From NCBI GenBank assembly GCA_965218795.1, contig OZ244653.1, positions 3,200,001 through 3,264,000 of the forward strand: a stretch of DNA of 64,000 nt, given 5' to 3'. The position numbers and the translations under genes were made by a program. How positions within the stretch are numbered: the first letter of the stretch is position 1; each line of letters begins with the position of its first letter. The notes under the pieces are model-generated. The model made no database searches. It saw only the letters and a list, made by a program, of their open reading frames with translations, and was not told the origin of the DNA. Below, piece after piece: positions 1 through 64,000 of this stretch. The DNA comes from a bacterium. GTDB lineage: Bacteria > UBA8248 > JACPRG01 > G963555815.

Positions 1-972
1 GACCTCACGCCGCTCCCAGGAGCGAAGCACGAGAATCAGCGATACGGCCAGGACAGCGGCTCCAACGGTTACGTGCGACGTCGTCGGGATGACCGCCTTC
101 CGCGTCCAAATGGTCAAAGCGCCCAGAATGATTTGAAATGTCAGCAGAGCGGCGAGGCCGCACGCCGGGCGGATCAGCTTCGGATCATTCGAATGACGGC
201 GGAAGAGGACGGCAACCGTCCAGAAAACGAACCCCGTCACGGCGACAGCTCCCAGCCGGTGCATGAAATGAATCACCACACGAGGGTCGCTCAACGGCGG
301 AATCCATTGGCCAAACGCCAAAGGAAAGTCCGGTATCGAGAGGCCCGCATGGGTATGCCTCATCAGGGCTCCCAAGAGCAACTGGATAAAAACAGCCGCC
401 GTCGTGGCCATGCAGAGCTTTTGGATATCCGACGTGGTTCCGCTCGCCCCCACCCTTCCCGGGCCGCCCCAACGCGGGTGAGTGACCATGGCCAGCGCCA
501 CCGTTACACACAAGAAGGCTTGCGCCAGAAGGGCGTGCGTGACTGAAACCGCCGTCGGAAGCTCGAGCAGGACCGTGATCCCGCCCAGGAGACCCTGGAG
601 GATGACCGCGCCCAGAGCCGAAAGGGCCAGCCAACGGACCCACTTCCGCTTCTCCTTGACGCAAATCCAAACGGTGAGGACGACCGTGAGCAAGCCGACG
701 ATGCCGGCGGCCATCCGATGCCCGTGTTCGTAAAACACTCCGCCCACCATCTTCGGAAACACTTGGCCGAAGGCCAGGGGCCAATCCGGCACGGCCAAGC
801 CCGAGCCGGTGCTGGTCACCAAACCGCCGACGAAAATCAGTCCGAACGTGCACCAAGCCGTCAGGACCGCAAATCCGTGAATCCAGGGGGAGCGGTCCCT
901 CCCGGACGCACCATCGGCGAGAACTCGGATCGATGACTCTTGAGTCGATGCCCCCTGGTTTGAGAGCCCCAT
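1..972 (-). CDS. ctaA: Heme A synthase (CtaA/COX15 family), runs off the window edge
   Basis: Not in the ORF track (no stop in window). Manual translation from ATG at 972 gives ...FVGGLVTSTGSGLAVPDWPLAFG...FYEHGHRM...LQGLLGGITV...IHFMHRLG; lies directly downstream of coxA. Confidence 0.88.
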   Translation of the reverse strand, partial: MGLSNQGASTQESSIRVLADGASGRDRSPWIHGFAVLTAWCTFGLIFVGGLVTSTGSGLAVPDWPLAFGQVFPKMVGGVFYEHGHRMAAGIVGLLTVVLTVWICVKEKRKWVRWLALSALGAVILQGLLGGITVLLELPTAVSVTHALLAQAFLCVTVALAMVTHPRWGGPGRVGASGTTSDIQKLCMATTAAVFIQLLLGALMRHTHAGLSIPDFPLAFGQWIPPLSDPRVVIHFMHRLGAVAVTGFVFWTVAVLFRRHSNDPKLIRPACGLAALLTFQIILGALTIWTRKAVIPTTSHVTVGAAVLAVSLILVLRSWERREV

Positions 973-985
973 CGTGATCCTTCGG

Positions 986-2731
986 CTAATGGGCCGAAGC
1001 CGCTGAGGTTTCGAGCCTCTTGGTTTGCGGGAGCCAATCTTCTTCCACCTCGGCGGAACTGTACTCGTACGGGCCGCGATAAACCGTCACCGGCTCCGGG
1101 AAGTTTCCGTGCGGGACCGGCGTGGGCGCTGCCCATTCGACGGTATTGGCCTCCCACGGATTGACCTCGGCCTTTTTCCCCTTCGCCAGGCTGTAGATGA
1201 AGTTGACGGCGAAAACGAGCTGGAAGGCCCCCAGCAAAAGGGCGCTGATGGTCACGAATTCGTTCATGGGTTGAAGCGGCTTGAGGAATTCGTACTGAAG
1301 GGGATTGTAGATCCGCCGCATCATGCCACCGGTCCCCAGAAAGTGCATGGGGAAGAAAGTCAGGTTGAAGAAGACAAAGGTCCCCCAGAAATGGATATGA
1401 CCCAGCGGGCGATTCATCTCCTTTCCGAACATCTTTGGAAACCAATAGTAGATGCCCGCGAAGATTCCGAAAAAGCTTCCACCGAAGACCACATAGTGGA
1501 TATGGGCCACGATGAAATAGGTGTCGTGGATATACATGTCGACGGGGGTGGAGGCCATGAAGATGCCGCTCAATCCCCCGATGACGAACATCGACACAAA
1601 AGCCAAGCCGTTCAACATGGGGACCGTGAAGCGGATTTGTCCGCCCCAAAGGGTCCCCAGCCAATTGAACGTCTTGATGGCCGAGGGAACAGCGATAATC
1701 AGGGTTGTGATCATGAAGCTGGATCCCAGCGTCGGGTTCATCCCGCTCTGGAACATGTGGTGACCCCACACGATAAAGCCGAGGAAGCCTATGGCAATCA
1801 TCGCGTAGGCCATCGAGCGGTACCCGAAGATGGGCTTGCGCGAGAACGTCGAGAGAACATCCGAGCCGATGCCCATGGCCGGCAGGATCAGGACATACAC
1901 CTCCGGATGGCCGAAGAACCAGAACACGTGCTGCCACAGGAGCGGGTCGCCGCCGCCTTCGGGCAGGAAAAAGCTGGAGCCCAGGGTCCGGTCAAAGAGC
2001 AGCATGGCCAGCCCGGCGGTCAGCACGGGCAACGCGAGCAACAGGAGGATAGCGACGACGAACAATGACCAGAGCACCAGGGGGAGCCGGAAGTACGTCA
2101 TTCCCCGGGCCCGCATATTGATGACGGTCGTGATGTAGTTGATGGAGCCCGCGAGGGAGGAAAACGCCAGGATGATCAGGCTGATGATCCAAAGGTCCAT
2201 CCCCAATCCCACACCGGTGTATTCAGCCTTGGCGGACAAGGGCGCATAGGCCGTCCACCCTCCGGCCGAATGTCCTCCGGGCACGGCAAACCCGATGAGC
2301 ATGACGATTGCCGCGATGATGGCCAGCCATACGGACAGCATATTCAGCTTGGGAAACGCCATGTCCGGCGCGCCAATCATCAGCGGAATCAGATAGTTGC
2401 CGAAACACCCCACCAGGATGGGCATAATGACGAAGAAGACCATGATGGTGGCGTGCATCGTGAAGAGCATGTTGTAGAACTCGGGCGGGATGATGCCCCC
2501 ATACATATAGGGCTCGGGCACCCAACCGAAACCGGGCATGGGTTGCTCCGGGTAACCCAGCTGCCACCGGACCATCATGGCGAACAGCCCCCCGAAGATC
2601 ATCATGATGAGACCGAGCCAGAGGAACTGCTTGGCGATCATCTTGTGGTCAGTCGAGAAAACGTACGTTTGGACGAAACCCAAATCGTGCTCATGACCGT
2701 GCGCCGCGTGCGCGGCAGCCGCTTCACTCAT
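986..2731 (-). CDS. ctaD: Cytochrome c oxidase subunit I (A-type heme-copper oxidase)
   Basis: STDHK, TMHATIM, FWFFGHPEVY, VWGHHMF and HDTYFIVAHIHYV motifs. Confidence 0.97.
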   Translation of the reverse strand: MSEAAAAHAAHGHEHDLGFVQTYVFSTDHKMIAKQFLWLGLIMMIFGGLFAMMVRWQLGYPEQPMPGFGWVPEPYMYGGIIPPEFYNMLFTMHATIMVFFVIMPILVGCFGNYLIPLMIGAPDMAFPKLNMLSVWLAIIAAIVMLIGFAVPGGHSAGGWTAYAPLSAKAEYTGVGLGMDLWIISLIILAFSSLAGSINYITTVINMRARGMTYFRLPLVLWSLFVVAILLLLALPVLTAGLAMLLFDRTLGSSFFLPEGGGDPLLWQHVFWFFGHPEVYVLILPAMGIGSDVLSTFSRKPIFGYRSMAYAMIAIGFLGFIVWGHHMFQSGMNPTLGSSFMITTLIIAVPSAIKTFNWLGTLWGGQIRFTVPMLNGLAFVSMFVIGGLSGIFMASTPVDMYIHDTYFIVAHIHYVVFGGSFFGIFAGIYYWFPKMFGKEMNRPLGHIHFWGTFVFFNLTFFPMHFLGTGGMMRRIYNPLQYEFLKPLQPMNEFVTISALLLGAFQLVFAVNFIYSLAKGKKAEVNPWEANTVEWAAPTPVPHGNFPEPVTVYRGPYEYSSAEVEEDWLPQTKRLETSAASAH

Positions 2732-2807
2732 CGCTCACCCTTTTTGTACGGAGATTTTGTTCGAGGGATCACCCTGTCCGCCATTCGTCCTGCCCACTCA
2801 ACGGGGT

Positions 2808-3467
2808 CTACGTGGACGGCCAGGTCTTCTTCACCCAAGCCGAGTAATCTTCCGGAGAATGCACAACCAGCCTGCCATTCATCCCGGAGTGGCCGAAACC
2901 GCAAAGCTCGGCGCACGGGATTTCATACGTCCCCGGCTTGGTGGCCTCGAACCAGGCGGGGATGACACGCCCGGGAACGATATCCTGCTTCAGCCTCAGG
3001 TTGGGGACGAAGAAGCTGTGAATCACATCCTTCGCGGTCATGTCGATGCGCACAACCTTGTCCACCGGAACGTGCATCTCGTTCTCCAAGGTGACGTCAT
3101 CCTTGGTCCCGAACTTCTTGTCCGGGCCCGGGTAGGTCATATCCCAGTTGAACTGTTTCGCGTGGACGTTGACGTGAATCTCGCCCGGCGGCATATCGAT
3201 TTTGATTTTTCCCCAGGAAGACTGACCCATAATCGCCAGAATGACGAGAATGATGGCCGGGACGATGGTCCAGACGACCTCCAGGGTATTGTTGCCGTGG
3301 GTGTATTTGGCCCGGCCCCCTTCCCGGCGGCGGTACTTGATCAGAAACCATATCATCGCGACAGCCACCAGAATGAATGCGATCATGGTGACGTAGTAAA
3401 TGATATAAAACATGCGGTCGATTTCCGCCCCGTAGGTCGAAACGTTTTCCGGCAGCCAGTTGAGCAT
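2808..3467 (-). CDS. ctaC: Cytochrome c oxidase subunit II
   Basis: Two TM helices (LEVVWTIVP), DVIHSF and CuA motif CAELCGFGHSGM; no fused cytochrome c. Confidence 0.95.
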   Translation of the reverse strand: MLNWLPENVSTYGAEIDRMFYIIYYVTMIAFILVAVAMIWFLIKYRRREGGRAKYTHGNNTLEVVWTIVPAIILVILAIMGQSSWGKIKIDMPPGEIHVNVHAKQFNWDMTYPGPDKKFGTKDDVTLENEMHVPVDKVVRIDMTAKDVIHSFFVPNLRLKQDIVPGRVIPAWFEATKPGTYEIPCAELCGFGHSGMNGRLVVHSPEDYSAWVKKTWPST

Positions 3468-3616
3468 GGGCCTTTTCTTATCCTTCTGATTGGGAACGGT
3501 CGTTAAACGGAAGGTGCCTTTCGGAATCGGCGCCGAGCCTTCCCCCCGCCTCTACGTCATCACCGGCTCATTGGGGGAATGCCTGCAAGCGGCGGCTCCC
3601 CTTCCCGCCATACGTC

Positions 3617-4357
3617 CTATTTCTTCATCGATACGGTCACGGATGCGGTTTCCTTGGCCTTGACCGTCACCGCCTGGACGGATGCGCCCAGGGTTTCGTG
3701 CCAGATCTCGAGCTTATAGTCCCCCGGCGGAATGTTGGTCAGCTCGAACTTCCCATCCTCGCCCGTCACCGCATGGTAAGGGTGCTCGGCCACGACGACG
3801 TAGCCATTCATCCATCCGTGAACGTCGCACTTGACATTCATGATCTCGGGCTTGGAAAAGTATGTCTTGCCCTTCAGGCCCATTTTCTTCAGAAACTTCG
3901 GCTGGGCCCGATTGACGGTCTTGTTTTTCTTCGGGAAGGTGTGAAAGTTGTGCAGGATTCCGTCATTGTTCAGGATATTGATCGACCGCTTCATCCGAAG
4001 CAGCCGGACATGCGGAGTGAAGACGCAGCCTTTTTGGTCAATGGACCGCTGCTTTTTCCCCCAGATTTTCTTCTTCCACTTCTTCCCGGACTTGATGTCC
4101 ATCAGTCGGGCGACCGCCCAACGCACGCCGCCTTCCGAACCCACCACCAGGCTTTCATCCTGAATCGGACTCTTCGCGCAAACGTCCTTGTTCTTGTTGG
4201 CTTCCAAATTCCTGGGAGAAGGGGCTTCCCCGTCCAACTTCACCACCCCGCTGATGGCGCCGCCTTCAAACCCCTTCTTGTATTTGTAGGCCGATGCCGT
4301 TGTCGCCAACGACAGCCCCACGCCCAGAACCATCAAACCCAGCACACTTCTTCGCAT
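3617..4357 (-). CDS. Secreted protein with cupredoxin-like and carboxypeptidase-regulatory-like domains
   Basis: Signal peptide from MRRSVLGL; IDQKGCVFTPHV, NNDGILHNFH, KCDVHGWM, HPYHAVTGEDGKFEL..IPPGDY..WHE. Confidence 0.75.
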   Translation of the reverse strand: MRRSVLGLMVLGVGLSLATTASAYKYKKGFEGGAISGVVKLDGEAPSPRNLEANKNKDVCAKSPIQDESLVVGSEGGVRWAVARLMDIKSGKKWKKKIWGKKQRSIDQKGCVFTPHVRLLRMKRSINILNNDGILHNFHTFPKKNKTVNRAQPKFLKKMGLKGKTYFSKPEIMNVKCDVHGWMNGYVVVAEHPYHAVTGEDGKFELTNIPPGDYKLEIWHETLGASVQAVTVKAKETASVTVSMKK

Positions 4358-4523
4358 GTCCGGTTCATCCTTTACTTTGAAAAACTGACGTGTTCTTCGC
4401 ACGCTCCTTTCTTCCCAGTCTTCGCGCCGGGAAGATTCACGGGGAACGCATAACGGTTGGAAAATTGACGCGGAGCAATACCTGAACGTCTCGTTCCGCC
4501 AGCCCACTGGAGCTTTGAAAATC

Positions 4524-4584
4524 TTGTGAAATGAATCACATCTTTCAGGACTATATCATGTTGAAGGAGGGGTAGCCGTGTCAA
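4524..4584 (-). promoter_or_regulatory. Sigma70-like promoter (TTGACA-18-CATGAT) with downstream TGTGA-N6-TCACA operator for the cox cluster
   Basis: tgtcaa at 4579-4584, atcatg at 4555-4560, ttgtgaaatgaatcacat at 4524-4541. Confidence 0.55.
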
Positions 4585-4949
4585 GACAAAGCAAGAAAAA
4601 AATGAGGCATGATTTCCGCTTCGTTCGAAGCCTGTCCAGCGGAACCTCGTGATTCGGGTACGTACTGGATGGGCTGAACTCCGCCCCCTGACGCTGCCTC
4701 CCGCGCGGGCCGCGTCCCCTTCCCCGAACCGCCGCCCTTGTTCCCACCGAACACGGCGTCATTCGAGGGAACAGACACGGGAGACAGCCCATGCGCATCC
4801 ATGCAAACATCAATGAACGGACCCTACGCTTAAAAAAACCCTCAACCACGTTCACTTTGTCGCATTGTTCACTTTTCCGCTTTAGTCTCACTTTCTTGTA
4901 GGAGTTGCTGAGCATATGTCATGATTTCGCCCGCCTCCTTGCTCGCCGG

Positions 4950-5387
4950 TTATCGCAAGTGGGCGGTCTCGATATCACCCCAGTGTTCGTTCAGATATTC
5001 CGCTACGAGCCGACGGTGGCAGTGGTGCGGCTGATCTTCGCTACACAGGAGACAACCGTCGCTTAGAACATCTTTTGGAGTCGTCTCCTCGATGCGCCGC
5101 TCGCGCATCAGTTCGATGAAGCGGGTTTCATAAGTCTCCCAGCCCACGGCTCCTGATCGATACTCGCGCAACAACTCCTTCGTGGGGGCGAGGCTCGGCA
5201 GATGAACATAGCCCATCCCGCAAATCTCTTCGAGGAAGTACGCGAGACCGTCCTTCTTGGCGAAACCAGCGAGTTGCTACCCGTTGTTGATTCGCACGTC
5301 CAATATCCGCTTCACACCCGATTCACGCAGCAAGTCGAAGAAACGGCGCGCCGACTTCTTGGTGAATCCGATGGTGAATAACTTCAT
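4950..5387 (-). pseudogene. DUF488 family protein interrupted by one in-frame TAG
   Basis: MKLFTIGFTKKSA...LDVRINNG*QLAGFAKK...LAPT...CLLCSEDQPHHCHRRLVAE; stop at 5277-5279, same frame on both sides. Confidence 0.8.
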
Positions 5388-6010
5388 TGGATTGCTCCAG
5401 TGGAAGTCTTGGCCGGATTCTCGTCCACGAAGGCAACACGTCTTGCCTGGCGCTCCACTGCCTCGGCGATCAGAGCCTTCCGCGTCAGGAATAGCTCGCC
5501 CTCGGGTCGTAGGTTGAAGCGCTCAAGCAGGCGATCCATCGCCTCGCCGTGAGTCTCCAACTCGCCGCCGGCGTGGATGTGGGCGACCTCGACACCACGT
5601 TCGTCGAGCGCTTGGGCGATGAGGAGCGTCCGGTGGCAGTCGAGCGGCTCCTTTTCCGCGCACATGAGCGCGATCCGGTGTCTGACGACCCCACGAACGA
5701 CACGGTTGAGTCCATGTTGGAACGACTCGGTTGCGACGACCCGGTCATAGCGGATACGCCCGTTCTCGTAACATTCGGGGTCGGCGGATCGACCGCCTAG
5801 CTCGCAGCCCAGATACACGTACTCGGTCCCGCCCGCCTTGAGGACATCGACGAGCGAGTCACGATTGAACTGAGGATTGAAGCGACTGTATGGCGCCGAG
5901 CGGACATCGGCCAAGGCAGTGACGTGATGTTGTTGCAGAAGAGCAATAAAGGCGTCCAGGGTGTGGGTGGAATGGCCGATGGTGAGGATGGGGATATCGG
6001 TCTTGTTCAT
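5384..6010 (-). CDS. DUF488 family protein
   Basis: TIGHS, ADVRSAPYSR, ELGGR, ALMCAEKEPLDCHR motifs. Confidence 0.88.
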   Translation of the reverse strand: MNKTDIPILTIGHSTHTLDAFIALLQQHHVTALADVRSAPYSRFNPQFNRDSLVDVLKAGGTEYVYLGCELGGRSADPECYENGRIRYDRVVATESFQHGLNRVVRGVVRHRIALMCAEKEPLDCHRTLLIAQALDERGVEVAHIHAGGELETHGEAMDRLLERFNLRPEGELFLTRKALIAEAVERQARRVAFVDENPAKTSTGAIQ

Positions 6011-6030
6011 GGCGTTATCGTTACTCGATT

Positions 6031-6282
6031 TCAATCTTCAATGACAGCCGCGATCAGCTTGTAGACGTTGCCTTGGTATGGTTCCCCGAGGCTGATGGTG
6101 AGGTAGCAATTATCGAGTTCATACTGACGCTCGTTTTCGGATGCCGCCTGATTATCGCGCTCACTGACAGGTCGAATCCAGTCGCCGGCTCCCTGCTTCT
6201 CGGACCATTCCCGGCCGGCGACGCACCGTCCAGACAACTTTCGAGAGTTCGCCAGACAGACGATGCGCTTCCAATCGGACAT
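6031..6282 (-). pseudogene. Dual OB-containing domain protein, apparently internally deleted in frame
   Basis: N-terminal IVCLANSRKLSGRCVAG..WIRPVS joined almost directly to C-terminal YLTISLGEP..YKLIAAVI in only 83 aa. Confidence 0.65.
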
Positions 6283-6442
6283 GATTGATTTCCTCTCGTC
6301 CCCTACTCGACGGTCAAATCATGAGCCGCTACTTAAGTTGCTTGCCATAACCGACTCCGAAAAGCGCCCCGACACCCTATTACCAAGAAGCCGATGCACA
6401 GGTTGCCACGCATCTCAGTTCCCTTCAAGCGCATTTGGGAGG

Positions 6443-6540
6443 ACGGTGCAGAACGAGTATTACTGGCTCGCCGCGATCGGGCTTCTCATGAGCGCGGTCC
6501 CGATGTACTACTATGGGCGCATCATCATGGTGCCGTTCAC
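6443..6540 (+). pseudogene. Fragment resembling the C-terminal helix of NuoN/MrpD-type antiporter-like subunits
   Basis: VQNEYYWLAAIGLLMSAVPMYYYGRIIMVPF; no rest of gene present. Confidence 0.45.
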
Positions 6541-7197
6541 GGAAAACCGGGGGGAGGGCCAGGGTGAGGGAAACTGGATTCCTGCCTGCGCAGTACGCCA
6601 GGGGGGGGTCGCAACGGCGAGGCATTTGCTGACTCCGCACTACGCCGAAGGCCGAGGCCAGGACGGTCTGCGTGGAGGCCGGACTCGGCAGGTTGCCCCA
6701 AGCACGCCGGCATTCTCGCTCGTCCTCCTGTGTCCACTCTGCATTACTGTTGGTTTCGTTCTCCAAACGTTGCAGGTGCTGCCCGGAATCCACCCGTATC
6801 GGGTTACCGCCTTCGTAGCCATTATCACGTTCAGAAAGTCCGCACGATTGAACACCTTGTAGTTGCAATTTTCTATTTCCAATGCGGCGATCGACCACGC
6901 GAGGCTGATTGCCTGTCTTGAGATGGATCGGGTAGAGATGTCCCTTCGCAACCTCGCCAATCTGCGTGCTACCCTCTATTGCATGGTTGTAGTACCTCGA
7001 CAGTTGTTCGTCGTGGTCCTTCGTGCTCGTCTTGTCCTCGATCAAGGTTGAGCCGAACCCGATGACGAACGGCCGCCTGGAAAGCTCCATGAAATTGACA
7101 CAACCCCCCTCCAATCCATAGGATGACGGTATTCGAAGATTCGCGATTCGAGCCGGGGAACCGGTGTCCAAAACCTCGGTCCATCGAACCCGACCGA

Positions 7198-7258
7198 TCC
7201 CTCACCCCGTCCCTCTCCACCATGGGAGGGAGAGAGTGGCCGAAGGTCGGGTGAGGGG
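7198..7258. repeat. REP-like palindrome of CCCTCACCC...GGGTGAGGG family
   Basis: ccctcacccc..ccctctcc..ggagggagag..gggtgagggg; related arms at about 6549-6570 and 37960-37995. Confidence 0.6.
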
Positions 7259-7274
7259 AAACCAGGGGAAAACC

Positions 7275-7988
7275 ATGGCGTTCAAGGAGCACCGAGTCGT
7301 CGATCTGACACAAGACCTGTACCAAGGCCAGCCGGTCTTCGTCGGGCACCCCGAGACCAAAGTCTGGGACTGCATGACCCACAAGAAGTCGGCCGCATCG
7401 GGCCGGTTCGTCAGTGAGATGAGTTATACGGCCAAGGTCATCCAACTCTGCGAGCACGGCCCGACGCACGTCGACTCCATCAGCCACATCGATCCCCGGC
7501 CGGGCGCTCCGAGCATCGACAAGATGCCGCTCGATTTCTTTTACAACGAAGCCATCTGCATCGACCTGTCCGATACCGAGCCCCGCACCTCCATCCCGCG
7601 CGGGCGAATCGAGCAGGAACTCGAGAAAACCGGTCTCGACATCCCGGAGGGCGGGACTCTCCTTTTTCACCTGGGGCACTACAACCGGTTTTATCCCTCG
7701 CCGGAATATTCGACTCAGTACGGGGGCCTGAGCGCCGAAGCGGCGGAATTCATTTACGTGGAAAAAGGAGCGCTCAACATCGGGACAGACGCGCCCAGCA
7801 TCGATAATGCCGCCGACAATGCGTTTCCCTGCCACGTTATCTGCCGCCATCACCAGCGAACCAACACCGAGAACCTCTGTCACCTGGAGGAGCTGGCGGG
7901 CCAGCGGTTTCTCTTCATCGGCCTTCCGCTCAAAATTCGCGAGGGCACGGGCTCGCCAATCCGGGCCGTAGCCGTCCTTGGCGCCTAG
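7275..7988 (+). CDS. Cyclase family protein (kynurenine formamidase-like metal hydrolase)
   Basis: VVDLT, EHGPTHVDSISH, GTDAPSID, ENL, PLKIREGTGSPIRAVA. Confidence 0.9.
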   Translation: MAFKEHRVVDLTQDLYQGQPVFVGHPETKVWDCMTHKKSAASGRFVSEMSYTAKVIQLCEHGPTHVDSISHIDPRPGAPSIDKMPLDFFYNEAICIDLSDTEPRTSIPRGRIEQELEKTGLDIPEGGTLLFHLGHYNRFYPSPEYSTQYGGLSAEAAEFIYVEKGALNIGTDAPSIDNAADNAFPCHVICRHHQRTNTENLCHLEELAGQRFLFIGLPLKIREGTGSPIRAVAVLGA

Positions 7989-8281
7989 CGTGGACCCGCA
8001 TCCCGCCTTCTCCCGTGCGGAGAATCACGGGCCACGGGACAGGCTCTTCGACTGAAACACTCGGGGACAGCCCCGGCCGCCTGGGGCGATGATTTGCTCC
8101 ATTCCCTCCTCTCCCTCATCGCCGTATGATGCGGCTCGTCCAATCCCCATCCGGATTGACAGGGACTGCGGTTTCTTGCTTGAATGACCGGATTTTCAGG
8201 CTCCAGGATCCATGACAACGGCGTGAGGAAATTCGACCGTTTCAGAAGCTTCGAGGATTACCCACTCATGGCGGACGAGAC

Positions 8282-10120
8282 ATGAAAGAGAGAACAGAAA
8301 GAATCATGCGGCGCGCGGCGTGCGTAATGGTGGCGGGAAAGAGAACGCTCGTCCTGCTGATGCTGGCCGGCGTGATGATCGCCCAACAGGCGAATGCGGT
8401 CGATCTGCCGCGCAACGAGGCCGGCGTCACGGGCTCTTTCGACACGACCCTTTCGGTCGGCGCCGCGGTTCGGGCCGGGGACCGGGACGACCGCCTGATC
8501 GGCCTCGCCAACGGCGGTTCCGCGTACTCGATCAACGGCGACAACGGCAACCTCAACTACGACAAGGGCGAACTCGTCTCCGCCAACGTGAAGGTGACGC
8601 ACGAGTTGCTGCTGGAGTGGAAGAACTTCGGCTTCTTCGGCCGGGCTTTCTACTTCTACGACCACGCGGTCATGAACCGGGAGACCGACCGTACGCCCCT
8701 GTCGAACGATGCGGAGGAACTCGTCGGCCGCGACATCGTGTTGCGGGACGCTTATGTATCCGGCGATTTCGACGTCTCGGGAGCCCCGGTGTCGGTGCGC
8801 GCCGGCAACCAGGTGATGAGCTGGGGCGAGAGCGTCTTCATCCGCAACGGCATCAACTCGATCAACCCGGTCGACGTCTCCAGATTCCGTATCGCCGGCG
8901 CCGAGTTGCGGGACGGGCTCGTACCGATTCCGGCGATCAACGTCAAGGCCGGCATTGGCGAGAATCTGTCCTTCGAGGCTTTCTATCAACTCGACTGGGT
9001 CAACACCGAGATCGAGCCGGAAGGCACGTTCTTCTCGACCAGAGACCACGTAAGCCCGGGCGGCCGTTTCGCCCATCTCGGGTTCGGCCTGCCGGGCGCC
9101 GCCACCGATGATCCGCCGGGCCCCTGCGCCAGACCGCCGATCTGTGCGAACGTGCCTCGCGCCGACGACCGGGAGGCCGGCGACGGGGGCCAGTTCGGCC
9201 TTGCGCTGCGCTATTTCGCCCCGGCGCTGAACGGCACCGAGTTCGGCCTCTATTATACCCGCATCCACAGTCGTCTCCCGCTGGTCTCCGGCCGCACGGG
9301 CACGCCGGCGGGGGTATTCGCCCGAGACTACGCCGGCACGATGCGCTATTTCCGGGAGTTCCCGGAAGACATCGACATTTACGGCGCGAGCTTCAACACC
9401 GAGATCGGAGCCACGGGCTTCGCCTTGCAGGGAGAGGTTTCCTACCGCCGCGGCCAGCCGCTGCAGATCGACGACGTGGAGATTCTGTTCTCCGCCCTGT
9501 CGCCTCTCCGCAATGTCCCGGTCCCTCAATTAGCGCGCGCCGGCGCGGCCTTCGGACAGAGCCAGCTCGGGGCCCGGGGCTTCGATGAGGAGATCACCGG
9601 CTTCCGCCGCAAGGATGTCGTGCAGGCGCAGATGGCCGTTTCCAAGATTCTGGGGCCCCGGCTCGGCGCCGACGGGTTGATCTTCCTGGTCGAGGCGGGC
9701 TTCACCCATGTGCGCGACATGGAGGACAAGTCGGAGCTCCGCTACGATGGACCGGGCACGACGACCAGCGCCAATCCGTTCTTCACGGCGGCGGGCATTC
9801 AGCCGGCAACCCAAGACGGCGGCTTCGCCGATCCGTTTTCCTGGGGCTACCGGGCGATCGCGCGGGCGACCTACAACAACGCCATCGGACCCGTGAACCT
9901 GACGCCGCAGGTCTCGTTCTCTCATGACGTGAACGGCACGGCGCCGGCGCCGATCGGCAATTTCGTCGAGAACCGGAAGACGATCACGCTGTCGATCGGA
10001 GCGAACTATCTGAACTCCTGGCGGGCCAGTATTTCCTACACGAACTCCTTCGACGGCGGCGGTTTCAATCTCGTGAACGATCGCGACTACCTGCAGTTCG
10101 CGGCAAGCTATTCCTTCTGA
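8282..10120 (+). CDS. DUF1302 family outer-membrane protein (start may be slightly downstream)
   Basis: NGDNGNLNYDKG, RAGNQVMSWGES, INSINPVD, C-terminal DRDYLQFAASYSF; first gene of canonical cluster. Confidence 0.88.
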   Translation: MKERTERIMRRAACVMVAGKRTLVLLMLAGVMIAQQANAVDLPRNEAGVTGSFDTTLSVGAAVRAGDRDDRLIGLANGGSAYSINGDNGNLNYDKGELVSANVKVTHELLLEWKNFGFFGRAFYFYDHAVMNRETDRTPLSNDAEELVGRDIVLRDAYVSGDFDVSGAPVSVRAGNQVMSWGESVFIRNGINSINPVDVSRFRIAGAELRDGLVPIPAINVKAGIGENLSFEAFYQLDWVNTEIEPEGTFFSTRDHVSPGGRFAHLGFGLPGAATDDPPGPCARPPICANVPRADDREAGDGGQFGLALRYFAPALNGTEFGLYYTRIHSRLPLVSGRTGTPAGVFARDYAGTMRYFREFPEDIDIYGASFNTEIGATGFALQGEVSYRRGQPLQIDDVEILFSALSPLRNVPVPQLARAGAAFGQSQLGARGFDEEITGFRRKDVVQAQMAVSKILGPRLGADGLIFLVEAGFTHVRDMEDKSELRYDGPGTTTSANPFFTAAGIQPATQDGGFADPFSWGYRAIARATYNNAIGPVNLTPQVSFSHDVNGTAPAPIGNFVENRKTITLSIGANYLNSWRASISYTNSFDGGGFNLVNDRDYLQFAASYSF

Positions 10121-10144
10121 GTCAGAGATGGGGGAGCGGATACA

Positions 10145-11500
10145 ATGAGAACGCGATGGGTGAGCCTGGTCCTGGTCCTGGCGCTGGCAGCCGCGGGGGC
10201 GGCGACCGAGGCCGAGGCGGCGGAGAAGCTCGGCAGGGAGCTGACGCCCGTGGGCGGGGTCAAGGCCGGCAACGCATCCGGCGACATCCCGGCGTGGGAG
10301 GGCGGGCTCACCAAGCCGCCGGCCGGCTACGCGCCCGGGAAGCATCACCCCGATCCCTTCCCGGACGACAAGCCTCTTTTCACCATCACCGCCGCCAACG
10401 TCGAGCAATACAAGTCACATCTCTCTCCCGGCCATATCGCGCTCTTCCGGCGCTATCCGAAGACCTTCCGGATGCCGGTCTACCGGACCCGCCGCACCGC
10501 CGCCCTGCCGCAGCGGATATACGACAAGACGATCGCCAACGCGAAGACGGCGAAGCTGACCGAGGACGGCAACGGGGTGCTGAACGCGGCCGAGGGCATT
10601 CCCTTCCCGATTCCGCGAAACGGGCTGGAGGCGATCTGGAACCACCTGCTGCGCTACCGAGGCAAGACCACGACCAAGGTGTCCGGCCAAGCGGTGCCGA
10701 CGGCCAACGGCAGCTACACCATGGTGCGGATCGCCGAGCAAGCTCTATTCGCCTACCAGCAGCCCGGCGCCACGACCGAGACCATCGACAACAGGCTCGT
10801 CTACTTTCTGCAGGAGGTGCTCTCGCCGCCCAGGCTCGCCGGCAACATCACGCTGGTGCACGAAACGCTCAACCAGGCGATCGAACCGCGCAAGGCCTGG
10901 CTCTACAATCCCGGCCAACGGCGGGTGCGCCGCGCGCCCAACGTCGCCTACGACAATCCCGGCACCGCCTCGGACGGGCAACGCACCAACGATCAGTTCG
11001 ACATGTTCAACGGCGCGCCGGACCGCTACAACTGGACGCTGGTCGGCCGGCGGGAACTCTACATCCCCTACAACAGCTACCGCCTGCACAGCGACCGGAA
11101 CCGCTTCGACGACATCTTGAAGCCCGGCCACATCAACCCGGACCTCACGCGCTACGAGCGGCACCGGGTCTGGGTCGTCGAGGCGAAGGTGAAAGAGGGC
11201 ACGAGACACATTTACGCCCGACGCACCTTCTATCTCGATGAGGACAGTTGGCAGATCGCCGGCGTGGACCAGTACGACGGCCGCGGAGAGCTTTGGCGGG
11301 TCAGCGAGGCGCACATCATCAATTTTTACGAGATACCGCTGACCTGGACCACGATGATGGCGATATACGACTTGCAGAACGGGCGCTACCTGGTCGACGG
11401 ACTCGACAACGAACCCGGCTACCAGATCACCCGCTTCGACCTGCCGATGACCCGCAGTCAGTTCACGCCGGCGGCGCTGCGACGGAAGGGCCGCCGCTAG
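10145..11500 (+). CDS. DUF1329 family periplasmic protein
   Basis: LTPVGG.KAGNASG.IPAW.GG, IPFPIP.NG.EAIWNH, AWLYNPGQRRVRRAP, RRTFYLDEDSWQ. Confidence 0.9.
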   Translation: MRTRWVSLVLVLALAAAGAATEAEAAEKLGRELTPVGGVKAGNASGDIPAWEGGLTKPPAGYAPGKHHPDPFPDDKPLFTITAANVEQYKSHLSPGHIALFRRYPKTFRMPVYRTRRTAALPQRIYDKTIANAKTAKLTEDGNGVLNAAEGIPFPIPRNGLEAIWNHLLRYRGKTTTKVSGQAVPTANGSYTMVRIAEQALFAYQQPGATTETIDNRLVYFLQEVLSPPRLAGNITLVHETLNQAIEPRKAWLYNPGQRRVRRAPNVAYDNPGTASDGQRTNDQFDMFNGAPDRYNWTLVGRRELYIPYNSYRLHSDRNRFDDILKPGHINPDLTRYERHRVWVVEAKVKEGTRHIYARRTFYLDEDSWQIAGVDQYDGRGELWRVSEAHIINFYEIPLTWTTMMAIYDLQNGRYLVDGLDNEPGYQITRFDLPMTRSQFTPAALRRKGRR

Positions 11501-11514
11501 GGCGAACCGCCGTC

Positions 11515-12486
11515 ATGCGGAGTCTCCGATCTTTTTTCGCGCTGTTTCTGATATGCGCCGCCGCGGTTCCCTCGGGCGCGGACCCGCTGAACGAACCGGC
11601 GGCGGAACTGACTCGTCCCGAGCGCGGTCTGATCTCCGCCGCCGTTCGCGGGAACGGCGGCATTGTCGCCGTTGGCGCGAGAGGCTTGATCCTCCGCCTC
11701 GACGGCGACGGCTGGCGGCAGGCGCCCATGCCGGCTCGCCGGACGCTGACCGCGATCGCGGCGGCATCCGATGGCCGTCTCGTCGCCGTCGGTCACGACG
11801 CCCTGGTGCTGGAAAGCGTGGACGCCGGAGCTACCTGGCGCGTCGTCCGAGCGGACCCGGGTTTCGACGCGCCGCTTCTGGATCTCTGGCTCGGCGCGGA
11901 CGGACGGGGCCTGGCGGTCGGCGCCTACGGGCTGGCGTTCTCGACGGAGGATCATGGGAGAACGTGGGCGCGCCGCGAAATCGATCCGGAGGAACCGCAC
12001 TTCTACGCCATCCGGCAGGCCGCGGACGGAACGCTGTTCATTGCCGGCGAGTTCGGCACGTTCCTGCGCTCCCGTGACGGCGGAGCGACCTGGAAGCGAC
12101 TGCACACCGGTTACGAGGGCACCTTCTTCGGGCTCCGGCCCGGTCGGGACGGGCGGCTGCTGCTCCACGGGCTGAGGGGCCGACTCTTCGAAAGCAACGA
12201 CGGCGGCGAGACCTGGCGCAGCCTGGACAGCGGGGTTACCGCCGCTCTGTACGACGCCGTCTACCTGCCCGACGGCCGGGCGGTGGTCGTCGGCGACGCC
12301 GGCACGGTGCTGATGGAGGAGGAGGCGGGAAGCGGCTCCATGCGGGCCGCGCCTCTCCCTCGCCGCGGCGCGATCACCACTGTACTGGCGGCGGGGCCGG
12401 ACGCCGTCCTCCTGTTCGGCGAGGACGGCGTCCACCGCTTGATCCTGCCGGCCGCGGCGGAGGCGGGCGATGAACCGGTTCGGTGA
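11515..12486 (+). CDS. YCF48-like/BNR-repeat beta-propeller protein
   Basis: Repeated AVG..G.I and S.DGG.TW motifs; ATG at 11515 followed by signal peptide. Confidence 0.85.
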   Translation: MRSLRSFFALFLICAAAVPSGADPLNEPAAELTRPERGLISAAVRGNGGIVAVGARGLILRLDGDGWRQAPMPARRTLTAIAAASDGRLVAVGHDALVLESVDAGATWRVVRADPGFDAPLLDLWLGADGRGLAVGAYGLAFSTEDHGRTWARREIDPEEPHFYAIRQAADGTLFIAGEFGTFLRSRDGGATWKRLHTGYEGTFFGLRPGRDGRLLLHGLRGRLFESNDGGETWRSLDSGVTAALYDAVYLPDGRAVVVGDAGTVLMEEEAGSGSMRAAPLPRRGAITTVLAAGPDAVLLFGEDGVHRLILPAAAEAGDEPVR

Positions 12487-14806
12487 CTGGATCTTCGCCC
12501 ACCGGCGGTTCGTGCTCGCGGCTTTTCTGCTGGCGAGCCTGGCGCTGGGCCTGTCGGCCACCCGGCTCGGGGTCGATACCAGCTTCGGGAAGCACCTGCC
12601 CCGGCGCCACCCCTTCATGCAGATCTTCAGGAAACATCAAGCCGAGTTCGGCGGAGCCAATCGCCTTCTGATCGCGGTTCGGGCGCGTTCGGGCGACATC
12701 TTCACCACCTCCTTCATGGAGACGCTCAAGGCCGCGACCGACGCCGTGTTCTTCCTGCCCGGCGTGAACAGGGCCTCGGTCCGCTCGCTGTTCACGCCCA
12801 ACGTCCGCTTCCTCGAGATCGTGGAGGGCGGGCTGGCCGGCGGAAACGTCGTGCCGGCCGATTACCGGGGCAGCGCCGCGGACCTGACCCGGGTCCGCGC
12901 CAACGTGCTCAAGGCCGGGATTGTGGGCAGACTCGTGGCCAACGACCTGTCAGCCGCGATGGTGAGCGCGGAGCTGGTCGAGATCGATCCGCGGACGGGG
13001 AAACGGCTGGACTATCTCGAGGTCGCCCGCCTGCTGGAAGACAGGCTGCGCGAGCCCTTCACCAACGAGTCGGTGGAGATCCACATCATCGGCTTTGCGA
13101 AGGCGATCGGCGACGTGGCCGACGGCGCGACGGACGTGCTCCTGTTTTTCGCCGTTGCCTTCCTGCTGTCGGCGCTGCTGGTTTACGTCTTCATCCATTC
13201 GGTCCGGTACACGGTCCTGCTGCTGTCGTGTTCGGCGCTGGCCGTGGTCTGGACGCTGGGGCTGCTGGCGCTGCTCGGTTTCGGCATCGACCCCATGTCG
13301 ATCCTGGCGCCCTTTCTCGTGTTCGCGATCGGCGTCTCCCACGGGTTGCAGGTCGTGAACGCTTCCGGGGCCGCGATTCGGGATGGTGAAAAGAAGGAGG
13401 AGGCGGCGCGCGGCGCCTTCCGCCAACTCGCCACGCCGGGGGCGGCGGCGCTGGCGAGCGACTGCGTCGGCTTTCTCATGATCCTGCTCATCGACGTGCA
13501 GATCATCCAGGACCTGGCGGTGACCATGAGCCTGGGCGTGGCCGCGATCCTCTTCACCAATCTCGTGTTGTTGCCGGTGCTGATGTCCTACGCGCCCCCG
13601 GCCGCGAATTACCGGCGGCGCATCCGGGCGGCGGCCGAGGCAAGGCGGCCCCTCTGGCGCCGGCTCTCGCGGCTGGCGTCCGGGCGGGCGGCCGCGGCGA
13701 TGCTCCTCCTGGCGCTCATCGTCGCGGGCGGCGGCCTGTTCGTCGCCCGCGGCCACGTGATCGGCGACGTCCACGCAGGCGTGCCGGAGCTGCGCCCGGA
13801 TTCCCGCTACAACCGCGACAGCGCCGTCATCACGGAGCGCTTCGCGATCGGCGTCGACTTGCTGACGGTGATCGTGGAGACGAAGGCGAACGCCTGCGTC
13901 GACTTCGCGTTCCTGGACCGGGTGGACGATTTCGCCTTTCGGATGAGCCAGGTGCCCGGTGTGCGGTCCACGATCTCGCTGCCGCAGGTCTCGCGCAGGC
14001 TCAACGCCAGCTTCAACGAAGGGCACCCCAAATGGCGAACCCTGCCGCGCAATACGAAGACGCTGGTCCAGTCGGTCGCCCCGATCCAGACCGGCACGGG
14101 TCTGCTGAACGCCGACTGCTCGGTGATGCCGGTGATCATCTTCACCGACGACCACCGCGCCGAGACCATCGACCGGGTGGTCGCCGCGGTCAGGGCCTAC
14201 GCGGCCCGTCACGAGAGCGGGGGGCTTCGCTTCGGGCTGGCCGCCGGCAATCTCGGCGTCATGGCGGCGACCAACGCGCTCGTCCGCGACACCCAAGTCG
14301 ACATGCTGGTCTGGGTTTATTGCGCCGTGATCGCGTTGTGTCTGCTGGCCTTCCGGTCATTCCGGGGCACGCTCTGCGTGGTGCTGCCGCTGGCGCTGGT
14401 CTCCGTGCTGGCGTTCGCGCTGATGGCGCTTCTGCAGATCGGGCTGAAGGTCTCGACGCTGCCGGTGGCCGCGCTCGGCGTCGGTATCGGGGTCGACTAC
14501 GGCATTTACATCTTCAACCGCATGAAGCGGGCGCTGGATGACGGCGCGGAGACGGTCGAGGCGTTCCGGCAGGCCATGGCGACGACCGGCAACGCGGTGC
14601 TGGTGACCGGACTGACGCTGGCCTTGGGCGTTTCGACCTGGATATTCTCCGACCTGCAGTTCCAAGCCGACATGGGAATCCTGCTGACCTTCATGTTCCT
14701 CGCCAACCTGGCCGGCGCGGTGCTGCTGCTGCCGGCGCTCGCCCGCCTGTTTTTTGGCGCCAGGGTCCAAGACCGGGCCGCTCCGGCGGACGGACCCCGA
14801 CCCTGA
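12470..14806 (+). CDS. RND/MMPL family transporter
   Basis: Two TM bundles, FAIGVSHG, GIGVDYGIY, FQADMG; overlaps preceding gene. Confidence 0.9.
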   Translation: MNRFGDWIFAHRRFVLAAFLLASLALGLSATRLGVDTSFGKHLPRRHPFMQIFRKHQAEFGGANRLLIAVRARSGDIFTTSFMETLKAATDAVFFLPGVNRASVRSLFTPNVRFLEIVEGGLAGGNVVPADYRGSAADLTRVRANVLKAGIVGRLVANDLSAAMVSAELVEIDPRTGKRLDYLEVARLLEDRLREPFTNESVEIHIIGFAKAIGDVADGATDVLLFFAVAFLLSALLVYVFIHSVRYTVLLLSCSALAVVWTLGLLALLGFGIDPMSILAPFLVFAIGVSHGLQVVNASGAAIRDGEKKEEAARGAFRQLATPGAAALASDCVGFLMILLIDVQIIQDLAVTMSLGVAAILFTNLVLLPVLMSYAPPAANYRRRIRAAAEARRPLWRRLSRLASGRAAAAMLLLALIVAGGGLFVARGHVIGDVHAGVPELRPDSRYNRDSAVITERFAIGVDLLTVIVETKANACVDFAFLDRVDDFAFRMSQVPGVRSTISLPQVSRRLNASFNEGHPKWRTLPRNTKTLVQSVAPIQTGTGLLNADCSVMPVIIFTDDHRAETIDRVVAAVRAYAARHESGGLRFGLAAGNLGVMAATNALVRDTQVDMLVWVYCAVIALCLLAFRSFRGTLCVVLPLALVSVLAFALMALLQIGLKVSTLPVAALGVGIGVDYGIYIFNRMKRALDDGAETVEAFRQAMATTGNAVLVTGLTLALGVSTWIFSDLQFQADMGILLTFMFLANLAGAVLLLPALARLFFGARVQDRAAPADGPRP

Positions 14807-14884
14807 CGGATGGAGCGGATCGAAGACAATAACAATAAATCGTCATGAGGGCGGTCCTGCCTCGCGGCTTCTGCGGGCAGGCGC

Positions 14885-15175
14885 GATTCACTCCGGTCTG
14901 GAGCGGGGCGTCATCCGTGCGGAGGCGGTCGAGGCGTTGGGCCTGAACGTGACAAGAGCGGCCGAGATTCCGGGGGTTCGCCGGGCAACGCTTTCGGCCC
15001 TGCCGAACGGCCACGCCGCGCTGTCGCCGGAGATGGCGCTGCGCATCGAGTAGGCCTTTGACGTGAGCATGGACATGCTGCCGCGGATGCAGGCCTGGTG
15101 GGACGCCTCGCAGATGCGCGCCCGCGCGCAAGGGAGATCAGAGATCAACGTCCAGCGCTACGAGCCCGCCCGAGT
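14885..15175 (+). pseudogene. higA: HigA-family antitoxin pseudogene
   Basis: EALGLNVTRAAEIPGVRRATLSALPNGHAALSPEMALRIE*AFDVSMDMLPRMQAWWD; TAG at 15051-15053; degraded start; no toxin seen. Confidence 0.75.
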
Positions 15176-15249
15176 GGACCCCTGCCAAAAACCTGCAGGT
15201 GTGACACCCGATTCCCTCCCCGCCAGCGACCTAATAAACGCCGATGCAC

Positions 15250-16600
15250 TGCCCTTGCAAGGGGGTTGCAAGGGGCGATTCCCCTCCCCCCATTTTCTTC
15301 GTCCTGGACCCCTACCAAGTGCTCGTCGGGGCAGGCCCTCGGTCATTCCCGCCCCCGATTGAAGCCTTCGGGGGCATGCTTGAGCCTTCCCGTGCGCCTG
15401 CCTGGCCGGCAGGCGGGAATGACGGACCGGGGGCGAGTCCCCGAAGGCTCTTGTTGGAGGCCATGCCGCATGGGGTCCCGTCCCTGTCGCGGCAACAAGG
15501 CCGCTCCCTTTGCCGCGTCAAGCCGAACAGCCGTCTCTCCCCCCACCGGAAAATCTGCAGGCTGCGCCCTTGATTTGCCGACTCCCCCTCAAGGGGGGGA
15601 AGATTGATGGACGAGGAGACCATAACTGGATTCCCGCTTTCGCGGGAATGACGGGCCGGGGGCGAGTCCCCGAAGGCTCCCGTTGGAGGCCATGGCGCAT
15701 GGATTCCCGCCCCTGTCCGGCAACAAGGCCGCTTTGCCGCGTCAAGCCGAACAGCCGTCTCTCCCCCCACCGGCTCGGCTGCTCCTTGCCGACTCCCCCT
15801 CAAGGGGGGGAAGATTGAAGGACCAGGGGCGGGTATTTGCGCCTTCGGGGGACGCGGCGGGGCGCATTCGGGCGATGACGGTTTGGTTTGGAGGCTTGGA
15901 CAGGCATGGGGCCGTATCCTGCAAAGGCGGAAACCTGGACGAAAAAAGGCATCAGCATGGATATGGAGGGGGGTGACCACTAGATTTTCCGGGAGATATC
16001 CAAGGACCACCAGGCGGAAGGGCTGACGGATGAAGACATGTTCGATGTGACCCAGATCGTCGGCTAGTTCAATTACACCAACCGGAGGGCCAACCCCCGG
16101 GGCGAGCCTCAGCATGCAGGACGGAGAAGGCCGTTGGGCGACGTTCGAGGGCCGCGGACGCGTCATGGAGGACCGCCCTACGGTGGAAGAGGCGGTCCGG
16201 CGTCACCGCCGGCGCTATGGCGGCGACACCTCGGTCTCCCCGGATTTCGCCGCCATCGAGATTCAGATCGAACGGGTCATGGGCGAGTGGTGGCTGACCC
16301 GGTGAAACACACGCCCAGGTTGAGATTCCAGTGCAGCGGAGCGAAAATCATTGTAAACGGTCCGGAAACCGCCCTTGTCCGGCAACCAGGCCGCTCTCTC
16401 CGCCGCGTGAAGCGGAACGGCCTCTCCCCCCACCGGAAAATCCGCGGGCTTGAGCTCTTGATTTTCCGACTCCCCCTCAAGGGGGGAGTGATATAAGGAC
16501 CAGGCAGGTTTACACGGGAATGACAGGTGGAAAATCTCCCCGAAAAAGACCCCGGAATCGCCCATGAAAGGTCCTTGCAAGGGCGTTGCAAGGGGCGTGC
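15250..16600. repeat. Array of composite palindromic repeats (left array)
   Basis: Modules ending GACTCCCCCTCAAGGGGGGA at about 15580, 15791 and 16468; GGATTCCCGC..GCGGGAATGAC at 15626-15652; CCTTGCAAGGG.GTTGCAAGGGGCG at about 15253 and 16573. Confidence 0.85.
16011..16305 (+). pseudogene. Chimeric remnant: AhpD/CMD-like tail joined to C-terminal half of a PPOX-class (pyridoxamine 5'-phosphate oxidase-like) protein
   Basis: EGLTDEDMFDVTQIVG*FNYTNR then, after a frameshift, RANPR-ASLSMQDGEGRWATFEGRGRV...AIEIQIERVMG. Confidence 0.55.
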
Positions 16601-16710
16601 ATGGACCGCGCCTGATGCGGGCGGCGGCCAAACAGGATGAAAAACGGCGTCAGCATCGATCAGGAGGCAGATTTTCCCGGCAAGCTGACTTGACCCTCGG
16701 AAGGAATTCC

Positions 16711-17586
16711 ATGCCGCCTCTCAGCGTCTGGATCGCGATCTCGGCCGCTCTGCTCCACGCGGTAGCCAATACGACCGTGCGGTCCGGCCTGCGAACCGCC
16801 TCGCCCATCACGGCGTCCCTGATACTGGTCTGGATCCAGTGGATCGTTTTCGGCCTCCTGTTGGTCCCGGCGGGGGGATTCGGCCGCATAGACGCGGTGG
16901 GGCTGCTTCTGTTCTGCGCGGCGGGTCTCACGTCACCCCTGCTGTTCATGATCTTCTTTTTCATCGGGATCCAACGGATCGGCGCGGCGCGGGCCACCAC
17001 CATCAAGTCGGCGGCCCCGATCTACACGGTCATCTTCGCGGTGGCCTTCCTGGGAGAGCGGCCCACCGCGCTTCGATACCTGGGGATTGCGGCGGTCATG
17101 GCCGGCGTGCTGAGCCTGGTCTGGGAAACCGCGGACAAAAAGGGCCATGCGGGAAGGAGAAGCGACTACGTCTTCCCCCTGCTGGCGGGCGCGTGCGCGG
17201 GGGTTTCGGCCGTTCTCTACAAAGCGGGCCTGACCCGCATGGACACACCCCTGCTCAGCGTCTGGATCGGAGCGACAGAGGCGGTCCTGCTCTTTCCGCT
17301 ACTCGTCCGGGTGTTCCCCAAGGCGGACCGATACCGGATCGGCAGTCGGCGGGCCTGGCTGTGGCTCGCACTGGGCGGGCTGGCCTCATCCGGGGCCATC
17401 TACTGCCAGATCCTGTCCATCAAGCTGGGCGAGGTCTCGACGGTCTTCACCCTGGCCCAGACCTCGCCTTTGTTCGTGGTGCTGATCTCGGCGTTGTTCC
17501 TCCGGGATCTCGAGCGGGTGACGCCGAGGGTGGTTCTGGGGGCGGCGCTGACAGTGGGGGGCGGCATCATGCTCAGCGCTTTGTGA
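16711..17586 (+). CDS. EamA/DMT family transporter
   Basis: About 10 TM segments in two repeats; PIYTVIFAVAFLGERPT and PLFVVLISALFLRDLERVT. Confidence 0.88.
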   Translation: MPPLSVWIAISAALLHAVANTTVRSGLRTASPITASLILVWIQWIVFGLLLVPAGGFGRIDAVGLLLFCAAGLTSPLLFMIFFFIGIQRIGAARATTIKSAAPIYTVIFAVAFLGERPTALRYLGIAAVMAGVLSLVWETADKKGHAGRRSDYVFPLLAGACAGVSAVLYKAGLTRMDTPLLSVWIGATEAVLLFPLLVRVFPKADRYRIGSRRAWLWLALGGLASSGAIYCQILSIKLGEVSTVFTLAQTSPLFVVLISALFLRDLERVTPRVVLGAALTVGGGIMLSAL

Positions 17587-17872
17587 CCGGACGCGGCCCA
17601 TCGCGTGACGCAGCCGGCGCAATCTCAGGCAGGACACCGTTGGGCGATGACGGTTCGGTTGGAAGGCTTGAGGAGGCATGGGGCCGTGTCCTGCAAAGGC
17701 GGAAAACAGGACGAACAAGGGGGCATCAGCATATATTAGGAGGGTGGCCACTGGATTTTCCCGGGTGATTGACGAGGTCACCGACCCCGACAACGATTTA
17801 GCGGATCCTCAGCGAGGTGTGGCAAAGATCCCCACTTGGCGGCGCTCACACGCCCGTGCGCCACATACTTGC

Positions 17873-17931
17873 TCCCAACCGTCGAAATGCGGTTGATACT
17901 TCCTAATCCGCAGAGGAACTTCTTGTTAGCA
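17873..17931 (+). other. Degenerate attC-like site (59 bp)
   Basis: TCCCAAC...TGCGG...CCGCA...GTTAGCA; immediately precedes low-GC ORF at 18009. Confidence 0.4.
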
Positions 17932-18008
17932 ATGACAAAAAGACGACCGCGGTCTATACTCTCAACTCCTCAACCCATGGGGCAGTCCTGGAAACGATAG
18001 GAGGCAGT

Positions 18009-18638
18009 GTGCCGAACGAAGATCCACAAATGCCGAGCGGCGAACGGCAACGACTTGGTATTCCGAATTGTCTGCGCTGTATCCTCACTGCAATTTCGGC
18101 ATTGCTTATATTCGTAACAAGCGTGTCTATCGTCCTCTTCGTGGTTAACAAGAAGTCATTTCCTGCGCCCGAGGAGTTAGAGTCGAGCTTTCTGCTCGCG
18201 CTTGCGATTGGGGTGCTGCTCGTCCTCTATGTGCCATGGCAACGGATTAGCATCGCTGGTGTTGAGATCGAGCGCGAACTTCAAGAACAAGCCAAGGATT
18301 TCAGGGAACAAGACGAGAATTCCTCAAAACAAATTGAGCGACTGCAAAAGGAGAATGCAGAACTTCGCAAGAATCCTGCGGAACTACAACTACTACAGAA
18401 AGAACAAAAGCAAAAAGAACAAGAGGAAATGCTTATCCTAAAGTTCTTGAATGAATGGTCAAGCTGGGGGTTCACACCGTTACGAATCAAGAATAGGGGC
18501 GGTAAGGAGTCGGGTTATGAAGAGCTGGGTAAACTTAGCACTAGTAGAATACGAGTGATCCTGAGCAATTTGGTTGCTGATGGCATGGTGCGTTTACGAG
18601 TAAGTAGGAACGGTAATATACTGTACCAAGCCCGCTAG
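18009..18638 (+). CDS. Hypothetical membrane protein (2 TM, coiled coil, possible C-terminal winged helix)
   Basis: 209-aa low-GC ORF with GGAGG RBS before GTG. Confidence 0.65.
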   Translation: MPNEDPQMPSGERQRLGIPNCLRCILTAISALLIFVTSVSIVLFVVNKKSFPAPEELESSFLLALAIGVLLVLYVPWQRISIAGVEIERELQEQAKDFREQDENSSKQIERLQKENAELRKNPAELQLLQKEQKQKEQEEMLILKFLNEWSSWGFTPLRIKNRGGKESGYEELGKLSTSRIRVILSNLVADGMVRLRVSRNGNILYQAR

Positions 18639-18650
18639 CTATATTAGGGT

Positions 18651-19145
18651 ATGTTAACATTGGAGTCGCTGGTGCCGAACGCGGGCAAGCGTTTTCACGA
18701 CGCTAGGCTCAACTCTGAAGTCATCTACGGCTTCCACACCCTGGCCATCGACGAGAAGCGCCGCGATTTTCCGCCTTCTCTCTGGAACGAGAGCGACGTT
18801 CAATCACATCAAACCATCGAGCAGGTCTGGTTCGCGGGCGTTCATGCGGATGTGGGCGGCTGGTACGACGAACGCGGCCTATCGAACATCACCTTGCATT
18901 GGATGCTCGGGAAGGCGATGCAGCACGGGTTGGAGGTGGACAAGAATAAGCTCAGAGGATATCGGCGTGATCCGCATGACAAGATGCATCAATCGTATAC
19001 GGGTTTCTGGAAGTTTCGCGGCCAAAGACAGCGCAAGATTCCAGAGGGCGCGACGATCCATGAAAGCGTGTTTGAACGCCGGGACAATCCGGACAACCGG
19101 TATCAGCCCCGGAATCTGCCGGACGAATACGATACGGTGAAGTAG
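18651..19145 (+). pseudogene. C-terminal fragment of DUF2235 (Tle1-like alpha/beta hydrolase)
   Basis: HTLAIDEKRRDF.P.LW, EQVWFAGVHADVGG, LSNITLHWM, IHESV; N-terminal catalytic half absent. Confidence 0.75.
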
Positions 19146-19150
19146 GTGAC

Positions 19151-19211
19151 TGTCGGGTTACGCTCTGCCCTGCATGTGCCTGCCGGCACGGTAGCAGGTA
19201 ACCCGACCTAC
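19151..19211. repeat. REP-like hairpin (GTCGGGTTAC...GTAACCCGACCTAC)
   Basis: 10-bp perfect inverted repeat ending in CTAC, with a nested CCTGC...GCAGG hairpin. Confidence 0.6.
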
Positions 19212-19249
19212 GGCTGCTGTTAATTGCTGGGTACAAACCGAGGATTAGT

Positions 19250-19963
19250 ATGAAAGCTCATTTTCGTACCACACGTAAACATGCCTTCATTGTGCGCCGG
19301 GATGATCTCGATAAAATCTGGAAACTACTAGAGAATCGTATCGGCGCCGTTGATGCCTCAGCAGAGTGTTCGGATGATATGGTGCGAGAATTCGGCGATC
19401 TGAAACAACTAGTCTCGTATGATAATCCGCTTACGAAGAAGATCCTTAAACTTTCCATTCAGTCACGTTCTGGTGATTGGGAGAAGTCCGCAGATGTTAG
19501 CTTTTCGGATGACGCATGGATCGGTAGCCATATCGACATTCACGTCAAAGCGCCGGAACAGATCGGTTCGGAGATTAAAGATAAAATCTCCGACATTTTG
19601 GATGGGACGAACCCATGGTATTCCGTGCTAACGCGAATACCTATTTCCAATGTAATCTTTTGTGTGTTCCTTTTTGCCTATCTTTCCATGCTAATTTACT
19701 CTTCGAATAAACTGAACGAGACACCAAAAGGCAACAGCATTGAGGAGATATTTTTCACGTTAGGTGCCAACATCTTACTTTTTGGGGTATTAGCCCTTTT
19801 CAGTTGGGCCACAGGCAAGCTATGGTCTAGGCTTTTTCCCGTAGCCTTTTTCCCCTTAGGTCAAGAAGCACACCGCTACAAAGTAAAAGAGAAAATCCGT
19901 TGGGTGATAATAGGCGTTGTAGGCTCACTTATGGCATCAATGATCGGAGGACTTATCTGGTAA
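19250..19963 (+). CDS. Hypothetical membrane protein (soluble N-terminus, 3 TM), cassette-like
   Basis: Low-GC 237-aa ORF with GAGG RBS; its TAA stop overlaps the TAAC of the attC-like site. Confidence 0.75.
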   Translation: MKAHFRTTRKHAFIVRRDDLDKIWKLLENRIGAVDASAECSDDMVREFGDLKQLVSYDNPLTKKILKLSIQSRSGDWEKSADVSFSDDAWIGSHIDIHVKAPEQIGSEIKDKISDILDGTNPWYSVLTRIPISNVIFCVFLFAYLSMLIYSSNKLNETPKGNSIEEIFFTLGANILLFGVLALFSWATGKLWSRLFPVAFFPLGQEAHRYKVKEKIRWVIIGVVGSLMASMIGGLIW

Positions 19964-20016
19964 CTATACCCACAGCCGACACTGTAATGCGGTGCGGCTG
20001 AGTGCTGGCGTTAGCC
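19958..20016 (+). other. attC-like integron recombination site (59 bp)
   Basis: TGGTAAC-tatacccaCAGCCGACAC...GTGCGGCTGagtgctggc-GTTAGCC; imperfect inverted repeat with one unpaired base. Confidence 0.7.
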
Positions 20017-20079
20017 CTACAAAGAAATGAAAGGAAGTATTCGCTACGTTCGACCGCCTCTTCCACGGCTTACATCTGG

Positions 20080-22656
20080 CTAATAGGGTTTAGCTTCGTC
20101 CCAGACGCGGCCGATGGCCGCTGCAATCTTCCCCTCCATCCGCTCCACCAACTCGCGATTGGCGTTGACGAGGGCTTGCTCGGCTTCGATATCGGTAACG
20201 ATGGTTTGTTGGATTTCGATAGATGGGCGAGGGATTTTGGTCTGGAACAATTGCGACCGATTGATCTTTGGAATACTTGCTCGTTCGTAGTGGTACCGAA
20301 TTTGTTTATTGAACGCTTCAGACAGCATATAGGCTGCTAGATAAGTAATCTGGATTTTGGAGTGGTCCGGAAGCAGGGGATACATGTCGGAGCTACAGTA
20401 TCCCTGAAGATCGACAACCGCTAATTTGTTGAGGTATGGTCGGATCTTGCTGTAGAGAAGACGTTCGCCAACAAATTCATAAACCGGGCCGTTTACCCTT
20501 TGGGCTTGAGCCGTCTCCACTTTTAGGAGCTTTCCAGTATTTGATTCAATACTATCTGCGCCGAAGTAAGGAAGGGTGATGTCCACGTCCTTGGTGACAA
20601 TTCCGCCTAGCGAGCACAACTCCCCCAACTCGACCATCGGCCATTCAGGGTCGATGGGGATGTGGGGGCGGTAGTTGTCGATGACGGCGCGGGCGCCATC
20701 GATGACCTTCTGGTAGCCCTCGATCTCGGCGATGATTTCCTTCTGTACTTCCGGGGGTGGGAGGGGTAGTTTGATTCGCTTTAGCGAATTGCCATTAAAC
20801 TGCGGCTGACCCCCTCCGGTCACAAATGCTTTCGCTTGGTTCCAATAGGCGTCGCTTTGGGCGAAGATCCAATAGTATTGAGGATGAACCTGCTCGGGCA
20901 GAAAGCGTAGTCGGATTAGATAGGATGCAAAAACTGCAGGGCAATCCTCCTCAAAGAGCATCGTCTTGCCATAGGTGGCACCGGTTCGAGCAACGAGGAT
21001 GTCTCCTTTTTGAAGAATCGATTCGCGCGCCTCACTTGTCAAGTTAATGAACTTAGGTTCTTCATTTCGAAGCGTTCCATGTTCAGAAATGTCAGTGATC
21101 CGTATGAATCTCGCATCGCCTTCCTCGCTCGCCTTTGCGGTGAAGCCATATTCGGGTTTCGCGAGTTCCCCCAATTCCACCATCGGCCATTTTGTTCTTG
21201 TACGAATTCCATTTTCCCGATACCGCTCACCGCTCAGGTTGTATTCCCCATCCGCGGCGATCCTTTCCTTTTCCACGATGAGGGCGGCCCCTTGCTCGAT
21301 GAGGCTTCCCAACATGGATGGACAGGATGAACGGGATTCCTTCTTATCCTGAATATCCTGCGCATCCATGTTCATGTATTCCTTCACGCCCCGCGCCGTG
21401 TCCGGCAGGTCGTTCCTGTCAATCTCCCGCCGCTGCGCTCCCAGGTCGAACCCGTCGTTCTCGACCTTGAAGAAGGCGATTTTGTCCGTCTTCTTCGCGA
21501 GCGGCTTGTCGAGGATGAGGATCGAGGTCTTGACGCCGGAATACGGCTGGAACACGCCGGCGGGCAGGGAAACGACCGCAACCAGGTACTCGTCGACGAG
21601 CATCCTGCGAAGCTGCTTGTAGGCGTTCTGGCTCTGGAAGATGATCCCCTCGGGCACGATGATCCCGGCGCGGCCCGAAGGCGTCAGGTGCTCGGCCATG
21701 TAGTCCACGAACAGCACCTCGCTCCGCTTGGACTGCACCGAGAAGCGGTTGTGGGGGCGGATCCCGCCCTTGGGCGACATGAACGGGGGGTTGGCCAGGA
21801 TCACGTCGGCGTACTCGTTCCAGCGGTCCTCGCTGGTGAGGGTGTCGTACTCGAAGATGTGCGGGTCACTGAAGCCGTGCAGGTACATGTTCACCAGGGA
21901 CAGGCGCACCATGTCCGGCGAAATGTCGTAGCCCTTGAAGTTCTCCGCCAGCCGGCCCCTTTCGTCGGGGGTCAGCATGGATGTCTGGAATTCACATGGA
22001 TAGACAGGATGGACAGGATTGTCAGTGTGATTTTCATCCTGCCCGTCCCGCATATCCATGTTCGCTCTCAGGATGTGCTTGTAGGCCGAGATCAGGAACC
22101 CGGCGGTGCCGCAGGCCGGATCGAGGACGGTCTCGTCCTTCTTCGGGTCGAGGACCGCGACGATGAAGTCGATGACGTGGCGCGGGGTTCGGAACTGCCC
22201 GGCGTCGCCCTGGGAGCCGAGGACGGAGAGCAGGTACTCGAAGGCGTCGCCCAGGCGCTCGGAGTGATCGTAGGCGAACTCGTCGATGACCTTGAGGAAG
22301 GCGCGCAGGGTCTCGGGGTCGCGATAGGGCAGATAGGCGTTCTTGAAGATGTCGCGGAAGAGCGGCGGTATGCCCGGGTTCTCCGGCATCCTCGTAATGG
22401 CCTCGGCGTAGAGGTTCAGGATCTCGTGGCCGCCGAGTCCGGCGCGCATCAGCCTGGCCCATCCGTAGCGGGCGAACCCGCCGTCGAAGAAGCTGCGCCG
22501 GCCGCCGAGCTCCTCGCTCTCGGCGTCGATGTCGTCCATGAACTTGTAGATGAGGGCGATGGTGATCTGCTCGACCTGGCTCTTGGGGTCGGGCACCTTG
22601 CCCACGAGGATGTCGCGGGCGGTGTCGATGCGGCGTCTGGTGTCGGTGTCGAGCAT
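20080..22656 (-). CDS. hsdM: Type I-like RM N6-adenine methyltransferase fused to two-TRD specificity subunit (HsdM-HsdS fusion)
   Basis: GQFRTPRH, LDPACGTAGFL, ANPPF, then two TRDs each starting WPMVELGEL with IKLPLPPPEVQKEII-type helices. Confidence 0.92.
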   Translation of the reverse strand: MLDTDTRRRIDTARDILVGKVPDPKSQVEQITIALIYKFMDDIDAESEELGGRRSFFDGGFARYGWARLMRAGLGGHEILNLYAEAITRMPENPGIPPLFRDIFKNAYLPYRDPETLRAFLKVIDEFAYDHSERLGDAFEYLLSVLGSQGDAGQFRTPRHVIDFIVAVLDPKKDETVLDPACGTAGFLISAYKHILRANMDMRDGQDENHTDNPVHPVYPCEFQTSMLTPDERGRLAENFKGYDISPDMVRLSLVNMYLHGFSDPHIFEYDTLTSEDRWNEYADVILANPPFMSPKGGIRPHNRFSVQSKRSEVLFVDYMAEHLTPSGRAGIIVPEGIIFQSQNAYKQLRRMLVDEYLVAVVSLPAGVFQPYSGVKTSILILDKPLAKKTDKIAFFKVENDGFDLGAQRREIDRNDLPDTARGVKEYMNMDAQDIQDKKESRSSCPSMLGSLIEQGAALIVEKERIAADGEYNLSGERYRENGIRTRTKWPMVELGELAKPEYGFTAKASEEGDARFIRITDISEHGTLRNEEPKFINLTSEARESILQKGDILVARTGATYGKTMLFEEDCPAVFASYLIRLRFLPEQVHPQYYWIFAQSDAYWNQAKAFVTGGGQPQFNGNSLKRIKLPLPPPEVQKEIIAEIEGYQKVIDGARAVIDNYRPHIPIDPEWPMVELGELCSLGGIVTKDVDITLPYFGADSIESNTGKLLKVETAQAQRVNGPVYEFVGERLLYSKIRPYLNKLAVVDLQGYCSSDMYPLLPDHSKIQITYLAAYMLSEAFNKQIRYHYERASIPKINRSQLFQTKIPRPSIEIQQTIVTDIEAEQALVNANRELVERMEGKIAAAIGRVWDEAKPY
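21311..21372. repeat. ACAGGAT-family palindrome inserted in frame in hsdM-S (copy 1)
   Basis: aacatggatggacaggatgaacgggat-tccttctt-atcctgaatatcctgcgcatccatgtt; translated as NMDAQDIQDKKESRSSCPSML. Confidence 0.9.
21993..22062. repeat. ACAGGAT-family palindrome inserted in frame in hsdM-S (copy 2)
   Basis: cacatggatagacaggatggacaggat...atcctgcccgtcccgcatatccatgtt; translated as NMDMRDGQDENHTDNPVHPVYPC. Confidence 0.9.
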
Positions 22657-22670
22657 AAACGGATTCTTAA

Positions 22671-22700
22671 TTTACATGGATGAACAGGATGGACAGGATC
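22671..22700. repeat. Single ACAGGAT-family arm at the 3' side of the GxxExxY gene
   Basis: tttacatggatgaacaggatggacaggatc. Confidence 0.85.
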
Positions 22701-22714
22701 ATTTCTTGTTCCGT

Positions 22715-23107
22715 CTATCCGGGTTTGTTCTTACTCCGGGTGAAGCGTTTGTATTCGAGCTTGGGGTTGCCGAAATTGATGAGAAGCCCTACCTCGATGC
22801 CGGTGGCATTCAGGTAGTTGATGATCTGGGCTTGATGCTCCGAGGTGAGGGCCTTCACCGCTTTGAGCTCGACGATCACGTTGTCTTCGATAAGGAGATC
22901 AGCGTAAAAATCGCCAACCGGCTTGCCGCGAAAGCATACTGTGATGGGCTTCTGAGCCTCAACGGAAATCCCTGCACCCAACAGCGCGATAATCATGGCC
23001 TTTTCATAGACAGACTCCAAAAACCCGCTTCCCAAATCGTTGATCACCTCAAAGGCGCAGCCAATGATGGAGCGCGTCAGTTCCTGGTGCAGCCTTTCGG
23101 TATCCAT
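22715..23107 (-). CDS. GxxExxY protein (PD-(D/E)XK nuclease superfamily)
   Basis: IIGCAFEV...LGSGFLESVYEKA, FYADLLIEDNVIVELKA, HQAQIINYLNAT...GLLINFG. Confidence 0.93.
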   Translation of the reverse strand: MDTERLHQELTRSIIGCAFEVINDLGSGFLESVYEKAMIIALLGAGISVEAQKPITVCFRGKPVGDFYADLLIEDNVIVELKAVKALTSEHQAQIINYLNATGIEVGLLINFGNPKLEYKRFTRSKNKPG

Positions 23108-23111
23108 GTCC

Positions 23112-23358
23112 GGTTCCTTCATTTACATGGATGTACAGGATGGACAGGATTCTGGGATTGATCCGTGTCCTGCCTATCCTGTTGGTCCATGCTTGGTTCC
23201 TTCATTTACATGGATGTACAGGATGGACAGGATTCTGGGATTGATCCGTGTCCTGCCTATCCTGTTGGTCCATGCTTGGTTCCTAAATTTACATGGATGT
23301 ACAAGATATACAGGATAATTTCCATTTTCCTATCCTGTCCATCCTGTTCATCCATGTT
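23112..23358. repeat. Tandem array of three ACAGGAT-family palindromes (83-bp period; first two identical)
   Basis: Units start ggttcc at 23112, 23195 and 23278; each contains tttacatggatgtaca.gat..acaggat...atcctgtt...tccatg. Confidence 0.92.
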
Positions 23359-23366
23359 TGACTTCT

Positions 23367-25913
23367 CTAGGCGGCGAACCGGTTCAGGGGCACGTAATCC
23401 TTGACGTATTCGGGGATGAGGGTGCGGTACTTCTCCGGCACGGCGCGGAAGTCGCGGGTGGAAAACGCCGGGTGGGTGGCCAAGCCGGTGAACTGTCGTC
23501 TGTCGATGATGTCTCGGACATAGCCGTTGGTGACGTACGCCTTGAAGTAGGTCCTGATGGCCGGGATGGACCGGGCCTCCCGGGGCTTATGGTCGGCGAC
23601 GAACTTGGCGAATTCCTCCTCCAGCAGCTCGTCCCTGGACTTGAAGCGCGGGATGAGGCCGAAGACCTTCTCCAGGATCTCGCGCAGGGTGAGGCGGCGG
23701 TCCACCGCGGCGGCTTTCCGCAGCTTGTCGAGGGTGTAGTACTCCTCGGGTCTGTCGAAGACCTCGCGGTTCACGTAGTCGATCACGCGGTCCCACTGTC
23801 CGGCTTCGACGGCCTGCGCGACGGTCTCGTCCTTGCGCACCGCGTCCTCGAACTTCTCGAAGAACATCCGGTCGATCTTCATCCCTTCGGAGCCGACTTC
23901 CTCTTCCCGGATCGTCGAAAGGATGTCGCGTCCAAGATGCTCATAGGCGCCGCCGGTTCTGACAGACTCTTCGCCGTCCCCGTCCTGGCCGTCCTCGCCG
24001 CCGCTCAAGGCCCGGGGCCGCGGCAGCTTCAATACCTCGTCGTAGTTGAACTCGGTCTCGAAATACTCGCAGTTGCCGAAGAAATCGAAGAGCTTGAAGG
24101 CGGTCTTCTCAGGTTCTTTGACGCCATCCGCGAGCGCGGGGTCGTGTAGCTGGTCGAGGAAATCGTGCGGGCGGGTGCCGCGCCCCTTGATCTGGACGAA
24201 ATCGGTGGGCGAGAAGATGGGGCGGAACAGGCCGAGATTCAGGATGTCGGTGCAGTCGTAGCCGGTGGTCATCATGCCCACGGTCACGCAGACCCGGGCC
24301 TTGCTCGTCCGGTAGCCGTCCAGGAAGTTGGCCGCGCCGAGCAGGTTGTTGTTGGCGAAGTTGACGGTGAACTGCTGGGCGTCCGGCACGTGCGAGGTCA
24401 CCTGCACGGCGAAGTCGGATTGGTATTTGCCGGGGAACATCCGGTCGGCGATCCGGTTGAAACTCTGCGCGAGCTTGGCCGCGTGGCTCTGGCTGACGGC
24501 GAACACGATGGACTTGCCGATCTCGCCGCTGACCGGATCGCGCAGGGCGTTCTCCAGGAAGGTCTTGCAGAAGAGCTGGTTGGTGGCCTCGGAGTAGAAG
24601 CGCTTCTCGAACTCGCGCTGCTTGTAGGCCTCGCCGTGATCCTCTCCCTCGGTATCGGTGAACGAGACGACGAACCCCTCCTCGGAGAGGAGCTGCGTGG
24701 TCACTTCCGTGCGGGCGTCCACCACGGTCGGGTTGATCAGGTATCCGTCATTCACGCCGTCGAGCAGCGAATATCGGAAGGTGGGGTGCCCGCTCTCGCA
24801 GCCGAAGGTGCGGTAGGTGTCGAGGAGGAGGCGCCGTTCGGCTTCGCGCGGGTCATGCGCCGCGGCGCCGTTCTTTCCGGCGCCCTTCAAATAGTCGCGG
24901 GGCGTGGCCGTCAGGCCGAGCTTGCAGCCCACGAAAAAGTCGAACACCGCGCGGGCGTTGCCGCCGATGGAGCGGTGCGCCTCGTCGGAGATTACGAGAT
25001 CGAAATCGGTGGGCGAGAAAAGCCGCCGGTATTTGTTGTCGAACAGGAGCGATTGCACGGTGGTGACGACGATCTCGGCGCGCCGCCACTCGTCCCGGTT
25101 CTCCTTGTAGACGACCGTCTGAAAGTCCGCCGAGAGCAACGCGGTGAAGACCTTCCGGGCCTGTTCCTCCAGTTCCAGCCGATCCACCAGGAAGAGGGCG
25201 CGGCGGGCGTTGCCGGAACGAAGGAACAGCTTGATGACGGCGGCGGCGGTGAGGGTCTTGCCGGTGCCGGTGGCCATTTCGAAGAGAAAGCGGTCGCCGC
25301 CGTCTTTCACCGCCTGCTGGAGGGCATGGATCGCTTTGAGCTGATAGGGGCGCAGAAAGCGCAGTTTGTTGGCCTGGATGAAGCCGGATCGCTCGGCTTC
25401 GTTCTTCCACGCGGCTTCGGAGGCGTAGTTCGGCCGCTGCGTGAGGACGATGTAGTCGTCTCGGACCCGTTCATCGATCAGGCGCCGCGGGTCGGGCGAG
25501 ACCTTCTGGTAGCCGGATACCGAATCCGGCGTCGGGAACGAGGTGATGACGTAGGGATTGCCGCGCTCCAGATCCCAGAAGTAATGCAGGTTGCCGTTCG
25601 ACAGGATGACGAAGCGGCAATTCTGCGAGCGGGCGTATTTGCGGGCCTGCTCCTTGCCGGCGAGGGGGTTCCTGTCCTCGGACTTGGCCTCCAGGACGAT
25701 CAGGGGAAACCCCTTGGCGTCGAGGAGCAGGAAGTCGATGAAACCTTTGGAGGTATTCTCGAAGTCGTCGCCCAGGGGGTCGAGGTCGGATGCCTCGATC
25801 GTGACGCCTGTCTCAAGGCAGATGTTGGCGGGCTCTCCCCCTTCGGCGAAGAAGCGCCAGCCGGCCGCTTCGAGCAGCCTGTTGATCTTGATGCGGGAAG
25901 CGGCTTCGTTCAT
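23367..25913 (-). CDS. hsdR: Type I restriction endonuclease subunit R (EcoAI-like)
   Basis: IDFLL...VLEAK nuclease motif, MATGTGKT, DEAHRS, GLTATP, QIKGRGTR. Confidence 0.92.
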   Translation of the reverse strand: MNEAASRIKINRLLEAAGWRFFAEGGEPANICLETGVTIEASDLDPLGDDFENTSKGFIDFLLLDAKGFPLIVLEAKSEDRNPLAGKEQARKYARSQNCRFVILSNGNLHYFWDLERGNPYVITSFPTPDSVSGYQKVSPDPRRLIDERVRDDYIVLTQRPNYASEAAWKNEAERSGFIQANKLRFLRPYQLKAIHALQQAVKDGGDRFLFEMATGTGKTLTAAAVIKLFLRSGNARRALFLVDRLELEEQARKVFTALLSADFQTVVYKENRDEWRRAEIVVTTVQSLLFDNKYRRLFSPTDFDLVISDEAHRSIGGNARAVFDFFVGCKLGLTATPRDYLKGAGKNGAAAHDPREAERRLLLDTYRTFGCESGHPTFRYSLLDGVNDGYLINPTVVDARTEVTTQLLSEEGFVVSFTDTEGEDHGEAYKQREFEKRFYSEATNQLFCKTFLENALRDPVSGEIGKSIVFAVSQSHAAKLAQSFNRIADRMFPGKYQSDFAVQVTSHVPDAQQFTVNFANNNLLGAANFLDGYRTSKARVCVTVGMMTTGYDCTDILNLGLFRPIFSPTDFVQIKGRGTRPHDFLDQLHDPALADGVKEPEKTAFKLFDFFGNCEYFETEFNYDEVLKLPRPRALSGGEDGQDGDGEESVRTGGAYEHLGRDILSTIREEEVGSEGMKIDRMFFEKFEDAVRKDETVAQAVEAGQWDRVIDYVNREVFDRPEEYYTLDKLRKAAAVDRRLTLREILEKVFGLIPRFKSRDELLEEEFAKFVADHKPREARSIPAIRTYFKAYVTNGYVRDIIDRRQFTGLATHPAFSTRDFRAVPEKYRTLIPEYVKDYVPLNRFAA

Positions 25914-26199
25914 GCGGACGGGGCCTCTTTCGCGGCGCCATGGGACAGACCCGGAGTGTCCCGCACCGCTTCCGTGGTCTTCAAACGCCGAGATCCCCCT
26001 ACCTCCGCCACGACCGGGCGTCCAGTTTCTGTCACGGTCTCATCACGGGCGAGAATCCAGCTTCGTTCGTTCATTCCCGAGACCCTCGCAAACTCAAGAG
26101 CCAAATCCCAACCAGAAAAAAATACGAACTCTTTGGCCTTGTTTCGTAATACCACATCCCAAGGATTCCCGCACCCGAATGCTCCTGTCGGGGACCATG

Positions 26200-27070
26200 C
26201 CCTGGATTCCTGCTTGCGCAGGAATGACGGGCTGGGGGCGAGCGCCCGAAGGCTCTTGTCGGAGGCCATGCCGCATTGGTTCCCGGCCCTGTCCGACAAC
26301 AAGGTGATCCTCCGCGTGAAGCGGAACGGCCTCTCCCCCCACCGGCAAGATCCGCGGGCTGCGCCCTTGATTTGCCGACTCCCCCTCAAGGGGGGAGTGA
26401 TTCAAGGAACCGGGGGCGGGCTTCCACGGGAATGACAAGTGGAAAATCCGGGGAATTCCGGGGCGAAACGGCCGAGGAAACGTCAAGGGTGTATGAGGCG
26501 TTATAAGACCCCCCACCACACAGCCTTCGCCTCGGGGCTCGGCTTCTGCGACTCCCCCTCAAGGGGGGGAAGATTGATGGAGCAGGAGGCTGTGTCGCAT
26601 GGGTTCCCGGCCCTGTCCGGCAACAAGGCCCCTCCCTCCTCCGCGTGAAGCGGAACGACCTCTCCCCCCACCGGAAAATCCGCGGGCTGCGCCCTTGATT
26701 TGCCGACTCCCCCTCAAGGGGGGAGTGATGTATGGAGTGCCGCACCGGCGGGCCGGGCTTCCACGGGAATGACAAGTGGAAAATCCGGGGAATTCCTGGG
26801 CGAAACGGCCGAGAAAACGTCAAGGGTGTATGAGGCGTTATAAGACCTCCCACCACATCAGCCTTCGCCTCGCGGCTCGGCTTCTGCGACTCCCCCTCAA
26901 GGGGGGGAAGATTGATGGAGAAGGAGGCTGTGCCGCATGGGTTCCCGGCCCTGTCCGGCAACGAAGGTGCTCCTCCGCGTGAAGCGGAACGGCCATTTCC
27001 CCCCACCGGCAAGATCCGCGGGCTGCGCCCTTGCCTTGCCGACTCCCCCTCAAGGGGGGAGTGATTGATG
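26200..27070. repeat. Array of composite palindromic repeats (right array), about 335-bp unit in 2.5 tandem copies
   Basis: GACTCCCCCTCAAGGGGGGA at about 26377, 26550, 26705, 26888 and 27041; cttccacgggaatgacaagtggaaaatccggggaattcc at 26421 and 26758. Confidence 0.9.
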
Positions 27071-27170
27071 GAGAAGGGGCGGGGCGTTCGTCCTGTATGA
27101 TGGGAACGCCGGCGCCGGGCAGGATGCCCGGCCGGCCGTAGGTCTCACTCCGCGCCGGAGAGGACAGGAC

Positions 27171-28085
27171 ATGGCGAAGACCCCCCTTGGATTCATCGGC
27201 CTGGGTCTCATGGGGCGGCCCATGGCGCGCCGCCTCCTGGCGGAGGGATACCCTCTCGCCGCGGCCAACCGCAGCGGACCCGCCGTGGACGCGCTCGCCA
27301 AGGAGGGGGCCACGGCGTGCGCCAATCCCGCGGAGGCGGCCCGCCGCGCGGAGGTGATCTTCACCATGCTGCCCGACGCCCCGGACGTGGAGGCGGTGGT
27401 GTTCGGAGACAACGGCCTGGCCTCCGCGATGCGGCCCGGGAGCGCGTTGATCGACTGCACGAGCAATTCGCCCGCTTGCGCGGCCCGGGTGGCGAAGGCG
27501 CTGGGAGAGCGGGGATGCGAGATGCTCGACGCCCCGGTTTCGGGCGCGCCCGAGGGAGCGGAGGCCGGGACCCTGGCCATCATGGCGGGCGGGCCGCGGG
27601 AAACCTTCGAGCGCTGCCGCGCCGTCCTGGAATGCCTGGGAGAGAAGGTGGTCCACGTGGGCGAGGCGCCCGGCTCGGGGTGCGTGGCCAAGCTGGCGAA
27701 CCAGATCCTCGTGGGGACCACGTTTCTCGGGGTGGGGGAGGCGCTGGTGTTCGGCGCGAAAGCCGGGCTGGACGCCGCGGCGCTGGTCGACGTGCTGGGG
27801 GCCGGGCTCGGGCGATGCGGAGCGCTCGAGGTGAAGGGACCCAAGATCCTGGCCGGCGACTTCACGCCCGGAGGACGGGTGGAAAGCCACGCCAAGGATT
27901 TGCGCTACGCCCTGGACCAGGCCCGAGAGATGAAAATGCCCCTGCCGGCCACCGCTCTGGTGGCCCAGATGTTTCACGCCCTTGGCGCCGCGGGCGAAGG
28001 GGATCTGGATCACATCGCCATCATCCGCGTCATCGAGCGCCTGGCGGGCGCGGAGGCCCGGGCTTCGAACGCCGAGAGCGGTTAA
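27171..28085 (+). CDS. 3-hydroxyisobutyrate dehydrogenase / 2-hydroxy-3-oxopropionate reductase family oxidoreductase
   Basis: GFIGLGLMGRPMA, LDAPVSG, GTLAIMAGG, KLANQ, KDL. Confidence 0.9.
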   Translation: MAKTPLGFIGLGLMGRPMARRLLAEGYPLAAANRSGPAVDALAKEGATACANPAEAARRAEVIFTMLPDAPDVEAVVFGDNGLASAMRPGSALIDCTSNSPACAARVAKALGERGCEMLDAPVSGAPEGAEAGTLAIMAGGPRETFERCRAVLECLGEKVVHVGEAPGSGCVAKLANQILVGTTFLGVGEALVFGAKAGLDAAALVDVLGAGLGRCGALEVKGPKILAGDFTPGGRVESHAKDLRYALDQAREMKMPLPATALVAQMFHALGAAGEGDLDHIAIIRVIERLAGAEARASNAESG

Positions 28086-28494
28086 CGGTCCGTCGTGGCG
28101 CGGGGTTGATTTGACCCGGCTTTTGGTTGCTCGAACCGCCCCGGCTTGCCGAAAGAAAAGGCCCAGGAATCGCCTATAAAACGGCGCGTCCGGGGCCTTT
28201 TTCGACCGTTGCACGGCCGTAATCTACAATTATTTCTTTTGGGGTTTTGGGTCTTTCCGGTGGGTCGTCCGGGTTTTCTCAGGGGTGCGCTGTGTGGCGC
28301 TCAGCGGAGCGCTGTCTACCCATCCCGGCCCCAGGGCGGTTCAACCCCCATGTCTTTCATTTGTCCCGGAAAAGGCGCTTGTTACGCGATTATTAGGCGT
28401 TTGAGGCAGGAAAGCGACGGTCGGTTTTTGGGCCGCAGGATAGGCGTTCACGCGCACATTGCAGAGCGCGCCGACGGCACCCACCGCCACTTTT

Positions 28495-28523
28495 CCACGG
28501 TATCCCACGGTATCCCACGGTAT
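28495..28523. repeat. Short tandem repeat CCACGGTAT x3 (10-bp period)
   Basis: ccacggtat-c-ccacggtat-c-ccacggtat. Confidence 0.8.
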
Positions 28524-28684
28524 TTTGGCCGCCTACAGTTATAAAAACAACTCTTCATCCTTTCGGCATGAAGCCGTGCGCGGGTGGGCCCTCGGCCTCC
28601 TCCTGCTCATTCAATTCAGCCAGCGCGGTCACGCTCCTGGTCAGCGATTCCCCGAGGGATGAATCCGGAAGGCCACGCTCCCGG

Positions 28685-28713
28685 TTGACGGTTTTCCTCC
28701 CGATTGTTATTTT
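28685..28713 (+). promoter_or_regulatory. Putative sigma70 promoter
   Basis: TTGACG-17 bp-TATTTT upstream of the 28861 gene. Confidence 0.4.
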
Positions 28714-28860
28714 CGCTGAGAATCATTACGCTGGTCCTGACTCATGAACGGATTCCGGCGGCCGGAGTGACTGTCAGCGTCCCCGTGTTCCGGCTATCGA
28801 AGGGAAGCCGCCGCCTGCTCTTTTGAAGCCTGATTCGGCTGATCGAAGGAATATCCAACA

Positions 28861-31146
28861 ATGGTCATCGAGCACACATTCGTCGGACGCCGTCTACCGA
28901 TGGTGGACGGAAAAGAGAAAGCCGCCGGTGTCGGGGAGAACATCGCCGACATGAGTCTCCCGGGGATGCTTCACGGCAGAATGCTGCGGAGCCCCCATCC
29001 CCACGCCAGAATTCTCAACATCGACACGGCAGAGGCCGAGAAGGTGCCGGGGGTCAAGGCGATCCTCACCGGCCGGAACTCGCCTCAGCCAAGATTCGGG
29101 ATCTCCACCCTGGATGAAACACCCTTCTGCACGGACAAGGCGCGGTACGTGGGCGATGAGGTCGCGGGCGTGGTCGCCGAGACGGAGGAGGCGCTGGAGG
29201 AGGCGCTATCCAGGATTTCGGTCGAGTATGAACCGCTCACTCCCGTCACGGATCCGCTGGACGCCCTGGAGGAGGGAGCGCCGCTTGTCCATGAAGACAA
29301 GCCCGGAAACGTCGCCTACGGCTTCGAGATAGAACGCGGGGAGGTGGACGACGCCTTCCGTCGCGCCGATCAAGTGTTCGAGGGAGCCTATCGCACCCAC
29401 CTCACGCACCAGGCGTATCTCGAGCCCACTGGGGCGATCGGCTCCTTTCAGGACGGACGGTTGACGGTTTGGGGCTGCCTGCAATCGATTTATGCCATTC
29501 GCCCTTACCTCCTCTCGCGTCCGATGGAGATTCCGCTGGACAACGTCACCGTCGTCCAGACGCGTCCGGGCGGGGCCTTCGGCGGAAAGCTGGACGTCAA
29601 ACTCGCCTTGCTGGTCGGCCTTCTGAGCCGTGCCGTCGAGGCTCCGGTCCGGTGCATCCTGACGCTGGAAGAAGACCTGATCAGCATGCGGCCCCGCATG
29701 CCGGCCATCCTGGATATCCAGTCCGCTTTTTCGAAAGGCGGCAAGTTCATGGGGAAAAGGGTCAAGGTGGTTGCCGACAATGGGGCCTATTGCAGCCTTT
29801 CCCCGCAAATCATGAGCTCACTGGCCCTTCGGACGGACTCCCTCTACCGCACCCCCGCCGTGAAGATTGACGCAAAACTCGCCTATACCAACACCGAACC
29901 CACCGGGCAGATGCGGGGATTCGGCAATCTTCAGGCCACCTTCGCATGGGAAAGTCATCTGGACGAAGTGGCCGAGGGGTTGGGCATCGACCCCGTCGAC
30001 GTCCGTCTCAAGAACCTGACGGAAACCGGCGATACTTCCATCCACGGGTGGAAGATCATCAGCTGCGGCATCTCCGACTGCCTCCGGCAGGCCGCCGAGG
30101 CGATTCAATGGAAAGAGCTTCGCAACGGTCAGGAGGCGGGGCGCGGCGTAGGGCTCGCCTGCTGCATCCACGTGACCGGCAACCGTGGGTTCAGCGCCGC
30201 CCTGGTGGATAAAGACGACGACCCGTCGGAAACCGAGGTGGTCATCCGCGACGACGGGAAGGTGGAGATCCGGTCAGGAGAATGCGATCTCGGAGAGGGG
30301 GCGGGAACGGTCATGGCCCTTGTGGCGGCGGAAGAGCTCGGACTTCCGTATGACGACATGATCGCCGCTGTCCATGACACATCCATCGTTCCTTTCGGCC
30401 TGGGGGCCTTCGCCAGCCGGATCACGCTCATGGGGGGCGCCGCAACCCGCGACGCCGCCATCAACGCCCGCCGGATGCTCGTCGAGGCCGCGGCGGCGGC
30501 CTTCGAGGTCCGGCCCGAAGAGGTCGAGAAGGACGGCGGGGAATTCTTCGTCCGGAGCATGCCGGCCCGGAAGATGACCGTTCAGGAGGTGGTTCAGTCC
30601 ACCGGAAAATCCACACTCTCCGCCATGGGCCGATTCGAGGCGGGAGGGGACATCCTCGACCCCAAGGACAAGTACGGAAACGCCTCCACGACCTACTCCT
30701 TCTCGGTCCATGCGGCGGATGTGACGGTGGACCTGGAAACCGGGGAGATCCGGGTGAACAGGGTCATTGCGGCTCATGATCCGGGCAAGGTGATCAACGT
30801 TTTGGGTGCCGAGGGGCAGGTCGAAGGCGGAGCCGCTCAGGGTGCGGCCTATGCGTTGATGGAAGAGCTGGTCAAGGACGGATCCGGCAAGATTCTCAAC
30901 AACAACTTCGAGGGCTACCTGCTCCCGACCTCCCTGGACGCCTTTGACGTGGATTCGATTTGGGTGGAGACCATTGACCCGGTGGGTCCGTTTGGGGCCA
31001 AGGGCCTCGCCGAGACGGCAATCAATCCGACCCCCGCAGCGGTGGCGAATGCGGTCTGCAACGCCACGGGGGTACGAATCCGGCATCTCCCGGTGACGCC
31101 GGAGAAAATCGTCGCCGGGATGAATGACGGAAAAAATGTTTCATAG
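28861..31146 (+). CDS. Xanthine dehydrogenase family molybdopterin-binding large subunit
   Basis: RSPHPHARI, QAYLEP, GGAFGGK, MRGFG, EGQVEGG, GPFGAKGLAE. Confidence 0.93.
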   Translation: MVIEHTFVGRRLPMVDGKEKAAGVGENIADMSLPGMLHGRMLRSPHPHARILNIDTAEAEKVPGVKAILTGRNSPQPRFGISTLDETPFCTDKARYVGDEVAGVVAETEEALEEALSRISVEYEPLTPVTDPLDALEEGAPLVHEDKPGNVAYGFEIERGEVDDAFRRADQVFEGAYRTHLTHQAYLEPTGAIGSFQDGRLTVWGCLQSIYAIRPYLLSRPMEIPLDNVTVVQTRPGGAFGGKLDVKLALLVGLLSRAVEAPVRCILTLEEDLISMRPRMPAILDIQSAFSKGGKFMGKRVKVVADNGAYCSLSPQIMSSLALRTDSLYRTPAVKIDAKLAYTNTEPTGQMRGFGNLQATFAWESHLDEVAEGLGIDPVDVRLKNLTETGDTSIHGWKIISCGISDCLRQAAEAIQWKELRNGQEAGRGVGLACCIHVTGNRGFSAALVDKDDDPSETEVVIRDDGKVEIRSGECDLGEGAGTVMALVAAEELGLPYDDMIAAVHDTSIVPFGLGAFASRITLMGGAATRDAAINARRMLVEAAAAAFEVRPEEVEKDGGEFFVRSMPARKMTVQEVVQSTGKSTLSAMGRFEAGGDILDPKDKYGNASTTYSFSVHAADVTVDLETGEIRVNRVIAAHDPGKVINVLGAEGQVEGGAAQGAAYALMEELVKDGSGKILNNNFEGYLLPTSLDAFDVDSIWVETIDPVGPFGAKGLAETAINPTPAAVANAVCNATGVRIRHLPVTPEKIVAGMNDGKNVS

Positions 31147-31210
31147 GTGACCCTTCGGACCGCAAAGCCGGGCTTTCCGGTCCCCCGATTCAAAATGAAT
31201 GAGGAAATCC

Positions 31211-32026
31211 ATGCCCGAGAAAAGAACCTGGATTCTGCAGGAGATCACCTGGCCGGAGGTCGAGGCCTACCTGAAGCGGGATGACATCATTCTGCTCCCC
31301 GTGGGGAGCGTCGAACAGCACGCCTATCACATGCCCCTGGGCACGGACGCCTATACCGCCATCGGCTTCGCGGAGGACGCCGCCCGAGAGGCCGATGCCT
31401 TGTGCGCCGCTCCGGTCTGGTACGGGTGGGCGACGCACCACATGGGATACCCGGGTACGGTTTCATTGAAACCGGAGACATTCACAGAGTTGGTCTATGA
31501 GATCGGCATCAGCCTTATCTACCATGGGTTCAAAAAGATTGTCATCGTCAACGGGAACGCCCAGGCCAACCTGCCGCCCATGCACATCGCCGCCAACAAA
31601 TTGGCCAACGAGACGAACGCAGCCGCGGTCGTTGTGGACCCCTGGGACATCGGGGATGCCGTTTCGCGGGAGTTGATGGCCGGCGTTCCCGGAAGCATGG
31701 GACATGCATCCCAGCATGAGTGTTCCCAGATGCTCCACATTCACCCGAGCCTGTGCGACATGAGCAAGGCCGAGGCCAACGTCTGGAGACAGCGGGAGTT
31801 TCACTTCTCGGATCACTATGTCGCGGGAAACCGGGCCCACTGGGCCAAAACACCGGAGGCCTTTCGCGAGGCCACCCTGCCGAGCGGCGCGTTCGGCGAC
31901 CCCGGCCATTGCTCGGCCGAAAAAGGGAAAATCTTCCATGAGGCCATCGTGACCAATATCGTCAAGCTCATCCGGGAACTTCGAGAAATGGAAGTGCAAA
32001 TCCGTCCTCGCCGTTTTATCTTCTAG
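31211..32026 (+). CDS. Creatininase family amidohydrolase
   Basis: LPVGSVEQHAYHMPLGTD, HHMGYPGTVSL, VNGN, GHAS..E. Confidence 0.88.
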   Translation: MPEKRTWILQEITWPEVEAYLKRDDIILLPVGSVEQHAYHMPLGTDAYTAIGFAEDAAREADALCAAPVWYGWATHHMGYPGTVSLKPETFTELVYEIGISLIYHGFKKIVIVNGNAQANLPPMHIAANKLANETNAAAVVVDPWDIGDAVSRELMAGVPGSMGHASQHECSQMLHIHPSLCDMSKAEANVWRQREFHFSDHYVAGNRAHWAKTPEAFREATLPSGAFGDPGHCSAEKGKIFHEAIVTNIVKLIRELREMEVQIRPRRFIF

Positions 32027-32076
32027 GGAAGGGTAAACCCCAATTCAGGCGGTTCTGAATTGAGAGGCGACCGACC

Positions 32077-32667
32077 ATGCCAGACCCCGACTGTAGCGTT
32101 TTCCGGAATTTTGTTGAACAGACCGGGAGCGGATTGAAGATCTCCCGGAATGACGGGGAGGCAACGGCCGTCGTCGAGCAAGGCCTGCCCGAGCTTCTGA
32201 AAGACGGAGGCTGGCTCCGCTCCCAACACCGCGCGCCAAACCCCGAAACCTACGCCCGAAACCTCATCTACCGAGACCCGGACCTGGGCTTTGTTGTCGT
32301 TGCCATGGTCTGGCTGCCCGGTCAGGGGACGCCGGTTCACGACCATTCCGGAATCTGGTGCGTGGAAGGGGTTTTGGAAGGGTCCGTCCGAATTACGCAA
32401 TACGACCCAATCCGGGATCCTGAATCGACGAATGGATTTCAGTTGAAACTGTCCGGCCGGTTTGAATCAGCCATCGGCGAAACCGGCAGACTGATTCCGC
32501 CTTTCGAGTATCACAAAATCGAGAACGTGGGCGGTGAGACCGCCATCACCGTCCATGTTTATGGAAAGGACCTTCTGGATTGTAAGATTTTCGAAGAACA
32601 GCCGGACGGCTCCTTTCAAATGAAGACCCTCCAGATGCAGTACGCTCCTGTTTCCATCGACGAGTAG
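32077..32667 (+). CDS. Cysteine dioxygenase-like cupin
   Basis: YARNLIY, WLPGQGTPVHDHSGIWC, EYHKIEN, ITVHVYG. Confidence 0.85.
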   Translation: MPDPDCSVFRNFVEQTGSGLKISRNDGEATAVVEQGLPELLKDGGWLRSQHRAPNPETYARNLIYRDPDLGFVVVAMVWLPGQGTPVHDHSGIWCVEGVLEGSVRITQYDPIRDPESTNGFQLKLSGRFESAIGETGRLIPPFEYHKIENVGGETAITVHVYGKDLLDCKIFEEQPDGSFQMKTLQMQYAPVSIDE

Positions 32668-32682
32668 CCGGTCTCCATCCCG

Positions 32683-33306
32683 ATGAGTGTCCATGGAGAA
32701 CGTTACAAGGATGTAACCGGCGTCATTCTTGCGGGTGGCAAGAGCCGGCGCATGGGAAGAGACAAAGCCCTTCTGAAGATTGGCGACATCCCGCTGATTG
32801 AACGGGTCTCCGTTGTCCTCCGCCGGATCTTCGAGAATGTCTTTCTCGTCACCAACGACCCGACCCTCTACTTGGACCTCGGGTTTCCCGTATATACCGA
32901 CACTTATCCCAATCGCGCCTCACTGGTGGGCATCTACACAGCACTGCTGAAGGCGGATACTCCTCATATCTTTTGCGCTTCTTGCGATATGCCTTTTCTG
33001 AATGAATCCCTCATCCGTTTTCTGGTCGAGCAACGGGCGAACGCCGACTGGGTTCTCCCTTTCTCCAACCACGGGCGGGAACCTCTTCACGCCGTGTATG
33101 GGAAAAACTGTCTGCCCCCGATGGGCCGAATGATTCTGGAGGAACGCATGGCGATCATGGAAATCTTCGCTCAGATCCGCACAAAGAAGGTCACACCCGA
33201 GGAAGTGGCCGTCATCGATCCTGACTTTCTTTCATTTCTGAATTGCAACACGCCCGAAGACTTCGAGATGGCTTCCAAAATAGCGAAAGAAAAAGAAGAA
33301 GATTAG
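32683..33306 (+). CDS. mobA: Molybdenum cofactor guanylyltransferase
   Basis: GVILAGGKSRRMGRDKALL, CDMPFL, EPLHAVY, FLNCNTPEDF. Confidence 0.9.
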   Translation: MSVHGERYKDVTGVILAGGKSRRMGRDKALLKIGDIPLIERVSVVLRRIFENVFLVTNDPTLYLDLGFPVYTDTYPNRASLVGIYTALLKADTPHIFCASCDMPFLNESLIRFLVEQRANADWVLPFSNHGREPLHAVYGKNCLPPMGRMILEERMAIMEIFAQIRTKKVTPEEVAVIDPDFLSFLNCNTPEDFEMASKIAKEKEED

Positions 33307-33551
33307 TGAGCTTATTGAACCACAAACGATTAGCTTTCGGCGACCTGTTCAACTTCATCCCAATCATCGCCGTTATCTTGCTGGCAATGAGGATGTCAAA
33401 TGAGACGCGGATTCCACCTACTGGATATTCTCAATCGATTTTCATCTTGGGGACTTCCCGTTGATTCCGAGAAGACGAACACGGATTTTTGAGATATAGC
33501 ACCCCAAATTCGATATTTCGTTTTTTGTTCGTAATTTGGCTTGACACGAAC

Positions 33552-33580
33552 TTGACACAATGCGAACGATTTGGGACAAT
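33552..33580 (+). promoter_or_regulatory. Putative sigma70 promoter upstream of ino1
   Basis: TTGACA-17 bp-GACAAT. Confidence 0.5.
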
Positions 33581-33926
33581 ACTTCACCTGTTCTCCCAAC
33601 GCCTGTAATACCCAAGAGTAAACCTGATGCCATCGGGGCATCCCGCAGGCGGTATATTCGCTGAAGTTTGATCGAATGATTCGGAGAATCGGCGCCTGTC
33701 ATTGAGACGAACGGGCGTGAGATGGTCTTGCCTGTTTCCGGCCGGGGAGCTGAAGAGCCCGTGAGGCGCCACGGCCAAGGATATGGAGGCGAGCCTGTCT
33801 GGGCCATGATTCATTTCAGGACTGGGCTGTGGTTAGAAAATCGAAGTGCTTTGGGTTCGGTGAATGGGGACCCGGAATCAAATATTCAAGATCATTGGTT
33901 CTTGAATTCATTTTGAGGAGGATGCA

Positions 33927-35096
33927 ATGAAACCCATTCGAATTGCGATAGCGGGTGTGGGAAATTGCGCTAGTTCCCTCCTTCAGGGAATTGAGCATTA
34001 CCGTCAGAGACCGGAGGAAGAGGTACTTGGACTCATGCATCACGATCTCGCGGGCTACCGTCCATCCGATATTCAGCCGGTCGCGGCCTTCGACGTGGAT
34101 GCCAGAAAGGTCGGGCAGCCTCTCCATTTGGCTGCCTTCGCTCCACCCAACTGCACACAAAACATTGTCGAGAGTCTTCCGGGCTATGGAATGACCGTGC
34201 AGATGGGTGAGCTTCACGACGGTGTAGCCGCCCATATGAAGGATTACCCGGACGACCGGAGCTTTGTCATCAGCGGACAGGAGCCGTGCGAGGTGGAACG
34301 GATCCTTCGGGAGAGCGGGGCCGAGATGCTCCTGTGCTATCTGCCGGTCGGATCTGAGGAAGCGGTCCGGTTCTACGCCCGATGCTGTCTCAACACGGGG
34401 GTCAGCATCATCAACTGCGTGCCCGTGTTCATTGTCTCCGACCCGGAATGGGAGGCGCAGTTCAAAAAGCGCGGCATCCCGGTCATTGGGGACGACATCA
34501 AATCCCAGGTGGGCGCGACCATCGTCCATCGGAATCTGGTCCGCCTCTTCCAGGACCGGGGCGTCGAGTTGAAGCGGACCTATCAGCTCAACACGGGCGG
34601 AAACACGGACTTTCTGAACATGAAGGAACACGACCGGCTGAAATCGAAGAAAATCTCGAAAACCGCCGCCGTCCAGTCACAGCTCGACCTTCCCCTGGAC
34701 CCGGAGGATATACACATCGGTCCCAGCGATTATGTACCTTGGCAGAATGACAACAAGGTATGTTTCATCCGGATGGAAGGCGAGGGATTCGCCGGCGTAC
34801 CGCTGAACCTGGAGCTTCGGCTGTCGGTCGAGGATTCGCCGAACAGCGCGGGAGTCGTGATTGAAGCGATTCGATTCTGCAAGCTGGCCCGAATGCGGGG
34901 CGATGCGGGGGCACTGTTGCCCATCTCCGCATATACCATGAAGCATCCCCCTCTTCAGATGCCTGACAACGAAGCCCGGGATAACCTGGAAGAGTACCTC
35001 CAGGCCGGCGTCCAGCGGGAAATCAAAACATCCATGCGGACCAACGGTGATCAGGGCCACGAGTCAAAGAAAAATGCCTGGACAACCGCCGGATAA
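33927..35096 (+). CDS. ino1: Inositol-3-phosphate synthase
   Basis: IAIAGVGNCASSL, YLPVGSEEA, GDDIKSQVGATI, YQLNTGGNTDFLNM, SKKISKT, EDSPNSAG. Confidence 0.95.
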   Translation: MKPIRIAIAGVGNCASSLLQGIEHYRQRPEEEVLGLMHHDLAGYRPSDIQPVAAFDVDARKVGQPLHLAAFAPPNCTQNIVESLPGYGMTVQMGELHDGVAAHMKDYPDDRSFVISGQEPCEVERILRESGAEMLLCYLPVGSEEAVRFYARCCLNTGVSIINCVPVFIVSDPEWEAQFKKRGIPVIGDDIKSQVGATIVHRNLVRLFQDRGVELKRTYQLNTGGNTDFLNMKEHDRLKSKKISKTAAVQSQLDLPLDPEDIHIGPSDYVPWQNDNKVCFIRMEGEGFAGVPLNLELRLSVEDSPNSAGVVIEAIRFCKLARMRGDAGALLPISAYTMKHPPLQMPDNEARDNLEEYLQAGVQREIKTSMRTNGDQGHESKKNAWTTAG

Positions 35097-35117
35097 CCGC
35101 ATCGGCCAATGGTTACG

Positions 35118-35149
35118 AGGGGTGAGACTTCGGTCTCACCCCTTTTTTT
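35118..35149 (+). terminator. Rho-independent terminator
   Basis: aggggtgagac-ttcg-gtctcacccct followed by T run, just after the ino1 stop. Confidence 0.9.
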
Positions 35150-35300
35150 CTGCGTTATTGCAATCCGTCCCTCCAGAGAGGAGGCTTGCGGCGGGAGGGG
35201 TTCCGATTCATATTGATTGCAGGCCCGGAATTTTCGAATCCCGGCAATCGCGAGAACCAACACGCCTCCGTACACTTCCAGTCGGAGGGAGGAATCGACC

Positions 35301-35486
35301 ATGGCGCTCCATCTTTATGAAGTCACTTTTTCGTTCGCAGGCACCATGCAGATCCAGGCGGAAGACGAGAACGACGCCATCCACCAAGTCCAGCAAAAGG
35401 ACATCGAGATGCTCATGAGCCGACTTGATCCGGACAGATTCATGGTTCATTCGGCGGACGAGGTGGACATCGGCGGTCCGTCCTAG
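35301..35486 (+). CDS. Small acidic hypothetical protein
   Basis: GGAGG RBS then MALHLYEVTFSFAGTMQIQAEDENDAI; 61 aa. Confidence 0.65.
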   Translation: MALHLYEVTFSFAGTMQIQAEDENDAIHQVQQKDIEMLMSRLDPDRFMVHSADEVDIGGPS

Positions 35487-35541
35487 ATGCGCGAGAGATT
35501 TTCTTCCTTCTACTCTCTGACCCTTCAGGCTCTATCACCAG

Positions 35542-35979
35542 ATGGCCTATCAGATAAATCCCGATTGGTGGACAATCGTTCGCGGAACCCGTTTCGAATG
35601 CACCCAGTGCGGCAAGTGTTGCGAGCGACCCGGCCATGTCTACATCCATTCCGACGAGATTGAGTCTGTAGCGGGATATCTCGGTCTCACGGCCCGCCGG
35701 TTCATGAAAAAATTCGTCGACAAGCTCAAGGGAAGCGGCGGCTATACGCTGCGCATGGACAAACGAGGCGACTGCCCCTTCTATTGCGCCGAAGATAAAA
35801 CCTGCGGAATCCACCCGGTTAAGTTCATCCAATGCCGGACGTACCCCTACTGGCCGGAACATGTGGAAACCCCCGCTGCCTGGTCTGAAGCCAAGGAAGG
35901 GTGTGAAGGTCTGGGGCGGGGAAGCCGAATTCGCAAAAGAGACGTCCGGGATTGCCTCGAGGAAAGCGCCCGGCTCTGA
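35542..35979 (+). CDS. YkgJ family cysteine-cluster (Fe-S/Zn) protein
   Basis: FECTQCGKCC, CPFY, CGIHPVKFIQCRTYPYW, CEGLG. Confidence 0.88.
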   Translation: MAYQINPDWWTIVRGTRFECTQCGKCCERPGHVYIHSDEIESVAGYLGLTARRFMKKFVDKLKGSGGYTLRMDKRGDCPFYCAEDKTCGIHPVKFIQCRTYPYWPEHVETPAAWSEAKEGCEGLGRGSRIRKRDVRDCLEESARL

Positions 35980-36389
35980 TGAAGCATGAGGGGCTCCAAC
36001 AGCTTTTCGTGTATGGGTCGCTGCGGAAGGGAGAATCCGCCGATCTCACGGAGAAGCGGGTAGGGCCGACTCACTATATGGGACCCGCCACCCTCTCCGG
36101 TTACGCTCTCTTCGATCTGGGATCCTATCCAGGCATCTTCCCGCGCGATCCGAGTTCACGAGTCAAAGGCGAAACCCATTGGCTGGAGCAGCCGGGCCCG
36201 GCGTTTGCCTGGCTCGACGAATACGAGGACGTCCCGAATCTGTTTCAGCGCCTGGAGGTCGATGTATCGAAGAGCTCATCCACCGAAAGGGCGTGGACAT
36301 ATGTCCTGACGCAGGACCCGGATGGACAATACCCGATCGTCCCGAACGGCAGCTGGCCGGAGCACCGGCGAGACCGCGCCAACCGTTGA
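35979..36389 (+). CDS. Gamma-glutamylcyclotransferase family protein
   Basis: LFVYGSLRKG, LFDLGSYPG, VKGE, LDEYE, AWTY. Confidence 0.88.
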   Translation: MKHEGLQQLFVYGSLRKGESADLTEKRVGPTHYMGPATLSGYALFDLGSYPGIFPRDPSSRVKGETHWLEQPGPAFAWLDEYEDVPNLFQRLEVDVSKSSSTERAWTYVLTQDPDGQYPIVPNGSWPEHRRDRANR

Positions 36390-36412
36390 TATTCAAACCA
36401 TCATCACGAAAA

Positions 36413-36898
36413 TCAGAGACCAGCCCCACCCGGCCCGGGTGGTGAATGAAATGACTGGAGTACGTCCAATGCGTGAGAATCGACTTCGACCTCGCGGAAG
36501 ACCTTCTCGGTCTGCCCGTCCGGGCCGATGACGAACGTCGTCCTGAGAATCCCATGAGCCTTCCGACCGTCCATCTCCTTCTCTCCATAGACGTCGTAAG
36601 CCCTGGAAACCTCGGCATTCACGTCAGACAGCAAGGTAAAGGGGAGGTTGTATTCGCGCGCGAATTCTTCATGACTCTCTGGTGAATCAAGGCTCACGCC
36701 GAGCAATTCTACGCCTTCCTGGGCATAGGCGCCGAAATGGTCCCGGAAGCCGCAGACCTCCCGGATGCACCCCGGAGTCATATCCTTGGGATAAAAGAAC
36801 AGAACGATCCGCTTTCCCGCGTAATCCGAAAGTCGGCGGACCCTTCCGAGACTGTCTTCAAGCGCGAAATCGGGCGCCGCTTCTCCAGGTTCGTTCAT
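36413..36898 (-). CDS. bcp: Peroxiredoxin Bcp/PrxQ
   Basis: FFYPKDMTPGCIREVCGFRD, LPFTLLSD, RTTFVI. Confidence 0.9.
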   Translation of the reverse strand: MNEPGEAAPDFALEDSLGRVRRLSDYAGKRIVLFFYPKDMTPGCIREVCGFRDHFGAYAQEGVELLGVSLDSPESHEEFAREYNLPFTLLSDVNAEVSRAYDVYGEKEMDGRKAHGILRTTFVIGPDGQTEKVFREVEVDSHALDVLQSFHSPPGPGGAGL

Positions 36899-37060
36899 TC
36901 AGATCTCCTATCCCTGCTTCGCGGACGAAAACAGCCGCCCCACCCTCACCCCGGCCAATCCATACGCGCTTCTGCGATATAATCCCATACTCTATCCGTG
37001 TTCCATTCCCTCAGCTTCTGGGGGGTTCATTGTTTGCCCAATGGTAGGGAGGAATGTCTC

Positions 37061-37261
37061 ATGCCGGTAGCGCACATCAGTCTTCTCGAAGGTCGAAGCA
37101 AGGAAGCCAAGGCGAAGATTGCCGATGAAATCGCCGACAGTATTGCCAAGCACGGCGGCGCGCCAAAGGAGGCCGTAATCGTTGTCTTCCACGATGTCAC
37201 CGGCGACGACTGGGCGACTGGGGGCGTTCTGTTCAGCGACCGGAAAGCCGCAGCATCCTGA
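37061..37261 (+). CDS. 4-oxalocrotonate tautomerase family protein
   Basis: MP start (catalytic Pro1), LLEGRSKEAK, WATGG; GGAGG RBS. Confidence 0.9.
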   Translation: MPVAHISLLEGRSKEAKAKIADEIADSIAKHGGAPKEAVIVVFHDVTGDDWATGGVLFSDRKAAAS

Positions 37262-37355
37262 CGGTCCCGTCACCGGCCGGTCCGCCGAGGTTTCCTTCGT
37301 GCCCGGCGGGCCGGCCCGCCGTTGCTCCTCATAAGAGATGCGTCCCTCCAAGCGC

Positions 37356-37619
37356 TCATTTCTGCTTGTTCGACCGAATCCGCTCCTTGACCTTCATGGC
37401 CCTCTCGCGGGCCTTGACCAGAAAGTTCCTGGCCCAGGCGAACTCCAACGCCAGAATAGCGAGCCCGGCAGGAATTACGATAATGGCGGGCCCCGGAAGG
37501 ACAAGAAGCGCCACTCCCACCAGGACAACCGTCGTCCCGATGACCAGGACGATCGTCCGCCACGCCTGACGCAGAGCGGACCGTACGATTCCCTTCAATA
37601 CCGTTGTAGTACGAGACAT
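37356..37619 (-). CDS. PGPGW-domain small membrane protein
   Basis: GVALLVLPGPAIIVIPAGLAILALEFAWAR. Confidence 0.8.
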   Translation of the reverse strand: MSRTTTVLKGIVRSALRQAWRTIVLVIGTTVVLVGVALLVLPGPAIIVIPAGLAILALEFAWARNFLVKARERAMKVKERIRSNKQK

Positions 37620-37695
37620 GCCTGGAATTTACCAGAGGAACAGGGAGGACAAAAGGGAGAACGAAAATGAGTGAGCGCGGTTTCCCTGAGTGGTC

Positions 37696-38541
37696 TCAGC
37701 CGGAAAGCAGGTGTTTCACGTCCCTGCGGATTTTCTTCAAAAAATCCGGGGCATCACTGTGATAATAACCGCGGATGGCCGCCTTGCGGTCCACCAGGAC
37801 GAACCTGGAGCTGTGGGTGAACTTCGAGTCGCCTTCGATTTGATGATGCGCCCAGACGGCCGGGGGCCCGAAACGTCCGAAGAATTTCCTCATCCTGCGA
37901 AGGCCGAGCCGGATTTTACTCGTCCCCGTGCCGGCCGGCCTGCTTTTCGGGTCCATCGCACCCTCACCCCTACCCTCTCCCGAGGGGAGAGGGTGTGATG
38001 GGCCCCCTCCCGGCTGAAATTCGTCAGAGACGGCAATAGCGAGACGGAACCCTTTCTTCACGAGATCATGGGTTTCTTTTCGGTCACCCCTCAGAAAAAG
38101 CCACCGTATCGGGTCCGCCCGATAACGGTCGGCGTAAACCTTCAGAGCTTCCAGGCTGTCCCGCTCGGGGTCAATGGTGAAAGAGACGAGCCGGAATTTT
38201 TTTTCAGCGGCGAAATCTTTCTGCAGACGCGCCATCTCCGCGGTCTGTAGCGGGCAAAAATCCTTGCAGTGAGAGAAAAAGAAATCCGCCACCCAGACCT
38301 TTCCCCGCAACGCGGCCAGGGTGAAGGGCCTTCCGGATCGCTCCGTCATTGAAAAGTCGGGTAATACCGAATAGACCGGCAAAGCCTTGCCGCCGGCCCC
38401 CGTCAAAGCGGACAACAGCCAACCACCCAGCAAAGCCGCCAGGAGGAGGCCCAAGCCCCCCCATAGAGCGGTCCGGATCAACCGTCCCGTCTGGGCCAAG
38501 CCGTCCCTCCCGACGGGATTGGTCTTATTTCTTGCCGGCAT
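37696..38541 (-). CDS. SCO family copper chaperone with an internal insertion
   Basis: LPDFSMTERSG, FFFSHCKDFCP, TIDPERDS, THSSRFVLVDR..IRGYY; extra segment contains SHPLPSGEGRGEG. Confidence 0.85.
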   Translation of the reverse strand: MPARNKTNPVGRDGLAQTGRLIRTALWGGLGLLLAALLGGWLLSALTGAGGKALPVYSVLPDFSMTERSGRPFTLAALRGKVWVADFFFSHCKDFCPLQTAEMARLQKDFAAEKKFRLVSFTIDPERDSLEALKVYADRYRADPIRWLFLRGDRKETHDLVKKGFRLAIAVSDEFQPGGGPSHPLPSGEGRGEGAMDPKSRPAGTGTSKIRLGLRRMRKFFGRFGPPAVWAHHQIEGDSKFTHSSRFVLVDRKAAIRGYYHSDAPDFLKKIRRDVKHLLSG

Positions 38542-39700
38542 CTCGCGGCCCCTCCGGCTCCTTCGTCCACTGAGAGGAATAATCGGAGGAAAGTGAAGGA
38601 AGGCAATCAACGATTTCCTTGGGTTCCTTCTCCGTCAGCTTGATTTCCGGCAGGGACGCATCCAGCCGACCGATAAAGGGTTCGGCCTTATCGCCGGTGA
38701 CATCCTCGTAATGCTCGACAAACTCTGCCAGGGTCGCGATGGAGCCGTTATGCCCATAAAGGGGGCCGTCCATCTCAGTTCCCGCAGCCTCGGCGTTCGA
38801 AAAGCCCCGAGAGAAGCCTTGGCGATCTTCTAATCCTCCGGCCTGATCCACGGCAATCCGTCGGCGTACTTTCCGATGCCGCGAAAGGCGGCTTTCTTCA
38901 GCTTTGCCAGGCTCTCATACCGACCCTTGTCATTGAACAGCCCGGATGGAACTCCGACGTTGTGGAACTCGTCGTCCGAGAACAATGGCGTATTGTGGCA
39001 AATTTCGCATCCCTTGCTGAGAAAAAGCTGAAAGCCCCGCTGGGCGCTGACTCTGAAAGCGCGGTGCGGCCTCCCGCCACAAAGAGGTCGAACGGAGCGT
39101 TTCCCGCTCACGATTTTCATTTCATAGGCCGCAATGATTTTCAGGATGGACGAGAACACCCGGTTGACTGCAACCTTTTCCCGCGGCAACAGGTCATCAT
39201 AGCCGGGATCCCCCGGCTTTCCGGAATCCGAAAGCCTCGGCCAGAGCGCATCCCAGCCCTCCGGAACCTCAGTCAATTCGCGCAGATCCCGGCCGTAGTG
39301 ACGCATGACGGTCTTGATTACGTGCAGGCGGATCGACCCCATCTCCTCCGTGCTCTCGACGGGGGCCCCGACGCCTGATTCCAGAGAGAATCTCTCGCCC
39401 CATCCCACGTCAGCCACCGGTATTGGCCTGCGTTGAGGATCGTCATCGTGTTCCGGTGGACGGGCTTGATGGTGTGGGCCACCTTCTTCCCGTACGAGCC
39501 GATGGCGATACCGAGCACGGCGAAATCATCCGCGCCGAAACGCTCTTGGAGACGTTGCAGGGTGGGCATCTCCGCCAGACATGCGGGGCACCGGGAAGCC
39601 CGGGATCACCACCTTGCCCCTGAAATCGCTGAACCAGACGTTTTCCCCGTTCAGAGAGGGCGCTGCTCTCGGACGATTTGGCCTGCGATTTATCCGTCTC
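38525..39700 (-). pseudogene. Fragmented cytochrome c peroxidase/MauG-like gene joined to a TlpA-like fragment
   Basis: Pieces in different frames: SDFRGKVV / MPTLQRLQERF (TlpA); RNTMTILN..WLTWDGARDSLWNQA; RGFQLFLSKGCEICHNTPLFSDDEFHNVG; YGHNGSIATLAEFVEHY. Confidence 0.75.
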
Positions 39701-39819
39701 CCCCTTTCCGGCCTGAAGCTCGGACGGAAGAAGACAGATCGCCCCCACGCGCAGCCCACTGACGACCCGGCTTGTGCTCCGTTGCCATGGGATCAACCGA
39801 TTTCGGTTCACAAGAAACT

Positions 39820-40371
39820 TCACTTTGAATTTCCTCGGTCCATGACCTTCCGAATCATCTGAACGGTCTCTTTCCTGTCCCAATCCCGAGGACCGACGGC
39901 CTGGTGGACAATTCCTCCCTCCCGATCGAGAAGGAAGGTTGTCGGCATCCCGCGAACGCCGAAAGCCCGCATGACTTCCATGTCCTGGTCCAAAAGGATC
40001 GGGAAGGTGATATTCAACTTTTTCACGAAGGCCGCGGCCACCCGCTTCCCCTGGGAATCAATGCTGACCGCCAGGAGAACGAAATCCGGTCCTTTGAGCT
40101 TTCCATACAGCCTCTCCATGGACGGCATTTCGTGTACGCATGGGGAGCACCACGTCGCCCAGAAATTGAGAAGGACCACTTTGCCCCGGAAGGCCTTCAA
40201 GGTCTGTTTTGACCCGTCGAGCGTCGGAAGCTCGAATTCAGGGGCCGATCGGTTCCGCTTCGCCGCCCAGGCGACGGATCCGGCAAATTCCGGGCCCGCC
40301 AACTGAACCGTTGAAATGACGAAGACCACTGGAAAAATCAAGCCAGCGACAGAGTTCAGAAGTCGCATCAC
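39820..40371 (-). CDS. TlpA/ResA family thiol-disulfide oxidoreductase
   Basis: GKVVLLNFWATWCSPCVHEMP, GVRGMPTTFLLDREG. Confidence 0.92.
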   Translation of the reverse strand: MMRLLNSVAGLIFPVVFVISTVQLAGPEFAGSVAWAAKRNRSAPEFELPTLDGSKQTLKAFRGKVVLLNFWATWCSPCVHEMPSMERLYGKLKGPDFVLLAVSIDSQGKRVAAAFVKKLNITFPILLDQDMEVMRAFGVRGMPTTFLLDREGGIVHQAVGPRDWDRKETVQMIRKVMDRGNSK

Positions 40372-40549
40372 CCGCCCCTGATTCTATTCACGGCTCAACC
40401 GGCTGGACTTCCCCGCCCGCTCTTTCTGTAAAGGATAACGGATTGAAGCGGGAAGAAATTCCGAGGCCGAATCTTTCGGCCCATTGGGCCAACCCATGGA
40501 ATCCGTTTCAATGCGCAAAGCAGAAGTGATCTTCAGTCCCCGTTTCGAA

Positions 40550-43174
40550 TCACTCTTCCACCAACGGATCCTCGTCCTCCGGGTCATCGGGATCGAATTC
40601 GGTGTCAGGCAAGTGCGGACCCGGAAGGGAACTCTCCTCTTCCGGGGTGGGCGGGCCGGGCGGATGCTCTTCCGAATCCGCGGGATCCTCCTCTTCTTCC
40701 TCATCTCCCGATGCGCCGGAACGTCCGAACTCACGGAGGCCCTCGGCCAGATCCTGAAGTCTGGCGTCCACCAGACCGTGTACCGAGTCATCGGGAAATT
40801 CGCCTTCCTCACCCCGTTCCCCCGCCTGGACCCCCGTCAGGATCTCAACCCCTTCGTCCACGTTGGAAACGGAATAGATGTGGAATTTCCCCTCCCGGAC
40901 GGCTTCAATCACCTCGTCATCCAACATCAGATTGCTTACGTTCTGCCGGGGGATGATCACTCCCTGATCTCCCGTGAGCCCCCGGGCCTTGCAGACGTGA
41001 TAGAACCCCTCCACCTTCTCGTTGACGCCGCCGATGGGCTGGATCACGCCCCGCTGATTCACCGAGCCGGTCACGGCGATTCCCTGATTGATGGGCAATC
41101 CCGACAGGCTCGAGAGTAACGCATAAAGTTCGGTCGACGAGGCGCTGTCGCCCTCGACCCCCTCGTACGACTGCTCGAAGCATATACTGGCAGACAGAGA
41201 CATCGGGCGCCCGCAGGCGTACTGGCCGCCCATGTAGCCGGAGAGGATCAGGATTCCCTTGTCGTGCGTGCGGCCGGACATCTTGGATTCCCGCTCGATG
41301 TTGATGACGCCCTCCTCGCCCATGTAGGTCCGGACGGTGATCCGGGAAGGCTTGCCGAACCGGTAATCTCCCAGGTCGTAAACGGCGAGCCCATTGACCT
41401 GCCCGACCACTTTGCCTTCGGTGTCTACAAGCAGGACGTCCTCGGTGATCAGTTCCTGGAGACGATCCTCGGTGAGATTGGACCGCTTTTTTCGCTCGTC
41501 CAACGCCTTCTGCACGTCTTCCCGGCCTATGATCCTGTTTCCGTTCTGGCCGCTCCAGTAGGTGGCCTCGTACATCAAATCCTGGATATCGCTCAGGCGC
41601 GTGGACAGCTTTTTCTGGTCGTCCACGGACCGGGCCGCGTGTTCGATAATCCGGGCGACGGCCTCGCGGTGAATAGACGGGAGCCCCTCCTGACTGCACC
41701 GGCAGGCGATGTAGCCTGCGTACTCCAGGAGTTGGCTCTCCTCTTTCTCCATCCGGGTGTCAAAATCGGCCTTGACCTTGAACAGCTTTCGAAAGTCTTC
41801 ATCGTAATTCAGGAGGAGGTGATAGAGGTACGGGTTTCCGATCATGACGACTTTCAAGTCAGTGGGAATCGGCGTTGGCTTTATTCCGCCCAGCGTCATA
41901 TAACCCAACATCTCCCCCAATTCCTCGATCTGGATCTTTCCCGTCCGCAGGGTTCGCTTCAGGGCGCTCCATACGCCGGGGTTCGTCAGGGCGTCAAGAG
42001 CATGGAAGACGAGATAGCCTCCGTTCGCCCGACTGACCGAACCCGCCTTGATCATCGTCGCATCAGTGAAATAGGCCCCGAAGGAAGCCTTCTTCTCGAT
42101 AATCCCGAACAGGTTTTGAAATGTCGGGTTGCTCTCGAAGATGACCGGCGGGTGCTCCAACTCGGAGTTGTCGACGAACACGTTGACGCGATATGAAGCG
42201 AACGGATCCTGCCCGGGCTGGGTGATTCGGATTTCCTGTCCGGCAGGGCCCTCCCCCGCACCCTCGCGGCCCTCCTCGGCCGTCTCCTGACCCAAAGGGG
42301 CAACGGCCACATCCTGGCCGCCCTTCCGGAATTCGTCCAGTCGGGTCAGTACGTCCTCCTGAACCTGCTCAAAGTAATCCAGCACTTCGGAGAATTCGGC
42401 ATGGGTATCCTTAAGGTTCTGCATATGGACGGTGATGACCCGAAGTCCAACTTCTCGCTGGAGCGACCGCGCCCGTTCCCGGACATCCTTTTCCAGGGCC
42501 TTCATTTTCTTGAAGAACTCGCCGAGTTTTTGATTGAAACCGGTGCGCTTCTTCTCGATCTCCTCCTTCACTTCCGGGTTGAGGGCGTTGTATTGCTCGT
42601 CGGTAAGGGCTTGGTCGTTGATGACAGGCGCCAAAACGAATCCAAGCTGGGTCGTTCGGATGGAAAATCCTTCCTTTTTCGCCTCCTCCCCCAACGCACG
42701 GAAGAACTCCTGCTGCTTTGCCTGACTTTCCTCCACGACCTTGTTGCGCTCGCGCTCGAAATCCTCGCTCTCAAAGGCCTTCGGGATGTCGGTCAGGAGG
42801 TCCTGAAGAAGCTCTTCCATATTCTCGGCGAGCTTCTTGCCGGTGCCGGCCGGCAACCTGAACGCGACGGGGTTCTCAGGGTGATTGAAGTTGTGGACGT
42901 ACACCCAGTCACTCGGAACGGGCTTGTCCACGACACGCTGCTTGCAATAGTCCATGCTGATAGACGTCCGTCCCGTCCCTGGAACCCCCGCCACATAGAT
43001 GTTGAAGCCCGGCCGGTCAATGCCCAGACCGAAATCCAGTGCGCGGGCCGCCCGGTCTTGACCCATGATGCCTTCCAGCGGCGGGCATTTGTCCGTTGTC
43101 TCGAAGGGAAAGAGCCCGGGGTCGCAGGTCCACTTCAGGGATTCGGGGGGCAGCTCAAGATCTTTGCGAGTCAT
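40550..43174 (-). CDS. Lon-type (S16) protease, LonB/LonC-like
   Basis: GQDRA, GVPGTGRT, RANGGYL, VGQVNGLAV, FEQSYEGVEGDSASS, AVTGSVNQ, GGVNEKVEGF; acidic tail. Confidence 0.9.
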   Translation of the reverse strand: MTRKDLELPPESLKWTCDPGLFPFETTDKCPPLEGIMGQDRAARALDFGLGIDRPGFNIYVAGVPGTGRTSISMDYCKQRVVDKPVPSDWVYVHNFNHPENPVAFRLPAGTGKKLAENMEELLQDLLTDIPKAFESEDFERERNKVVEESQAKQQEFFRALGEEAKKEGFSIRTTQLGFVLAPVINDQALTDEQYNALNPEVKEEIEKKRTGFNQKLGEFFKKMKALEKDVRERARSLQREVGLRVITVHMQNLKDTHAEFSEVLDYFEQVQEDVLTRLDEFRKGGQDVAVAPLGQETAEEGREGAGEGPAGQEIRITQPGQDPFASYRVNVFVDNSELEHPPVIFESNPTFQNLFGIIEKKASFGAYFTDATMIKAGSVSRANGGYLVFHALDALTNPGVWSALKRTLRTGKIQIEELGEMLGYMTLGGIKPTPIPTDLKVVMIGNPYLYHLLLNYDEDFRKLFKVKADFDTRMEKEESQLLEYAGYIACRCSQEGLPSIHREAVARIIEHAARSVDDQKKLSTRLSDIQDLMYEATYWSGQNGNRIIGREDVQKALDERKKRSNLTEDRLQELITEDVLLVDTEGKVVGQVNGLAVYDLGDYRFGKPSRITVRTYMGEEGVINIERESKMSGRTHDKGILILSGYMGGQYACGRPMSLSASICFEQSYEGVEGDSASSTELYALLSSLSGLPINQGIAVTGSVNQRGVIQPIGGVNEKVEGFYHVCKARGLTGDQGVIIPRQNVSNLMLDDEVIEAVREGKFHIYSVSNVDEGVEILTGVQAGERGEEGEFPDDSVHGLVDARLQDLAEGLREFGRSGASGDEEEEEDPADSEEHPPGPPTPEEESSLPGPHLPDTEFDPDDPEDEDPLVEE

Positions 43175-43450
43175 TTTCGCTCCAATCCTCATTCGGAAAA
43201 TATCCGTCTCCTCAAGAATCTTGACGACGCACTGAGGATGATCGTCGGATCAGGTTATATAACTGGGTAAGCTCATGGAACTTTGCAACGGGGCGCCTTC
43301 CACTCCCCGAAGCCTGTCAATGTATCATACCGGCTGGATCATCGACTGAACAGACGGAGGATAGCCCGGCTGAACCCCTGAATACCACATGCCCCATGGC
43401 ATTCTTCCAACGGCGGCCGAAAGGCGGGAGTTCCAGGAGGAATCTTCGAG

Positions 43451-44387
43451 GTGACCGACAGGAAAGCCCGGAAGGTCGGCTTTCGGGCGACAGGACCCGG
43501 AAAGGCGACCTATCTTGGATTGACAGGGAACGGCGGACTCTTTGTCCTCAAGGCCCTGGTGGCCTGGCTCACGGGGAGTCTCGCCGTTCTGTCCGACGCC
43601 TTGAACTCCCTGACCGACACGTTCGGCTCCATCGCGGTCCTGGTTTGCGTCCGACTCGGCGCACAAGAGGCCGACGAGTCCCACCCCTTCGGGCACGGCC
43701 GGGCCGAGCCGGTCGCCGCCCTGGTCATCGCCATTCTGGCGGGCGTGATGGGCTTCGAGATGATGAAGCTCGGCGTTCAGTCCTTCTGGGGGGAGGCCGT
43801 GATCGCGAGAAGCTGGGTCGCCATCGTGGCCCTGTCGATCACGATTCTTGCGAAAAGCGGGATGACCGCATCCTTACAACGCGCAGGCCGTCTCTCCAAC
43901 AGCCCCGCGCTGCTGGCAAGCGTGACCGATTCCCGAAACGATGTATTCGTCTCGGCGGTGGCTCTGGCGGGCGTCATCGGCGGGTCACTGGGCTGGACGA
44001 GACTCGACGCGGTGGCCGCGATCATCATCGGCCTGGAGATTATTCGGCCTGGAGATTATGAGGACGGGCTTTCAGATCGGCACAAAAAACATCGGATACC
44101 TGATGGGCCGGGAACCTGAACGATCGAGAGTGGAGGAAATCCGCCAAACCGCGCTCGAAACGAGGGGAGTCAAAGGTGTCCACGATCTGCGGGCTCACTA
44201 CGTCGGCAATTTGATCCATGTAGAAATCCACGTGGAAATCGACCTGGAACTGGGGGCGCAGGAGGCTCATGACATCGCGGCGTCCGTGCATGCGGCGGTG
44301 GAAAACCTGCCCCAGGTGGAAGAAGCCTTCATCCACCTGGATCCCATCTGGCAGCCCAGGCTGCCTCTCGAACCGCCAAACGCTTAA
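43451..44387 (+). pseudogene. Cation diffusion facilitator (FieF-like) frameshifted by a 16-bp tandem duplication
   Basis: SLAVLSDALNSLTD, HPFGHGRAE in frame 1; VHDLRAHYVG, EAHDIA, FIHLDP in frame 2; tcggcctggagattat duplicated at 44028-44059. Confidence 0.85.
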
Positions 44388-44389
44388 AA

Positions 44390-44540
44390 CCTGGGGCCTT
44401 TTGGGGCGCTTGCGCGCCGGCCATTTCGCGGATGAGAATCTTTCCCAGGATTATGGCCTCTGTGGCGTACGTCCATGCGATAGCTTGATGAGCAGGCATG
44501 AAAGTGCGTAAAGCTGACACGATGTATCCCCCCCACCCCC
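44390..44540. repeat. Diverged intergenic repeat, copy A (homologous to 56220-56375)
   Basis: Colinear blocks gccggcc.tttcgcggatgag, tgtggcg, tgcgat, aggcatg..agtgc, gacac, ccccca shared with copy B. Confidence 0.65.
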
Positions 44541-44803
44541 CGGAAAACCATTTGCGGTGCACGTCCCCCTGCTCATCGACAGTCCCGCAACGCGGAACAA
44601 CCCGAGTTCCACCGACCCTCGTGGGGAATCTGCTCAAGCGGGTCGATTCCGCAATAGTCAAAATGCACTTTGAGAAAATGCGCTTTCTGGCGAAAACTGC
44701 ATCGAAGACGCGGGCGAAGGCGGCGAACTGGTTAGAGTTGGTTCGGCCGATTTCGGGGCGGGACGGCTTTCAAAAAAGGCTCCCCTAGAAAGATCACGAA
44801 CCC

Positions 44804-45841
44804 TTACCGAAAAGTTTCCACACCCAGCTCGAGGACGTGCTGCGTATCCTCCTCCTCATGGCCTTTGCGGACGCCGTGAACATCGAGAACCGGGACCACC
44901 CCCGCCTCGAGGTACTTCGTGATCCGCTCTTGGATCACGTCGTCCTTGTAGCCCAGTCCGAAGGTTTCGATAAACTCGTCCTGCGCCTGAGCGGCGGCTT
45001 CTTCGCGCTGACCGTCCCACCACAATTGACGGACGCGCTCGCGGAGTTCGCCCCACTCCGTATGCGAAACGAACCAGTCGAACGTTTCAGAGGCCAGATG
45101 CCAGCAGACGGCCTTCCGGAGGTTGGTCGACCCGTCGCCGCGGTTGACCCCGACCGGCTGATTGGACAGGACGTGGACCTCGTCAGGGTTGCGGCCCGAG
45201 CGTTCAGCACCGATGGCGATATTTTTTTTCACATCATCGAGGGCTTCCAGCGGGAAGTGAGTCATGATTACGCCGTCGGCCATCTCGCCGGCGAGCTGGA
45301 GCATCTTGGGGTTGATGGCGCTGATGTAGACGGGGACTTCCCTTCCTTCGGGGACCCCGATACGCAGCCGGAAATCCCGCTGGACGTTGAAAATTTTCCC
45401 TTCATAGGTCAGACGGTCGCCGCGCATGAGGGGCCGGATGATCTCGAGCGTCTCCCGGCATCGTTGGACCGGCCGTCTGAACTCGATCCCGTGCCCGTGG
45501 GTGATGATCTGAGTTCCCCCCGGACCGATACCCAGAATGAAGCGGCCGCCGGATAGTTCGTCCAGCGCAAAGGCCCCCATGGCCAGAAGTGTCGGGGTAT
45601 GGCTGAAGTAGCTGACGATGTTCGTCCCGACCCGGATGGACGACGCTCCCAGGGCCTGCAAGGTCGCCTGGGCGAAAGCGTCCCGGTCGTTCGTCTCGAT
45701 ATTCCAGGCACGATCGTATCCCATCTCCTCCGCCTTTCGGGTCATCTCGGTGAAATAGTTCTTCAAGCCTGGAGGCTGGCGGGGCACGCGGGGGGTGACG
45801 ATGTACATGTCCGGTTTGCTGTATCGGGGGTCTACGCTCAT
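44804..45841 (-). CDS. LLM-class (luciferase-like, possibly F420-dependent) oxidoreductase
   Basis: AEEMGYDRAW, IRVGTNIV, LDELSGGRFILGIG, PKMLQLAGEMADG. Confidence 0.88.
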   Translation of the reverse strand: MSVDPRYSKPDMYIVTPRVPRQPPGLKNYFTEMTRKAEEMGYDRAWNIETNDRDAFAQATLQALGASSIRVGTNIVSYFSHTPTLLAMGAFALDELSGGRFILGIGPGGTQIITHGHGIEFRRPVQRCRETLEIIRPLMRGDRLTYEGKIFNVQRDFRLRIGVPEGREVPVYISAINPKMLQLAGEMADGVIMTHFPLEALDDVKKNIAIGAERSGRNPDEVHVLSNQPVGVNRGDGSTNLRKAVCWHLASETFDWFVSHTEWGELRERVRQLWWDGQREEAAAQAQDEFIETFGLGYKDDVIQERITKYLEAGVVPVLDVHGVRKGHEEEDTQHVLELGVETFR

Positions 45842-45969
45842 TGTTCACTTTCCTCTTGTTCCCGGCCGGAATGTATCGAGAAAGCCGATGAGGGGATTCT
45901 TGAGGACCGGATGATTTTCAGCGATCGGGCTGAAAAGCAGGGGCTGCGCGGCACGGCTCCGATCCGGCT

Positions 45970-47040
45970 TCAGTCGTCCAGGCCCGGTCCCGGATCTCGA
46001 ACCAAAGGCATGGTCACGCAGCGGATACCGTTCGTTCCCGCCTGAAGGCCCGTGGTGTCGAAGTCGATAATCTCCACCTCCGCCGAACGCAGTTGCTTGA
46101 TGGTCTCTTTGGCGTTGGAGTCGATGATCACCTTGCCGGGCTCGACAATCACGAAGTTTGCCGGGTAGTACTTGTGATGCTCCTCTTTCCCGACTTCGAT
46201 GATTCGGAAGTTCTTCTCCTTGAGCCAGCGGTAGACCCCGTAATCCAGATATCCGGGGTAAACCACCGCCACGCGGAGGTCGGCCACGCCGAAGACCATG
46301 TCCAGATGAAACTCCCCCCCGGCCTCGAAGTCGTTCATGACCGTCCCGCAGTTGGCGATGGGGGTCTCCTTTACGCCACACCTATCAAAAACGGAAAGGA
46401 CCTGGGCCAGACCGTCGTCATTCGAAGAACACGAGCGGTAGCCCATAATGACATCCTCCGCGACGGCAACGAACACGCCCGCCTCGCAAATGCCCATCCC
46501 ATGGATCGTGTGAAGAATCGGGCAATTGATCTCCGCGAAGAACTTCGTGAAGTTGACCTCGAGACCTCGAACGTAGGAGGCATGACCCTGGCGGGAGACA
46601 ATGGCGCCGCCCTTGACCACCAGTGGAAAGGCCCCCATAAAGAGCTTTCGCATGGGACCATAAGCCCCCCAGCTATGAGGGGACTTCATCCAGCGAACCT
46701 TGACGCCTGCGCTCTCCAGAAGCTTGGCGTAATCCTCGAATCCCCGCTGAAGCCGCTCCAGGTCGATGCGCACCCGCCGCAGGAAGAAAAAATTCCGATC
46801 CTTTTCCCAGAGAGGATCGACCTCGTGCTCGGTCGGCCATATCAGTGCGACCTCCCGGAGTTTGCCAATCCCCTGACCGCCTCCCCACCGGGATCCCCAA
46901 ATGGCCTCCACCTCGTCGAGAAAGCCGTACTGCTCCAGAACTTCCACTCGGGGCGGGACGCCCGGTTCGAAATCGGGGTAGTTGGTGAGCGGGTAATCCT
47001 CAAGCGGACCTTCCCATCCTTGCGGTGATGACTCAGCCAT
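45970..47040 (-). CDS. Amidinotransferase/dimethylarginase (pentein) family protein
   Basis: GKLREVAL, CEAG, FHLDM, C-terminal GIRCVTMPLVRD with catalytic Cys. Confidence 0.8.
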   Translation of the reverse strand: MAESSPQGWEGPLEDYPLTNYPDFEPGVPPRVEVLEQYGFLDEVEAIWGSRWGGGQGIGKLREVALIWPTEHEVDPLWEKDRNFFFLRRVRIDLERLQRGFEDYAKLLESAGVKVRWMKSPHSWGAYGPMRKLFMGAFPLVVKGGAIVSRQGHASYVRGLEVNFTKFFAEINCPILHTIHGMGICEAGVFVAVAEDVIMGYRSCSSNDDGLAQVLSVFDRCGVKETPIANCGTVMNDFEAGGEFHLDMVFGVADLRVAVVYPGYLDYGVYRWLKEKNFRIIEVGKEEHHKYYPANFVIVEPGKVIIDSNAKETIKQLRSAEVEIIDFDTTGLQAGTNGIRCVTMPLVRDPGPGLDD

Positions 47041-47215
47041 TATTCCTTCCCCTTTCCGTATTGCGGGTCATGAACCACATCACTCGGTTCGGGACGCATA
47101 CGTCCCTCTGTTGAACTGACTTCTCCCCTCATTCCAAAAGGCGAATTCAGCATAATGGGTTGGCAAGAGTGCGATTCAGGGCAAGCCCTATCCGCTCGCT
47201 CGGCGCCCTCTACCG

Positions 47216-47692
47216 TCATCGGGTCAGCGAGACGTTCGCATGCCGATACATCTCAACGCATGGGTCCGTCATGACTCCTTCAATCACCCGGAGGTCCCAC
47301 CCCATCATCTCGGCAAACCGTTCGACCGTGTAGTCATGAAAATTGAATGCCAATTCCGCCAGGTCCTTGAGGTGCCGGTTGCGCGCGCCCATGACCAGGG
47401 CGTCGATGCCCGCGTTCAGAATCGCACCCAGGCACATCGGGCAGGGCTCGCAAGTCGCATAGAAGGTGCAACCAGTGATGATGCGCTGTTTCAGCTTCTG
47501 CGTCGCATACTTGACGGCCAGCGTTTCGGCGTGGGCCGTGGTATCCGAGGTAGAGACCTTCAGGCTTCTCGCCCTGCTGATGACTTCCCCATCCTTGGCG
47601 ACGACCGCGCCGAATGGTTGCTCCCCTGCCGCGAGCCCCCCCTTGGCTTCTTCGATGGCTATCGCCATGAAATACTCATGCCTGTCTTTCAT
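47216..47692 (-). CDS. Zn-dependent nucleoside/nucleobase deaminase
   Basis: PFGAVV, TAHAE, TCEPCPMC. Confidence 0.9.
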   Translation of the reverse strand: MKDRHEYFMAIAIEEAKGGLAAGEQPFGAVVAKDGEVISRARSLKVSTSDTTAHAETLAVKYATQKLKQRIITGCTFYATCEPCPMCLGAILNAGIDALVMGARNRHLKDLAELAFNFHDYTVERFAEMMGWDLRVIEGVMTDPCVEMYRHANVSLTR

Positions 47693-47845
47693 GAATTCAC
47701 CCCTCGACTTTACCCCGGGCCGCGCTGAATCACCGAACGGCTCGGTTCGCCCCTCATGGCCGACGTCGGTGCGCGAAGACCCAAGACGCCGCGTAAACTA
47801 ACGGAATATAACCGATTTTGGGAATTCGCGTATTCATTCATTCTG

Positions 47846-47860
47846 TTGACATTACGTCAA
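47846..47860. promoter_or_regulatory. Palindromic operator TTGAC-N5-GTCAA in divergent promoter region
   Basis: ttgacattacgtcaa within an AT-rich gap between deaminase and binding protein genes. Confidence 0.4.
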
Positions 47861-47952
47861 ATCATGTTGCATAAGATTGTTCATTGTCAAAGAAAATTTC
47901 TTTGGGTGGCGGGGCATCGCGGGAGATGTCCGGCATAGAGAGGAGTCAAGCG

Positions 47953-48960
47953 ATGTTAAGGATAAGAATGATCCTGTCATGCCTTCTGGTTGGGAGTCTG
48001 GGTTTCCTCTTCACACCGGCCTGGCTGCAGGCGCAAGGCGTATTGGACTTCTCTTTGGACTGGGTTATCGGGGGTCGGCACTCAGCTTATTTCCTCGCCC
48101 TCGAGAAGGGATATTACAAAGCGGCCGGATTGGACGTGAAAATTCATCGTGGGTACGGGTCCGCCGACGGCGTCAAAAGAATTGCGAGCAAAAGAGCCGC
48201 CTTCGCCTTCACGGGAGCCAGCGCGCTCATCCTGGCACAAGCGAGGAACAATGTGGCGGCCATGTACGTGGCGGCCATCTACAGCAACGCTCCCCACGGT
48301 CTCACCTATTTTGGAAGCAAGGGGATCAAGACGCCCAAGGATCTGGAAGGAAAGAAGATTGGAGGAACGGCGTTCAGCACCATTCGGATTCTCTTTCCCG
48401 CATTCGCCAAGGTGAGCGGGATTGACGGGAGCAAGGTTGAATGGATCCAGACCGACCCCGCAAGCCTGCCCGCCCTGCTTGGCGCAGGCAAGGTGGACGC
48501 CATCATCACGTATCCGATGGACCGGGAAATTCTCTCGCGGAAGTTTGGGCCCATGGGGCGCAAAGTCACGGGAATGCAATACGCGGACTATGGGATGCAG
48601 TTCTACAGCAACGGAATCACAACAAGTTCGGAGCGGGTCCGCAACAAACCGAAGGAAGTACGGGGATTCGTCCATGCGACCCTCCGGGGTCTGGCTGCGG
48701 CCTTCGGCAATCCGGAGGAGGCGGTGGACCTCATGCTCAAGTCGAACCCCTCGGTGAGCCGGGCACCCGCCATACCGGAGGTTGGCATCGTCCGGGGCCT
48801 GGTCCTCAGTGAGGAAGCCCTGATGTATGGGGTTGGCACCATGCTCGACGAGAAGATGAAGGTCACCCGCGACATCGTTCTGGGCGCCTACAACATCAAA
48901 AAGCAGGTCGATCTGAAAAACGTCTATACGAACAAATTCCTCCCGAAACGAGGGATGTAG
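47953..48960 (+). CDS. ABC transporter substrate-binding protein, NMT1/THI5-like
   Basis: Signal peptide, LDWVIGGRHS, LEKGYYKAAGLDV, TPKDLEGKKIG, YSNGI, VYTNKFL. Confidence 0.88.
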   Translation: MLRIRMILSCLLVGSLGFLFTPAWLQAQGVLDFSLDWVIGGRHSAYFLALEKGYYKAAGLDVKIHRGYGSADGVKRIASKRAAFAFTGASALILAQARNNVAAMYVAAIYSNAPHGLTYFGSKGIKTPKDLEGKKIGGTAFSTIRILFPAFAKVSGIDGSKVEWIQTDPASLPALLGAGKVDAIITYPMDREILSRKFGPMGRKVTGMQYADYGMQFYSNGITTSSERVRNKPKEVRGFVHATLRGLAAAFGNPEEAVDLMLKSNPSVSRAPAIPEVGIVRGLVLSEEALMYGVGTMLDEKMKVTRDIVLGAYNIKKQVDLKNVYTNKFLPKRGM

Positions 48961-49069
48961 CGAAGGGGTCGGCGGGCGGGATCCATCCTGTCCGAGGGAG
49001 CCCGCCCGCGAAAATCCGCGCCCGTTCCGTACGAAACGCTGTTGACCGAAGAAAATGAGGAGGAGTTCT

Positions 49070-49360
49070 TCATTCGACCGGCCACGCGACGGGAACCTTT
49101 ACGCCCGTACGGGCGTAAAGGCCCTCGGCCGCTTGCGCCACCCGTTCGAGGATCCCTTTTTCGTCCATCGTCAGGACCTTTCCCCGCCGCACCAACAGCC
49201 TCCCATCGACCATGACGCGAGACACATCCGGGCCGTTGACGGAGGCAACGAGCGCGCCTACGGGACCGGGAGCGGGCGTCAGATGCGGACACGCGCATAT
49301 CGACAGCCGTCAGGTCGGCGCGCTTCCCCGGCTCGGTCGACCCGAGTTCACCCCCGCGCG
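49070..49360 (-). pseudogene. C-terminal remnant of a metallo-amidohydrolase
   Basis: ELGSTEPGKRADLTAVD then, frameshifted, PVGALVASVNGPDVSRVMVDGRLLVRRGKVLTMDE. Confidence 0.7.
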
Positions 49361-49393
49361 CATCATGTCCGGCCGGCTCGAATTCGCCCGAAA

Positions 49394-50614
49394 TCAGCCG
49401 CTGATGGCGGAAAACAGCATCGACTCCCGCGTTTTGTAAGCAGCCTCCCGGCCGTCCACGGTGACCTGCGTGTCGGAAAAGGTCGTGTTCCTCGCCCTGA
49501 GCGCGATGACTTCTCCATCCACCATGATCATCCGAACCGCGGGCACATCTCCATACTCGATGCACTGGAGACCGTCGTTGACGTAACAATCAAGCGGGGC
49601 GTCGATGGCGATCAGGTCGGCCTCGCGGCCGACCTCCACTTTTCCGGTATTCAACCGATAGGCATCGGCCACCGTGCCCGTCGCCATTGCGAGCGCCTTC
49701 TCGGCAGGGATCCCGCACATGGAAGAGACGAACTGTACCGTCCGGATCATTCCGAGCGGCATGACCCCTGCCCCGACAGGGCTATCGGTTCCGATCAAGA
49801 GACGGTGGAGTTGTTCCCTTTCTTTCATCAGCATGACGAAGTCGTACATCGTCCGGTAGTTGCCGTTGCAGATCACTTCAAGGTAGGCGCTCGTTCCCTC
49901 GATGAGCCGCTCGGCCTCGTGCTGAGGCGCCGAAGTGGGTCCCCCGTTGATATGGACCACGACGTCCGGCTGAAGGGCGATCACCTCATCGGCGTACAGC
50001 CTGGCGGAACCGGGAACGGATCGGCCGGCGAAATGCATGGGGACTATCATCCCCACCTCCCGGGCCCAATTCACATAATCCTTCACGTCTTCATACTCGA
50101 AAAGGCCCGTTCCGCCGATCTCCGCAACGACCCGGACCCCTTCCTTCGCCATTTCCTCGAAGTCCGCCTTTGTCAGTCCCTTCTCCAGAAAGATGGCCCC
50201 TCCGTGGACCTTCAGCCCGCCTCCCGGTCGATAGTTCTGGCCCGTCTTGGCCCCGAGGATGGCCAGGGCCTTCACACCGGCGGGGTCGGAGGGACGCCCC
50301 TGGAGGGTAGAGGAGCCCATCGAAACGATGGTGGTCACACCGCCGTGGAGGGCTCCTTCCATCCATCCAATGACGTTCTGCCGGGGGTGCCAGTCCCCAA
50401 TCACGGGATGCGTGTGGGCGTCGATGAGACCCGGAGACACCACCACCCCCTTCACATCGACAATGTGATCCGCGGCGGCGGCGTCCAAATCGTCATGCCT
50501 TCCAAAAGCGGCGATTTTACCCTCCCGGATCAAAACCGTATCGGCATCCAGGATGCCCTGCCGGGTATCCCCGGAGACCAGCTTTCCGATATTCACAATT
50601 GCGATTGATGTCAT
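49394..50614 (-). CDS. Enamidase-like amidohydrolase (paralogue 2)
   Basis: NIGKLVSGD, PGLIDAHTH, PRQ, ALHGGVTT, GRPSDPAGVKALA, VHGGAIFLEKGL, HINGGPT, closely recalling nicotinate-fermentation enamidase. Confidence 0.82.
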   Translation of the reverse strand: MTSIAIVNIGKLVSGDTRQGILDADTVLIREGKIAAFGRHDDLDAAAADHIVDVKGVVVSPGLIDAHTHPVIGDWHPRQNVIGWMEGALHGGVTTIVSMGSSTLQGRPSDPAGVKALAILGAKTGQNYRPGGGLKVHGGAIFLEKGLTKADFEEMAKEGVRVVAEIGGTGLFEYEDVKDYVNWAREVGMIVPMHFAGRSVPGSARLYADEVIALQPDVVVHINGGPTSAPQHEAERLIEGTSAYLEVICNGNYRTMYDFVMLMKEREQLHRLLIGTDSPVGAGVMPLGMIRTVQFVSSMCGIPAEKALAMATGTVADAYRLNTGKVEVGREADLIAIDAPLDCYVNDGLQCIEYGDVPAVRMIMVDGEVIALRARNTTFSDTQVTVDGREAAYKTRESMLFSAISG

Positions 50615-50906
50615 TGAACGGCTTCCTCCATTTCCACCACCCCCAACCAACTGGACAAGGACCGGACTCCAAGAGGCTCTCCGACGATGATTTCGATTCA
50701 GGCAATCGGAATTCGGATTCGAAGGCCGAACGACGTCTTCGCTCCCATTCGTGCGGCATCATCCGGTTCATGGAGAATCAATCTCTGCGGCCTGAAGCGA
50801 AACGACTGAGATCCGCGCTTATTTCAAGCCGACGATGACAGTATGCAATTTCCAGAAATTTGCTCTCCATCCCACTCAGCGTTGGTCAACAATGCATTTC
50901 ATCCGG

Positions 50907-52127
50907 TCAACCGGCCCCCGATGAGAACAGGATCCCCTCGCGCGTCGTGAAGGACATCTCCTTCCCGTCCACCTTGATGCGCCGGTCCGTCAAGGTCGTG
51001 TTTCTCGCCCGGTGAGTAATGACCTCGCCGTCCACCATGATCATGGTTACGGCGGGAATGTCTCCAAACTCAATCGCGGCCAGTGCACCGGATACTGCGC
51101 AGTCCCAGGGCGCGTCCATGGCAAGCAGGTCCGCCTCCCGGCCGACCTCCACCTTCCCGGTGTTCAGCCGGTAGGCGTCGGCGACCGAGCCGCTCGACAT
51201 GGCCCAAGCCGTCTCGGCTGGCACTCCGCACAATGATGACACAAACAGGACCGTCCGTAGCATGCCAAGGGGGACCACGCCTGCGCCGACCGGACTATCC
51301 GTCCCGATCAGGACACGATGAAGGAGGTCGCGCTCCTTCATGCGAAGAACAAAGTCGTACATGGTCTTGAAGTTGCCCGTGTAGATCACCTCCAAATACG
51401 CCGGGGTGTCGTCGATGAGACGATCCACTTCCTCAGCCGGTGCGGAGGTCGGTCCGCCGTTGATGTGCACCACCACGTCGGGATGGAAGGCGGCGGCTTC
51501 CTCCGCGTAAATGCAGGCTGAACCCGGAACGGAACGCCCCCCAAAATGCAAGGGGATCACCATGCCGGCTTCACGGGCCCAGTCGAGGTATTCCCGGATA
51601 TCTTCCAGTTCGTGGAGGCCCGCCGCACCCACTTCCGCCACGACCCTGACCCCTTCCGCGGCCATTTCCTCGAAATCCGGTTTTTGCAGGCCCTTTTCGA
51701 GAATGATCGCTCCGCCGTGAAATTTCAGTCCTCCCCCGGGGCGGTGGTTTCGCCCGATCTTGGCCCCGAGGATCGCAAGGGATTTTACGCCCGCCGCATC
51801 GGTCGGACGGCCCTGCACCATCCCCGAGCCCATCGAAACAATCGTTGTGACACCGCCGTGGAGGGCGCTTTCCATCCATCCAATGACGTTCTGCCGGGGG
51901 TGCCAGTCCCCAATCACGGGATGCGTGTGGGCATCGATCAGGCCGGGGGCGACGACCATCCCTTTCATATCGACCAGATGATCCGCACCCGAGACGCCGG
52001 CCTCCCGGTTGTTTCCGATTCGGGCGATTTTCCCGTCCTGGATCAGGATCGTATCGGCATCGAGGAGGCCCTGCCGGCAATCCCCGGAGACGAGCGTTCC
52101 AATATTGACGATGGCGGTCGTAGTCAT
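50907..52127 (-). CDS. Enamidase-like amidohydrolase (paralogue 1)
   Basis: Same motifs and colinear with 49394-50614 over the full length. Confidence 0.82.
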   Translation of the reverse strand: MTTTAIVNIGTLVSGDCRQGLLDADTILIQDGKIARIGNNREAGVSGADHLVDMKGMVVAPGLIDAHTHPVIGDWHPRQNVIGWMESALHGGVTTIVSMGSGMVQGRPTDAAGVKSLAILGAKIGRNHRPGGGLKFHGGAIILEKGLQKPDFEEMAAEGVRVVAEVGAAGLHELEDIREYLDWAREAGMVIPLHFGGRSVPGSACIYAEEAAAFHPDVVVHINGGPTSAPAEEVDRLIDDTPAYLEVIYTGNFKTMYDFVLRMKERDLLHRVLIGTDSPVGAGVVPLGMLRTVLFVSSLCGVPAETAWAMSSGSVADAYRLNTGKVEVGREADLLAMDAPWDCAVSGALAAIEFGDIPAVTMIMVDGEVITHRARNTTLTDRRIKVDGKEMSFTTREGILFSSGAG

Positions 52128-52424
52128 CCCACGCCTCCTCCCGGAATGAAGTGGAACCCGAATGGCCGACCGGAACCACTGCCGGGCCGAGCCTTCCCGA
52201 TGGATTCGGGGTTTCCCGAAACCTTAACCTGTTCTGAATCGCCGAGAAACCGGACCATGAATTTGACAGTACCTTGCAGGAAGAAATTAGCGTAGAATAA
52301 TGGGAAATTGGAAGAGAACGAGAGGAAGAGGCGCAGGCAGGGTGGGTGGTGATGTGTGTCTGTGACTCCTTATCACCTCTCGAATGATCAATATCGGAAA
52401 TCATCCAGGGGATAGACTGAGCCC

Positions 52425-53285
52425 ATGTGGCGACAATTCGAATACTACGAGCCGGATAGTGTCGAGGAGGCCTGTGAGCACCTTGATCGGCACGGGGACG
52501 AGGCGCAAATTCTCGCCGGCGGAACGGCCCTGCTGAAGCTCATGAAGCTTCGCATCGCCCGGCCGGCGGCTCTGCTCAACGTCAAGAAGATTCCGGGATT
52601 GGGCTACATCGAGAGCCAAAACGGAAGCGGCCTCCGAATCGGCGGACTGGCCATTTACCGCGAGCTCGAACGGGGGCATCACGGACACGCCTACCTTGCG
52701 CACGTCGCGAGCGACGTTGGCTCCGTTCAGGTGCGGAACATCGCGACCGTCTCAGGAGCCCTTTGTCTGGCCGAACCCTCCTCGGACATCGGTCCGGTCC
52801 TGATGACCCTCGACGCCGAAGCGGAGTTGACCTCCAAAGGAGGCAAGCGCACCGTCGCCATCAACGATTTTTTCGAGGACGCCTTCGAATCCCGGAAGAA
52901 TCCCGACGAAATGATGACCGAGATTCGGGTCCCGCCGATGACCGCGGGCGCCGGTTGGGATTATCAGAAGTTTTGCCTCCGGCGCGGGTTCGACATTGCC
53001 GTTGTGGGGGTTGCGGCAGTCGTCGAGCGGGACGGGGATGCGATTCGCTCCGCGAAGATCGCCGTGGGCGCCACGCAACCGACGCCGTTCCGGCACCCCG
53101 AAGCGGAGGCCATGGTCGCCGGACAGACCTTCTCGGAAGAACTCTGCCGCGCGGCCGGCGAACAGGTTGCGGACGGGTTGGAGGGTATCACCGACGTCCG
53201 TGCATCGGGAACATACCGGGTCCACCTCACCAAGATCCTCGTTGGGCGCGCCCTGGCGGAAGCCTTCCAGCGCGCCGAGGCTTGA
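52425..53285 (+). CDS. Molybdenum hydroxylase FAD-binding subunit (CoxM-like)
   Basis: ILAGGTAL, GSVQVRNIATVSG, DVRASGTYR. Confidence 0.9.
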   Translation: MWRQFEYYEPDSVEEACEHLDRHGDEAQILAGGTALLKLMKLRIARPAALLNVKKIPGLGYIESQNGSGLRIGGLAIYRELERGHHGHAYLAHVASDVGSVQVRNIATVSGALCLAEPSSDIGPVLMTLDAEAELTSKGGKRTVAINDFFEDAFESRKNPDEMMTEIRVPPMTAGAGWDYQKFCLRRGFDIAVVGVAAVVERDGDAIRSAKIAVGATQPTPFRHPEAEAMVAGQTFSEELCRAAGEQVADGLEGITDVRASGTYRVHLTKILVGRALAEAFQRAEA

Positions 53286-53307
53286 TTCCGGAAAAACCGG
53301 AGGAACC

Positions 53308-53781
53308 ATGCGGAAAGACATCGAAATCTCGGTCAACGGAGAGGACTACGATCTCAACATCCCCGTTCACCGGACGCTGCTTCACACGCTGCGCTACGAC
53401 CTGGGCTTGACCGGGACGAAAGAAGGATGCGGCCAGCACGAGTGCGGCGCTTGCACGGTCCTGATGGACGATCTGCCCGTATGCTCGTGCTCCATCCTGG
53501 CTGTGGATGCCGACAGAAAGCGCGTGACGACCATCGAGGGGCTCGCGGAGGACGGGAAGCTTCACCCGCTTCAGGAGACCTTCGTGAACTGCGGGGCCAT
53601 TCAATGCGGCTACTGCACGCCCGGCCAGATCATGTGCGGCGTGGCGTTGTTGAACGAGAAGAAAAATCCCTCAGACGAGGAAGTCCGCATGTGGATGAGC
53701 GGCAACCTCTGCCGCTGCACCGGGTATCAGAAAATCCGGGAGGCCCTTCACGAAGCCGCGAAGATCATGTCGGGCAACTAA
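53308..53781 (+). CDS. Molybdenum hydroxylase 2Fe-2S subunit (CoxS-like)
   Basis: GTKEGCGQHECGACTV, QCGYCTPG, GNLCRCTGY; GGAGG RBS before ATG at 53308. Confidence 0.93.
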   Translation: MRKDIEISVNGEDYDLNIPVHRTLLHTLRYDLGLTGTKEGCGQHECGACTVLMDDLPVCSCSILAVDADRKRVTTIEGLAEDGKLHPLQETFVNCGAIQCGYCTPGQIMCGVALLNEKKNPSDEEVRMWMSGNLCRCTGYQKIREALHEAAKIMSGN

Positions 53782-53904
53782 CATTTCACGGACGGGGACC
53801 GCTCGGGCCGGACAACCCGCTTACCCTGACGTCCTGGTTGTTCGAGATATTGGGCGGTTTGCTGTTTTCGGATAATGCTGACACGCGCGCAGGAGCGTTT
53901 CATC

Positions 53905-56214
53905 ATGAGTGAATTTTCGATCATCGGAACGCGGGCCGCGAACATCGAGGCCGCGGAGAAATCCCGGGGAGGGGGGACCTACGTATCCGACCAGATCCTG
54001 CCGGGCATGCTTTGGGGGAAGATCCTCCATAGCCCGTTCCCCCACGCCCGCATCCTCTCCATCGATACCTCCAAAGCGGAATCCCTTCCGGGCGTGCGAG
54101 CCGTCGTGACGGCGGAGGACACCCCCAAGAAGCCATACGGGGCCATCATTCCGGATGAGCCGATCCTGTCGGTGGACAAGGTCCGCTTTGCCGGCGAGGA
54201 GGTCGCCGCGGTGGCGGCATCCGACCCCGACGCGGCCGAGGAAGCCCTGGAGCTGATCGAGGTCGCCTATGAGCCCTTGCCTACGTACGGGACGATGGAA
54301 GAAGCCCTGGCGGCGGGGGGCGATCCGATCCACGCGGACAAGCCCGATAACGTCGCCTACAAGCTGAGCCTGAACCGGGGCGACGTGGATGCGGCCATGA
54401 AGAGCGCCGAGGTCGTCGTCGAGAACGAGATCAAGACCTCGATGGTGCACCAAGCCTATATGGAGCCCATCGCCGCCGTGGCGGACTGGAAGCCAAGCGG
54501 AAAACTGACCCTTCACGCATCCGTCCAGCATCCCGGCATGGTCCGCTTCGTCTACGGACCGGCCCTGGGGATCGATCCGGCGGACGTCCGCATCATCCAG
54601 TCGTTCATCGGCGGCGCGTTCGGCTCGAAGTTCGAGCACAGCGTGCACCTCATTGCGGCGCTCCTCTCGCGAAAGTCCGGCAAGCCGGTCCGGCTGGTTT
54701 TCACGCGCGAGGAGGAATTTCTGGCCGCACGTCCCCGTCTGCCCATGAACATCTCCGTGCGACTGGGCGGGATGAAGGACGGAACGCTCACCGCCAAATC
54801 CATGAGCATCATCGCCGATAACGGCGCCTACACCGATTACGGGGTCGCCATCGCCGGAACGACGGCCTACCGGATGGACCAGTGCTACCGCATCCCGAAC
54901 CTCCTCTCGGACCTCCGGCTGGTCTACACCAACCGCGCGCCGACGGGGGCCTACCGGGGATTCGGGAACCCGCAGGGCAACATGGCCCTGGACACGTCTA
55001 TCGACATGTTGGCAGAGGAGATCGGCCTGGACCCCGCGGAGGTCAGGCTGAAGAACATTGTCCGCACAGGCGACGTGACCTCCTTCGGCTGGAAGATGAA
55101 CAGCGCCGGGGGGGCCGAGTGCATTGAGAAAACCGTGGCCGCCTGCGGCTGGAAGGAAAAACGGGAAAAGTTCGCCGGACAAACGGGATCGAAGAAGCGG
55201 GGCATCGGGATGTCAGCCTGCATTCATGTTTCGGGCAACCGGGGCATCTTCAAGGAGTTCGACGGCTCCTCCGCCATCCTCCGGCTCTCCGAGAACGGAA
55301 AGCTCCTGGTGATTTCCGGAGAGGTGGACTACGGACAGGGCAGCCGGACGGTCATGGCCCAAGTGGCCGCTGAGGTCATGGGCATGAAACTGGAGGACGT
55401 GGAGGTCTCAGGCGTGGATACGGATGTGACGCCCCTCTGCCTGGGGGCATTCGCGACGCGAACCACCACCGTCGCGGGCCTCGCCGTCATCGACGCCGCC
55501 TCAAAGGTTCGAAAAGAGTTGCTGGAAGCCGCGGCGGAGACCCTGGAAGCCTCAGCGGACGATCTGGATATCCGCGATGGGCGGGTCTTCGTAAAAGCGG
55601 CCCCGGATCGCTCTACGTCCGTCCGGGAAGCCGCCCGCCATGCGGTCTTCAACAAAAACGCGGGCAATCCCATCGTTCAGCGAGGGGAGTACAACGCGGA
55701 CAAGGCGGGGGTCGAGTATCCGGACCCCGCCACCAAACAGGGCAACCTGTCGACGGCATATCCATTCGCCGCGCACGTGGTGGAGGTGGAGGTAGACGAG
55801 GAAACGGGCCAGGTCCATGTGGAAGGATTCTGGGGGGCGCACGACGTCGGCCGGGTCATCAACCTGCTCACGGCCGAGGGGCAGGTGGAAGGCGGCTTCG
55901 CCCAGGGGATGGGCTACGCCCTGATGGAAAATATCCACTACAACAACGGTACGGTCGAGAACCCCAATTTCTACGACTACCGTATCCCGACGCAGTTGGA
56001 TGTCCCGGACCGCATCGAGTCGCTGTGGGTCGAATCCAATGATCCCCTGGGGCCTTTCGGCGCCAAAGGCATCGGCGAGCCGAGCCTGGTTCCGGTTGCC
56101 GCAGCGGTCGCCAACGCCATCCACAACGCCGTCGGCATCCGCATCCATGACATGCCCTACTCGCCGGAAAAAGTCCTCGCGGCCCTGGAGGCGAAAAAAA
56201 CAAACGAACGGTAA
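53905..56214 (+). CDS. Xanthine dehydrogenase family molybdopterin-binding large subunit
   Basis: HSPFPHARI, QAYMEP, GGAFGSK, AYRGFG, GQG, EGQVEGG, GPFGAKGIGEP. Confidence 0.93.
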   Translation: MSEFSIIGTRAANIEAAEKSRGGGTYVSDQILPGMLWGKILHSPFPHARILSIDTSKAESLPGVRAVVTAEDTPKKPYGAIIPDEPILSVDKVRFAGEEVAAVAASDPDAAEEALELIEVAYEPLPTYGTMEEALAAGGDPIHADKPDNVAYKLSLNRGDVDAAMKSAEVVVENEIKTSMVHQAYMEPIAAVADWKPSGKLTLHASVQHPGMVRFVYGPALGIDPADVRIIQSFIGGAFGSKFEHSVHLIAALLSRKSGKPVRLVFTREEEFLAARPRLPMNISVRLGGMKDGTLTAKSMSIIADNGAYTDYGVAIAGTTAYRMDQCYRIPNLLSDLRLVYTNRAPTGAYRGFGNPQGNMALDTSIDMLAEEIGLDPAEVRLKNIVRTGDVTSFGWKMNSAGGAECIEKTVAACGWKEKREKFAGQTGSKKRGIGMSACIHVSGNRGIFKEFDGSSAILRLSENGKLLVISGEVDYGQGSRTVMAQVAAEVMGMKLEDVEVSGVDTDVTPLCLGAFATRTTTVAGLAVIDAASKVRKELLEAAAETLEASADDLDIRDGRVFVKAAPDRSTSVREAARHAVFNKNAGNPIVQRGEYNADKAGVEYPDPATKQGNLSTAYPFAAHVVEVEVDEETGQVHVEGFWGAHDVGRVINLLTAEGQVEGGFAQGMGYALMENIHYNNGTVENPNFYDYRIPTQLDVPDRIESLWVESNDPLGPFGAKGIGEPSLVPVAAAVANAIHNAVGIRIHDMPYSPEKVLAALEAKKTNER

Positions 56215-56219
56215 GAAAA

Positions 56220-56375
56220 TCCTGGGGGGACATTTTGGGCACTGGCGTGCCGGCCGTTTCGCGGATGAGGATTTGTCTCTGAATCAGATCTTTGTGGCGC
56301 ATTGCCTTGCGATGGCCTCCTGGCCAGGCATGCGAGTGCTGAGAACCGACACAGTGTGTCTCCCCCCAGCCCCCC
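56220..56375. repeat. Diverged intergenic repeat, copy B
   Basis: See copy A at 44390-44540. Confidence 0.65.
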
Positions 56376-56656
56376 CTCGAATACTTTCCATACGCAATGG
56401 GTGCTTCGCACCTCATCGCAACAGTTATTGTTTTCTGGTAGCGCACATGGCGCGCTATCAGAAAACCGGCTCTTCGGCCGGATGCGGGAGCATTCCACAG
56501 GAATGCGCACATCCGGACAACGAAGTTCACGATCCGCACTGACAGACCAGCGCTCAGCCGACCAAACCCACACCGCGCGAGCAGGCCGGGCTTGAGCCCG
56601 GCCGTCAGAAGTTCCAAGGGGGTCTGGGGGGCGTCTTTCAAAAGGCCCCTCGAAAC

Positions 56657-57502
56657 TTAAAGAATGCTTTTCAGGTATTCACGGAAGGGAGCGGCCAGGT
56701 CGGGACGGCTGAGGGCGACTTGCGTGACGGCCTTCAGGTACCCCAGAGGCTTTCCTACGTCCAGGCGCTCATCCGGGCAGATCTTCGCGACCACGCGGCC
56801 CCTCGCGGACAAACGGTTGATAGCCAGCGGCTGGACGACTTCGGGGTCGGAGGCGTCGTCCCAGCAGGCTCGGATGGCGGAGAATATCTCCGGAGTGAAC
56901 AGATATCGCCCGAGCACCCCATAGCGGCTGGGAGCGTTTTCCCGCCCCGGTTTCTCGACGATCTTCTGCACACGAACCGGGTCTTTCGTGAAATCGCCTG
57001 CGACCAGCGCCAGGTGCTCCAGCTCGGATTCCTCGCATTCAAACAGAGACAAGACCGTACGCTTCGTCTTGTGATGAGCCTGGACGAGCCTCTTGGTCAA
57101 AGGATAGCGGGAGAGCAGTACGTCATCCGGATGGGCGACGACAAAAGGCTCTTTTCGGACGAACGGCTCACAGCACAGCAGAGCATCCCCCGTCCCCAGC
57201 ATCTCCTTTTGGCGGATGAAGGTAATCATCGCCTCCGGCGGCTCCAGTTTGTCCAGCAACGCCTTCCTACGCTTGGCGGAGAGATGGGTTTCCAGTTCGA
57301 TTTCCCGGTCGAAGTAATCCTCCAGCGCCTTTTTCCGCCGGTTGGTGACGATCAGGATCTCCTTCACGCCGGACCGCAAAAACTCATCCACGATCCAGTG
57401 GATCGCGGGGGTATCCACCAGCGGAAGGAGCTCTTTGGGGACCGTCTTGGTCACGGGAAGGAGCCGGGTTCCGTAACCGGCAGCGAGGATGACGCCCTTC
57501 AT
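56657..57502 (-). CDS. galU: UTP-glucose-1-phosphate uridylyltransferase
   Basis: GVILAAGYGTRLLPVTKTVPKELLP, RQKEMLGTGDA, IVEKP, GRY. Confidence 0.88.
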   Translation of the reverse strand: MKGVILAAGYGTRLLPVTKTVPKELLPLVDTPAIHWIVDEFLRSGVKEILIVTNRRKKALEDYFDREIELETHLSAKRRKALLDKLEPPEAMITFIRQKEMLGTGDALLCCEPFVRKEPFVVAHPDDVLLSRYPLTKRLVQAHHKTKRTVLSLFECEESELEHLALVAGDFTKDPVRVQKIVEKPGRENAPSRYGVLGRYLFTPEIFSAIRACWDDASDPEVVQPLAINRLSARGRVVAKICPDERLDVGKPLGYLKAVTQVALSRPDLAAPFREYLKSIL

Positions 57503-57792
57503 TCAAGCACCCCGATCAAAAAGTCGCCCTCGGCGGTGAAACCTCGAGTTCACCGGGAGACATGGGTCGCCGTGGCATTCGAACTCTACACCAGCGCCAT
57601 CCGGATGCCAAGGATCGGGCGTTCGGCGAGTTGAAACATGAGCTCCGGAGAATACACAATCCTGATAGGCAACCCGTTCCACTCACTGAGGAGAGGATGA
57701 AATCTCCCGGATCGTCATTGCGGAACAAAGGGTAACGGGCTGAGTCGGGAGGACGGGGAAACTGGGATCCACGGCGGTCAAGGAGGAATCCT

Positions 57793-58533
57793 TTGATTCA
57801 AGACAACGCAAATCGGTTGAGCGGGCAGTCGGCCATTGTGACCGGCGCAGGCAGGGGGATCGGCCGAATCCTGGCCTTGACGCTTGCCGACGAGGGCGCG
57901 CGCGTCGTCGTCTCCGGACGAAACGTCAAGAACCTGGAAGGGGTCGCCGGGGAAATCCGGATCTCGAAGGCGGAAGCCGTTGTCATCCCCTGCGATGTCA
58001 CCCGACGGGATCAGGTCGAGACGCTCGTGGATAAAACCCAGGAAGCCTTTGGGACGGTCGATCTTCTTGTCAACAACGCCGGGGTCGCCGGCTCCATTGG
58101 CCTGCTGGTGGATGTCGAGGAGGCGGAGTGGGACGCCATTATGGAGACCAACGCCAAGGGCGTGTTTCTCATGACCCAGGCCGTATTGCCAACGATGATG
58201 AAGAAAAAATCCGGGCACATTGTCACGATTTCATCCTCGGGCGGCACACCCAAGAGCCGGAACTCGGGGACCATTCCATACAGCATGTCCAAGTGGGCCG
58301 TCGAGGGCATGCGTCACACCTTGGCGATGCAGCTTGAGCCTTACGGCATTCGCGTCAACAACCTCTCGCCCGGCCTGACCCTGAATGATCTTCAGAAGGG
58401 GCGTTCCACGGTGGAGCGGATTTTGAGCCTTCGGGAAAGCGTGCGCTGGAACGAATGGGTGGCGGAGTCTTTTCGATATCTGGTCTGCGAAACAGGCGGC
58501 TTGACGGGGGTCCATATTGCCGCCCCTGAATGA
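57793..58533 (+). CDS. Short-chain dehydrogenase/reductase
   Basis: TGAGRGIG, LVNNAG, YSMSK, IRVN..PG. Confidence 0.88.
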   Translation: MIQDNANRLSGQSAIVTGAGRGIGRILALTLADEGARVVVSGRNVKNLEGVAGEIRISKAEAVVIPCDVTRRDQVETLVDKTQEAFGTVDLLVNNAGVAGSIGLLVDVEEAEWDAIMETNAKGVFLMTQAVLPTMMKKKSGHIVTISSSGGTPKSRNSGTIPYSMSKWAVEGMRHTLAMQLEPYGIRVNNLSPGLTLNDLQKGRSTVERILSLRESVRWNEWVAESFRYLVCETGGLTGVHIAAPE

Positions 58534-58640
58534 GACGCCGAAAACGGAATCGAAAGGGAGCTGACTACAGAAACGAAAATTCGGGCTTTTCTGGAAAATT
58601 GAACGAGGCCGGCGGGCTATCGTCTCTTTTGGCCCCCGTT

Positions 58641-59417
58641 TCAGTAAGGCGGCCAGGGGTAATGCTTGTGGTGGGTGGGGGACGGATAAACGAGCTCGTC
58701 CAGAATGATTTCCAGCCGCAGCTTCATTGACTCCATCTCCTCCGTCGAGAGGAGCTCGCTCAGCGAGCCCGCGATCGGCTGATCCTGATCCAGAATCTCC
58801 TGGAACCCCTTGACCTGCGGCAGGAATTCCCGGGGAATGGGATCATCCCGAAATTCCCAGATGACGGTGCGAAGTTTGGGGTAGGCGTGGAAGGCGAGCC
58901 CGTGGTCAATCCCCCAGACGCGTCCGTCCGTCCCCAGAAAACAATGGCCCGCCTTTCGATCCGCGTTGTTGATGATCATGTCAAACAGCGCGATTCGCTT
59001 GAGGGCGTCCGGATGGTTCTCTTGAAGGGTCGCGTAATCCGCCTCCTCATTCGGGGGCACATACAACTGAAGCGAGCCCACCCCATGGGGACCGGATCGG
59101 ATGACCGTCGGCGGAACCAGCCCCCAGCCCATCGCCTCGCTGACGATAAAGGCCGCCGCCTCGCGCTTGTACAGGCACTTGGGAAAATCCCAAAGCGGGG
59201 CCTCTCCCTCCAGCGGCTTGTAGATGGCGAGGAAGCTGGAATCCTCCTCGAAGGTCACGGGAACCGCAAACGTGTAGTTGGATCCCCAGGGCACAAGCTC
59301 GGGTGCGCCAAGGTCGCCTTCCAGCAACATCCGGCAAGCCTCTTTGACAGAGACCGCCTTGGGGACTGCCGCTGCGGATTCCTCCAGTGACTGTTCGGGC
59401 GCGTTGTCTGTCGCCAT
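58641..59417 (-). CDS. SCO1664 family protein (PI3/4-kinase-like fold)
   Basis: GSNYTF, IYKPLEGEAPLWDFP, LYKREAAA, VPPTVIR.GP.G.GSLQ, NNADRKAGH, WGIDHGL, KLRTVIWEF, PWPP. Confidence 0.88.
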   Translation of the reverse strand: MATDNAPEQSLEESAAAVPKAVSVKEACRMLLEGDLGAPELVPWGSNYTFAVPVTFEEDSSFLAIYKPLEGEAPLWDFPKCLYKREAAAFIVSEAMGWGLVPPTVIRSGPHGVGSLQLYVPPNEEADYATLQENHPDALKRIALFDMIINNADRKAGHCFLGTDGRVWGIDHGLAFHAYPKLRTVIWEFRDDPIPREFLPQVKGFQEILDQDQPIAGSLSELLSTEEMESMKLRLEIILDELVYPSPTHHKHYPWPPY

Positions 59418-59448
59418 GGTGGATATCACCCTCCCTTCCGGGAAGCTC

Positions 59449-60072
59449 TTAGTCGGGTTCCTGAGCGCTCTGTGGGTGATGTCCGTTTGTCCTTGGGCAG
59501 ATATGGCCCTGCGGATCGATGGGTTGATTGCAAAGGGGGCAGATGGGGCGGCCTCCCATGCAGACCTCCTGGGCCTGCTGGCACATCTCCGAAAGGATGT
59601 CCCGATTGGCTTGAAAGCTGACGGTCGGCTCGACGCTCGACAGGGCCTCTTCCAGACGGTCGCCCGCCTCCGGATCTTCGCCCTCTTTTTCATCCAGCTC
59701 TTCCTCGGAGGCCTCGGCCGCCGCTTCCAGCGTCTCCGTGATGGAATCCACATCGTGGACCAAAAAGACAAACTGGTCGCTTTCCTGATCGTAACCCATA
59801 CCCATCCGACCGATCTTGATCTCCAAGGCCCGATACGCTTCATCCGATATGCGCTCGGATCCGGCTGAGAGGGTTCCGCGGTTGGAAGGGGTCACGCTGA
59901 GCATCCGCTCGATGGAGATCGCAAGGTTGTAGAGCTGCTCCTTTTCGAGCCAGAGGCAGGCGCCTCCCATGCTGGCATCGACCAGGAGGCGAAATGTCCT
60001 TTTCCCGGGATAACCGATGGCTTCAGCCTTGAAGACCTTCACCTGGCCCAAATCATGCTGTGCTTCGCTCAT
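59449..60072 (-). CDS. DUF3090 family protein
   Basis: AIGYPGKRTF, LEKEQL, GRPICPLCNQPIDPQGHICPRTNGH. Confidence 0.88.
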   Translation of the reverse strand: MSEAQHDLGQVKVFKAEAIGYPGKRTFRLLVDASMGGACLWLEKEQLYNLAISIERMLSVTPSNRGTLSAGSERISDEAYRALEIKIGRMGMGYDQESDQFVFLVHDVDSITETLEAAAEASEEELDEKEGEDPEAGDRLEEALSSVEPTVSFQANRDILSEMCQQAQEVCMGGRPICPLCNQPIDPQGHICPRTNGHHPQSAQEPD

Positions 60073-60252
60073 ATCTCTTGACTGAATGGAGTTGTCCAGC
60101 GGACGGAAGAAACGGGTTCTCCCGATTTCCTCGGCTTATACCCCACCGGGAGGCGCTTGTAAACGAGTCCGCACGCGAGTTGATCTACGATATCCCTTAT
60201 TTCGCTCATCATCCCAGGCCCTGGGATTCCGCCCCAGGGTCCCCGCCTGTTC

Positions 60253-61101
60253 CTATAGCGGAAACCGCGTTAATCGGAAAAGATTCCGGCTCATCAGCTC
60301 GCCGACGAGTACGGTCATCATGCCAATGTAAAAAAAACCTGTCGCTGTCCGCGTCGCATGCATTCGAAGGCTGATGATGATCACCAAGGCGACGAGAAAC
60401 GTCCCGATCAACCCGACGATCACCCTGCCCCAGAATTCCATGCCCCACTGGGTCAGGAAGACATTTCCGCCCCAGACCATCTGAACCTGCTCCGGCGTGA
60501 ACTCGTTCATGACGAGGGTCAAGAGGGCGGTCCCCTGACCCAGGAGAACCGCCAGGAGAAGCCAGGTGAACCGCCAGAGCGGGCGCAGCGGCAGGTCGGG
60601 TTTCACCAGGTAGTAATGCCCCAAGAGCATGCCCGTGAAGACCGTCCCCAACGCCAGGGTCGAAAGTACAAAATTCACCGGGAGGAGACCGGCCTGAAAG
60701 GAGGTCATCCCCGCTTCCCGGACCGCGATGGAGTTGTTCAGAATCGAGAAGACCCCAACCGCCGTGGCTGCGGTCAAGGTTCCTCTCGTCGCTCCATCGC
60801 TCCAACGGTACAGCGAGAGGAGATACAGCATCGTCAGAAAAGCGAATATGACCATCGCTCCGAATTCCCGGCCTTTCCACGTAGCCCACAGCGAAGATCC
60901 AAAAAGCGAGAGGAACCCCGTGTACTCCGGCGGCCGGGAAGCGACCCACCAATGAAGCAAGGCGAGAACAACGAAAATCCATGCGCAGGTCTTGAAGAAA
61001 CCCCTGCCGAGCACGCGAAGAGGAATGAACGCAAGCAGGCCCACACTCCCCACCAGGAACTGGGCAAAGGTAATGGAAAACATCTCTCGAATGACATCCA
61101 T
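60253..61101 (-). CDS. Polytopic membrane protein of unknown function
   Basis: About 8 TM segments; GMLLGHYYLV and ATGFFY motifs. Confidence 0.7.
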   Translation of the reverse strand: MDVIREMFSITFAQFLVGSVGLLAFIPLRVLGRGFFKTCAWIFVVLALLHWWVASRPPEYTGFLSLFGSSLWATWKGREFGAMVIFAFLTMLYLLSLYRWSDGATRGTLTAATAVGVFSILNNSIAVREAGMTSFQAGLLPVNFVLSTLALGTVFTGMLLGHYYLVKPDLPLRPLWRFTWLLLAVLLGQGTALLTLVMNEFTPEQVQMVWGGNVFLTQWGMEFWGRVIVGLIGTFLVALVIIISLRMHATRTATGFFYIGMMTVLVGELMSRNLFRLTRFPL

Positions 61102-61165
61102 GGCCGAACGTCCAACTCAGTGAGCGAAGGATGGAACCTTCCGTGCGCCCCGCGCGAAAGCCGAT

Positions 61166-61570
61166 CTAATGGTCGGGGTTTTCGCCCTCGATGGGTTTTG
61201 AGATCTCCATGACGTATCCGTCCGGATCCTGCAACAGGAACATTCGGGTCCCCCAAGGCATCGACATCGGCTCGCAGATGAAGCTGACGTCGTGCTCTTT
61301 CAGTCGCTGGTATTCCGAATCGACATCGTCGGTGCGCAAGGTCAGGATGGATCCCCAGCCCCGTTCGCCGGGCTCCGGGTTGATTTTCCATTTCCGGAAC
61401 TCGTCCTGGGACAGATCTTCATGGATGACGACGTTGAAGCCGCCGACCTCGAACCGGGCATCCTGATCCCCTTCCCGCGCGACGGGGATGCCCAGGACAT
61501 CTCTGTAAAAGCCCACGGAGCGCTGTAAGTTCTTCACAAACAGAAATAAGGTCGAAACGCCGGTAATCAT
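61166..61570 (-). CDS. VOC/glyoxalase family protein
   Basis: LFVKNLQRSVGFYRDVLG, DDVD, MPWG.R, QDPDGYVMEI. Confidence 0.9.
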   Translation of the reverse strand: MITGVSTLFLFVKNLQRSVGFYRDVLGIPVAREGDQDARFEVGGFNVVIHEDLSQDEFRKWKINPEPGERGWGSILTLRTDDVDSEYQRLKEHDVSFICEPMSMPWGTRMFLLQDPDGYVMEISKPIEGENPDH

Positions 61571-61649
61571 TCTTCCGCCTCCCTCCGGACGTCAAAACCG
61601 AAATCAACGAGACGGCATCGCGAGAGTTCGTCGATTCGGCAGGTCTCCC

Positions 61650-62420
61650 TCAGGATACCTTCCTCGCCATGAACGACAAGTGACACTTTCGGGTCAACTC
61701 CCGGCCTCCATTTCTCAGATAGTCACGCAACCCATTCGCCCTTTGCTCGTTCAAGGTCCAGCCGTCAGGTTGCCGGGCCCGGTTGAGCAACACCCGTTCA
61801 GCCTCCGCAGAGGAATCGAAGACCAGCACCTCTTCTTCCACCCTGCCTCGATCCACGCGAAATTCGGCCTGGGTCAGCCGGCCCACAATCGTCTCCGCCG
61901 AGTAAGCAAAACGCGACGGAATCCCCGTTTCGCTCCATTGATCGGGATGGAGGGCGACCCCGGCAAACACCGAACCCTCTCCCAGGGCCCGGCCCGCCCG
62001 CTCAATCATCGGATCAGACATGCAAAGATGAGCCGTGACGACATCCGGCCGGCCCCCCCACTGCGGCTCGTCATATTCGACCGTCTCGACGTCGGCAACG
62101 GCGAAGAAGATATTAGCCGACTTCTCCTTCGCCGCCTTTTCCCCAGCCCGCCGGATCGCTTGTTCATCCCGATCCAGCCCCCCGATTCTTTCGGCGTGAG
62201 GCGAAAGCGCAAAGGTCAGTTTTCCGTCTCCGCAGCCCAGATCGAGTACATGTTTTCCGCTGAGCCCTTCCTCGGTCAGCCAGCTCAAAAATGCAGGACT
62301 GAGATCCGAATGCTTCGAATTCGAGCGGAGGTCCGGGGGATAAGGAATTCTTTTTGTGTCCCGCTCGAAAACCGCGTGCGGGTTCGCCGACGGACCCGGC
62401 GCTGGCGGGGCGTCCCTCAC
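61650..62420 (-). CDS. Class I SAM-dependent methyltransferase
   Basis: VLDLGCGDG motif I, GLD, VADVE. Confidence 0.8.
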   Translation of the reverse strand: MRDAPPAPGPSANPHAVFERDTKRIPYPPDLRSNSKHSDLSPAFLSWLTEEGLSGKHVLDLGCGDGKLTFALSPHAERIGGLDRDEQAIRRAGEKAAKEKSANIFFAVADVETVEYDEPQWGGRPDVVTAHLCMSDPMIERAGRALGEGSVFAGVALHPDQWSETGIPSRFAYSAETIVGRLTQAEFRVDRGRVEEEVLVFDSSAEAERVLLNRARQPDGWTLNEQRANGLRDYLRNGGRELTRKCHLSFMARKVS

Positions 62421-62977
62421 CCTGCGAGCCCGAGCTTCTCGGAGTTCGCTCTCATGGCGTCCAAGACGGTTTGCAGGTGCTCATCCAGAGGAACGCCCAG
62501 GTCTTCTGTCGCATGTTCAATCTGTTCCCGGTTGACGCCTTTCGCAAACGCCTTGTCTTTCCATTTTTTCTTGATGGATTTGATTTTCATGTCGGAGATG
62601 TCTTTCATGGGTCGGACCAGAACGCAGGCCGTAATCAGCCCCACCAGCTCGTCCACCGCGAAGAGGGTCTTTGCGAGATTCGTCGCCCGGGGGACGTTCA
62701 AATACTCCGCGTGTCCCTTGATGGCCTCCAGCCCCTCTTCGGGGAACCCCTTTTCCTCCAGCACCTTGACCCCCACCATGGGATGCTCCTCCAGCGAGGG
62801 GTGTTTCTCGTAATCCAGATCATGCATCAGGCCCACGATTCCCCAGAATTCCTCGTCCTCCCCGTACATGCGGGCGTAGGCGCGCATGGCGCTCTCCACC
62901 GCCAACGCATGCTTCCTGAGATTTTCGCTTTGGGTCCATTCGTGAAGAAGGGCCTCGGCCTCGGCCCGGGTCATCAT
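62417..62977 (-). CDS. HD-domain phosphohydrolase
   Basis: LRKHALAVE, GLMHDLDYE, AIKGH, AVDELVG, FAKGVNR. Confidence 0.9.
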   Translation of the reverse strand: MMTRAEAEALLHEWTQSENLRKHALAVESAMRAYARMYGEDEEFWGIVGLMHDLDYEKHPSLEEHPMVGVKVLEEKGFPEEGLEAIKGHAEYLNVPRATNLAKTLFAVDELVGLITACVLVRPMKDISDMKIKSIKKKWKDKAFAKGVNREQIEHATEDLGVPLDEHLQTVLDAMRANSEKLGLAG

Positions 62978-63756
62978 CGTCTGCCGCCTCCTCGGAATAA
63001 ATCTTCGTCCTTCGTCCGGAAAAGAACGTGAGCGCCCACTTCGCCCTTCTCGAATTTCAGTCCCCGTATGAGGACGGCCGGCCGGCCCTCCGCCGTCTGA
63101 CCCATCAATAGGGAAGCCGCGGCCGCGGCCTCGTCCGCCTGGGCCACGATGGTGACCTCCAGCCGCCGGCCGAAAAGATCCCGCTGACCCCTGCGATCCA
63201 ATAACGGCGCAATTCCAGCCGCCCCGATAGCTACGCCCGCGACCCCCCGACGGAATGGCCGTCCGTGGGTGTCGGCGACAATAACGCCGACCTCGGCATC
63301 CGCGCGTTCCCGGATCCCGTCGCGAATCTCTCGGGCCGATCGATCCGAGTCCTCCGGCAGCAGGACGACGGTGTCTTCTCCCTGCGAACCTTCTGCGGTG
63401 TTGGAGTGGTCCACGCCGGCGTTTGCGCAGACGACGCCCGTGCGGTGTTCCATCACCAGGGCCGCCCTGGATGCCAGGACCACTTCGTTGGACTCACGGA
63501 GAACGACTTCCACCAAACGGGGGTCGCGATCCGTCGCGGCCGCCAGTTCCCGGGCCCGTTCCGACGGCTCCACCTGCGACAGCCGGATCCAACGGCCTTC
63601 CGCTTTGGAGATGATTTTCTGGGCCACAACCAGGACGTCTCCCGTGAGGAATTCCATGCGGGCCGTGGCCGCCGAACGGCACAGAATCTCCACGAGATCG
63701 TCACCCGGCCGAACGGCGGGGATATCCGGCAGGGCCCAGCATTGATAGCCGTTCAC
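62974..63756 (-). CDS. cofE: Coenzyme F420-0:L-glutamate ligase
   Basis: IPAVRPGDDL, DVLVVAQKIISKAEGR, CANAGVDHSN, LLPEDSDRSA, DTHGRPFRRG, DLFGR.L.VT. Confidence 0.93.
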   Translation of the reverse strand: MNGYQCWALPDIPAVRPGDDLVEILCRSAATARMEFLTGDVLVVAQKIISKAEGRWIRLSQVEPSERARELAAATDRDPRLVEVVLRESNEVVLASRAALVMEHRTGVVCANAGVDHSNTAEGSQGEDTVVLLPEDSDRSAREIRDGIRERADAEVGVIVADTHGRPFRRGVAGVAIGAAGIAPLLDRRGQRDLFGRRLEVTIVAQADEAAAAASLLMGQTAEGRPAVLIRGLKFEKGEVGAHVLFRTKDEDLFRGGGRR

Positions 63757-64000
63757 GACGGCACCACAGGTCCCGAGGCCAGGGTCAAGGCCAGCCTTTT
63801 CCGCGTCGCCGCATCCAGGGCGCCTTGGAGCGCGTCGAAATCCTCCGGCAGGTCGACGTCCAATGCCAACCCCGTCGCCGTATACGTCTGAAAGTCGACG
63901 CCTTTTTCCTCCGCCTGGTTCCGGTGTCTGGCGAAACTATCCGTACCGTACGCAGGCGAGATGACATGGGGCGGATCGAGCAGCAAAGCGTTCGTCCCGT
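63753..64000 (-). CDS. cofC: 2-phospho-L-lactate/PEP guanylyltransferase, 3' part only
   Basis: GTNALLL, YGTDSFARH, LALDVDLPEDF; 4-bp overlap with cofE start. Confidence 0.85.
   Translation of the reverse strand, partial: GTNALLLDPPHVISPAYGTDSFARHRNQAEEKGVDFQTYTATGLALDVDLPEDFDALQGALDAATRKRLALTLASGPVVPS

Follow-up and report, generated by a model that had tools for sequence, protein, structure and literature searches.

The stretch of bacterial chromosome analysed here (64 kb, hereafter the window) carries a restriction-modification (RM) operon in which a small nuclease gene, set among palindromic repeats, separates the two main subunit genes. On the minus strand, an hsdR-like restriction subunit gene (23367-25913; 848 aa; ResIII 3.7e-36, together with HSDR_N) lies directly upstream of this cassette, and an intact fused hsdM-hsdS gene (20080-22656, minus strand; 858 aa; N6_Mtase 1.1e-47, Methylase_S 2.9e-21) lies on its other side. 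By its domains the operon is a type I system, combining a restriction subunit with helicase and HSDR_N parts with M and S functions; its RM subtype is left unassigned because every NCBIfam equivalog, including that of the EcoAI-type R subunit, scores under its cut-off. Most of the lengths listed among the 120 best homologues of hsdM-S are likewise those of fused proteins, at about 820-880 aa.

The cassette occupies 22674-23357 (0.7 kb), between hsdR and the fused hsdM-S gene, and consists of an intact GxxExxY gene, a perfect 26-nt inverted pair and an array of three 83-nt units. An arm just past the GxxExxY stop, to which the first-pass annotation had pointed, is found at 22674-22699; this solitary arm, a perfect match to the arm pattern, is the 3' terminal arm of the cassette and is complementary in 26 of 26 positions to 23332-23357, the outer arm of the outermost palindrome (C3) and the 5' terminal arm on the sense (minus) strand, so that the gene sits between inverted arms. 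The 3' terminal arm ends 17 nt ahead of the hsdM-S start codon, and in the predicted fold of a transcript of the whole cassette the outer arms pair in a 26-bp stem (z -7.2).

The gene (22715-23122, minus strand; 135 aa when read from the ATG at 23122) encodes a GxxExxY / PDDEXK_3 nuclease: PF13366 (6.9e-42; 142.9 bits, cut-off 22) is the sole Pfam family on the protein, and the GxxExxY protein profile TIGR04256 scores 144.7 bits with a cut-off of 35. The motif reads G33-F-L-E36-S-V-Y39; among 33 sequences G33, Y39, D75 and K87 are invariant, E36 and E85 are conserved in at least 90%, and the D...ExK core is present. With an AF2 model of pLDDT 90.8 and Foldseek matches to Cas4 SSO0001 (4ic1, E 6e-5), lambda exonuclease, 3ijm and Hjc, the modelled protein has a restriction-endonuclease-like fold, and residues, profiles and model all predict that the nuclease is catalytically intact. 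Just 3 of 80 relatives of the gene have an internal stop codon. A search by sequence found no relatives of the protein in the PDB, and PADLOC gave no match to it; in the part of the 2012 PD-(D/E)XK survey that deals with the family its function is given as 'Unknown' (PMC3424549).

Arm units make up the start and stop codons of the gene. The true start is likely the ATG GAT at 23107, after GAAGGA, because the arm of the relatives encodes MDxQDxQD. The partial arm that the first reading placed at the start of the gene amounts in the window to only ATCCATGT (23103-23110); in relatives it is a complete arm that gives ATG GAT, and of the 64 loci flanked by arms 33 have a left arm that runs into the start of the ORF. 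The stop codon is held by a degenerate internal arm (22700-22723; sense strand CCCGGATAGACGGAACAAG...), and in relatives residing in RM operons it lies within CATGGATAG/A of the forward arm (11 of 21) or directly after CAGGAT (5 further of the 21). Downstream, most of the 19 relatives with the junction displayed have ATCCATGT, then 13-17 nt, then ATG.

Palindromes of the window

Searching the window for CATGGATGnACAGGATGnACAGGAT arms with the pattern CATGGATGNACAGGATGNACAGGAT and up to three mismatches allowed, we obtained eight matches, all at 21313-23356 and none elsewhere in the 64 kb; any arm match occurred in 0 of 100 shuffled controls, giving an expectation of 0. The earlier impression that the repeat is clustered in one spot is therefore borne out for the window, but does not extend to the genome, as the 5.17-Mb chromosome has four further arms (797394, 3416222, 4612623 and 4612688; 12 in total). 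Arms are 26-27 nt long and composed of three 9-nt units ACAGGATGn, the outermost reading CATGGATGn, and the 9-nt spacing is seen in every arm of the window. The eight matches form five full palindromes (A, B, C1, C2 and C3) and the solitary arm. Folded as DNA, all four hairpins tested were more stable than their shuffles (z -3.5 to -6.4), C3 having z -6.4. An Rfam scan of 20000-24500 (E up to 1) returned mir-140 as its sole match, sub-threshold and taken as chance.

The three-copy tandem array of the first reading resolves into 83-nt units spanning 23103-23351 (100%, 96% and 60% identity in the repeat search, at 83-nt spacing), namely 23103-23185 and 23186-23268, which are 96% identical, and 23269-23351. 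Each unit is a spacer resembling the SD and start region of the gene, followed by one palindrome, at 23125-23191 (C1), 23208-23274 (C2) and 23291-23357 (C3). Read-derived contigs from three studies skip one unit (23111 to 23195), which we do not count as polymorphism because the collapse of a near-identical tandem repeat in assembly could give the same result.

Two full palindromes lie inside hsdM-S, as first reported, and the 858-aa ORF reads through both in frame. Palindrome A (21311-21372; aa 429-449, peptide MNMDAQDIQDKKESRSSCPSML) forms the linker from the M to the S domain. Of the 120 homologues 87 have it, as does the genome's own paralogue in a version shorter by one 9-nt unit; a native linker, RRLRAGESVxDFQPTLG, occurs in G021, G039, G017 and G018. 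Palindrome B (21994-22061; about aa 199-221, peptide NMDMRDGQDENHTDNPVHPVYPC) sits in a variable loop that follows the AdoMet motif; 33 of 120 homologues carry it or a different insert there, and the genome's own paralogue, G053, G005, G039 and G018 are empty at this site. Being so common in homologues, both palindromes must have come with the RM gene. On this comparison of sequences A and B are old in-frame inserts inherited with that gene and not products of the neighbouring one, and the earlier idea of a nuclease that gives rise to insertions nearby, within a defence locus, has to be given up for them, as homologues share these inserts. The sequence of the B site when empty, AACACGGATGAAAAC, is similar to a single arm unit, which may hint at a preferred target.

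Relatives of the cassette and the hsdR-hsdM site

The arm-gene-arm design proposed for this one locus turned out to be general, with ACAGGAT-type flanking inverted repeats (score of at least 24) around 64 of 80 close metagenomic relatives (63-75% identical), as compared with 2 of 250 shifted control positions; the locus counts for relatives take in a few near-duplicate metagenome loci. Flanking inverted repeats also accompany 10 of 13 PF13366 genes from six genomes. The suggested check for co-variation of repeat and protein shows that arm type follows protein lineage: ACAGGAT-armed proteins from Acidobacteriota, Chloroflexota and Latescibacterota are 64-79% identical to the protein of the window, and those with GGCACAAAA, CACGAAGG, ACACGAAT, ACGAAAG or CACAGAT arms are 37-44% identical. 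The sole gene found without arms (L135) has 49% identity, and other GxxExxY lineages occupy unrelated loci with arm types of their own. Within the phylum of the window a full-length close relative occurs in one (G000) of 51 genomes and arms in 2 of 41; sequence comparison suggests that the GxxExxY cassette was acquired horizontally.

That the arms and the gene form a discrete inserted unit, as had been supposed, is supported by the comparison with empty sites. In all six related loci where hsdR abuts hsdM-S both the GxxExxY gene and the arms are missing, and the empty site consists of the hsdR stop, a 13-nt AGAGAGGAACCCC-like spacer and ATG. Among 47 loci whose junction is homologous, 21 have a close relative of the gene at this hsdR-hsdM position, and hsdM-S begins MLDTDTKRRIDTARDILVGKVPDPK in nearly all loci compared. 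Such a degree of occupancy is as compatible with passive transport by the RM operon (hitch-hiking) as with active movement. Other members of the same cassette clade are found in flagellar, AMP-ligase and V-ATPase loci, and one genome (G039) has a different insert at the hsdR-hsdM spacer. In the HsdM tree the window falls into a supported clade (95/94) with seven cassette-free loci, so the cassette label needs two changes on it, in a tree whose sampling is biased and which is compatible with a single cassette origin.

Free-standing homing endonuclease genes of phages, the agents of "intronless homing", reside in intergenic spacers between conserved genes and are present or absent among homologous loci, and the nuclease gene of the cassette is likewise placed and likewise distributed. 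One could then suppose that the cassette spreads between homologous operons, type I RM operons in this case, its free-standing homing-type nuclease putatively cutting the empty intergenic site and the cassette being copied in by recombination through the conserved flanks, that the arms are mainly an RNA stem insulating the host transcript, removed or tolerated as in the intervening sequences (IVS) of 23S rRNA, and that the dispersed palindromes described below are a separate by-product. The recurrent site with its homologous junction, the strongly conserved flanks, the mixed HsdM clade with its two changes, the predicted 26-bp stem and the co-direction of the gene with the upstream long ORF (29 of 31 loci) are all in agreement with such an account. 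We nevertheless judge it rather unlikely, since it leaves unexplained the hundreds of gene-less, arm-bounded palindromes at non-homologous sites and the flagellar, AMP-ligase and V-ATPase locations of the same clade, and the biased tree allows one origin. To our knowledge homing genes have no enclosing palindromes and no dispersed gene-less derivatives, and the cassette differs from them in having both.

There is also a likeness to the ORF-bearing IVS of Coxiella (PMC4990558): both are units of about 0.4-0.7 kb with a small ORF within terminal inverted repeats, both have a sporadic, horizontal distribution, and the long transcript stem predicted for the cassette has a counterpart in that of the IVS, which RNase III cuts. 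The host site of the IVS is an rRNA helix and its ORF an S23p four-helix-bundle protein, unlike the mRNA operon spacer and the PF13366 nuclease of the cassette, and the text of that paper as far as it was available describes no dispersed gene-less copies.

Gene-less palindromes in other genomes

The 22-nt arm pattern occurs at no fewer than 127 loci in many phyla, with about 4 expected by calculation. Fifteen arm-rich genomes from several phyla have 20-427 arms each, and the reversed pattern gives 0-1 matches in them. The first-pass annotation had taken empty palindromes for non-autonomous derivatives or targets, and gene-less palindromes with the same arms are indeed dispersed in other genomes, some of them keeping pieces of the cassette interior. 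In genome G041, with its 208 arms, the only PF13366 gene is located between arms 233695-233716 (plus) and 234119-234140 (minus); its copies share a loop, occur in either orientation and have unrelated flanks outside the arms, so that terminal inverted repeats bound the unit. Gene-less copies in G044 retain 55-90 nt of the cassette's 5' interior. A 195-nt derivative in G042 retains the 3' end of the gene, and 11 of 11 copies are 94-100% alike; we considered it as an amplified MITE, a case weakened by the flanks, which in most copies agree over 110 nt or more to the left and to the right. The derivative is therefore part of a larger repeat, and the arms cannot be credited with its spread. A comparison of filled with empty sites revealed no consistent target-site duplication at the cassette site, at sites A and B or at the G041 copies; the A/T-rich flanks of palindromes often continue the palindrome.

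Many gene-less repeats with one or few enzyme genes is the state of 9-11 of the 15 arm-bearing genomes. With this query the cognate gene was undetected in G042 (186 arms), G059 (27), G061 (95) and G065 (230), and two more arm-rich genomes have nothing but a split or stop-flagged copy. Among the 127 arm-bearing loci a GxxExxY gene is present in three regions, plus one weak match; with this and with 4 of 15 arm-rich genomes lacking the gene, a general enrichment of the repeat near GxxExxY genes, as initially expected, does not hold. Clustering of 2024 ORFs from these 127 loci revealed no recurrent gene family beside the palindromes.

It is just these data that could favour a view of the palindromes as host-type REP-like elements, such as terminators, mRNA stabilisers or sites of protein binding, whose multiplication has another cause; GxxExxY genes would simply have landed in them or been kept beside them, and the nuclease would have a different role: the four genomes without the cognate gene, the absence of GxxExxY genes near most arm loci and the lack of a recurring neighbour are what it would lead one to expect. 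We consider this improbable, as a 22-nt sequence common to several phyla argues against host-specific sites, nuclease lineage and arm type go together, the start and stop codons of the gene are made of arm units, and the only GxxExxY gene of G041 lies exactly between arms. More improbable still is that the GxxExxY protein is an RM accessory component, for example an auxiliary nuclease, kept for defence with regulatory arms, since the intact gene at one operon position in 21 of 47 loci and the intact hsdR and hsdM-S of the window have to be set against six related operons without the gene, the empty PADLOC result, the same clade in non-defence contexts, other lineages with their own arms in unrelated loci and the different insert of G039 in the same spacer.

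A candidate mobile unit and its meaning

We propose, with a probability of about 0.6, that 22674-23357 is a palindrome-bounded GxxExxY cassette, a small selfish unit that moves horizontally and has gene-less derivatives. Its insertion would have split the 13-nt spacer that separates hsdR from hsdM-S, where it may be transcribed together with the RM operon, in keeping with the shared direction of gene and upstream long ORF in 29 of 31 loci, and a short tandem duplication would later have lengthened it on the 5' side. Gene-less palindromes with the same arms, abundant in other phyla, would be its non-autonomous or decayed derivatives, and their occurrence across many phyla suggests a widespread miniature mobile element. 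Some copies would persist inside genes as translated inserts, surviving there because the arms have few stop codons and a unit length that is a multiple of three. The nuclease may recognise its own arms by their iterated units, whether in duplex, hairpin or cruciform form, and may cut at them, promoting copying or movement; in the transcript, the stem formed by the arms may serve to insulate the host operon. More tentatively, and with considerable doubt, it can be suggested that iteron-armed palindromic mini-elements form a very large superfamily that reaches across phyla, with GxxExxY proteins as the enzymes that mobilise them.

REPIN/REP-RAYT systems offer the nearest precedents in some respects (PMC3116915, PMC3337134, PMC3733652). 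As these sources present them, they too have a low-copy enzyme gene between inverted palindromic repeats, a repeat that is also dispersed without the gene and a repeat type matched to enzyme lineage. The cassette enzyme is, however, a PD-(D/E)XK nuclease of roughly 130 aa and not a HUH/Y1 (IS200/IS605-type) transposase; its arms measure 26-27 nt in three 9-nt units, unlike the GTAG/CGTC-tagged REPs; its family crosses phyla horizontally, whereas REPIN-RAYT descent is, according to the abstracts, mostly vertical; and copies inside genes were found for the cassette family. With MITEs that have an autonomous partner, as treated in PMC10969869, the elements share terminal inverted repeats, a variable core, either orientation and some fragments of the longer element, and with the in-frame Rickettsia palindromic elements of the same source they share copies in ORFs that add a peptide. 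They depart from MITEs in that no target-site duplication was found, the partner belongs to no known transposase family and the arms are internally periodic.

A search of a literature collection with few subscription journals found no description of a link between GxxExxY genes and repeats; new points are the copies translated within the methylase and the repeated use of the hsdR-hsdM site, in 21 of 47 loci. TIGR04256/PF13366 is a large family, for which the link to a cognate repeat opens a function to experiment. Bacterial repeat families with a protein partner of their own are few, and a second class of enzyme would join them. In some genomes from soil and sediment the arms by themselves give rise to hundreds of hairpins between genes, which matter for annotation, for assembly and for mistaken calls of RNA motifs. 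The translated methylase copies show that elements of this sort can turn into durable parts of a protein, and one RM operon family appears as a recurrent carrier of the cassette between phyla. If the more tentative suggestion on GxxExxY proteins is true, a minimal PD-(D/E)XK nuclease acting on its arm hairpin or cruciform would represent a novel type of DNA transposase or homing enzyme, whose gene-less derivatives would seed intergenic regions and, in frame, coding genes such as RM methylases.

Insertion of the nuclease cassette between hsdR and hsdM-S

Three genes, all on the minus strand, occupy 20080-25913: an hsdR-like gene (23367-25913), the GxxExxY/PDDEXK_3 gene of 135 aa (22715-23122) and a fused hsdM-hsdS gene (20080-22656). 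Read along the sense strand, the hsdR stop is followed by three palindromes (arm, loop, inverse arm) in an 83-nt tandem array (23351 to 23103) and then by a Shine-Dalgarno-like GAAGGA and ATG GAT (23107), the likely start of the nuclease ORF, where only ATCCATGT remains of an arm. The nuclease stop codon lies inside a degenerate arm unit, CCCGGATAG; a perfect arm (22699 to 22674) stands behind it, and hsdM-S starts 17 nt further on. In this cassette the 3' arm is complementary at 26/26 positions to the outermost 5' arm, and the two pair in the minimum-free-energy fold of the predicted transcript (z -7.2, 20 shuffles). Each 83-nt unit contains a copy of the start region of the nuclease gene, so tandem duplication, and not a series of separate insertions, probably produced the array. 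In other genomes, too, 2-5 palindromes stand in tandem beside cassettes (L183, L194, L214, L217, L045-L047; G062:C1:1194442-1195138), and at L217 the repeated unit takes in the first hsdM codons, as the window unit takes in the nuclease start region.

The arm, CATGGATGnACAGGATGnACAGGAT, has eight matches in the window with at most 3 mismatches, all between 21313 and 23356, and 100 shuffles gave 0, so the first-pass annotation had both the coordinates and the repeat motif right. These matches represent five full palindromes and one solitary arm, and all four hairpins that were folded as DNA were more stable than shuffled controls (z -3.5 to -6.4).

The window cassette is an insertion. In six related loci (a paralogue in the same genome, G000, and loci of genomes G053, G021, G017, G005 and G018) hsdR directly adjoins hsdM-S: only a 13-nt spacer resembling AGAGAGGAACCCC separates the hsdR stop from the ATG, and the junction contains neither arms nor a GxxExxY gene. 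The cassette displaces this native ribosome-binding spacer, and the 17 nt now preceding the hsdM-S ATG (22657-22673, AAATTAAGAATCCGTTT) hold no clear Shine-Dalgarno motif, which may change how hsdM-S is translated. A seventh locus, from G039, carries a different 1.1-kb insert in the same spacer (L144 2137-3238), with small ORFs, one of which has weak aspartyl-protease-like Pfam matches, and with neither a GxxExxY gene nor ACAGGAT arms; the hsdR-hsdM spacer thus seems to be an insertion hot spot.

The same position is used elsewhere. Among 103 of 109 long ORFs flanking 80 relatives of the nuclease (six ORFs of three near-duplicate loci were dropped), the downstream ORF was a same-strand N6_Mtase gene in 21/47 cases and eight upstream ORFs showed the end of ResIII; in most of 19 junctions the 3' arm ends 13-17 nt ahead of the conserved hsdM-S start. 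HsdM N-termini are 80-91% identical to that of the window in cassette-bearing loci and 84-91% in cassette-free ones, and in a maximum-likelihood tree the window and the seven cassette-free loci from the same phylum form a supported clade (95/94), on a sample biased by the fact that the two classes came from different searches. The cassette label requires two changes on this tree, and the starred branches are compatible with one origin. Within the phylum, a full-length close relative of the gene was found in one of 51 genomes, G000 itself, and arms in two of 41. Taken together, the recurrent site, the tree and this rarity indicate that the cassette was acquired horizontally, at a site occupied in many related restriction-modification operons elsewhere.

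Arms and protein as one design

The protein encoded in the window is a member of TIGR04256 (144.7 bits; cut-off 35) and of PF13366, with the GxxExxY motif and a D75/E85/K87 core. Its structure model is confident (pLDDT 90.8), and among solved structures it comes closest to Cas4 SSO0001, lambda exonuclease, 3ijm (a restriction-endonuclease-like protein) and the junction resolvase Hjc, with modest similarity (TM about 0.4-0.55). PADLOC gave no match for the protein. In the 2012 PD-(D/E)XK survey the function of PF13366 is listed as 'Unknown' (PMC3424549), and in PMC8934634 GxxExxY appears as an annotation remark.

The best 80 of 321 relatives from a metagenome scan (63-75% identical, a few of them near-duplicate loci) were examined for flanking repeats. 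An ACAGGAT-type inverted repeat scoring at least 24 flanks the gene in 64 of them, and 2/250 control positions, displaced by 1-2 kb, reached the same score. For 33 of these 64 genes the 5' arm overlaps with the beginning of the ORF and encodes MDxQDxQD, and in 16/21 relatives residing in restriction-modification loci the stop codon lies in, or directly behind, a forward arm unit. Internal stops occur in only 3/80, from which the gene appears to be generally kept intact. In six genomes 10/13 PF13366 genes have flanking inverted repeats: the four proteins with ACAGGAT arms share 65-79% identity with the window's, and those with other periodic arms (GGCACAAAA, CACGAAGG, ACGAAAG, ACACGAAT, CACAGAT) 37-44%. 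The one gene at which no arms were found (L135) encodes a protein 49% identical to the window's. The arm-gene-arm design is general, and the arm type tracks the protein. G000 itself holds a second PF13366 gene, at 73 kb (L140, G000:C1:73077-73613), with its own 9-nt-periodic arms (ATCCACAGATTACACAGATAACGCAGA / inverse, inverted-repeat score 39) and a few isolated arms of that type at 122607, 784805, 1581955 and 2399342; its Pfam match ends at profile position 98 of 117, so it may be truncated.

Palindromes translated within the methylase

It had been proposed that the two palindromes inside hsdM-S were local products of the adjacent nuclease, and the homologues speak against it. The 858-aa hsdM-S ORF runs through both, and most of its 120 best homologues (74-94% identical) are also fused M-S proteins. 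At site A, the M/S linker, 87 of the 120 have the palindrome-coded segment (NMDxQDxQDK...SCPSCxSML) and 33 the native linker RRLRAGESVxDFQPTLG; at site B, in a loop that follows the AdoMet motif, 33 are filled, by inserts of several different kinds (two in tandem in one homologue), and 87 empty (AN-TDAxGH-STLTPDE). Intact database proteins can reveal only in-frame inserts, so the in-frame position of such copies partly reflects ascertainment. The paralogous hsdR-hsdM-S locus of G000 (L148, G000:C1:795930-800144) has no cassette, an M domain about 89% identical to that of the window and different specificity domains; its site A is filled, by a palindrome one 9-nt unit shorter, and its site B is empty. 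Both hsdM-S palindromes are therefore old, translated, and arrived together with the restriction-modification gene, similar in this to Rickettsia palindromic elements (PMC10969869). The sequence of an empty site B (for example in L148 and a further locus, L142), AACACGGATGAAAAC, is similar to a single arm unit (AACATGGATG / ACAGGATGAAAA), a hint that palindromes may target arm-like sequence.

Gene-less palindromes and the way the cassette may spread

In the whole of G000 twelve arms were found with at most 4 mismatches: eight in the restriction-modification region of the window, one in the paralogous locus at 797 kb and three at 3.416 and 4.613 Mb, in a pair of Mu-like prophage regions that are paralogous. 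The prophage palindromes (L232, G000:C1:3416160-3416255 and 4612595-4612725, ACAGGAT type) lie downstream of a portal gene of Mu type, with an unassigned ORF on one side and a Mu F-like gene on the other, and differ between the two copies in the number of 9-nt units. Their location suggests that phages may carry these palindromes between hosts.

In a collection of species-representative genomes at least 127 loci contain the pattern GGATRNACAGGATRNACAGGAT, against about 4 matches expected by our own arithmetic under uniform composition, from Acidobacteriota, Chloroflexota, Latescibacterota, Verrucomicrobiota, Planctomycetota, Gemmatimonadota, Nitrospirae, Proteobacteria and others; most, among the matches listed, are full palindromes with variable loops. 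Fifteen genomes selected for carrying the arm have 20-427 arms each (reversed-pattern control 0-1). G041, with 208 arms, has exactly one PF13366 gene, with an arm on each side, and one loop common to three copies in either orientation whose flanks are unrelated beyond the arms. In G044 and related genomes gene-less copies retain 55-90 nt of the cassette's 5' interior.

A simple picture of an enzyme and its repeats meets contrary evidence here. A GxxExxY gene lies in only three regions (plus one weak match) among the 127 arm loci listed, 47 of which have a flank of only about 300 nt, and no recurring gene family was found beside their palindromes. Nor could a duplication of the target site be defined. 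Of the 15 arm-bearing genomes, 11 have a cognate gene (identity at least 64%), with two doubtful copies (one split, one stop-flagged), and this query found none in G042 (186 arms), G059 (27), G061 (95) and G065 (230). In G042, 11/11 examined places carry a deletion derivative, 195 nt long and 94-100% identical between copies, of a GGCACAAAA-type cassette; for most of them the common sequence continues for 110 nt or more to each side, and thus the derivative rides in a larger multi-copy repeat (L234, L237-L246) with its own GAGCCTTTTGCAAAATTCGGCAG-like outer inverted repeat. Arms of the CACGAAGG and ACAGGAT families stand directly beside it; elements that differ in arm type thus nest or cluster.

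The best-supported reading is that of a selfish cassette whose arms would be putative recognition sites of its own nuclease, and whose non-autonomous or decayed derivatives would be the gene-less palindromes; the nuclease would bind or cut the arms, and copies might move in this way. Homing-type spread between homologous restriction-modification operons is the main rival, and may act alongside it. The gene is co-oriented with the upstream gene in 29/31 loci (by a crude longest-ORF call), which together with the predicted stem around the ORF suggests dependence on host transcription; from the stem, the operon may also be spared in the manner of an IVS (PMC4990558). In the literature searched we found no description of a link between GxxExxY genes and repeats. 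What the window newly adds are palindromes translated within a methylase, a recurrent cassette site between hsdR and hsdM, and one arm type conserved across phyla.
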